Shown: positions 1 through 5,996 of the stretch, piece by piece
How the letters are laid out: each line of letters opens with the position of its first letter
How positions within the stretch are numbered: the stretch's first letter is position 1
Virus record (IMG/VR): IMGVR_UViG_2713896729_000002
Location: 1 to 5,996 of that record
Direction: 5' to 3' (one strand)
Length of the DNA stretch: 5,996 bases
DNA from: a virus
Lineage: Duplodnaviria > Heunggongvirae > Uroviricota > Caudoviricetes
Position numbers and translations under genes: made by a program
The notes under the pieces: model-generated
What the model saw: only the letters and a program-made list of their open reading frames with translations
The model's database searches: none
Told to the model about the DNA's origin: nothing

Positions 1-330
1 GATGCTGCCATTGCCCGCGCCGATGAAACGATACGCGGGTACATGGGAACGTCAGCCACCATTACATCCGGTGAGCAGTCAGGTGCGGTGATACGTGGTG
101 TTTTTGATGACCCTGAAAATATCAGCTATGCCGGACAGGGCGTGCGCGTTGAAGGCTCCAGCCCGTCCCTGTTTGTCCGGACTGATGATGCGCGGCAGCT
201 GCGGCGTGGAGACACGCTGACCATCGGTGAGGAAAATTTCTGGGTAGATCGGGTTTCGCCGGATGATGGCGGAAGTTGTCATCTCTGGCTTGGACGGGGC
301 GTACCGCCTGCCGTTAACCGTCGCCGCTGA
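1..330 (+). CDS. FII: Lambda-like head-tail joining / tail attachment protein FII; 5' end (about 8 codons) lies outside the window
   Basis: Frame 1 is open from position 1 (DAAIARADETIRGYMGTSATI...) to TGA at 328-330. The translation matches my recollection of phage lambda gpFII, and the gene order FII-Z-U-V follows. The track ORF 43..330 is only the internal-Met version. Confidence 0.85.
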   Translation, partial: DAAIARADETIRGYMGTSATITSGEQSGAVIRGVFDDPENISYAGQGVRVEGSSPSLFVRTDDARQLRRGDTLTIGEENFWVDRVSPDDGGSCHLWLGRGVPPAVNRRR

Positions 331-341
331 AAGGGGGATGT

Positions 342-920
342 ATGGTCATAAAAGGTCTTGAGCAGGCCGTTGAAAACCTCAGCCGTATCAGCAGAACGGC
401 GGTGCCCGGTGCCGCCGCAATGGCCATTAACCGCGTTGCTTCATCCGCGATATCGCAGTCGGCGTCACAGGTTGCCCGTGAGACAAAGGTACGCCGGAAA
501 CTGGTAAAGGAAAGGGCCAGGCTGAAAAGGGCCACGGTCAAAAATCCGCAGGCCAGAATCAGGGTTAACCGGGGGGATTTGCCCGTAATAAAGCTGGGTA
601 ACGCGCGGATTGTCCTGTCCCGACGCAGGCGTCGTAAAAAGGGGCAGCGTTCAGCCCTGAAAGGTGGCGGCAGCGTGCTTGTGGTGGGAAACCGTCGTAT
701 TCCCGGCGCGTTTATTCAGCAACTGAAAAATGGCCGCTGGCATGTCATGCAGCGTGTGGCCGGGAAAAACCGTTACCCCATTGATGTGGTGAAAATCCCG
801 ATGGCGGTGCCGCTGACCACGGCGTTTAAACAGAATATTGAGCGGATACGGCGTGAGCGTCTTCCGAAAGAGCTGGGCTATGCGCTGCAGCATCAACTGA
901 GGATGGTAATAAAGCGATGA
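342..920 (+). CDS. Z: Lambda-like tail completion protein Z (minor tail protein Z), 192 aa
   Basis: ORF 342..920 with a GGGGGA ribosome-binding site 5-10 nt upstream. The protein (MVIKGLEQAVENLSRISRTAVPGAAAMAINRV...) matches lambda gpZ from memory, including the basic RRRRRKKGQR stretch. Its stop overlaps the U start (ATGA at 917-920). Confidence 0.9.
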   Translation: MVIKGLEQAVENLSRISRTAVPGAAAMAINRVASSAISQSASQVARETKVRRKLVKERARLKRATVKNPQARIRVNRGDLPVIKLGNARIVLSRRRRRKKGQRSALKGGGSVLVVGNRRIPGAFIQQLKNGRWHVMQRVAGKNRYPIDVVKIPMAVPLTTAFKQNIERIRRERLPKELGYALQHQLRMVIKR

Positions 921-1312
921 AACATACTGAACTCCGTGCAGCCGTACTGGATGCACTGGAGAAGCATGACACCGGGGCGACGCTTTTTGATGGTCGCCCC
1001 GCTGTTTTTGATGAGGAAGATTTTCCGGCAATTGCCGTTTATCTCACCGGCGCTGAATACACGGGCGAAGAGCTGGACAGCGATACCTGGCAGGCGGAGC
1101 TGCATATCGAAGTTTTCCTGCCTGCTCAGGTGCCGGATTCAGAGCTGGATGCGTGGATGGAGTCCCGGATTTATCCGGTGATGAGCGATATCCCGGCACT
1201 GTCAGATTTGATCACCAGTATGGTGGCCAGTGGCTATGACTACCGGCGCGACGATGATGCGGGCCTGTGGAGTTCAGCCGATCTGACTTATGTCATTACC
1301 TATGAAATGTGA
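917..1312 (+). CDS. U: Lambda-like tail tube terminator protein U (minor tail protein U), 131 aa
   Basis: ORF 917..1312. The protein ([36 protein letters not shown]...) matches lambda gpU from memory. It is translationally coupled to Z through the ATGA overlap. Confidence 0.9.
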
Positions 1313-1319
1313 GGACGCT

Positions 1320-1609
1320 ATGCCTGTACCAAATCCTACAATGCCGGTGAAAGGTGCCGGGACCACCCTGTGGGTTTATAAGGGGAGCGGTGACCCTTAT
1401 GCGAACCCGCTTTCAGACGTTGACTGGTCGCGTCTGGCAAAAGTTAAAGACCTGACGCCCGGCGAACTGACCGCTGAGTCCTATGACGACAGCTATCTCG
1501 ATGATGAAGATGCAGACTGGACTGCGACCGGGCAGGGGCAGAAATCTGCCGGAGATACCAGCTTCACGCTGGCGTGGATGCCCGGAGAGCAGGGGCAGCA
1601 GGCGCTGCT
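1320..1609 (+). CDS. V: Lambda-like major tail tube protein V, N-terminal ~96 codons only; truncated by the N-run at 1610
   Basis: ATG at 1320 is preceded by GAGGA (1311-1315). The translation [36 protein letters not shown]... matches the lambda gpV N-terminus. The track ORF 1290..1682 starts at an upstream in-frame ATG inside U and runs through the N gap into unrelated repeat sequence, so its 3' part is an artefact. Confidence 0.8.
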
Positions 1610-1619
1610 NNNNNNNNNN
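1610..1619. other. Assembly gap (10 N)
   Basis: Run of exactly 10 n. Sequence character changes abruptly across it, from phage V coding sequence to LDR repeat. Confidence 0.95.
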
Positions 1620-1842
1620 ACTTCCACAAGTAAATATTGGCAACCCGAGCTGGAAGCCTCATCCAGAGCACTCATGAAATGACTGTAACAGCTGTTGAAA
1701 AACCGGAATGCACTCTTCATTGCAAACATTTCAGGGATGAAGTGAAGATGAATTGAGTCGTAGTATCCACACCAAGCCGGCGTTATCCGGTGAGGCGCAA
1801 TGTTGCGGGGGCTTTATCCCTGGTGGCATTGGTTGCTGGAAA

Positions 1843-1908
1843 GAGAAAACCCCCGCACGTTGAGAGGTACAACCTGACAACAGAACGGGGGCTAATCTTG
1901 AACCAGAA
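1843..1908 (-). ncRNA. rdl: Rdl-like cis-antisense RNA (antitoxin of Ldr), copy 1; coordinates approximate
   Basis: In characterised ldr/rdl loci the ~66-nt Rdl RNA lies about 50-115 nt upstream of the ldr ATG on the opposite strand. At that position the minus strand has a hairpin (CCCCCG 1850-1855 pairing with CGGGGG 1886-1891) followed by a minus-strand U-tract (plus aagagaaaa 1841-1849), which fits an intrinsic terminator at the predicted 3' end. A weak minus-strand promoter-like TTGTAA-N17-TATTCT lies just upstream (plus ~1912-1940). Confidence 0.5.
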
Positions 1909-1956
1909 CAATTCAAGAATAGCCGCAAAATGTTGTCATTACAACAAGGCGGCTAT

Positions 1957-2064
1957 ATGACGCTCGCGCAGTTTGCCATGATTTTCTGGGACGACCTGGC
2001 AGCACCGATCCTGGCGGGAATTATTACCGCAGCGATTGTCGGCTGGTGGCGTAACCGGAAGTAA
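1957..2064 (+). CDS. ldr: Ldr-family type I toxin peptide, 35 aa (MTLAQFAMIFWDDLAAPILAGIITAAIVGWWRNRK)
   Basis: ATG at 1957, TAA at 2062-2064. It is a small hydrophobic peptide with a basic C-terminus (WWRNRK), recognised as the E. coli LdrA-D family. It is not in the supplied ORF track because it is too short. Confidence 0.8.
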   Translation: MTLAQFAMIFWDDLAAPILAGIITAAIVGWWRNRK

Positions 2065-2113
2065 GGTGAAAACGGGCGTCAGGCTGCCGTGATGGCAATA
2101 TGCGCCCGAAACC

Positions 2114-2147
2114 GGCCGCAGGGGTAACAGCCTGCGGCCATTTTTGT
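2114..2147 (+). terminator. Rho-independent terminator downstream of ldr copy 1
   Basis: Perfect 9-bp stem GGCCGCAGG (2114-2122) pairing with CCTGCGGCC (2131-2139), an 8-nt loop, then ATTTTTGTCTTT. Confidence 0.65.
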
Positions 2148-2377
2148 CTTTATCTCTTCCACAAGTAAATATTGGCAACCCGAGCTGGAAGCATCATCCA
2201 GAGCACTCATGAAACGACTGCAACAGCTGTTGAAAAGCCGGAATGTACTCTTTATTGCAAACATTTCAGGGATGAAGTGAAGATGAATTGAGAAGTAGTA
2301 TCCACACCAAGCCGGAATTATCCGGTGAGGCGCAATGTTGCGGGGGCTTTATCCCTGGTGGCATTGGTTGCTGGAAA

Positions 2378-2443
2378 GAGAAAACCCCCGCACGTTGAGA
2401 GGTAAAACCTGACAACAGAACGGGGGCTAATCTTGAAACCAGA
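2378..2443 (-). ncRNA. rdl: Rdl-like cis-antisense RNA, copy 2; coordinates approximate
   Basis: Same hairpin plus U-tract architecture as copy 1, shifted by 535 bp (CCCCCG ... CGGGGG around 2385-2426). Confidence 0.5.
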
Positions 2444-2491
2444 CACTTCAAGAATAGCCGCAAAATGTTGTCATTACAACAAGGCGGCTAT

Positions 2492-2599
2492 ATGACGCTC
2501 GCGCAGTTTGCCATGATTTTCTGGCACGACCTGGCAGCACCGATCCTGGCGGGGATTATTACCGCAGCGATTGTCAGCTGGTGGCGTAACCGGAAGTAA
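2492..2599 (+). CDS. ldr: Ldr-family type I toxin peptide, 35 aa (MTLAQFAMIFWHDLAAPILAGIITAAIVSWWRNRK)
   Basis: ATG at 2492, TAA at 2597-2599. It differs from copy 1 at two residues (D12H, G29S). Confidence 0.8.
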   Translation: MTLAQFAMIFWHDLAAPILAGIITAAIVSWWRNRK

Positions 2600-2638
2600 G
2601 GTGAAAACGGGCGTCAGGCTGCCGTGATGGCAATATGC

Positions 2639-2648
2639 NNNNNNNNNN
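2639..2648. other. Assembly gap (10 N)
   Basis: Run of 10 n that truncates LDR copy 2 at the point equivalent to 2104 in copy 1. It lies 258 bp upstream of the gltX start. Confidence 0.95.
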
Positions 2649-2813
2649 CCGCTGTGTGGAGTCGCATTATAGGGAGAGTTCAAAATGAGTCAACGCATTT
2701 TCTAAAGAAATTGTTCGTTCGTCGTAAATTTAAGCAAGATGATCGCAAAACAGACCGTGTTGCGCAATTTGTCAACGAAAACAATAATGCGTAAGGTAGA
2801 AACCCGAACTACA

Positions 2814-2841
2814 TTGAGGAATCAGGCGGGAGTGATAGAAT
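2814..2841 (+). promoter_or_regulatory. Putative sigma70 promoter for gltX (TTGAGG, 16-bp spacer, extended -10 TGaTAGAAT)
   Basis: -35-like TTGAGG at 2814-2819 and TG-extended -10 TAGAAT at 2836-2841. AAGG Shine-Dalgarno at 2895-2898 precedes the ATG at 2907. This is a motif-only call. Confidence 0.3.
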
Positions 2842-2906
2842 ATCGCCCACTCAATTTTTCCAGGATTTGCCGGTTGTCGGCATCTTTCTAAACGTAAGGC
2901 CATTTC

Positions 2907-4322
2907 ATGAAAATCAAAACTCGCTTCGCGCCAAGCCCAACAGGCTATCTGCACGTTGGCGGCGCGCGTACTGCTCTTTACTCCTGGCTTTTTGCACGTA
3001 ACCACGGCGGTGAGTTCGTGCTGCGTATTGAAGACACCGATCTTGAGCGTTCCACGCCGGAAGCTATCGAAGCCATTATGGATGGCATGAACTGGCTGAG
3101 CCTGGAGTGGGATGAAGGTCCGTACTACCAGACCAAACGTTTTGATCGCTACAACGCGGTGATCGATCAGATGCTGGAAGAGGGCACTGCTTATAAATGC
3201 TATTGCTCTAAAGAGCGCCTGGAAGCGCTGCGCGAAGAGCAAATGGCGAAAGGTGAGAAGCCGCGTTATGACGGTCGCTGCCGCCACAGCCATGAGCATC
3301 ATGCTGATGATGAACCGTGTGTTGTACGTTTTGCTAACCCGCAGGAAGGTTCTGTTGTTTTTGACGATCAGATCCGTGGTCCGATCGAGTTCAGCAACCA
3401 GGAACTGGACGATCTTATTATCCGCCGTACCGATGGTTCCCCAACCTATAACTTCTGTGTGGTTGTCGATGACTGGGATATGGAAATCACCCACGTTATC
3501 CGTGGCGAAGACCATATCAACAACACGCCACGCCAGATCAACATTCTTAAGGCCCTGAAAGCGCCGGTGCCGGTTTACGCGCACGTTTCTATGATCAATG
3601 GCGATGACGGTAAAAAACTGTCCAAACGTCACGGGGCAGTCAGCGTAATGCAGTATCGTGATGACGGTTATTTGCCAGAAGCACTGCTGAACTATCTGGT
3701 GCGTCTGGGCTGGTCCCACGGCGATCAGGAAATCTTCACTCGTGAAGAGATGATCAAATACTTCACTTTGAATGCCGTCAGCAAATCTGCCAGTGCGTTC
3801 AACACCGACAAGCTGCTGTGGCTGAACCATCACTACATTAACGCGCTGCCGCCGGAGTATGTTGCTACTCACTTACAGTGGCACATTGAGCAGGAAAATA
3901 TCGATACCCGTAACGGCCCGCAGCTGGCTGATCTGGTGAAACTGCTGGGCGAACGCTGCAAGACGCTGAAAGAGATGGCACAGAGCTGCCGTTATTTCTA
4001 CGAAGATTTTGCTGAGTTCGATGCCGACGCCGCGAAAAAACATCTGCGTCCGGTAGCGCGTCAGCCGCTGGAAGTGGTTCGTGACAAACTGGCCGCGATT
4101 ACTGACTGGACCGCTGAAAACGTTCATCACGCTATTCAGGCGACGGCGGATGAGCTGGAAGTGGGTATGGGTAAAGTTGGTATGCCGCTGCGTGTCGCCG
4201 TAACCGGTGCGGGGCAGTCTCCAGCACTGGATGTTACCGTTCACGCAATTGGTAAGACCCGCAGTATCGAGCGTATCAACAAAGCGCTGGATTTTATTGC
4301 TGAACGCGAAAATCAGCAGTAA
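2907..4322 (+). CDS. gltX: Glutamyl-tRNA synthetase (class I aminoacyl-tRNA synthetase), 471 aa
   Basis: ORF 2907..4322. It has the class I HIGH-type motif ([19 protein letters not shown]), a KMSKS-type motif (KLSKR), and the Zn-binding Cys/His cluster (CYC...CRH). Length and sequence match E. coli GltX as I recall it. Confidence 0.97.
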
Positions 4323-4335
4323 TTAGCGTGTAAAA

Positions 4336-4372
4336 AGATAAACGGCAGGAGATAATATCCTGCCGTTTTTTA
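4336..4372. terminator. Bidirectional rho-independent terminator between convergent gltX and yfeD
   Basis: Perfect 10-bp stem AACGGCAGGA (4341-4350) pairing with TCCTGCCGTT (4358-4367), loop GATAATA, followed by TTTTTTATTTA on the plus strand and preceded by TAAAAAGATA, which gives a U-tract for the minus-strand transcript. Confidence 0.75.
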
Positions 4373-4373
4373 T

Positions 4374-4658
4374 TTATGCTGATTCGTCAATATCGAGACG
4401 GGCGAGGAAATTGCGAATTCCTTCACGTGACAAAAATTGCGCGACTTTTTCCTGCTCAATGTCTGTCATATTATCTATCGCGTTGATGATTTGTCGATAC
4501 GCCGGGGCGCGTGCTCCAGGAGCGTATTCAGCAATTCTCTCTTCAGCTTCCATCAACATTGGTGTGTTATGGAAGGCTGGCGTGTTCTGAATAAACTCGC
4601 AAACTTGCGTATCGACCAGAATAAGTCTGGCACGACCGCCTTTCACGCCGGGAAATTT
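4374..4658 (-). pseudogene. yfeD: yfeD-like small DNA-binding protein (DUF1323), C-terminal ~94 codons; reading frame interrupted at 4658/4659 by an IS insertion
   Basis: Minus-strand frame is open from the stop at 4374-4376 up to 4658 (...KFPGVKGGRARLILVDTQVCEF...DIDESA). The track ORF 4374..4646 starts at GTG, which is an internal Val of the native protein as I recall it (...GWKTEKFPGVKGG...). Convergent placement next to gltX matches E. coli synteny. The N-terminal part continues on the far side of the IS (5985-5996 encodes WKTE on the minus strand, in frame). Confidence 0.6.
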
Positions 4659-4664
4659 AATGAG

Positions 4665-4676
4665 ATGGTCACTCCC
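4665..4676. repeat. Left subterminal inverted repeat of the IS (ATGGTCACTCCC)
   Basis: Exact reverse complement of 5970-5981. Confidence 0.7.
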
Positions 4677-4724
4677 TCCTTCCCGGTACTATGCTGAGGA
4701 CAGGCTTTCATTCGGAGAACTATC

Positions 4725-5729
4725 ATGGAAAACATTGCGCTCATTGGTATCGATCTGGGTAAAAACTCTTTCCATATTCATTGCCAGGATCGTCGCGGGA
4801 AGGCTGTTTACCGTAAAAAATTTACCCGGCCAAAGTTGATCGAATTTTTGGCGACATGCCCCGCTACAACCATCGCAATGGAAGCCTGTGGCGGTTCTCA
4901 CTTTATGGCACGCAAGTTGGAAGAGTTGGGGCATTCCCCAAAGCTGATATCACCACAATTTGTCCGCCCGTTCGTTAAAAGCAATAAAAACGACTTTGTC
5001 GACGCCGAAGCTATTTGTGAAGCTGCATCGCGTCCGTCTATGCGTTTTGTGCAGCCCAGAACGGAATCTCAGCAGGCAATGCGGGCTCTGCATCGTGTCC
5101 GTGAATCCCTGGTTCAGGATAAGGTAAAAACAACCAATCAAATGCATGCTTTTCTGCTGGAATTTGGCATTAGCGTTCCCCGAGGAGCTGCCGTTATTAG
5201 CCGACTGAGTACCATTCTTGAGGATAATAGTTTGCCTCTTTACCTCAGCCAGTTATTGCTGAAATTACAACAGCATTATCACTATCTTGTTGAGCAGATT
5301 AAAGATTTGGAATCCCAGTTGAAACGAAAGTTGGACGAAGATGAGGTTGGACAGCGCTTGCTGAGCATTCCCTGCGTCGGAACACTGACAGCGAGTACTA
5401 TTTCAACTGAGATTGGCGACGGGAAGCAGTACGCCAGCAGCCGTGACTTTGCGGCGGCAACAGGGCTTGTACCTCGGCAGTACAGCACGGGAGGTAGGAC
5501 GACATTGCTGGGAATTAGTAAGCGAGGTAATAAAAAGATCCGAACTTTGTTGGTTCAATGTGCCAGGGTATTCATACAAAAACTGGAACACCAGTCTGGC
5601 AAATTGGCCGATTGGGTCAGGGATTTACTGTGCCGGAAAAGCAACTTTGTCGTCACTTGTGCTCTGGCAAACAAGCTGGCCAGAATAGCCTGGGCCCTAA
5701 CGGCACGACAGCAAACTTATGTAGCATAA
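4725..5729 (+). CDS. IS110-family transposase / DEDD recombinase, 334 aa
   Basis: ORF 4725..5729 with GGAGA ribosome-binding site 7 nt upstream. N-terminal MENIALIGIDLGKNSF has the conserved RuvC-like catalytic Asp (DEDD_Tnp_IS110 type). The C-terminal region has the Transposase_20-type signature (IPCVGTLTASTISTEIGDGKQYASSRDFAAATGLVPRQYSTGG). Confidence 0.9.
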   Translation: MENIALIGIDLGKNSFHIHCQDRRGKAVYRKKFTRPKLIEFLATCPATTIAMEACGGSHFMARKLEELGHSPKLISPQFVRPFVKSNKNDFVDAEAICEAASRPSMRFVQPRTESQQAMRALHRVRESLVQDKVKTTNQMHAFLLEFGISVPRGAAVISRLSTILEDNSLPLYLSQLLLKLQQHYHYLVEQIKDLESQLKRKLDEDEVGQRLLSIPCVGTLTASTISTEIGDGKQYASSRDFAAATGLVPRQYSTGGRTTLLGISKRGNKKIRTLLVQCARVFIQKLEHQSGKLADWVRDLLCRKSNFVVTCALANKLARIAWALTARQQTYVA

Positions 5730-5969
5730 CGGCAGAAATACACCGGTTTAAAGAATTACTGATCTGGTTTTGCGAATACTGATATTGATGATACTAACGG
5801 CCCACCGGCCTGTTGAGGAACCTGTAAAACGGAAAGGCTCATTGAAGCCGTATATTTTCTGGAGGTTCATCAGGCGCGGAACTCATCAAGGCGCGGGAAT
5901 AAAATCCCATTCAGACGCCGGATAGATTCAAGCAAGCCAACTTGTCGTCAAAATCGGTGTTGCAAAAAC
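5730..5969 (+). ncRNA. Putative IS-encoded guide RNA (seekRNA / bridge-RNA-like) in the non-coding right end of the IS; boundaries unknown
   Basis: 240 bp between the transposase stop and the right inverted repeat has no ORF of 60 aa or more that lies wholly inside it. It contains AAAACGGAAA (5826-5835), the reverse complement of target flank TTTCCGTTTT, followed 2 nt later by CTCATT (5838-5843), the reverse complement of the IS left terminal hexamer AATGAG. It also has an imperfect direct repeat, CATCAGGCGCGGAA (5869-5882) and CATCAAGGCGCGGGAA (5885-5900). IS110/IS1111 elements are known to encode such RNAs in their long non-coding end. Confidence 0.35.
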
Positions 5970-5981
5970 GGGAGTGACCAT
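5970..5981. repeat. Right subterminal inverted repeat of the IS (GGGAGTGACCAT)
   Basis: Exact reverse complement of 4665-4676, 3 bp from the inferred right end. Confidence 0.7.
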
Positions 5982-5984
5982 AGA

Positions 5985-5996
5985 TTCCGTTTTCCA
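5985..5996 (-). pseudogene. yfeD: yfeD, 5'-proximal part resuming after the IS (continues beyond the window)
   Basis: Minus-strand codons at 5985-5996 read W-K-T-E, which joins in frame to KFPGVKGG at 4658 and downstream once 4659-5984 is removed. This matches the recalled native YfeD sequence ...REKGWKTEKFPGVKGGRARL... Confidence 0.5.

Follow-up and report, generated by a model that had tools for sequence, protein, structure and literature searches.

The stretch of DNA analysed here (5,996 nucleotides, hereafter the window) almost certainly comes from a draft Escherichia coli assembly and consists of three contigs that belong to distant parts of the chromosome, are joined by spacers of 10 Ns and end at repeats that the assembly did not resolve. 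The joins at the gaps are an ordinary artefact of draft assembly and not a biological feature. The parts that they connect, a lambda-type head-tail module (contig 1), two units of a tandem LDR (ldr/rdl) array (contig 2) and the gltX-yfeD region with an insertion sequence (contig 3), are all known E. coli elements in their ordinary state and hold no novelty (Table 1).

Table 1. Features of the 5,996-nt window, with coordinates counted from its first base
Feature	Position	Strand	Evidence or remark
FII-type head-tail joining gene, 3' part (start outside the window)	1..330	+	Pfam Phage_attach, E 6e-18
Lambda Z-type minor tail gene	342..920	+	Pfam Minor_tail_Z, E 1e-81, full length
Lambda U-type tail terminator gene	917..1312	+	Pfam Phage_tail_U, E 7.5e-62, full length
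V major tail/tail tube gene, 5' fragment (96 2/3 of 246 codons)	1320..1609	+	Phage_TTP_12
Gap 1	1610..1619	.	10-N spacer between unrelated contigs; junction in 0/5,426 closed genomes
LDR unit A core	1620..2103	+	ldr ORF 1957-2064 (+), rdl RNA 1844-1909 (-)
Inter-unit linker, 51 bp, with ldr terminator hairpin 2114-2139	2104..2154	+	Terminator scan
LDR unit B core, mosaic	2155..2638	+	ldr ORF 2492-2599 (+), rdl RNA 2379-2444 (-)
Gap 2	2639..2648	.	10-N spacer between unrelated contigs; junction in 0/5,426 closed genomes
gltX-valU intergenic region, complete, 258 bp	2649..2906	+	257/258 identical to K-12
Predicted promoter (TTGACT-16-TATAAT), presumably that of the valU operon, orphaned	2666..2693	-	11/12 consensus matches
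gltX, glutamate--tRNA ligase, complete	2907..4322	+	Pfam tRNA-synt_1c, E 2e-125, and Anticodon_2; RefSeq annotation
yfeD, 3' part (YfeC-like regulator), interrupted by the IS	4374..4658	-	Pfam YfeC-like, profile positions 35-122 of 122
IS4321/IS5075-like element, IS1111 group, complete, 1,326 bp	4659..5984	+	Ends set against K-12
yfeD, resumed after the IS	5985..5996	-	K-12 sequence continues at the next base, 5985

The three pieces in closed genomes

The only runs of Ns in the window are those of the two gaps, and each is exactly 10 nucleotides long, as stated in the initial annotation, which took this length for a conventional spacer. The G+C contents of the three pieces are 0.569, 0.505 and 0.492, respectively. 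Both joins combine an N run of fixed length with flanks that are not adjacent in finished genomes and with contig ends at repeat boundaries. In their short length, their unrelated flanks and their breakpoints at repeats they are like the fixed-length N spacers of draft (WGS) scaffolds, and we found no feature that distinguishes them from these.

The evidence for non-adjacency comes from a comparison with 5,426 closed E. coli genomes. The whole window was found in one place in none of these 5,426 genomes, none of which reached 80% coverage, and the best single-place match consisted of positions 2649-5996 only (56%). Gap-straddling queries of about 830 bp were also used, with about 410 bp on each side and with both sides required within about 900 bp. 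Neither the junction of V with LDR nor that of LDR with gltX was recovered from any of the 5,426 closed genomes, and the best places for each query took one side only (49% of the query). Exact-pattern scans across gap 1 in genome and viral contigs, across gap 2 in metagenome contigs, and with an N-free LDR stretch specific to this strain in genome contigs gave no hits either. The caution that scaffold joins are no proof of adjacency was thus well founded.

Inside single genomes, the pieces are located 0.9-2 Mb apart. In L73, the positions are 1.398 Mb for gltX, 2.753 Mb for LDR and 3.477 Mb for the matching prophage; gltX and LDR are found at 1.390 and 2.656 Mb in ATCC 8739, and 1.435 and 2.338 Mb in EcPF16, where LDR is on the opposite strand. 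The distance from LDR to gltX is 0.9-1.35 Mb in the genomes compared. Furthermore, every closed array examined has the context chaA-[LDR array]-kdsA. These flanks are not in the window, where the prophage stands at the left and gltX at the right instead, and the missing chaA-kdsA context is itself an artefact. The suspicion that the order prophage-LDR-gltX may have been produced by scaffolding was borne out when the contig order was checked against the closed genomes, since the pieces were found to be far apart.

No closed genome contains an identical copy of contig 1 (best identity 99.1%) or of contig 2 (best identity 99.3%), and the strain's own arrangement has therefore been deduced from its relatives. 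All 3,348 bp of contig 3, with the insertion sequence, are present unchanged in EcPF16 (100% identity). A side observation concerns EcPF16 itself (NZ_CP054224.1, 2.29-2.72 Mb; L014-L016), which carries a large inversion relative to the gene order of ATCC 8739 and K-12. The segment at 1.22-1.64 Mb in K-12 is flipped, and genes of the Qin prophage are joined to ycgH beside copies of IS3. This inversion has put the LDR array of EcPF16 on the other strand and has reduced its distance from gltX to 0.90 Mb.

The N runs also generate spurious open reading frames. The predicted proteins with a string of Xs at 1290..1682, 1413..1643, 1483..1677, 1493..1729 and 2474..2683 had been explained as translations across the gaps, and all of them are indeed present, with 3-4 Xs each. 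Two more gap-crossing open reading frames were seen at a cut-off of 30 amino acids, 1564..1671 on the minus strand (35 amino acids) and 2624..2794 on the plus strand (56 amino acids), and these are likewise artefacts.

Repeats at the ends of contigs 1 and 2

At each contig end, the assembler would have met a repeat that it could not resolve, and the contig would have been broken there. We infer that repeats were collapsed when this genome was assembled, that the breaks result from this, and that the contigs stand in an arbitrary order. The breaks of contigs 2 and 3 are located at the boundaries of exact repeats, and that of contig 1 possibly at a repeat too, as described below for each of the contigs.

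Contig 1 has the same gene order and gene overlaps as the FII-Z-U-V segment of phage lambda, and its FII part is collinear with FII of CE0021a and lambda. There are four base differences from lambda across positions 1100-1609, and the N-terminus of V, as far as it is present, has the same amino acid sequence as in lambda. Unlike in lambda, V is cut at codon 97 and the genes G, T, H and later are missing. Since V is 741 bp long both in the closest closed prophage (L004) and in lambda, gap 1 cuts the gene in the middle, as had been proposed, and the fragment covers positions 1-79 of the 135 positions in the Pfam profile Phage_TTP_12. Contig 1 breaks off within a part of the lambda-type V gene that is conserved among lambdoid prophages. 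Its end falls in a stretch of 95 bp (window positions 1533-1627) in which five lambda-type V alleles do not differ. In the closed genomes that carry lambda-type head-tail DNA, such DNA was found at a median of 2 places, with a maximum of 8. Judged by sequence, the end is consistent with the collapse of two co-resident prophages in the assembly; its position in the invariant stretch of V can only suggest a repeat boundary.

Contig 2 (1620-2638; 1,019 bp) contains two LDR units with a period of 535 bp, which differ at 20 positions (95.9% identity). Both units have the hallmarks of the family, a tandem unit of about 530 bp, an Ldr toxin of 35 amino acids and an antisense Rdl RNA. Matches to the Pfam family Ldr_toxin (E 2e-23 in unit A, E 1.7e-24 in unit B) are accompanied by matches to the Rfam family rdlD (RF01813) of 86 and 91 bits, respectively, both above the gathering score. 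The Ldr proteins of the two units differ by two residue changes in unit B relative to unit A, D12H and G29S. The period, the 35-amino-acid Ldr reading frame with its antisense Rdl RNA and the identical linker of 51 bp are all as in the LDR-A/B/C array between chaA and kdsA. The window differs from this array in that both chromosomal flanks are absent, unit A is followed by another unit and unit B is a mosaic.

Contig 2 would represent a piece from within this tandem array, with its two ends at the invariant linker. The 51-bp linker is identical at all internal positions in the arrays of L002 (four positions), L005 (two), L006 (two) and EcPF16 (two). The first base of the contig, 1620, is the first base past the linker and at the same time the first base that discriminates unit A from unit B (A, versus T at 2155), while the last base, 2638, is the last one ahead of the linker, 62 nt past the last difference between the units (2576). 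Both ends are thus at edges of the invariant linker, which means that both gaps abut the same repeated element. Unit B stops at the base before the linker, which leaves its genes whole but the repeat unit incomplete and without its terminator. The claim that gap 2 truncates the second LDR copy is therefore correct in the sense that the linker and the terminator are gone beyond 2638, with ldr and rdl left complete. The sequence missing directly after 2638 is GCCCGAAACC..., with the ldr terminator, and neither a tRNA nor the gltX leader.

One observation speaks against our preferred explanation at this site: the 3' end of contig 2 is placed 62 nt inside a stretch shared by all units, and not at a point of divergence. 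We also considered other causes. LDR-D could be dismissed as the reason for the 3' end, since LDR-D in K-12 is only about 79-80% identical and too divergent to matter. The idea that the ends of contig 2 correspond to the entry and exit points of the array was rejected in part, since the homology of the last unit runs 36 nt past the end in closed arrays.

The internal structure of contig 2 is more complex. The terminal unit of the three-unit arrays in ATCC 8739 and L73 is identical to unit A, unit U3 of EcPF16 differs from it by a single base, and 100% identical copies of unit A are present in many closed genomes. In the closed three-unit arrays, unit A is followed by the kdsA flank, whereas in the window it leads into an internal linker and then into another unit. 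Unit B has a head of the U2 type and a tail that alternates between variants of U1, U2 and U3. A plain majority consensus of U1, U2 and U3 was considered for unit B and is contradicted, for example at position 2294. The mosaic could reflect real gene conversion between tandem units or the merging of bubbles by the assembler. The exact junction of unit A, linker and unit B (1985-2260) was found in 0 of the 5,426 closed genomes, with a best identity of 99.3%; an array of five units is present in L002. Either the strain has a longer array, or contig 2 arose from a collapsed repeat, as a chimeric path or as one in which bubbles were merged. As contig 2 may be a collapsed or chimeric path of this kind, the number of LDR copies in the strain and the order of the units are not to be read from it.

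The gltX leader, the tRNA array and the insertion in yfeD

In K-12 MG1655, gltX ends at 2,520,672 and valU starts at 2,520,931, which leaves exactly 258 bp between the two genes. The initial annotation had placed a tRNA cluster at about this distance from gltX and had proposed a comparison of positions 2649-2906 with the K-12 intergenic region; when made, this comparison gave a match at all positions except one. In ATCC 8739, EcPF16 and K-12, a tRNA-Val gene ends one base before the homologue of position 2649. The genes valU, valX and valY are identical copies of 76 bp, and their outer flanks split at the first base (C next to valU, A next to valX and valY), so that unique sequence begins with 2649, directly behind an exact repeat. 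Contig 3 thus begins at the first unique base beside valU, one of three identical and adjacent tRNA-Val genes. A query of 296 bp, consisting of valX, the spacer, valU and 100 bp of the leader, was covered to at least 80% in 5,421 of the 5,426 closed genomes, which makes the tRNA array the almost universal neighbour of the leader. The number of places matched by this query in a genome had a median of 5, confirming the repetition of tRNA-Val.

On the strength of these matches, the real chromosome to the left of 2649 continues with the valU-valX-valY-lysV array, and it is this array that is absent here. The proposal that gap 2 replaces the tRNA cluster holds for this side of the gap, since valU-valX-valY-lysV adjoins 2649; it does not hold for the left flank, which is LDR without its own linker and terminator. 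Gap 2 joins contigs from sites 0.9-1.35 Mb apart, each of which has lost its own repeat neighbour.

A further trace of the missing array is a predicted sigma-70 promoter on the minus strand that faces gap 2, running from 2693 to 2666, with 17 nt between its -10 hexamer and the edge of the contig. The promoter scan gave 2 sites versus 0.3 expected, and a GC-rich stretch (GCGACTCC) follows the predicted promoter. From its sequence and position, this is presumably the promoter of the valU operon, orphaned by the contig break. A literature search for published work on divergent promoters of gltX and valU found nothing relevant. From 2649 to 4658, through the leader, gltX and the part of yfeD before the insertion sequence, a single base differs from K-12, namely 2852 (C in the window, T in K-12). 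It belongs to the leader and lies downstream of a second promoter-like site (2814-2841).

In comparison with the K-12 locus, the intergenic region, the complete gltX gene and the divergent predicted promoter at the edge are retained, and yfeD is the same up to the insertion sequence. The differences are that the tRNA genes are absent from the window and that yfeD is broken by an IS4321-like element. The collinearity of yfeD with K-12 extends to 4658, and the gene is annotated as a pseudogene in EcPF16. The transposase of the element (4725-5729) matches the Pfam families DEDD_Tnp_IS110 and Transposase_20, and is named 'IS110-like element IS4321 family transposase' in RefSeq. [quoted passage not shown] The element in the window agrees with this group in its DEDD transposase, its subterminal inverted repeats, its downstream non-coding region and the lack of a target duplication. 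IS1111-type elements encode a seekRNA in the non-coding region downstream of the transposase gene (PMC11187229). A search of the element for a seekRNA or bridge-RNA family in Rfam gave no match at a permissive threshold, only a chance snoRNA hit (E 0.74).

The insertion in yfeD is located between AAATTT and TTCCGTTTTCC, and the same yfeD::IS junction is present in 171 of the 5,426 closed E. coli genomes. This target may be a chromosomal mimic of a Tn21-type terminal repeat, in which case it would be analogous to ureC::IS5075 in Klebsiella (PMC8269217).

The ends of the three contigs might also hint at how the assembly was made. One possibility, which is a conjecture, is that they derive from de Bruijn unitigs with k=63 that were written without the k-1 prefix. 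This would account for the points where contig 2 starts (the first base that discriminates units A and B) and stops (62 nt past their last difference), and for the first base of contig 3, with which unique sequence begins. Against a pure k=63 unitig stands the finding that contig 2 crosses exact runs shared by units A and B of 87 and 78 nt. Contig 1 speaks neither for nor against it, as the nearest polymorphisms among the five V alleles are 77-79 nt before its end, and not 62 nt.

Alternative explanations and implications

Could the joins have been made from read pairs, and reflect a real rearrangement in which prophage, LDR and gltX leader follow each other, each gap standing for no more than a few bases? 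Some scaffolders insert a fixed run of 10 Ns for small or negative gap estimates, which would fit small gaps, and the lack of a closed genome identical to contigs 1 and 2 means that the strain is not directly represented in the comparison. However, besides the absence of both junctions from the 5,426 closed genomes, the breakpoints coincide with the edges of exact repeats, to the base at tRNA-Val and at the linker in LDR, which is a signature of an assembler and not of recombination. V would furthermore remain as a stump of 96 codons, transcription from the predicted valU promoter would run into an LDR unit, and EcPF16, the genome that is identical to contig 3, has a normal valU array at this site. 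We consider such a rearrangement exceedingly unlikely. It is highly improbable that one join at least is real, for example through the duplication or translocation of an LDR segment to a site beside the valU end of the gltX leader, or, in a milder form, that the strain has an unsampled LDR array of at least four units with a new mosaic unit.

Another explanation is that the contigs were ordered along a reference, so that their order is meaningful and the gaps stand for large regions that were left unassembled or omitted. The relative orientation of LDR and gltX is indeed the same in the window as in ATCC 8739, L73 and K-12, but in the forward direction these genomes have gltX and then LDR, whereas the window has LDR and then gltX, so that, going forward from LDR, one would reach gltX only after about 3.4 Mb round the chromosome. 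In EcPF16, which is closest to contig 3, the two have the reverse relative orientation; the position of the prophage differs between genomes, and three markers on a circle cannot fix an order. An order taken from a reference is very improbable. That the N runs simply hide 10 real bases of continuous sequence would agree with the fact that both are equally short, but the flanks are non-collinear in all 5,426 closed genomes, and 10 bases cannot link codon 97 of V to LDR, or LDR to the base beside valU. With the window as a whole and both junctions absent from the closed genomes, masked bases are refuted as an explanation, and we give them practically no credence. We therefore retain the explanation of three contigs from distant sites joined by conventional spacers.

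The relevance of these findings is one of data hygiene only, and they open no biological question. Any inference from gene neighbourhood across 1610-1619 or 2639-2648 would mislead, since the prophage is not beside LDR and LDR is not beside gltX. The seven X-bearing open reading frames of at least 30 amino acids that run over the gaps are artefacts of the spacers. Likewise, the cut V gene and the LDR unit that lacks its terminator should not be taken for pseudogenes or for signs of decay.

Follow-up and report, generated by a model that had tools for sequence, protein, structure and literature searches.

Two tandem Ldr/Rdl toxin-antitoxin units between runs of N: almost certainly a separate contig from the chromosomal LDR array of Escherichia coli

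Introduction

The window analysed here, a stretch of 5,996 nucleotides recorded as virus DNA, contains a block of long direct repeats with phage tail genes on one side and the leader of gltX on the other, and a run of Ns at each of its ends. This raises the questions of what the repeats encode, how many of them the source genome holds and whether they belong between these neighbours at all. A sequence-only reading took the block to be two tandem LDR units encoding Ldr/Rdl type I toxin-antitoxin modules, and cautioned that the flanking gaps hide both the copy number and the genomic neighbours. The comparisons described below indicate that positions 1620 to 2638 are almost certainly a separate short contig of a draft E. 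coli assembly, carrying a complete LDR unit of 535 bp followed by 484 bp of another (Table 1) from the chromosomal LDR array. An Ldr/Rdl array is an already known and ordinary feature and its biological value is small; of practical use is what it tells about annotation and the quality of the assembly.

Table 1. Features of the LDR block and its borders (positions in the window)
Feature	Positions	Strand	Remarks
10-N run	1610-1619		Contig separator, lambdoid prophage tail-gene contig from LDR contig
LDR unit 1	1620-2154	+	Complete, 535 bp, LDR-A type; 482/484 identical to K-12 LDR-A
Candidate ldr -10 box, copy 1	1761-1766	+	TAGTAT
rdl antisense RNA gene, copy 1	1844-1909	-	RdlA-type; Rfam RF01813 (rdlD) 86.3 bits, model positions 1-66
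Candidate leader ORF (ldrX-like), copy 1	1898-1960	+	TTG start, GGGGG upstream at 1887-1891, 20 codons
Candidate rdl promoter, copy 1	1916-1944	-	Read directly from the sequence
ldr toxin gene, copy 1	1957-2064	+	35 aa, MTLAQFAMIFWDDLAAPILAGIITAAIVGWWRNRK; Pfam PF13940 Ldr_toxin 82.5 bits
Intrinsic terminator of ldr mRNA, copy 1	2114-2146	+	Stem 2114-2139, 9 pairs (8 G-C), then ATTTTTGT
LDR unit 2	2155-2638	+	Cut at unit position 484 by N run; 479/484 identical to K-12 LDR-B
Candidate ldr -10 box, copy 2	2296-2301	+	Equivalent of the copy 1 box
rdl antisense RNA gene, copy 2	2379-2444	-	RdlB-type; Rfam RF01813 (rdlD) 91.4 bits, model positions 1-66
Candidate leader ORF, copy 2	2433-2495	+	TTG start, 20 codons, ATGA overlap
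Candidate rdl promoter, copy 2	2451-2479	-	Equivalent of the copy 1 promoter
ldr toxin gene, copy 2	2492-2599	+	35 aa, MTLAQFAMIFWHDLAAPILAGIITAAIVSWWRNRK; Pfam PF13940 Ldr_toxin 86.0 bits
10-N run	2639-2648		Contig separator, LDR contig from gltX contig

The repeat units and their types

The direct repeats identified by repeat search are spaced 535 nt from start to start and were judged to be far beyond chance. Alignment of positions 1620-2154 with 2155-2638 using MAFFT gave no net insertion or deletion, and the two units agree at 464 of the 484 comparable positions (95.9%). The period of about 535 bp that had been read from the letters therefore stands, while the identity is slightly lower than the 97% or so then given. 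No repeat was reported by Tandem Repeats Finder, a limit of the tool, whose longest period (500) is shorter than the unit. In either copy the toxin and the antisense RNA both score above the curated cutoffs for Ldr and Rdl, in agreement with the proposal of two tandem LDR units carrying Ldr/Rdl modules.

The comparison with the K-12 ldr loci that had been suggested alongside that proposal places Rdl at the same position and relates unit 1 to LDR-A and unit 2 to LDR-B, with the near-identities listed in Table 1. Unit 1 is also identical, at 535 of 535 positions, to unit 2 of the array of E. coli TKEC21-59. Unit 2 is a mosaic in which the 5' part, upstream of the gene, is of LDR-B type and the coding region is of LdrA/C type, and its differences from K-12 LDR-B are concentrated in the coding sequence.

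The mosaic, together with stretches in which the two units cannot be told apart, bears on how far the contig itself is to be trusted. The units are identical over 113 nt around each junction (2042-2154) and again over the 70 nt that separate the last leader variant (equivalent to 1911) from the first variant of the coding sequence (equivalent to 1982). Both lengths are comparable to those of short reads or k-mers, and the link between unit 1 and unit 2, or the mosaic structure of unit 2, could in principle have been created by the threading of reads through such stretches, in which case the two units of the contig would not be real neighbours. The match record is consistent with a partial chimera of this kind, as neither unit 2 (best match 99.6%) nor the whole 1019-nt contig with its pair of units (best 99.3%) has an exact counterpart in complete genomes, whereas unit 1 has exact matches. 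Mosaic units are nevertheless common in complete arrays, for example unit 3 of NT1N31, an A-type unit encoding a Thr9/Ser29 peptide, and unit 3 of Ec42, and they fit with gene conversion between units; the order of an A-type followed by a B-type unit also exists in finished five-unit arrays. We consider a chimera improbable, and the elements would remain genuine Ldr/Rdl modules in either case.

A further open frame of 39 codons with a TTG start (1637-1756 and 2172-2291) was considered and rejected as a coding gene. Four of the six differences between its two copies are non-synonymous and its start is absent from the first unit of complete arrays.

Toxin genes, antisense RNAs and their signals

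Both units are type I toxin-antitoxin modules, and the presence, integrity and arrangement of their parts were observed directly. Both peptides match the Pfam family PF13940 from end to end (positions 1-35 of 35; cutoff 27). The copy 2 peptide is identical to LdrA and LdrC of K-12. The copy 1 peptide is LdrA with the changes H12D and S29G; it is the same as the product of a gene annotated WP_000170951.1 and is also annotated in TKEC21-59 and NT1N31. In the mechanically produced list of open reading frames the two genes appear solely as 44-aa versions starting from an upstream ATG (1930 and 2465); the sequence-only reading had called a 35-aa Ldr frame in each copy, absent from the list. Homologues were collected by a 15-mer scan of 596 Gb of genome contigs. 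This returned 120 loci, mostly chance matches, of which a peptide-motif filter kept about a dozen real Ldr loci from E. coli, E. ruysiae, E. whittamii, Escherichia sp. E1V33, Kluyvera and Citrobacter sedlakii. In the homologues from other species the upstream ATG is ACG or CCG. As this codon is not kept, the N-terminally extended 44-aa form was rejected and the 35-aa start is correct. Toxin genes of 35 codons and the Rdl RNAs opposite them are easily overlooked in ORF tracks.

On the opposite strand both copies of rdl match the Rfam model RF01813 over its full length and above its gathering score of 50. The copy 1 RNA consists of a 16-nt single-stranded 5' tail, a long stem-loop and a U tract, and the predicted folds are stable at -26.7 kcal/mol each, with z scores of -4.55 (copy 1) and -4.48 (copy 2). 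A minus-strand hairpin with a U-tract at the end of Rdl, previously noted by eye for both copies, is thus borne out; the length of about 66 nt given for Rdl agrees with the 66-nt matches found here and needs the minor correction that the annotated K-12 RNAs range from 64 to 68 nt. In both copies Rdl overlaps the 5' leader of ldr and not its coding region, at -113 to -48 from the ldr ATG, in agreement with rdlA as annotated in K-12, at -48 to -114 from the ldrA ATG.

The strong plus-strand terminator that had been proposed downstream of the copy 1 toxin is present as a nine-pair stem with its following tract (Table 1) and folds at -23.3 kcal/mol. It is kept across species with a variable loop, and the corresponding position in copy 2 falls in the N gap. 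We infer the promoters from position and conservation. The candidate -10 box of ldr reads TAGTAT or TAGAAT in 16 homologous loci from Escherichia spp., Kluyvera and Citrobacter, and the distance from this box to the terminator would give an ldr mRNA of roughly 370 nt; no convincing -35 box was found for the ldr promoter. The candidate rdl promoter of copy 1 comprises a -35 hexamer TTGTAA (1944-1939), a 17-nt spacer and a -10 hexamer TATTCT (1921-1916), with the Rdl 5' end (1909) lying 6 nt further on. In the homologue alignment the two hexamers are kept from species to species. A scan with the sigma-70 consensus found no promoter at a threshold of 9 matches, the candidate rdl promoter matching at 8 of 12 positions.

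A candidate leader ORF precedes ldr in both copies, its stop codon TGA overlapping the ldr start as ATGA, and its own start codon and the SD-like GGGGG run lie within the stretch complementary to Rdl. The start, GGGGGCTAATCTTG, is conserved and the frame is open as far as the ldr start in 16 of 16 homologous loci, in three frame relations: it overlaps ldr as ATGA in ldrABC-type loci, shares the frame of ldr in ldrD-type loci and lies in the +2 frame in Kluyvera. Since the leader region is conserved at the nucleotide level, the open frame is weak evidence for the ORF. A model in which such a leader ORF, ldrX, takes part has been described (PMC4147584; PMC8167048), and reviews call it unconfirmed.

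These parts suggest the following mode of action. The plus strand would be transcribed into an ldr mRNA with a long 5' UTR, the 35-codon gene for a single-pass membrane peptide and the intrinsic terminator, and the minus strand into a 66-nt Rdl that is fully complementary to the ldr leader between -113 and -48, a stretch that leaves out the ribosome-binding site of ldr. With its unpaired 5' tail, Rdl would cover the GGGGG-N6-TTG translation start of the 20-codon leader ORF, and pairing would block translation of the leader ORF and with it the coupled translation of ldr. A drop in Rdl would then allow Ldr to be made and to insert into the inner membrane, with a collapse of energy production and growth arrest. 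Coupling of Rdl to ldr through the leader ORF is most likely the mechanism, following the parallel with hok/mok/sok drawn in the literature, and like the promoters it is put forward here as a candidate. Toxicity of LdrD and its rescue by RdlD have been reported (PMC4147584; PMC8167048), and inhibition of ATP synthesis has been described for LdrA, a membrane toxin of 35 aa (PMC12643268). The alleles in the window are presumed to be toxic as well, the D12 allele of copy 1 with more doubt.

The D12 allele raises the question of whether one or both units are decaying, non-functional remnants, with the copy 1 toxin in particular inactivated by H12D. In favour of decay, all 15 other Ldr homologues in the alignment, from Escherichia spp., Kluyvera and Citrobacter, have His at position 12, where copy 1 has Asp. 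Both ORFs are, on the other hand, of full length, without frameshift or stop and well above the Pfam cutoff, and the two Rdl genes are undamaged, as are the leader and the terminator. The exact 91-nt core of the D12 allele was found in 478 complete-genome records, sometimes twice in one array, which argues against random decay. Taken together these observations make non-functional remnants very unlikely and favour intact modules.

The array and its place in the chromosome

As first read, N runs flank the block on both sides, each of 10 N. The piece to the left contains Z, U and the 5' part of V (Pfam matches Minor_tail_Z, Phage_tail_U and Phage_TTP_12) and breaks off in the middle of gene V; such lambdoid tail genes occur about twice per genome. 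The gltX leader to the right is present at 95% identity or more in 5426 of 5426 complete genomes and is single-copy in nearly all of them. In the one complete genome opened at this locus, the sequence upstream of the leader is a valU-type tRNA cluster with tRNA-Val and tRNA-Lys genes, and the gltX piece of the window starts at the base directly after a tRNA-Val gene (position 4001 of L002, with the tRNA at 3925-4000). Since this piece begins just past a tRNA-Val repeat, none of the three pieces is a true neighbour of another. The N runs are placeholders between unrelated contigs, which break at repeated sequence.

LDR matches were found in all 5426 complete E. coli genomes, at a median of 4 places per genome. 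Six complete arrays, with 3, 3, 4, 4, 5 and 5 units, were inspected, and in 6 of 6 the near-identical units lie between chaA and kdsA. The chaA-kdsA interval would thus be the home of the contig, a placement that rests on homology as the flanks in the window are N. With the LDR units between chaA and kdsA and the gltX leader behind a tRNA cluster in complete genomes, the block is, as far as homology can tell, unlinked to V or gltX.

The contig starts with the junction base A and then CTTCCACAAG, a sequence that in complete arrays is present at internal unit junctions only, with n-1 occurrences for n toxins; in the unit that follows chaA, the stretch from unit position 1 to about 55 is missing. 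K-12 and five other complete arrays have exactly this junction sequence. Because the contig begins with internal-junction sequence, at least one further unit must lie upstream, and the source genome must have at least three LDR units. The closest complete arrays have four or five units, with strains PRO_A-1478, NT1N31, 3PT and Ec42 as analogues, and the source genome probably has as many; the best full-length matches place the contig on units 3-4 of four- to five-unit arrays. The earlier caution that the gaps hide copy number and neighbours was correct, with the qualification that neighbours can be inferred from homology and that three or more units can be deduced. The opposite case that it had named, a block of just two copies running straight into V and gltX, is as good as excluded by the internal-junction start and by the locations in complete genomes. 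A complete, correctly scaffolded and relocated two-copy array truly lying between V and the gltX leader, with the N runs as small real gaps, is suggested by the order of the pieces in the window and by nothing else, and is extremely improbable given that the gltX leader is found in all 5426 complete genomes and is tRNA-preceded in the one opened, with the window's piece starting right after the tRNA, that ldrABC-type arrays lie between chaA and kdsA in all six opened, that the contig start implies an LDR unit and not phage DNA on the left, and that the left-hand piece ends inside gene V.

The contig end lies 62 nt past its last copy-specific variant, a distance from which a k-mer size of the assembler could be read only by over-interpretation. 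Joining the contig end through an invariant 51 nt to the contig start would close a circle of 1070 bp. The contig looks like one turn of a higher-order repeat of A-type and B-type units that the assembler could not extend. The LDR array is accordingly under-represented in this assembly, as at least three units are required and related finished genomes have four or five. Gene neighbourhoods that span the N runs are not interpretable, the window being a concatenation of unrelated contigs. It is conceivable, though unlikely, that the source strain has an expanded (A-type, B-type)n array including Ldr(H12D, S29G), which could be a toxin naturally attenuated or altered in function and now present in about 9% of the complete E. 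coli genome records through its spread. If this were true, toxin dose would be tuned by array expansion and allele shuffling.

Comparison with known systems

Ldr/Rdl has been characterised since 2002. In K-12, LDR-A, -B and -C lie between kdsA and chaA (Kawano et al. 2002, as cited in PMC4147584). The block resembles the K-12 pairs ldrA-rdlA, ldrB-rdlB and ldrC-rdlC in its 535-bp tandem period and in the identical order of parts in each unit. It differs from ldrABC in the H12D and S29G changes of the copy 1 peptide, a common natural allele, in the joining of an LDR-B leader to an LdrA/C coding region in copy 2, and in the order of the units, which is A-type then B-type in the window, as found in five-unit arrays, and C-B-A in K-12.

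The experimentally characterised pair is ldrD-rdlD of K-12, a single LDR-D unit near bcsG and so at a different locus from ldrABC. Its Pfam and Rfam families and its architecture are those of the window units, and leader and terminator are highly conserved between them. Across the whole unit only about 66-67% of the nucleotides agree (323/487 and 327/487), and LdrD differs from the copy 2 peptide at 13 of 35 residues; the published identity of LdrA to LdrD is 74% (PMC12643268). The leader ORF with its conserved TTG shares the reading frame of ldrD, whereas in the window it ends in the ATGA overlap.

The likeness to hok/mok/sok lies in an antisense RNA that pairs with the 5' leader and not with the toxin ribosome-binding site, and in a leader ORF, here a candidate, that overlaps the toxin start. 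A hok/sok-like organisation is noted for Ldr/Rdl in T1TAdb. At the RNA level the resemblance is weak, the Rfam sok model RF01794 matching the plus strand at 31.4 and 29.3 bits, below its gathering score of 59. Neither peptide matched a Hok family, Ldr_toxin being the sole Pfam family for either at E <= 0.01. Membership of the hok/sok family was rejected on these two grounds.

Ldr and Fst peptides have been reported to form one superfamily, with a transmembrane helix, a conserved Trp and a charged C terminus (PMC2887945). The two systems differ in the placing of the antisense RNA, which in Fst/RNAII (par of pAD1) faces the 3' end of the gene for the toxin (PMC2887945), whereas in the window it faces the 5' leader.

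The LDR units and their alleles

A repeat search of the window found a direct repeat with a start-to-start spacing of 535 nt. MAFFT alignment of 1620-2154 (copy 1) with 2155-2638 (copy 2) showed no net indel and identity at 464 of 484 comparable positions (95.9%), copy 2 being cut short by the contig end at unit position 484. Tandem Repeats Finder reported nothing, since its maximum period (500) is shorter than the 535-nt unit. The toxin open reading frames (ORFs) of both copies score above the Pfam Ldr_toxin cutoff of 27 bits and both antisense RNA genes above the Rfam rdlD gathering score of 50 bits (Table). Folding of either Rdl sequence gives the long hairpin that was expected, its 5' tail unpaired and its 3' end a U tract (-26.7 kcal/mol, z ~ -4.5). 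The sequence-only reading had described two tandem units with Ldr toxins, a plus-strand terminator after the toxin gene of copy 1, a minus-strand hairpin and U tract at the end of both Rdl RNAs and N runs on both sides of the block, all of which are borne out here; the high identity it noted also stands, although its figure of about 97% was slightly too high.

Table. Features of the window.
Feature	Position	Strand	Remarks
Piece 1	1-1609		lambda-like tail proteins Z and U, start of tail tube protein V (Pfam)
Upstream head-tail gene			end only
Z	342-920
U	917-1312
V	from 1320		cut by the gap after 96 codons
Piece 2	1620-2638		LDR block, 1019 nt
rdl copy 1	1844-1909	-	rdlD full length, 86.3 bits
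Candidate leader ORF copy 1	1898-1960	+	TTG start, 20 codons, TGA overlapping ldr ATG
ldr copy 1	1957-2064	+	35 codons; Ldr_toxin 82.5 bits, all 35 positions
Terminator copy 1	stem 2114-2139	+	strong, intrinsic; 8 G-C pairs, then T tract; 3' of toxin gene
rdl copy 2	2379-2444	-	rdlD full length, 91.4 bits
Candidate leader ORF copy 2	2433-2495	+	as copy 1
ldr copy 2	2492-2599	+	35 codons; Ldr_toxin 86.0 bits, all 35 positions
Piece 3	2649-5996		gltX leader, gltX, interrupted yfeD
gltX	2907-4322
IS4321-family element	4659-5984		IS110/IS1111-type, complete, 1326 bp, inside yfeD
Transposase ORF	4725-5729	+	IS4321-family

The units are long direct repeats (LDRs) of E. coli, a known and ubiquitous element that was correctly named from the start. 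None of the 5426 complete E. coli genomes lacks a match to the block; the median number of places per genome is four and the highest twelve, counts that probably take in partial matches to ldrD-type loci. The comparison with the K-12 MG1655 loci proposed in the earlier reading gave 482/484 identical positions between copy 1 and LDR-A and 479/484 between copy 2 and LDR-B. Copy 2 combines an LDR-B-type leader with a coding region carrying LdrA/LdrC variants, and its peptide is exactly that of K-12 LdrA/LdrC. The exact copy 2 unit is absent from complete genomes (best match 99.6%), as is an exact match to the pair of units. This absence, together with the 113 identical bases that the units share in the region surrounding each junction and the 70 identical bases between the leader and coding variants, would be compatible with a partly chimeric contig, but similar mosaic units are present in finished arrays and we regard chimerism as rather improbable.

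Both differences between copy 1 and LDR-A fall within the toxin gene and give the substitutions H12D and S29G. Codon 12 (window position 1990), Asp in copy 1, is an invariant His in 15 other aligned homologues from Escherichia spp., Kluyvera and Citrobacter. The copy 1 peptide is the same as WP_000170951.1 annotated in complete genomes, and the whole unit is identical (535/535) to one unit of strain TKEC21-59. The exact 91-nt coding core with D12 occurs in 478 of 5335 matching complete E. coli genome records, and this retention of the allele makes it unlikely that copy 1 has decayed.

Leader organisation and Rdl pairing

It has been shown that overproduction of LdrD kills E. coli and that RdlD gives relief, and an unconfirmed proposal is that a leader ORF, ldrX, provides translational coupling like that of hok to mok (PMC4147584, PMC8167048). 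The 35-aa LdrA peptide spans the inner membrane once and inhibits ATP synthesis, presumably by pore formation (PMC12643268). Within each ldr leader of the window, the stretch complementary to Rdl runs from -113 to -48. The 16 unpaired nt of the Rdl 5' tail lie opposite a conserved GGGGG-N6-TTG (TTG at 1898 and 2433), where the candidate leader ORF starts. In an alignment of 16 homologous loci (E. coli, E. ruysiae, E. whittamii, Escherichia sp. E1V33, Kluyvera and Citrobacter sedlakii) the start of this ORF, GGGGGCTAATCTTG, is conserved, as is a TAGTAT/TAGAAT box that lies 5' of the leader. Candidate rdl promoter hexamers (-35 TTGTAA, 17-nt spacer, -10 TATTCT, 6 nt to the Rdl 5' end) are likewise conserved. 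The bases directly 3' of the TTG, which make up the Rdl 5' tail, differ between units, and a role for this variable tail in cognate recognition would fit the sequences.

The TTG frame is open as far as the ldr start in 16/16 loci, in three frame relations: overlapping the ldr start by ATGA in ldrABC-type units, sharing the ldr frame in ldrD-type units and lying at +2 in Kluyvera (leader-ORF comparison loci L004, L032, L040, L068, L091, L093, L121 and L123). As the leader region is conserved at the nucleotide level, the open frame supports the leader-ORF model weakly. Translational coupling of the hok/mok/sok kind is the most likely mechanism of ldr control: the anatomy is present in the window and, by analogy, translation of the leader ORF would be coupled to that of ldr as for mok and hok, with the Rdl 5' tail covering the leader-ORF start. 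In ldrD-type units the in-frame leader ORF has 55 codons and would yield an N-terminally extended Ldr peptide. The leader frame of copy 1 and other A-type units (those resembling LDR-A) extends back without a stop to a GTG at -167 (56 codons), and a TAA at -87 interrupts that of B-type and C-type units.

Contig breaks and the probable home of the array

The 5996 bases of the window form three pieces, with a run of exactly ten N between one and the next (1610-1619 and 2639-2648). Piece 1 is prophage DNA with matches in 4104 of 5426 complete genomes, at about two per genome (median two places), and the presence of several related prophages in the source genome probably accounts for its break. 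The gltX leader is found at >=95% identity in 5426/5426 complete genomes and is single in nearly all. In the one complete genome opened here (L002) three tRNA-Val and one tRNA-Lys genes, a valU-type cluster, lie upstream of it, and piece 3 starts (2649) at the base directly after the nearest tRNA-Val gene (gene at L002 3925-4000, piece 3 from L002 4001); the tRNA repeat 5' of gltX is where the assembly was interrupted. Repeated sequence thus marks all three breaks, and the N runs serve to separate contigs. The LDR block adjoins neither V nor gltX.

In 6/6 complete arrays opened, the LDR units lie between chaA and kdsA (three units in K-12 and TKEC21-59, four in 3PT and Ec42, five in PRO_A-1478 and NT1N31). 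In complete arrays all internal junctions share one build: 51 invariant nt with CTTTATC at their end, a single base that is A ahead of A-type units and T ahead of B-type units, and finally CTTCCACAAG. The CCACAAGTAAATA motif occurs n-1 times per n toxin genes and never before the first unit, in which chaA flank replaces the first ~55 positions. The contig opens with A followed by CTTCCACAAG, which is internal-junction sequence, so a further unit lay to its left and the source array had at least three units. The N runs do mask copy number and neighbours, as the sequence-only reading held, but both can be approached through this junction and the homologous arrays. A true two-copy array between V and gltX is contradicted by the junction and flank evidence and is excluded for practical purposes.

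The source array probably had four or five units. The order A-type then B-type is absent from K-12 (C-B-A) and present in five-unit arrays (C-B-A-B-A), and the contig aligns to the third and fourth units in the four best-matching arrays opened; the whole contig is matched at >=99% in only 69 records. Contig end, invariant 51 nt and contig start would together close a 1070-bp circle of two units, the shape that a collapsed (A-B)n repeat would be expected to take. In practice, the window is to be read as a chain of unrelated contigs in which the LDR array is incompletely represented.

The insertion in yfeD

Uninterrupted yfeD joins GGGAAATTT to TTCCGTTTTCCA, and there is no target duplication at the IS site. 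The subterminal inverted repeats of the element are ATGGTCACTCCC and GGGAGTGACCAT, and its target, GAAAACGGAAAA, seems similar to the terminal repeat of the Tn21 family, the usual target of IS4321-family elements. A yfeD-plus-IS query was >=80% covered in 895 records from 733 of the 5426 complete genomes, and some of these records may represent IS copies elsewhere; in strain EcPF16 the junction region is 100% identical throughout.

Comparison with known systems

At the level of sequence, the LDR block has all the features that define the Ldr/Rdl family, ldrABC subgroup. Tandem ldrD-type modules at ~481-bp spacing were seen in Escherichia ruysiae (L032, three copies) and Escherichia sp. E1V33 (L068, two), so tandem expansion is not confined to the ldrABC locus. 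Plus-strand matches to Rfam sok (RF01794) at 1807-1959 (31.4 bits) and 2342-2494 (29.3 bits) span the ldr leader in both copies. These fall below the gathering score of 59 and the sole Pfam hit of either peptide at E <= 0.01 is Ldr_toxin; membership of hok/sok was therefore rejected. According to the T1TAdb paper, features of RNA and organisation can place Ldr/Rdl loci in the Hok/Sok class, and the resemblance to sok probably reflects shared leader architecture rather than membership. With the Fst family the Ldr peptides share a superfamily, but the antisense RNAs differ in position, at the 5' end for Ldr/Rdl and at the 3' end for Fst.

Follow-up and report, generated by a model that had tools for sequence, protein, structure and literature searches.

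Organization of the Locus

The window, by which is meant the entire 5,996-nucleotide stretch of DNA that was analyzed, closes with a yfeD gene divided by an insertion sequence. The 3' part of the gene (codons 37-130 and the stop codon; Pfam YfeC-like, 1.2e-38) occupies positions 4374-4658 on the minus strand and is identical to yfeD of strain E2865, and codons 33-36 (WKTE) occupy the final 12 bp of the window (5985-5996) on the same strand. These 12 bases and the T that precedes them form TTCCGTTTT, the right half of the IS4321 target. Uninterrupted yfeD, as found in strain E2865, reads GGGAAATTT followed directly by TTCCGTTTTCCA, which is exactly the left flank and then the right flank of the window once positions 4659-5984 are taken out. 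Comparison with this allele confirms three proposals of the initial annotation, which was made from the sequence of the window alone: that removal of 4659-5984 rejoins yfeD, that the junctions lack a target-site duplication (excision regenerates the empty site without duplicated bases), and that the insertion splits off the N-terminal ~36 codons, yfeD being disrupted after codon 36. The description of the insertion as in frame is without consequence, as the reading frame of the N-terminal fragment ends at a stop codon 18 codons inside the element.

By the convention of its family the element comprises 1327 bp on the plus strand (4658-5984; TAATGAG...CATAGA); the 1326 bp initially delineated (4659-5984) hold as the net insertion at this site but not as the conventional length. 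T4658 is at the same time the first base of the element and a base of yfeD. The left extension TAATGAG (4658-4664), which is invariant in nearly all relatives, lies outside the left subterminal inverted repeat ATGGTCACTCCC (4665-4676), and the right subterminal inverted repeat GGGAGTGACCAT (5970-5981) is followed by the extension AGA (5982-5984). The two 12-nt repeats are perfect, as first described (100% complementary, within the 7-17 bp required of IS1111 elements), and they covary among relatives. Their placement 6 and 3 bp inside the ends was accurate at the right; at the left the distance becomes 7 bp when T4658 is counted, following the left-extension rule of the IS1111 family (PMC11187229). 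So counted, extensions of 7 and 3 bp are common to all relatives with a recognizable left end, except L072 and L080.

The transposase gene (4725-5729, plus strand) encodes a protein of 334 aa with a DEDD RuvC-like domain and a Tnp domain. Its reading frame begins 66 bp past position 4659, leaving a left end of 66-67 bp as against a non-coding tail of 255 bp (5730-5984), an arrangement that had been recognized at the outset. Residues 7-146 match Pfam DEDD_Tnp_IS110 (PF01548; E = 1.3e-20), the protein also matches Transposase_20 (PF02371; E = 4.4e-20), and the NCBIfam model NF033542, "IS110 family RNA-guided transposase," scores 341 bits against a cut-off of 140. Structural relatives in the PDB are the transposases of IS621 and ISCro4; the sequence GLVPRQYSTG (residues 247-256), the TG variant of the GL-P----S/T-G motif, is aligned with the corresponding stretch of the ISCro4 transposase, and IS621 matches the same query region.

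Identity of the Element

Several features support assignment of the element to the IS1111 group of the IS110 family, in agreement with the initial proposal of an IS1111 rather than a DDE-type element: the transposase is of the DEDD type, the 12-bp repeats are subterminal, non-coding sequence is short at the left end and long at the right, and yfeD is interrupted past codon 36 with no target duplication. A DDE-type insertion sequence is ruled out: Pfam finds no DDE domain, the repeats are subterminal, and a target-site duplication is lacking. A defective or miniature element is likewise ruled out, given that the transposase frame is intact and equals WP_000427623.1 by way of an identical copy in strain H2.

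Within the group, the element is an already known one and not new. Hundreds of copies in E. coli, IS4321 by annotation, are 100% identical to it over 1326 bp, and under the ISfinder-style limit for a single insertion sequence (>95% DNA identity) it matches the type copies of plasmid R751, at 99.7% (13405-14729) and 97.1% nucleotide identity. The R751 IS4321, an ISfinder entry, was reportedly the subject of work by Partridge and Hall in 2003. It shares with the window copy the TAATGAG and AGA extensions, the junction sequences, the transposase length of 334 aa and, save for one A-to-G change in the left arm, the 12-bp subterminal repeats; it differs in lying within a Tn21-family terminal repeat rather than a chromosomal gene, and in a net insertion of 1327 rather than 1326 bp. 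IS5075 has the same organization, target and guide blocks (copy L034) and also occurs in yfeD (L083, L093), but a copy annotated as IS5075 family differs from the window element by 86 of 1326 nucleotides and 7 amino acids, and at 93.5% identity, below the usual 95% limit, the window element is ruled out as IS5075. The initial annotation had put forward IS4321 and IS5075 only as comparators, and the element proved to be IS4321 itself; on the guide-RNA-coding tail, the mimicry of a Tn21 repeat by yfeD and the commonness of the insertion in public genomes it was silent. We are highly confident that positions 4658/4659-5984 are an intact IS4321 with a seekRNA-coding tail, residing in a Tn21-repeat-like site of yfeD.

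A Predicted Guide RNA in the 3' Tail

In IS1111 elements a seekRNA has been described in which a match to the top strand of the target lies 5' of a match to the bottom strand, and a target logo for IS4321 has been published (PMC11187229). The tail of the window element (5730-5984, plus strand) is predicted to encode such a seekRNA, or bridge RNA, on the basis of an alignment (A1) of non-coding sequences from 16 relatives, a consensus fold, compensatory pairs and a fold z-score of -3.76. The alignment is conserved throughout except for two hypervariable guide blocks. Pairing extends to 96.8% of cells in the consensus fold and to 34-46% in slid controls, and compensatory changes are seen at 8 of the pairs. 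The guide blocks match the flanks of their own element, the summed match of cognate pairs being 129 against 88 +/- 6.6 when permuted; the sum of 129 was reached in 0 of 100,000 permutations. At the level of sequence, these comparisons show an RNA scaffold whose guides change along with the targets in relatives. Matches are poor between guides and flanks in the distant relatives L057, L072 and L080, which for L072 and L080 may stem from their atypical left ends. An Rfam scan of the whole window (E <= 1) returned no match in 5730-5984. Elsewhere in the window it returned rdlD/sok only.

The predicted scaffold extends from 5768 to 5967 and is closed by an invariant outer stem (UUUUGCGAA, 5768-5776, with GUGUUGCAAAA, 5957-5967). 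Inside it, a target-binding loop (5819-5867) is bounded by the stem AACCU (5819-5823)/AGGUU (5863-5867) and contains two guide blocks, with a conserved capping hairpin (5836-5849) between them. The T-guide AAAACGGAAA (5826-5835) complements TTTCCGTTTT of the target top strand, matching yfeD at 10/10 positions, and would pair with the right half-target on that strand; it was also recovered independently, as inverted repeat I5. The B-guide AUAUUUUCUG (5852-5861) has the sequence of the top strand over the left half-site and crossover, and would pair with the bottom strand there; it matches GGATATTTTCCG-type repeats at 9/10 positions, Tn21 at 8/10 and yfeD at 7/10. Judged in this way, the tail carries matches to both strands in the order typical of an IS1111 seekRNA. 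Two further segments are putative donor guides, both invariant in the alignment: GGAACUCAUC (5878-5887), whose CUCAU complements ATGAG in the left end, and GGAUAGAUU(C) (5920-5929), whose AUAGAU reproduces the right end ATAGA with a T added.

To our knowledge, the seekRNA of IS4321 has not been mapped experimentally; it is predicted, whereas the published cases, ISEc11, ISPa11, ISKpn4 and ISPst6, have mapped seekRNAs. These four elements resemble IS4321 in having a downstream non-coding region with a top-strand match 5' of the bottom-strand match, in the overlap of these matches where insertion occurs, in extending 7 bp past the left repeat and in leaving no duplication, and differ from it in their guides and targets. 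In each of them the RNA is bound by the transposase and needed for transposition (PMC11187229), and by analogy with the family and this literature the IS4321 RNA would be made and bound by its recombinase.

Presumed Circular Intermediate and Comparison with IS621

Circles of IS4321 with the junction AGATAATGAG have been observed experimentally, and promoter boxes at the circle junction have been reported (PMC5001619). The window copy carries the -35 box TTGCAA at 5960-5965 (plus strand), and the full promoter TTGCAA-N17-GATAAT is completed only with the ends joined in a circle; inside the integrated element no convincing sigma-70 promoter was found (2 sites, 1.5 expected). Transposition is presumed to proceed through the published circular intermediate, with the junction forming this promoter. 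The circle, its promoter and the order of strand exchange are ascribed to the present copy by analogy with the family and the literature.

The bridge recombinase and bridge RNA of IS621 (PMC11208160, PMC11208158, PMC13626964) offer a further comparison. Both elements have a homologous recombinase, a two-loop RNA, predicted in the case of IS4321, that reads target and donor, and a circular intermediate. They differ in that the IS621 RNA lies in the left end with the guide order reversed relative to IS4321, that IS4321 has long subterminal repeats unlike IS621, and that the transposase motif has TG where IS621 has the catalytic SG. The core dinucleotide model of IS621 (CT) fails for IS4321, whose circle junction (AGA-T-AATGAG) and targets share a single T.

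Recurrent Insertion at yfeD

Of 5426 complete E. coli genomes, 171-172 have the same junctions between yfeD and the element as the window. In this set ~172 of the ~406 chromosomal IS4321/IS5075 places fall in yfeD, the principal site at which these elements enter the E. coli chromosome. Orientation of the element in yfeD is single and fixed. No report of a yfeD hotspot in E. coli was found in the searchable literature. In other species every copy joins ATTT to AATGAG at the left and CATAGA to TTCCGTTTTC at the right, and most copies lie within Tn3-family terminal repeats. Flanks are conserved across ~50 copies, as in site-specific insertion. When 1327 bp are excised from the copies in Tn3-family repeats, the reconstructed empty repeat is found by BLAST to be present intact in >1900 plasmids; among the fetched loci no uninterrupted Tn21-type repeats were found.

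IS4321 naturally targets the 38-bp terminal repeat of Tn21/Tn3-family transposons, and yfeD attracts it because TTTCCGTTTT, following A/T-rich sequence, copies the Tn21-family terminal repeat. The stretch AAATTTTTCCGTTTTCC in yfeD, as a near copy of the Tn21/Tn3-family target, leads to repeated landing of the element and inactivation of the gene.

Two other accounts of these observations were weighed, and both are very poorly supported. The first, in which every yfeD insertion of E. coli goes back to a single ancient event and the likeness of the site to a Tn21 repeat is coincidence, gains something from the consideration that many of the 172 genomes may represent few clones and are not independent events. 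It is nevertheless hardly credible when the occupants are compared, since the insertions involve at least three IS variants (the window-type IS4321, an IS4321 variant with 38 nt different, and IS5075 with 86 nt different) in two yfeD alleles that differ at ~40 of 280 nt, with three junction forms; the complete match of the T-guide to yfeD and the presence of the yfeD motif TxCCGTTTT at other chromosomal sites (napA, fliK) also stand against it. The second account concerns the right junction in the window, which might be an assembly artefact joining to yfeD an element that really lies in a Tn3-family repeat or a collapsed repeat. The window is indeed made of joined pieces, with two N10 joins, and only 12 bp follow the element; because these 12 bp, TTCCGTTTTCCA, are common to yfeD and the start of one class of Tn3-family terminal repeat (the TTCCGTTTTCCAAGCGG type), the sequence of the window does not by itself suffice to assign the right flank to yfeD. 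That it is yfeD follows from the ~172 complete genomes in which identical left and right junctions occur together, and given in addition that the left junction is unambiguously yfeD and the 12 bp are exactly those that yfeD requires, we regard such an artefact as extremely improbable.

A One-Base Irregularity at the yfeD Junction

Insertion adds 1327 bp at Tn21 repeats, napA and fliK, while the predominant form at yfeD adds 1326 bp, one T fewer. If junctions are denoted by the number of T residues to the left and right of the element, the commonest yfeD form is 3+2 (at least 60 genomes at 100% identity, and this window), and the rarer forms of 1327 bp are 3+3 (7-8 genomes, seen for IS4321 as well as for IS5075 and on different alleles of yfeD) and 4+2 (2 genomes). 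The 3+2 form arose at least four times. It is one T short of a conservative insertion of a 1327-bp circle, and the simple model does not predict it. Conservative exchange, strand by strand and with registers that differ, would give the observed forms 3+3 and 4+2, but it yields 3+2 only with an extra trimming or repair step. A shift in the register of the B-guide is one hypothesis for the 3+2 form; simple match counts do not favor a better alternative register on yfeD as its cause, the canonical register matching 7/10, that one base to the right 6/10, and the leftward register needed for 3+2 6/10 by hand alignment.

We tentatively consider it possible that yfeD is a near-cognate target with an extra T between its half-sites, at which the guides set the left and right junctions separately and mismatched intermediates are trimmed or repaired. 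A doubtful alternative, if a conceivable one, is that the variation in T count reflects homopolymer error in long-read assemblies: the rare forms are few, and in one 4+2 genome, APEC E16002, the element itself has also lost 1 bp internally. Runs of two to four T residues are short for such errors, however, and error would have to account both for the 3+3 form with two different elements on different alleles and for the 3+2 form, in place of the expected six T residues, throughout the genomes that share it with the window. Rather unlikely is a reading in which the element is truly 1326 bp and conservative, a circle without the junction T having integrated between T3 and T4 of the T5 run of yfeD. 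Removal of 1326 bp does restore yfeD exactly, and 1.7% of IS4321/IS5075 circle junctions have extra or missing left-flank bases (Hudson et al., PMC5001619). Circles without the T are rare, yet 3+2 is the commonest form at yfeD and of repeated origin, the insert measures 1327 bp at Tn21 repeats, napA and fliK, and loss of the T would weaken the -10 box of the junction promoter.

Significance of the yfeD Insertion

For annotation, the value of the finding is small: a known mobile element, equal to database copies, has knocked out a gene of unknown function. The comparison of relatives locates both guides of the predicted IS4321 RNA. Junction variation at yfeD is a small mechanistic curiosity, but the one-base irregularity provides a cheap, testable handle on strand-cut sites in IS1111-type bridge recombinases, and the separately set junctions, if true, could map the cleavage positions of the IS1111 subgroup.

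An analogous case of target mimicry is the insertion of IS5075 in ureC of Klebsiella pneumoniae (PMC8269217). There, too, a chromosomal gene is struck repeatedly at a short stretch that mimics the Tn21 terminal repeat, and resistant lineages commonly carry the inactivating insertion; the host gene and the species are different. Copies of IS4321 that land in yfeD arrive on resistance plasmids. The yfeD insertion, which parallels the Klebsiella ureC hotspot, is a marker of past contact with Tn21-type resistance transposons.

Identity and architecture of the inserted element

The 1326-bp feature within yfeD (4659-5984) is IS4321, a known RNA-guided element of the IS1111 type whose recurrent chromosomal site imitates its natural target. 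Specifically, it shares 100% identity with many E. coli copies carrying the annotation 'IS110-like element IS4321 family transposase', and matches to it were found in 1482 of 5426 complete genomes (1912 plasmid and 406 chromosomal places). The two IS4321 copies of the type plasmid, R751, share 99.7% and 97.1% identity with the feature, while a copy annotated as IS5075 shares 93.5% (86 nucleotide and 7 amino acid differences), indicating that the element is IS4321 itself, already known, rather than a new IS1111 member.

The architecture proposed in the initial annotation was borne out: a perfect 12-bp inverted repeat, ATGGTCACTCCC (4665-4676) and GGGAGTGACCAT (5970-5981), in which the repeat finder paired every position; a 334-aa open reading frame (4725-5729) starting 66 bp past 4659; a long non-coding tail of 255 bp at the right, following the reading frame; and a DEDD transposase, matched by Pfam DEDD_Tnp_IS110 and Transposase_20. 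Additionally, the protein scores 341 bits against NCBIfam NF033542, 'IS110 family RNA-guided transposase' (cut-off 140), has only the IS621 and ISCro4 bridge recombinases as relatives of solved structure, and contains GLVPRQYSTG, the TG variant of the family motif described in PMC11187229. The original reading as an IS1111-type element of the IS110 family is thus supported, and sharpened to IS4321.

Insertion site and composition of the window

The uninterrupted yfeD of strain E2865 (locus L001), used as the empty-site reference, reads ...GCCGGGAAATTT|TTCCGTTTTCCAGCC... and corresponds exactly to the left plus right flank without 4659-5984. As had been proposed, removal of the element restores ...GWKTE|KFPGVKGG..., and the break follows codon 36, just past the helix-turn-helix; describing the insertion as in frame, by comparison, has no meaning, the N-terminal fragment of yfeD meeting a stop after 18 codons of IS sequence. 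The right-hand flank of 12 bp (TTCCGTTTTCCA, 5985-5996) equally begins one class of Tn3-family terminal repeat, so the window alone does not prove that this flank is yfeD; complete genomes do.

The window comprises three unrelated pieces, joined by N10 runs at 1610-1619 and 2639-2648, which do not adjoin one another in complete E. coli chromosomes; the window therefore stems from a draft assembly that was concatenated. The third piece begins 258 bp upstream of gltX (2907-4322, plus strand), where complete genomes (locus L002) carry tRNA-Val genes, and continues with the 3' part of yfeD (4374-4658, minus strand), the feature and its 12-base right flank. Elsewhere, lambda-like prophage genes occupy 43-1609, encoding a head-tail attachment protein (43-330), minor tail proteins Z (342-920) and U (917-1312), and tail tube protein V, whose gene is truncated by the N run so that just its beginning (1320-1609) is present. 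An Ldr/rdlD type I toxin-antitoxin unit is present in two tandem copies (1731-2064 and 2266-2599), with Ldr toxin reading frames at 1957-2064 (the one checked against Pfam Ldr_toxin) and 2492-2599, and rdlD antisense RNAs on the minus strand at 1844-1909 and 2379-2444 (Rfam, 86 and 91 bits).

Target mimicry and recurrence at yfeD

Relatives were sampled as eighty loci encoding them, one genome per species. Within this sample, every IS4321/IS5075 copy with readable flanks displays the junctions ...ATTT|AATGAG...CATAGA|TTCCGTTTTC..., with a few single-base variants. Most copies sit within ...CTTAGCGTGCTTTATT/TTCCGTTTTCTGAGACGACCCC or the variant GGATATT/TTCCGTTTTCCAAGCGGACCCC, terminal repeats of Tn21/Tn3-family transposons, and subtracting TAATGAG...CATAGA (1327 bp) rebuilds a repeat of which more than 1900 plasmids carry an intact version (at least 99% identity). 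The yfeD site reads GGGAAATTTTTCCGTTTTCC, its right half the same as this target and its left half A/T-rich. TxCCGTTT(T) is common to other chromosomal targets (napA, fliK, and sites in Serratia and Klebsiella michiganensis). Odd junctions occur in some IS4321-like copies from other genera: four T's at the left in Rouxiella silvae (L051), TTCGTTTTCC at the right, one C fewer, in Rouxiella badensis (L053), and TACCG at the right, like napA, at locus L005.

Among the 5426 complete E. coli genomes, the left yfeD junction was found in 171 and the right in 172, and the site accounts for approximately 42% of all chromosomal places of IS4321/IS5075-type elements. Occupants are the window-type IS4321, an IS4321 variant (38 nt different) and IS5075, and the occupied yfeD exists as two alleles differing at approximately 40 of 280 nt; the presence of several IS variants on two alleles indicates that insertion happened repeatedly. 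The searchable literature yielded no report mentioning yfeD together with IS4321/IS5075, and its status as an E. coli hotspot for these elements is apparently undescribed. It is analogous to the ureC::IS5075 hotspot of K. pneumoniae, attributed to likeness to the Tn21 terminal repeat (PMC8269217). On the E. coli ABWA45 chromosome (L088), IS4321 has as neighbours a gene for an IS110-like transposase of the IS5708 family and another with an EAL domain, the latter recalling a Klebsiella insertion beside an EAL-motif gene (PMC8269217).

A predicted guide RNA in the non-coding tail

Sampled relatives with 70-77% protein identity (Xenorhabdus, Photorhabdus, Yersinia, Buttiauxella and others) have quite different flanks; their TAATGAG and AGA extensions are unchanged, except at L072 and L080, where left ends are atypical, and their inverted repeats vary with both arms in step. 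Alignment A1, which spans 16 distinct non-coding regions, is strongly conserved save for two blocks, 5824-5835 (GUAAAACGGAAA) and 5850-5862 (GUAUAUUUUCUGG), flanking a near-invariant hairpin, GGCUCAUUGAAGCC. The first block is the complement of the right half-target's top strand (TTTCCGTTTT), at 10/10 positions for yfeD, a complementarity picked up blind by the repeat finder (pair I5). The second equals the top strand of the left half-target plus crossover, its ATATTTTCTG matching 9/10 on the GGATATTTTCCG repeat, 8/10 on Tn21 and 7/10 on yfeD. In six more target classes the blocks match the flanks of their own element and not those of others, with 7-10 contiguous nt in at least one guide; cognate guide/flank scores sum to 129, versus 88 +/- 6.6 when permuted, and none of 100,000 permutations scored as high. 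The arrangement is exactly that of the ISEc11, ISPa11 and ISKpn4 seekRNAs, in which a top-strand match lies 5' of a bottom-strand match, overlapping at the insertion point, as shown experimentally (PMC11187229). From these alignments, the tail is predicted to be a guide RNA.

In the consensus fold, 5768-5776 and 5957-5967 form an invariant outer stem, AACCU/AGGUU closes a target-binding loop, and a second domain contains the invariant segments GGAACUCAUC (5878-5887) and GGAUAGAUU (5920-5929). Across the fold 96.8% of cells are paired, versus 34-46% with partners slid, and in eight pairs both partners have changed; the window's tail RNA has a folding z-score of -3.76, and no Rfam family matched the tail. 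Both second-domain segments correspond to ends of the element itself (ATGAG; ATAGA plus T), as donor guides would be expected to do, and are putatively assigned this role. The base following GGAUAGAUU (A1 columns 222-231) is C in IS4321/IS5075 and the relative at L057, whose right flanks begin with TTC, and U in most relatives whose right flanks begin with TTT (exceptions L052 and L080), which may reflect reading of the integrated right junction at excision. Towards the 5' side of this region, 5757-5762 is the complement of 5970-5975 in the right inverted repeat (A1 columns 54-59 with 276-281), three pairs varying on both sides among relatives; this segment resembles a third, degenerate copy of the left-repeat core, and instead of forming an RNA helix it might guide the RNA to the subterminal repeats. 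No convincing promoter was found in the integrated copy; with the ends brought together as AGA-T-AATGAG, the published circle junction (PMC5001619), a putative promoter, TTGCAA-N17-GATAAT, would arise.

A one-base irregularity at the yfeD junction

Intact targets in Tn21-type repeats have four T's; once occupied, they show three before AATGAG...CATAGA and two after it (3+2), making the insert 1327 bp, the canonical length. In napA and fliK, a reading-frame test restored the frame solely upon removal of 1327 bp, and the net insertion is always 1327 bp across these three targets. Intact yfeD has five T's, the number its reading frame needs, and its commonest occupied form is 3+2 (4656-4658 and 5985-5986), a net 1326 bp and one T short; this form is seen in the window, in at least 60 complete genomes (100% identity) and in four or more pairings of an IS variant with a yfeD allele. 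Comparison of junction forms, including loci L002, L083, L084 and L091-L093, revealed two rarer, conservative forms with a net 1327 bp: 3+3, in 7-8 genomes with IS4321 or IS5075, and 4+2, in two related APEC genomes. The fliK target also has five T's, yet is 4+2.

Strand exchange in registers one base apart would yield 3+3 and 4+2 segregants, while the 3+2 form would additionally require the loss of a base; for an alternative guide register on yfeD, simple match counts gave no clear preference. Some of the rare forms could be homopolymer errors, since a genome with 4+2 also carries a 1-bp deletion inside the IS. The one-base irregularity at this junction could inform the position at which IS1111-type recombinases cut.

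What the first reader, a model, noticed from the sequence alone, without database searches (positions are those of the whole stretch)
5730..5984. ORF-free 255-bp right end of the IS carries target-complementary and IS-end-complementary segments: candidate guide RNA for RNA-directed insertion
The segment 5826-5843 (AAAACGGAAAGGCTCATT) is the reverse complement of AATGAG + CC + TTTCCGTTTT, that is, the IS left terminal hexamer (4659-4664) joined to the target sequence at the right junction (5985-5993, plus the T at 4658 in the reconstructed native site). A 10-nt exact complement of the insertion target sitting inside the element's own non-coding end is what an RNA that base-pairs with the target would look like, as described for bridge RNA and seekRNA in IS110/IS1111 elements. 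An imperfect direct repeat (5869-5882 and 5885-5900) and several short GC stems suggest a structured RNA. The guide-RNA mechanism for this family is published; the specific RNA, its boundaries and its guide segments here are uncharacterised.
Basis: partly seen in the sequence, partly recalled or inferred. Interest (0 to 1): 0.8.

Follow-up and report, generated by a model that had tools for sequence, protein, structure and literature searches.

The report
IS4321 guide RNA (seekRNA/bridge RNA)
The non-coding right end of this insertion sequence, which is the well-known IS4321 sitting in the E. coli yfeD gene, encodes the family's guide RNA that base-pairs with the insertion site, so the finding is correct but is one more example of a mechanism published in 2024.

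Summary
5826-5835 (AAAACGGAAA) is an exact complement of the target's right half. The element (4658-5984) is IS4321, IS1111 group, 100% identical to plasmid copies and inserted in chromosomal yfeD.

The 10-nt match alone is weak (P about 0.03 by shuffling). Comparison with relatives makes it solid. In about 35 related elements the non-coding end is a conserved scaffold with two hypervariable blocks:
- Block 1 (5824-5835) is complementary to each element's right flank.
- Block 2 (5850-5860) is identical to each element's left flank across the junction.
- Both co-vary with the target (0 of 20,000 permutations).

The stems around them show compensatory changes. A covariance model built from these relatives hits the experimentally validated ISEc11 seekRNA, whose two target matches fall at the same two positions.

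It is the variable loop of a conserved hairpin. The segments that track the IS ends are CUCAU (5882-5886, left end) and AUAGA+UUC (5922-5929, right end plus flank).

The mechanism is published, and a published supplementary table already places IS4321's bridge RNA in the right end. The guide map given here was not found in print. Verdict: real feature, new member of a known kind, low to moderate interest.

The parts
4658..5984 (+). IS4321, an IS1111-group member of the IS110 family, 1,327 bp, inserted in yfeD
   Evidence: 4659-5984 is 100% identical to plasmid copies annotated IS4321. The empty yfeD site was found. Length and circle junction come from PMC5001619.
4658..4664 (+). 7-nt left terminal extension TAATGAG. 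Positions 3-7 (ATGAG, 4660-4664) are the proposed pairing partner of the RNA left-end guide. TAAT also supplies most of the junction-promoter -10.
   Evidence: Conserved in nearly all of 60 related loci. Pairs with RNA NNCAU in 8 diverse elements.
4665..4676 (+). Left sub-terminal inverted repeat ATGGTCACTCCC
   Evidence: Exact 12-nt inverted repeat with 5970-5981.
4725..5729 (+). DEDD transposase gene (334 aa)
   Evidence: PF01548 (E 1e-20) and PF02371 (E 4e-20). NCBI names cluster members 'IS110 family RNA-guided transposase'.
5762..5935 (+). Predicted long guide RNA (scaffold plus both modules). The ends are inferred, not measured.
   Evidence: Conservation starts sharply at CTGGTTTTGC. The covariance model spans 5762-5984 at 227 bits. 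Published long seekRNAs are 148-172 nt.
5808..5875 (+). Target-binding module: closing stem 5808-5816/5867-5875, inner CCU/AGG stem 5821-5823/5862-5865, and a large internal loop carrying both target guides. This is the predicted short seekRNA core.
   Evidence: 6 of 9 closing-stem pairs show compensatory changes. Fold -22.7 kcal/mol, z -2.2.
5824..5835 (+). Hypervariable block 1, the top-strand target guide. AAAACGGAAA (5826-5835) pairs with TTTCCGTTTT, the right half of the target plus one T across the junction.
   Evidence: 10/10 match to yfeD and to the Tn21-type inverted-repeat target. Co-varies with the right flank in 20 distinct guide pairs, 0/20,000 permutations. Aligns with the ISEc11 top-strand match ACAGUAUUUU.
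5836..5849 (+). Central hairpin GGCUCAUUGAAGCC separating the two target guides.
   Evidence: The GGC/GCC stem is conserved with 2 compensatory changes. The loop varies (CTCTCT, CTCACT, CTCCTT, TCTCGA and others) while the left end stays TAATGAG.
5851..5859 (+). Hypervariable block 2, the bottom-strand target guide UAUAUUUUC. It is identical to the top strand of the left half of the target and runs across the junction.
   Evidence: Matches 7-8 contiguous nt of canonical targets (TATTTTC, ATATTTTC) but only TTTTC in the true yfeD site. Co-varies with the left flank, 0/20,000 permutations. Aligns with the ISEc11 bottom-strand match GUGAAAAUA.
5882..5886 (+). Proposed left-end (donor) guide CUCAU, complementary to ATGAG at 4660-4664
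   Evidence: In 8 diverse IS1111 elements RNA NNCAU pairs with left-end ATGNN. The position-6 pair is A:U, G:C or T:A in 7 of 8. In L064 the left end is ATGAA and the RNA is UUCAU. It overlaps an invariant predicted stem 5787-5791/5883-5887, which cannot be tested by co-variation.
5890..5919 (+). Hairpin of the donor-side module (GGCGCGGGA...UCCC...CGCC)
   Evidence: All 4 apical pairs show compensatory changes, 18 of 32 sequences at one pair.
5922..5929 (+). Proposed right-end (donor) guide AUAGA, identical to the last 5 nt of the IS (5980-5984), followed by UUC, identical to the first 3 flank nt (5985-5987)
   Evidence: The RNA pentamer equals the right-end pentamer in 9 of 9 elements, with 6 different pentamers. 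The next 1-4 RNA nt match the start of the right flank (2 or more in 8 of the 9).
5960..5965 (+). TTGCAA, the -35 of the promoter formed when the ends are joined in the circle. After a 17-nt spacer the -10 is GATAAT (5983-5984 plus 4658-4661).
   Evidence: Read from the sequence. Junction AGATAATGAG and the promoter boxes are reported in PMC5001619. TTGCAAAAA is invariant in relatives.
5970..5984 (+). Right sub-terminal inverted repeat GGGAGTGACCAT plus the 3-nt terminal extension AGA
5985..5993 (+). Right half of the yfeD target (TTCCGTTTT), which mimics the Tn21-family inverted repeat

Best explanation
5730-5984 is the 3' non-coding region of IS4321 and encodes, on the + strand, the element's guide RNA (seekRNA / IS1111-type bridge RNA).

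Shown here from sequence:
- The RNA scaffold is conserved and folds into two modules, each built as guide, hairpin, guide.
- In the target module, 5826-5835 (AAAACGGAAA) is complementary to the top strand of the right half of the target (TTTCCGTTTT).
- Also in the target module, 5851-5859 (UAUAUUUUC) is identical to the top strand of the left half and so would pair with the bottom strand. The two footprints overlap at the insertion point.
- In the donor module, CUCAU (5882-5886) is complementary to the left end (ATGAG).
- Also in the donor module, AUAGA-UUC (5922-5929) matches the right end plus the first flank bases.

Inferred from published work on relatives:
- The excised circle joins the ends and creates a promoter (TTGCAA, 17 nt, GATAAT).
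- That promoter drives the transposase gene and, by read-through, this RNA, which is then trimmed.
- The RNA binds the DEDD transposase and aligns target and donor DNA for strand exchange without target duplication.

Applied to this copy: yfeD was hit because its sequence copies the right half of the usual target, the 38-bp inverted repeat of Tn21-family transposons. It matches the first guide 10 of 10 and the second guide only partly.
For: Identity of the element:
- IS4321 at 100% identity.
- DEDD transposase domains PF01548 and PF02371.
- 12-nt sub-terminal inverted repeats with 7-nt and 3-nt extensions.
- Empty yfeD site and intact Tn21 inverted repeat both found.

Target guides:
- The non-coding-region alignment of about 35 distinct relatives (62-98% protein identity) shows a conserved scaffold with two hypervariable blocks.
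- Longest in-register match of block 1 to its own right flank averages 7.7 nt, against 3.6 nt for other elements' flanks.
- Block 2 to its own left flank averages 7.3 nt against 4.2 nt.
- In both cases 0 of 20,000 permutations reach the observed sum. This also holds when the shared T-run positions are left out.

Structure:
- 96.7% of cells are paired and 15 pairs carry compensatory changes, with 0 of 500 shuffles as high. Structures slid by 1-3 columns collapse to 29-47% paired.
- Many G-U variants fit a + strand RNA.

Homology:
- Covariance model R1 hits the ISEc11 3' non-coding region (E 5.6e-7). ISEc11's sequences at the two block positions match its published target GTGAAAATACTGT on the top and bottom strands.

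Donor guides.

Literature:
- The ISEc11 non-coding-region RNA co-purifies with its transposase, is required in cis or in trans, and is reprogrammable. The top-strand match lies 5' of the bottom-strand match.
- IS4321 circle junction and promoter.
- Durrant et al. list IS4321 with 'RE'.
Against: - No transcript, RNA ends or protein binding could be examined for IS4321 itself.
- No + strand promoter-like site lies in 5500-5996, so expression of the integrated copy depends on read-through or on circle formation.
- Rfam 15 has no family matching this region.
- The 10-nt match alone is only P about 0.03.
- The donor-guide assignments rest on 8-9 elements. The left-end guide overlaps an invariant predicted stem (5787-5791/5883-5887).
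- In ISEc11 the 82-nt short seekRNA, which corresponds to the target module only, was sufficient in a mini-IS assay. The donor module may therefore be dispensable or may work differently.
- The yfeD insertion is one T short of what the standard reaction predicts.
Confidence: 0.9

Rival explanations
1. The guide acts as DNA, not RNA. Single-stranded or melted DNA of the non-coding end would pair with the target and the ends, as the sub-terminal guide sequences of IS200/IS605 elements do.
For: Sequence co-variation cannot by itself tell an RNA guide from a DNA guide. No promoter-like site lies inside the region.
Against: - The compensatory changes include many G-U pairs, which would be A-C mismatches on the other strand and are less stable in DNA.
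- In the homologous ISEc11 region the active species is RNase-sensitive, co-purifies with the transposase, and works when transcribed in trans from a T7 promoter.
- The transposase is a DEDD/RuvC-type enzyme, not an HUH enzyme.
Confidence: 0.04
2. The 10-nt match is coincidence. The region would be conserved for other reasons, such as transposase binding sites, the junction-promoter -35, or regulation of the transposase mRNA 3' end.
For: The match alone has P about 0.03 in an A/T-rich context. Part of the region (5960-5984) does serve as promoter -35 and inverted repeat.
Against: The matching block is one of the two least conserved blocks, and it changes together with the target in 20 distinct guide pairs. 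ISEc11 shows the same at the homologous position.
Confidence: 0.02
3. On the - strand, the hairpin 5849-5836 followed by TTTCCGTTTT is an intrinsic terminator that shields the element from transcription entering from the right.
For: The consensus scan lists it as terminator-like, with 5 pairs and a T-rich tail. The - strand of 5806-5877 also folds well (z -3.1).
Against: The stem has only 5 pairs (3 G-C). The T-rich tail is the hypervariable block that tracks each element's target and is not T-rich in several relatives, for example GGTCAGGAAT in L034 and AGGTTAACG in L073 and L080. The covariance model scores the - strand at only 12.7 bits over part of the model.
Confidence: 0.02
4. The region encodes a small protein, the 51-aa TTG ORF at 5770-5925.
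For: The ORF exists.
Against: The homologous frame carries stops or frameshifts in every relative outside IS4321/IS5075. Single-base indels are frequent in the alignment.
Confidence: 0.01

Closest known systems
seekRNA of ISEc11 and other IS1111-family elements (Siddiquee, Pong, Hall, Ataide 2024, PMC11187229)
   Same: - Same element type: DEDD transposase, sub-terminal inverted repeats, long 3' non-coding region.
- Same RNA position and strand.
- Same order, with the top-strand match 5' of the bottom-strand match, separated by a hairpin inside a stem-closed loop, and footprints overlapping at the insertion point.
- The region is detectably homologous (covariance model hit E 5.6e-7, guides at the same model positions).
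   Different: - The transposases are only about 37% identical (identity matrix in the paper's supplement).
- The guides read a different target, the Tn21-family inverted repeat.
- IS4321's RNA has not been tested experimentally. The paper reports only its target logo.
IS621 bridge RNA (Durrant et al. 2024, PMC11208160; Hiraizumi et al. 2024 and 2026)
   Same: - One RNA with a target-binding and a donor-binding part, each reading both strands.
- A junction promoter in the circle.
- Short guide extensions that read the partner DNA (handshake guides), which resemble the UUC extension of the right-end guide here.
   Different: - In IS621 the RNA is in the left end, upstream of the recombinase gene, and the guide order is reversed.
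- IS621 has a 2-nt CT core at both boundaries. Here only a single T is shared between the left end and the right flank.
- The sub-terminal inverted repeats are long here (12 nt) and 2-3 nt in IS621.
- The donor-reading bases here lie in a multi-branch region, as Durrant et al. noted for IS1111 elements.
IS4321/IS5075 as described by Partridge and Hall 2003 (cited; paper not held)
   Same: It is the same element, with the same ends, the same target (the 38-bp inverted repeat of Tn21-family transposons) and the same circle junction.
   Different: That work predates the RNA mechanism. The copy here sits at a chromosomal look-alike site in yfeD rather than in a transposon end.
Sub-terminal DNA guide sequences of IS200/IS605 elements
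   Same: A short sequence inside the element pairs with the target or cleavage site and sets insertion specificity.
   Different: There the guide is single-stranded DNA read by an HUH transposase. Here the enzyme is a DEDD type, and the homologous guide is an RNA in ISEc11.

Membership tests
IS1111 group of the IS110 family (insertion sequence) | DEDD (RuvC-like) transposase with the IS110 C-terminal domain | tested here: met
   PF01548 E 1.3e-20 and PF02371 E 4.4e-20
IS1111 group of the IS110 family (insertion sequence) | Sub-terminal inverted repeats of 7-17 bp with short terminal extensions (7 nt on the left, 3 nt on the right) | tested here: met
   ATGGTCACTCCC / GGGAGTGACCAT, with TAATGAG on the left and AGA on the right
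IS1111 group of the IS110 family (insertion sequence) | Long non-coding region downstream of the transposase gene | tested here: met
   255 nt at 5730-5984, against 67 nt on the left
IS1111 group of the IS110 family (insertion sequence) | Site- and orientation-specific insertion without target duplication | tested here: met
   24 IS4321/IS5075 copies at Tn21-type inverted repeats or look-alikes, all in one register. Empty sites were compared. In yfeD the product is one T short.
IS1111 group of the IS110 family (insertion sequence) | Circular intermediate whose junction forms a promoter | tested here: inconclusive
   The sequence gives TTGCAA, 17 nt, GATAAT across the joined ends. Circles and the junction were observed experimentally for IS4321 in PMC5001619. 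This copy was not tested.
IS1111-type seekRNA / bridge RNA | Homology to an experimentally validated member | tested here: met
   Model R1 hits the ISEc11 3' non-coding region at full length, 30.2 bits, E 5.6e-7, and 14 of 15 diverse IS1111 loci
IS1111-type seekRNA / bridge RNA | Two target matches, the top-strand match 5' of the bottom-strand match, overlapping at the insertion point | tested here: met
   5826-5835 and 5851-5859. Same positions as the ISEc11 matches. The order is as stated in PMC11187229.
IS1111-type seekRNA / bridge RNA | Guides change together with the target in related elements (natural reprogramming) | tested here: met
   20 distinct guide pairs, 0 of 20,000 permutations for each guide
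IS1111-type seekRNA / bridge RNA | Conserved secondary structure that presents the guides in a loop | tested here: met
   15 pairs with compensatory changes, 0 of 500 shuffles as high, and slid controls collapse
IS1111-type seekRNA / bridge RNA | Donor-binding bases that track the IS ends | tested here: met
   The right-end pentamer equals the RNA pentamer in 9 of 9 elements with 6 variants. Left-end ATGNN pairs with RNA NNCAU, with 3 pair types at position 6. The sample is small.
IS1111-type seekRNA / bridge RNA | The RNA is made, binds the transposase and is required for circle formation and insertion | not testable with these tools
   Shown for ISEc11, ISKpn4, ISPa11 and ISPst6, not for IS4321
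IS110-type bridge RNA (IS621-like) | RNA encoded in the left end upstream of the recombinase gene, with the bottom-strand match 5' of the top-strand match | tested here: not met
   Here the RNA is in the right end and the order is reversed. It works like an IS621 bridge RNA but is not of that subtype.
Rfam curated RNA families | Match to any Rfam 15 model | tested here: not met
   No hit in 5730-5984 even at E up to 1. No curated family appears to cover this RNA.

The most novel reading that the evidence does not exclude
The most novel reading not excluded has three parts.

1. IS4321's RNA is a symmetric two-module bridge, each module being a top-strand guide, a hairpin and a bottom-strand guide.
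2. The right-end guide runs 1-4 nt into the right flank. The RNA would then read the integrated junctions, each junction held by one guide from each module, and not only the circle junction. This would explain why flanking target bases are needed for excision in IS1111 elements.
3. The two target half-sites are measured independently from their own guide duplexes. That would explain why the yfeD site, which has one extra T between the half-sites, lost exactly one T on insertion.
Probability: 0.3. Interest if true: 0.45.

Novelty: new member of a known kind. Interest (0 to 1): 0.3.

Why it matters
IS4321 and IS5075 are among the most common insertion sequences on multiresistance plasmids. More than 5,000 plasmid records match. 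They insert into the ends of Tn21-family transposons.

A base-level map of their guides does three things:
- It explains the specificity known since 2003.
- It predicts look-alike chromosomal sites such as yfeD, which is occupied in 171 of 5,426 complete E. coli genomes.
- It gives a naturally active, very widespread IS1111-type system that could be reprogrammed.

It adds no new principle. The mechanism was published in 2024.

Tried and rejected
- Rfam 15 scan of the window: no family in the region.
- Partridge and Hall 2003 is not in the held library.
- A tblastn of the IS4321 transposase against plasmids was swamped by 5,000 IS4321/IS5075 copies and gave no diversity. The ISEc11 protein was used instead to sample diverse IS1111 elements.
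- A regex extraction of the guide blocks missed 10 loci and was replaced by alignment columns.
- A broad term search of the Durrant supplements returned mostly code files and added nothing.
- Rejected: CTCATT 5838-5843 as a donor guide. The loop varies while the left end is constant, and it is absent in ISEc11 and other IS1111 elements.
- Rejected: the 51-aa ORF.
- Rejected: the - strand terminator reading.
- Left open: whether the invariant predicted stem 5787-5791/5883-5887 forms and competes with left-end pairing. In ISEc11 only 3 of its 5 pairs survive, while the left-end pairing is fully compensated.
- Left open: the outer stem 5768-5782/5954-5967 shows little co-variation and overlaps the -35 box, so it may reflect DNA-level conservation.

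Full report
**1. Observation**

Bases 5826-5843 read AAAACGGAAAGGCTCATT, the reverse complement of AATGAG-CC-TTTCCGTTTT. The repeat finder independently reports 5823-5834 against 5985-5996 as a 12-nt inverted repeat, 92% complementary. The reconstructed target is real. Joining the two flanks gives a sequence found at 100% identity over 300 nt in uninterrupted yfeD.

A match of 10 nt or more between the non-coding region and the 26-nt empty site occurs in about 3% of dinucleotide shuffles. A given hexamer such as CTCATT occurs somewhere in about 5%. Neither match is compelling alone. 'ORF-free' is not literal, because a 51-aa TTG ORF lies at 5770-5925. It is broken in every relative outside IS4321/IS5075.

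**2. What the element is**

- 4659-5984 is 100% identical to plasmid copies annotated IS4321. IS5075 is 93.5% identical in DNA and 98.2% in protein.
- The ORF 4725-5729 carries PF01548 and PF02371. NCBI already names cluster members 'IS110 family RNA-guided transposase'.
- The ends are 12-nt sub-terminal inverted repeats (4665-4676 and 5970-5981), with TAATGAG outside on the left and AGA on the right.
- IS4321 is 1,327 bp. Its circle junction AGA-T-AATGAG takes the T from the left and forms a promoter (PMC5001619). In the window this reads TTGCAA (5960-5965), 17 nt, GATAAT.
- The usual target is the 38-bp inverted repeat of Tn21-family transposons. The intact repeat (CTTAGCGTGCTTTATTTTCCGTTTTCTGAGACGACCCC) is found at 99% identity or more in about 2,600 plasmid records.
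- The yfeD site shares TTTCCGTTTT with that repeat. The yfeD::IS4321 left junction is present in 171 of 5,426 complete E. coli genomes.

**3. Target guides**

Eighty related loci were fetched, with transposases 62-100% identical. Their non-coding regions align well from CTGGTTTTGC to the end, except for two hypervariable blocks on either side of a conserved hairpin (GGCTCNNTGAAGCC):
- Block 1 corresponds to 5824-5835. Its reverse complement matches each element's own right flank. IS4321 gives TTTCCGTTTT. The L045 group gives TTTTGTTTC against flank TTTGTTTC. L073 gives TTAACCTTT. L081 gives TTTATGGAGC against flank TTTATGGATC.
- Block 2 corresponds to 5850-5860. It is identical to each element's left flank and runs on across the junction. 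L045 gives GGGAGTTTT. L054 gives GGGGCTTTT. L071 gives GGGCGTTTT.

Over 20 distinct guide pairs:

| Guide | Mean longest match, own target | Mean longest match, other elements' targets | Permutations reaching the observed sum |
|---|---|---|---|
| Block 1 | 7.7 nt | 3.6 nt | 0 of 20,000 |
| Block 2 | 7.3 nt | 4.2 nt | 0 of 20,000 |

The result holds when only the positions furthest from the shared T-run are scored.

Among 24 IS4321/IS5075 copies, block 1 matches 9-10 of 10 nt at nearly every site, whereas block 2 matches 4-8 contiguous nt. The right half of the target therefore seems to dominate site choice. The yfeD site fits this pattern: 10 of 10 for block 1, and only TTTTC contiguous for block 2.

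**4. Structure**

The consensus fold of 32 distinct sequences has 45 pairs, 15 of them with compensatory changes.
- The stem closing the target module (5808-5816/5867-5875) has 6 of 9 co-varying pairs.
- The apical stem of the downstream hairpin (5895-5898/5905-5908) has 4 of 4.
- 96.7% of cells pair, against 29-47% when the partners are slid by 1-3 columns. No shuffle of 500 reaches any of the five observed measures.
- Frequent G-U variants fit a + strand RNA.
- The target module folds at -22.7 kcal/mol (z -2.2).

**5. Link to an experimentally validated RNA**

A covariance model built from these sequences (R1) was run over an ISEc11 copy fetched through its published protein sequence. It matched the ISEc11 3' non-coding region at full length (30.2 bits, E 5.6e-7). 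At the model positions of blocks 1 and 2, ISEc11 has ACAGUAUUUU and GUGAAAAUA. These are the complement and the identical copy of its published target GTGAAAATACTGT.

For ISEc11, the RNA from this region co-purifies with the transposase, is required in cis or in trans, and has been reprogrammed. The top-strand match lies 5' of the bottom-strand match. IS4321's 5826-5835 is therefore the homologue of a validated top-strand guide. [quoted passage not shown]

**6. IS-end segments**

In relatives the loop reads CTCTCT, CTCACT, CTCCTT, TCTCGA and others, while the left end stays TAATGAG. ISEc11 and other IS1111 elements have no such complement there. That part of the finding is best read as coincidence.

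Two other conserved segments do track the ends:
- **Left-end guide.** RNA NNCAU (CUCAU, 5882-5886) is complementary to positions 3-7 of the left extension (ATGNN). Across IS4321, L088, L086, L093, ISEc11, L087, L089 and L084, the pair at position 6 is A:U, G:C or T:A in 7 of 8. L064 has left end ATGAA with RNA UUCAU.
- **Right-end guide.** The RNA pentamer after GGA/GAA (AUAGA, 5922-5926) equals the last five bases of the element in 9 of 9 cases. Six different pentamers occur: ATAGA, ACATA, ATCTA, ATACA, ACACA and ATATA. The next 1-4 RNA bases match the start of the right flank (2 or more in 8 of the 9). In IS4321 these are UUC against TTC; in L084, GAGC; in L093, UGC.

This gives a second module of guide, hairpin, guide. 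It fits Durrant et al.'s remark that IS1111 donor-binding bases lie in a multi-loop, and the flank extension resembles the handshake guides of IS621.

Caveats:
- The sample is small.
- CUCAU overlaps an invariant predicted stem (5787-5791/5883-5887) that co-variation cannot test.
- The 82-nt short ISEc11 RNA, which corresponds to the target module only, sufficed in a mini-IS assay.

**7. Mechanism**

Shown here: the conserved scaffold, the two target guides and their co-variation, the two end-tracking segments, and the homology to ISEc11.

Inferred from the family: the RNA is transcribed from the junction promoter through the transposase gene, since no + strand promoter-like site lies in 5500-5996. 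It is then trimmed to long and short forms and loaded on the DEDD transposase. There it aligns the target with the joined ends for strand exchange.

**8. An oddity**

The canonical empty site has 4 T and the occupied site has 3+2, as expected for a 1,327-bp element that includes one T. Empty yfeD has 5 T, and the occupied site again has 3+2. One T was therefore lost. Either the two half-sites are measured independently and the extra T was dropped, or the T-run slipped later. I could not tell which.

**9. Novelty**

The mechanism and IS4321's target and circle are published. A supplementary table of Durrant et al. lists IS4321 with 'RE' and 'IS1111'. I found no published base-level map of IS4321's guides, and Rfam has no model for this RNA. 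This is a new member of a known kind.

Noticed in passing
window 4650-4664 and 5980-5990; L082 241-262: The yfeD insertion is one T short. Empty yfeD has GGGAAATTTTTCCG (5 T), while the occupied site has 3 T on the left and 2 T on the right. One of the left T belongs to the 1,327-bp IS. The canonical Tn21 inverted-repeat target has 4 T and gains exactly the expected T.
   Followed up: partly
window 4374-4657 and 5985-5996 (yfeD, - strand): The same yfeD::IS4321 left junction is present in 171 of 5,426 complete E. coli genomes. I did not determine whether this reflects one ancestral event or repeated hits.
   Followed up: partly
window 1610-1619 and 2639-2648: Two runs of 10 N split the window into three pieces: phage-tail-like ORFs before 1610, a duplicated block between the runs, and the gltX region after 2648. 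The window looks like a scaffold of separate contigs rather than one native stretch. The phage-like ORFs were not analysed.
   Followed up: no
window 1620-2100 and 2155-2638: Two near-identical copies, about 480 bp each, of a type I toxin-antitoxin locus. Rfam rdlD antitoxin hits lie at 1844-1909 and 2379-2444 on the - strand (86 and 91 bits), with weak sok-like hits on the + strand.
   Followed up: no
window 5869-5882 and 5885-5900: The imperfect direct repeat ATCA(A)GGCGCGG(G)AA is conserved across relatives. The first copy is the end of the target-module stem plus the linker. The second is the 5' strand of the donor-side hairpin. Both could pair with CGCC at 5915-5918, so alternative folds are possible. 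This was not tested.
   Followed up: no
L054, L061, L065, L067, L069, L071, L074 (flanks of the IS in each): Many relatives with 64-70% identical transposases sit between a G+C-rich hairpin and its T-run, which look like intrinsic terminators. Their block 2 matches the 3' arm of the hairpin plus the T-run, and their block 1 matches the T-run plus the downstream bases.
   Followed up: partly
L044, L050, L055 (left ends): Three Xenorhabdus/Photorhabdus relatives have ATACAAG instead of TAATGAG before the left inverted repeat. It is preceded by the same sequence, AAACC(A/C)GATTAAAG, in all three. Their left flanks do not match block 2. This may be a variant or hybrid left end, or insertion into another repeat.
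   Followed up: no
window 5836-5849 with 5826-5835, - strand: Read on the - strand, the central hairpin plus the guide block scores as an intrinsic-terminator-like site. It is probably a by-product of an A-rich guide lying next to a hairpin.
   Followed up: partly
L096 1889-2114 (- strand): A second IS1111-type element lies tail to tail with the one that was fetched. It gave the best covariance-model score outside the IS4321 clade (51 bits).
   Followed up: no

What the first reader, a model, noticed from the sequence alone, without database searches (positions are those of the whole stretch)
5985..5996. Chromosomal insertion site resembles the 38-bp terminal inverted repeat of Tn21-family transposons, the known target of IS4321/IS5075
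The reconstructed native yfeD site, read on the minus strand, is TGGAAAACGGAAAAATTTCCC. As I recall it, the Tn21-family terminal repeat contains CAGAAAACGGAAAATAAAGC, giving a shared core GAAAACGGAAAA. If this IS is an IS4321/IS5075 relative, yfeD would be a chromosomal mimic of its natural plasmid-borne target, and the same 10-mer is complementary to 5826-5835 inside the IS. That would tie target choice to short sequence complementarity rather than to the Tn21 context.
Basis: partly seen in the sequence, partly recalled or inferred. Interest (0 to 1): 0.55.

Follow-up and report, generated by a model that had tools for sequence, protein, structure and literature searches.

The report
IS4321 in a yfeD look-alike target
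The element is the known insertion sequence IS4321, sitting in the E. coli gene yfeD because a short stretch of yfeD looks like its usual transposon-end target and base-pairs with a guide RNA the element encodes; this is correct but already-understood biology.

Summary
Intact yfeD reads TGGAAAACGGAAAAATTTCCC on the minus strand. The uninterrupted Tn21-type 38-bp repeat is GGGGTCGCCTCAGAAAACGGAAAATAAAGCACGCTAAG. They share GAAAACGGAAAA, and 5826-5835 (AAAACGGAAA) is complementary to the plus strand of the site.

The IS is IS4321 itself: 100% identical to plasmid copies and 93.5% to IS5075. yfeD is a recurrent chromosomal target, occupied in 172 of 5426 complete E. coli genomes. At least eight combinations of IS variant, yfeD allele and junction form were found.

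Copies outside transposon repeats share only about ATATT^T(T/A)CCGTTT(T). That is the combined footprint of two segments, 5826-5835 and 5852-5859, on opposite strands of a conserved internal loop in the 3' non-coding region. In relatives with other targets the first segment covaries with the flank.

This is the seekRNA/bridge-RNA mechanism published for the IS1111 group in 2024. A chromosomal look-alike of the Tn21 repeat (K. pneumoniae ureC::IS5075) was published in 2021. I found no paper naming yfeD.

One thing is unexplained. yfeD has five T's where the canonical target has four, and the junctions come in three forms. The commonest, the window's, is one T short of a precise insertion.

The parts
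4374..4657 (-). 3' part of yfeD (YfeC-like/MerR-type regulator), cut off from its first ~36 codons by the IS
   Evidence: Pfam YfeC-like, E=1e-38. RefSeq annotates the same locus as a split YfeC-like pseudogene. Intact yfeD is seen in L005 and L006.
4645..4657 (+). Left half of the target as it stands next to the IS (ACGCCGGGAAATT)
   Evidence: Junction read. It matches the left-half consensus ATATT only as AAATT.
4658..5984 (+). IS4321, 1327 bp by the conventional ends (TAATGAG...AGA). Whether T4658 belongs to the IS or to the flank cannot be decided at this site.
   Evidence: 100% identical to plasmid IS4321 and 93.5% to IS5075. Published length 1327 bp and circle junction AGATAATGAG (PMC5001619).
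4665..4676 (+). Left subterminal inverted repeat ATGGTCACTCCC, preceded by the 7-bp terminal extension TAATGAG (4658-4664)
   Evidence: The rule of 7 bp on the left and 3 bp on the right comes from PMC11187229.
4725..5729 (+). Transposase/recombinase gene, 334 aa, DEDD type
   Evidence: Pfam DEDD_Tnp_IS110 (1e-20) and Transposase_20 (4e-20). Identical to WP_000427623.1, annotated as IS4321 family transposase.
5805..5879 (+). Target-binding module of the IS-encoded guide RNA: outer stem 5805-5823/5863-5879, internal loop, closing hairpin 5836-5849
   Evidence: RNAalifold on 14 related non-coding regions. 96% of cells are paired against 44% or less in slid registers, with 4 compensatory pairs. 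The single-sequence fold agrees.
5826..5835 (+). Guide segment AAAACGGAAA. As RNA it would pair with the plus strand of the target, TTTCCGTTTT.
   Evidence: It covaries with the right flank in four specificity groups: diagonal scores 10/10, 6/10, 10/10 and 8/9, off-diagonal at most 6/8.
5852..5859 (+). Second guide segment ATATTTTC. It has the same sequence as the target plus strand, so as RNA it would pair with the minus strand of the left half.
   Evidence: It matches ATATTTTC in non-repeat sites and TATTTTC in the Tn21 repeat. In L081 the matching segment GATTTTTT fits its own flank 8/8. It lies 3' of the first guide, as reported for IS1111 seekRNAs.
5880..5930 (+). Putative donor-binding module. 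CUCAU (5882-5886) is complementary to ATGAG in the left end. AUAGAUUC (5922-5929) equals the right end ATAGA plus flank TTC. They lie either side of a stem and a variable hairpin (5890-5920).
   Evidence: The segments are invariant in all relatives while the hairpin between them varies and covaries. This is inference only, because every relative was selected for having the same right end.
5960..5965 (+). -35 box TTGCAA of the junction promoter. The -10 box GATAAT forms only when the ends are joined: GA (5983-5984) plus TAAT (4658-4661), with a 17-nt spacer.
   Evidence: Computed on the joined ends. Promoter boxes across the circle junction are described in PMC5001619.
5970..5984 (+). Right subterminal inverted repeat GGGAGTGACCAT (5970-5981) plus the 3-bp terminal extension AGA
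5985..5996 (+). Right half of the target, TTCCGTTTTCCA. This is yfeD coding sequence (codons W-K-T-E on the minus strand) and the coordinates of the finding.
   Evidence: TTCCGTTTT is the part complementary to 5826-5834.

Best explanation
The window holds a complete copy of IS4321, an IS1111-group member of the IS110 family, inserted into E. coli yfeD. A stretch of yfeD that encodes W-K-T-E-K-F happens to resemble the middle of the 38-bp terminal repeat of Tn21/Tn3-family transposons, which is the element's usual target. Recognition is by RNA. The 255-nt region downstream of the recombinase gene encodes a seekRNA/bridge RNA whose internal loop carries two guides. AAAACGGAAA (5826-5835) pairs with the plus strand TTTCCGTTTT. 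ATATTTTC (5852-5859) pairs with the minus strand of the left half. The DEDD recombinase then joins the circular IS (junction AGA-T-AATGAG) to the target at ATT^TTCC, in one orientation and without a duplication. Shown here: the identity of the IS, the sequences of the empty and occupied sites, repeated independent use of yfeD, the minimal shared target, the conserved loop structure, and guide-flank covariation. Inferred from published work on relatives: that the RNA is made, binds the recombinase and directs the reaction.
For: - Identity: 100% to plasmid IS4321, same protein accession.
- Family anatomy: DEDD and Transposase_20 domains, 12-bp subterminal repeats with 7-bp and 3-bp extensions, and a downstream non-coding region.
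- Empty sites: yfeD and the Tn21-type repeat.
- Survey of 123 right ends from many species, plus E. coli: most lie in Tn3-family repeats. Nine unrelated sites share only ATATT^T(T/A)CCGTTT(T). The base after TTTT is not conserved outside repeats, exactly where the guide ends.
- In E. coli, 2194 places read through the IS end into at least 7 nt of the same flank.
- Covariation: AAAACGGAAA with TTCCGTTTT, GGTTAGGAAT with TTCCTAACC, ATATCGGAAT with TTCGATAT, ACACTAAAT with TTTAGTGT. The cross-matrix diagonal dominates.
- Structure.
- yfeD is occupied in 172 of 5426 genomes, by IS4321 and IS5075, in allele A and B-like alleles, with three junction forms.
- Literature: seekRNA shown for ISEc11, ISKpn4, ISPst6 and ISPa11, with the top-strand match lying 5' of the bottom-strand match (PMC11187229). 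A bridge RNA is predicted in the right end for the IS4321/IS5075 cluster (PMC11208160, Supplementary Table 5).
Against: - No RNA, binding or transposition data exist for IS4321 itself, here or in the papers read.
- Rfam has no family that matches the non-coding region.
- Structural covariation is modest because the relatives are close (4 compensatory pairs).
- The second guide is T-rich, and its cross-matrix is much less specific than the first guide's.
- yfeD matches the second guide poorly (5 contiguous nt) and has one T too many, yet it is used often. So pairing on the left half is either loosely required or not fully understood.
- The commonest yfeD junction is not the product of a precise reaction.
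Confidence: 0.9

Rival explanations
1. The recombinase protein, or the Tn21 transposition machinery bound at the repeat, recognises the Tn21 repeat as a whole. On this view yfeD is an accident and the internal 10-mer is a coincidence.
For: Most copies do lie in Tn3-family repeats. A 10-nt match has a chance probability of about 0.6% on its own, which is not negligible in a genome-wide scan.
Against: Copies in yfeD, napA, a phage tail gene and other sites have no GGGG...CTAAG repeat and no transposon nearby. The internal segment changes in step with the flank in relatives. Conservation in non-repeat sites stops where the guides stop.
Confidence: 0.03
2. yfeD::IS is a single old insertion that spread clonally or by recombination, so yfeD is not a real preferred target.
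For: About 94% of occupied genomes share one junction form. Homologous recombination could move an occupied allele between lineages, and gene conversion could swap IS4321 for IS5075.
Against: Eight combinations were found. 3T|2T occurs with IS4321 in allele A, with IS5075 in two B-like sub-alleles, and with an IS4321 variant in another B-like allele. 3T|3T occurs with IS4321 in A, IS5075 in A, and IS5075 in a B-like allele. 4T|2T occurs with a 1-nt-deleted IS4321 in B. Three junction forms cannot come from one event without further indels.
Confidence: 0.05
3. The 10-mer inside the IS is a relic of a captured target fragment, left by an earlier nested insertion or imprecise excision, and has no role.
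For: The IS takes one T from its left flank on circle formation and shows 1.7% junction indels (PMC5001619), so flank capture does happen at the ends.
Against: The segment lies 150 nt inside the element, in a conserved loop between conserved stems. It is in the orientation complementary to the target. It is paired with a second segment for the other half-site. It differs in relatives exactly as their targets differ.
Confidence: 0.02

Closest known systems
IS4321 / IS5075 (IS1111 group; Partridge & Hall 2003, J Bacteriol 185:6371)
   Same: The window copy is 100% identical to plasmid IS4321 and 93.5% to IS5075. It has the same ends, the same 1327-bp length, the same circle junction and the same orientation-specific target in the 38-bp repeats of Tn21-family transposons.
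   Different: Nothing about the element differs. Only the location does: a chromosomal coding gene, not a transposon end. I could not read the 2003 paper; it is known here through citations.
seekRNA of IS1111-family elements (ISEc11, ISKpn4, ISPst6, ISPa11; Siddiquee et al. 2024, PMC11187229)
   Same: A downstream non-coding region and two short target matches that overlap in the target, with the top-strand complement 5' of the bottom-strand match. Relatives are naturally reprogrammed. There is no target duplication.
   Different: IS4321 was not one of the elements tested experimentally; that paper only reproduced its target logo from about 900 insertions. The guide positions given here are computational.
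Bridge RNA of IS621 and other IS110-family elements (Durrant et al. 2024, PMC11208160; Hiraizumi et al. 2024)
   Same: An internal-loop architecture in which each loop strand reads one strand of one half-site, plus a possible second loop for the donor ends. Their Supplementary Table 5 lists the IS4321/IS5075 cluster with a bridge RNA in the right end.
   Different: The RNA is at the 3' end, not the 5' end. The subterminal repeats are long. Donor and target share only a single T at the crossover here (AGA-T-AAT against ATT-T-TCC), not IS621's CT dinucleotide. The donor loop is unproven.
ureC::IS5075 in Klebsiella pneumoniae (mSystems 2021, PMC8269217)
   Same: A chromosomal coding gene whose sequence resembles the Tn21 repeat. 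It is hit repeatedly by IS5075 and related ISs, with many independent events, and is read as accidental mimicry.
   Different: A different species and gene, and a higher frequency (14.1% of genomes against 3.2% here). A phenotype (urease-negative) is known for ureC; none is known for yfeD. Junction-length variation was not reported there in the text I read.

Membership tests
IS1111 group of the IS110 family | DEDD (RuvC-like) transposase with an IS110-type C-terminal domain | tested here: met
   PF01548, E=1.3e-20, and PF02371, E=4.4e-20.
IS1111 group of the IS110 family | Subterminal inverted repeats of 11-13 bp, with terminal extensions of 7 (or 6) bp on the left and 3 bp on the right | tested here: met
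   TAATGAG + ATGGTCACTCCC ... GGGAGTGACCAT + AGA. The rule comes from PMC11187229.
IS1111 group of the IS110 family | Long non-coding region downstream of the transposase gene | tested here: met
   255 nt (5730-5984) downstream against 67 nt upstream.
IS1111 group of the IS110 family | One specific target, one orientation, no target duplication | tested here: met
   All 41 two-sided sites have the same polarity. Tn3-family repeat targets rebuild to exactly 38 bp, and four coding-gene sites rebuild to open frames, with a 1327-bp insert. Exception: the commonest yfeD junction is one T short.
IS1111 group of the IS110 family | Circular intermediate with abutted ends that creates a promoter | not testable with these tools
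   The joined ends give TTGCAA-17-GATAAT. Circles with junction AGATAATGAG were sequenced by others (PMC5001619).
seekRNA / bridge RNA-guided recombinase | Two short segments in the non-coding RNA complementary to the two strands of the target, overlapping at the crossover, with the top-strand complement first in IS1111 elements | tested here: met
   5826-5835 and 5852-5859 overlap on TTTC of the target.
seekRNA / bridge RNA-guided recombinase | The guide changes with the target in related elements (programmability) | tested here: met
   Four specificity groups; the cross-matrix diagonal dominates for the first guide. The signal is weaker for the T-rich second guide.
seekRNA / bridge RNA-guided recombinase | The RNA is expressed, binds the recombinase and is required for movement | not testable with these tools
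   Shown for ISEc11, ISKpn4, ISPst6 and ISPa11 only.
Two-loop bridge RNA (IS621 type) | A second loop complementary to the donor (the IS ends) | tested here: inconclusive
   Conserved CUCAU and AUAGAUUC flank a covarying hairpin. The matches are only 5-8 nt, and no relative with different ends was available. RNAalifold alternatively pairs the two segments with each other.
Tn21/Tn3-family 38-bp terminal inverted repeat (is the yfeD site a real repeat remnant?) | GGGG at the outer end, CTAAG at the inner end, adjacent transposon genes | tested here: not met
   Only 12-13 nt are shared. The rest is yfeD coding sequence, present in all 5426 genomes between gltX and yfeC.
Rfam RNA families | A match to a curated covariance model | tested here: not met
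   No hit in 5730-5984 at E<=1. The only hits in the window are rdlD and sok-like in the LDR repeats.

The most novel reading that the evidence does not exclude
yfeD is a natural target with the two half-sites one nucleotide too far apart: T5 where the canonical site has T4. IS4321 and IS5075 still use it, and they leave three junction forms. Two are precise but sit in different registers, 4T|2T and 3T|3T. The third and commonest, 3T|2T, has canonical junction sequences on both sides and has lost one T. If this reflects the reaction itself and not later slippage, it would mean the two guide segments set the two strand exchanges independently, with the mismatch in spacing resolved by losing a base. 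That would be a natural read-out of spacing tolerance and crossover geometry in IS1111-type bridge recombinases, whose crossover overlaps the target by a single T, not a dinucleotide core.
Probability: 0.2. Interest if true: 0.45.

Novelty: already known. Interest (0 to 1): 0.27.

Why it matters
The finding is a clean worked example of known biology. A plasmid-borne IS that normally lives harmlessly in transposon ends enters the chromosome wherever about 14 nt happen to match its guide RNA. In E. coli that place is mainly yfeD, in 3.2% of complete genomes. This is useful for annotation: split yfeD "pseudogenes" are IS4321/IS5075 insertions. It could also mark exposure to Tn21-family resistance plasmids, and it adds off-target examples for bridge-recombinase design, since sites with one mismatch next to the crossover (TACCG) or only 7-8 nt of right-half pairing are used in nature. 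Only the T-run junction variation goes beyond what has been published.

Tried and rejected
- Rfam scan of the window at E<=1: nothing in the IS non-coding region.
- Partridge & Hall 2003 (PMC219399) is not held, so the ends and target were re-derived from data and from papers that cite it.
- A 2-nt shared core like IS621's CT was tested on paper against the donor junction AGATAATGAG and the Tn21 target TATTTTCC. No dinucleotide fits both product junctions; only a single shared T does (reasoning).
- I first took the IS as 4660-5984 (1325 bp). The correct limits are 4659-5984 for AATGAG...TAGA, or 4658-5984 by convention.
- Simple heteroduplex segregation across the T run gives 4T|2T and 3T|3T as sister products but cannot give 3T|2T. 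The T-less circles reported at 1.7% or less could give it but would not be expected to dominate. Neither idea could be tested.
- Three right-end remnants with ^TCCG junctions (L105, L106, L025) have no left end within 1.5 kb and gave no information.
- Frame-continuity tests were uninformative for intergenic sites (L004, L119, L103).
- Covariation could not be used on the donor loop, because the collection scan selected relatives by the right-end sequence itself.
- Literature searches for yfeD or yfeC together with IS4321 or IS5075 returned nothing.

Full report
**What the window is.** The 5996 bases are a scaffold of three contigs joined by runs of N at 1610-1619 and 2639-2648.
- 1-1609: lambda-like tail genes.
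- 1620-2638: two copies of the ldr/rdl long direct repeat (Rfam rdlD at 1844-1909 and 2379-2444).
- 2649-5996: gltX (2907-4322, plus strand), the 3' part of yfeD on the minus strand (4374-4657), and an insertion sequence that runs almost to the end of the window. Only 12 bases of yfeD (5985-5996) resume after it.

**Checking the observation.**
- Intact yfeD in two alleles that differ by about 14% reads CACGCCGGGAAATTTTTCCGTTTTCCAGCC on the plus strand. That is TGGAAAACGGAAAAATTTCCC on the minus strand.
- I did not rely on memory for the Tn21 repeat. A query carrying ...CTTAGCGTGCTTTATTTTCCGTTTTCTGAGGCGACCCC found many 100%-identical, full-length uninterrupted copies. The repeat is therefore GGGGTCGCCTCAGAAAACGGAAAATAAAGCACGCTAAG, 38 bp, and it shares GAAAACGGAAAA with yfeD.
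- A second class of Tn3-family repeat, GGGGTCCGCTTGGAAAACGGAAA..., shares 13 nt with yfeD.
- AAAACGGAAA occurs once in the window, at 5826-5835, against 0.04 expected. A 10-nt match between the non-coding region and the site was reached in 13 of 2000 shuffles.

**What the element is.** It is IS4321 itself.
- It is 100% identical over its length to plasmid copies annotated as IS4321, and 93.5% identical to IS5075. It encodes WP_000427623.1.
- It has every structural mark of the IS1111 group: a DEDD transposase, and 12-bp subterminal repeats ATGGTCACTCCC/GGGAGTGACCAT with a 7-bp left extension (TAATGAG) and a 3-bp right extension (AGA).
- It has a 255-nt non-coding region downstream of the gene. 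Its ends, once joined, form the promoter TTGCAA-17-GATAAT.
- The joined sequence AGATAATGAG and the 1327-bp length agree with circle junctions sequenced by Schoeniger et al. (PMC5001619).

**Survey of insertion sites.** I scanned one genome per species for the right-end 23-mer and looked up contexts of the exact transposase. With the fetched E. coli and plasmid loci this gave 123 right ends and 41 distinct two-sided sites.
- Most are Tn3-family 38-bp repeats with right flank TTCCGTTTTCTGAG... or TTCCGTTTTCCAAGCGG....
- Nine sites are unrelated to any repeat, among them yfeD, napA (strain ECONIH4) and a phage tail gene. They share only ATATT^T(T/A)CCGTTT(T).
- The base after TTTT, always C in the repeats, is free in these sites.
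- In E. coli, 2194 places read through the IS end into at least 7 nt of the same flank. The whole-IS query found 2317 places in all, partial copies included.
- The strict 12-mer is therefore not required. TTCCGTTTAC, TTCCGTTGTG and TACCGTTTTC are all used, and the left half ATATT matters as well.

**The guide RNA.** The shared 14 nt are exactly covered by two segments of the non-coding region. AAAACGGAAA (5826-5835) is complementary to the plus strand TTTCCGTTTT. ATATTTTC (5852-5859) is identical to the plus strand of the left half, so as RNA it would pair with the minus strand.
- They overlap on TTTC at the crossover, and the top-strand complement comes first. This is what Siddiquee et al. 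describe for IS1111 seekRNAs (PMC11187229).
- They lie on opposite strands of an internal loop, between a conserved outer stem (5805-5823/5863-5879) and a hairpin (5836-5849).
- On 14 related non-coding regions, 96% of cells pair, against 44% or less in slid registers. Four pairs carry compensatory changes.
- The decisive test is natural reprogramming. The scan also returned relatives with the same ends but different flanks, and their first loop strand changes to match the flank:

| Element(s) | First loop strand | Right flank |
|---|---|---|
| IS4321 / IS5075 | AAAACGGAAA | TTCCGTTTT |
| L101 | GGTTAGGAAT | TTCCTAACC |
| L112 group | ATATCGGAAT | TTCGATAT |
| L081 | ACACTAAAT | TTTAGTGT |

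- In a guide-by-site matrix the diagonal scores 10/10, 6/10, 10/10 and 8/9, against at most 6/8 off the diagonal.
- The second strand is T-rich and less discriminating, although L081 fits its own left flank 8/8.
- Downstream, CUCAU (5882-5886) and AUAGAUUC (5922-5929) flank a variable, covarying hairpin and match the IS's own ends. This looks like a donor-binding loop but stays an inference, because all the relatives share those ends.

**yfeD as a recurrent target.** The right junction is present in 172 of 5426 complete E. coli genomes and the left junction in 171. These are not one event:

| Junction (T's left / right) | Element | yfeD allele |
|---|---|---|
| 3 / 2 | IS4321 | A (the window, L001) |
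| 3 / 2 | IS5075 | two B-like sub-alleles |
| 3 / 2 | IS4321 variant (2 differences) | another B-like allele |
| 3 / 3 | IS4321 | A |
| 3 / 3 | IS5075 | A |
| 3 / 3 | IS5075 | B-like |
| 4 / 2 | IS4321 with a 1-nt deletion | B |

The look-alike stretch encodes W-K-T-E-K-F and is identical in both yfeD alleles. The resemblance to the transposon repeat is best read as chance, kept in place by the coding constraint.

**An unexplained detail.** Repeat targets with T3, T4 or T6 runs, and four coding-gene sites, all rebuild correctly if a 1327-bp element went in at ^TTCC. yfeD has T5.
- The forms 4T|2T (2 genomes, both near-identical APEC O1:K1:H7 strains) and 3T|3T (8 genomes) are precise but sit one register apart.
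- About 162 genomes, including the window's source, have 3T|2T. Both junctions then have the canonical sequence and one T is missing. No genome combines 4T with 3T.
- Counted as haplotype combinations and not as genomes, the split is 4 : 3 : 1, so I cannot claim that the reaction favours the short form.
- Possible causes are register ambiguity of the second guide in the T run, repair of a bulged heteroduplex, integration of the rare T-less circles (1.7% or less junction indels), or later slippage. None could be tested.

**Comparison with what is known.**
- The mechanism is published. A seekRNA was shown for four IS1111 elements, with the IS4321 target logo reproduced from about 900 insertions.
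- Bridge RNAs are predicted for 93% of IS1111 elements. The IS4321/IS5075 cluster is listed as carrying one in the right end.
- A chromosomal look-alike of the Tn21 repeat is also published: ureC::IS5075 in 14.1% of K. pneumoniae genomes (PMC8269217).
- No held paper mentions yfeD or yfeC together with these elements. The E. coli hotspot may be undescribed, but it is a further instance of a known phenomenon.

**Verdict.** Novelty: already known. Interest is low to moderate. The only open thread is the junction variation in the T run.

Noticed in passing
window 4655-4658 and 5985-5986; loci L001, L123-L129, L134, L135: The yfeD junctions come in three forms that differ in the number of T's on each side of the IS: 3|2 in about 162 genomes, 3|3 in 8 and 4|2 in 2. 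Native yfeD has T5, so the commonest form has lost one T, while all other rebuilt targets are precise.
   Followed up: partly
window 1610-1619 and 2639-2648: Two runs of ten N join unrelated contigs (phage tail genes, LDR repeats, gltX-yfeD). Neighbours across these points are not evidence of real genomic linkage.
   Followed up: no
window 1620-2638: Two tandem copies (about 535 bp apart) of the ldr/rdl type I toxin-antitoxin long direct repeat. Each has an rdlD RNA match on the minus strand (1844-1909 at 86 bits; 2379-2444 at 91 bits) and a 35-aa Ldr-like ORF on the plus strand.
   Followed up: no
window 1-1609: Lambda-like tail assembly genes: ORFs of 192 aa (342-920) and 131 aa (917-1312), and the start of a major-tail-like ORF from 1290. 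By size and order they resemble lambda Z, U and V. This rests on my own recognition and was not searched.
   Followed up: no
L130 (E. coli ECONIH4 chromosome, napA): IS4321 inserted in napA at GTCATATT^TACCGTTTTTC. Like L120, this site has A instead of T next to the crossover, a mismatch to both guide segments that is evidently tolerated.
   Followed up: partly
L019, L038, L069, L097, L102, L112: A sister IS with the same ends but guide ATATCGGAAT sits in a different Tn3-family-like repeat (right flank TTCGATATCCAAACTGACCCC). The lineage seems to have been reprogrammed from one transposon end to another.
   Followed up: partly
L046, L101; L081: Further relatives with the same right end are retargeted to TTCCTAACCATC (Klebsiella plasmid and another locus) and TTTAGTGTGCC (Burkholderia), with matching guide changes. 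The left-flank match for L046 lies further from the junction than expected.
   Followed up: partly
L105, L106, L025: Right-end remnants joined to repeats as TAGA^TCCG (one T instead of two), with no left end within 1.5 kb. These could be old or decayed copies, or another crossover register.
   Followed up: partly
L125 (APEC O1:K1:H7), equivalent to window 5939: This yfeD copy of IS4321 has a 1-nt deletion in the non-coding region, downstream of the putative donor module.
   Followed up: no
window 4334-4372: A GC-rich inverted repeat (AAACGGCAGGA...TCCTGCCGTTT) followed by a run of T lies between the convergent genes gltX and yfeD. It is probably a two-way terminator. Seen by eye only.
   Followed up: no
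summary: One of the 173 records holding the yfeD::IS right junction is labelled a plasmid. This could be a misassigned contig or a captured chromosomal segment.
   Followed up: no
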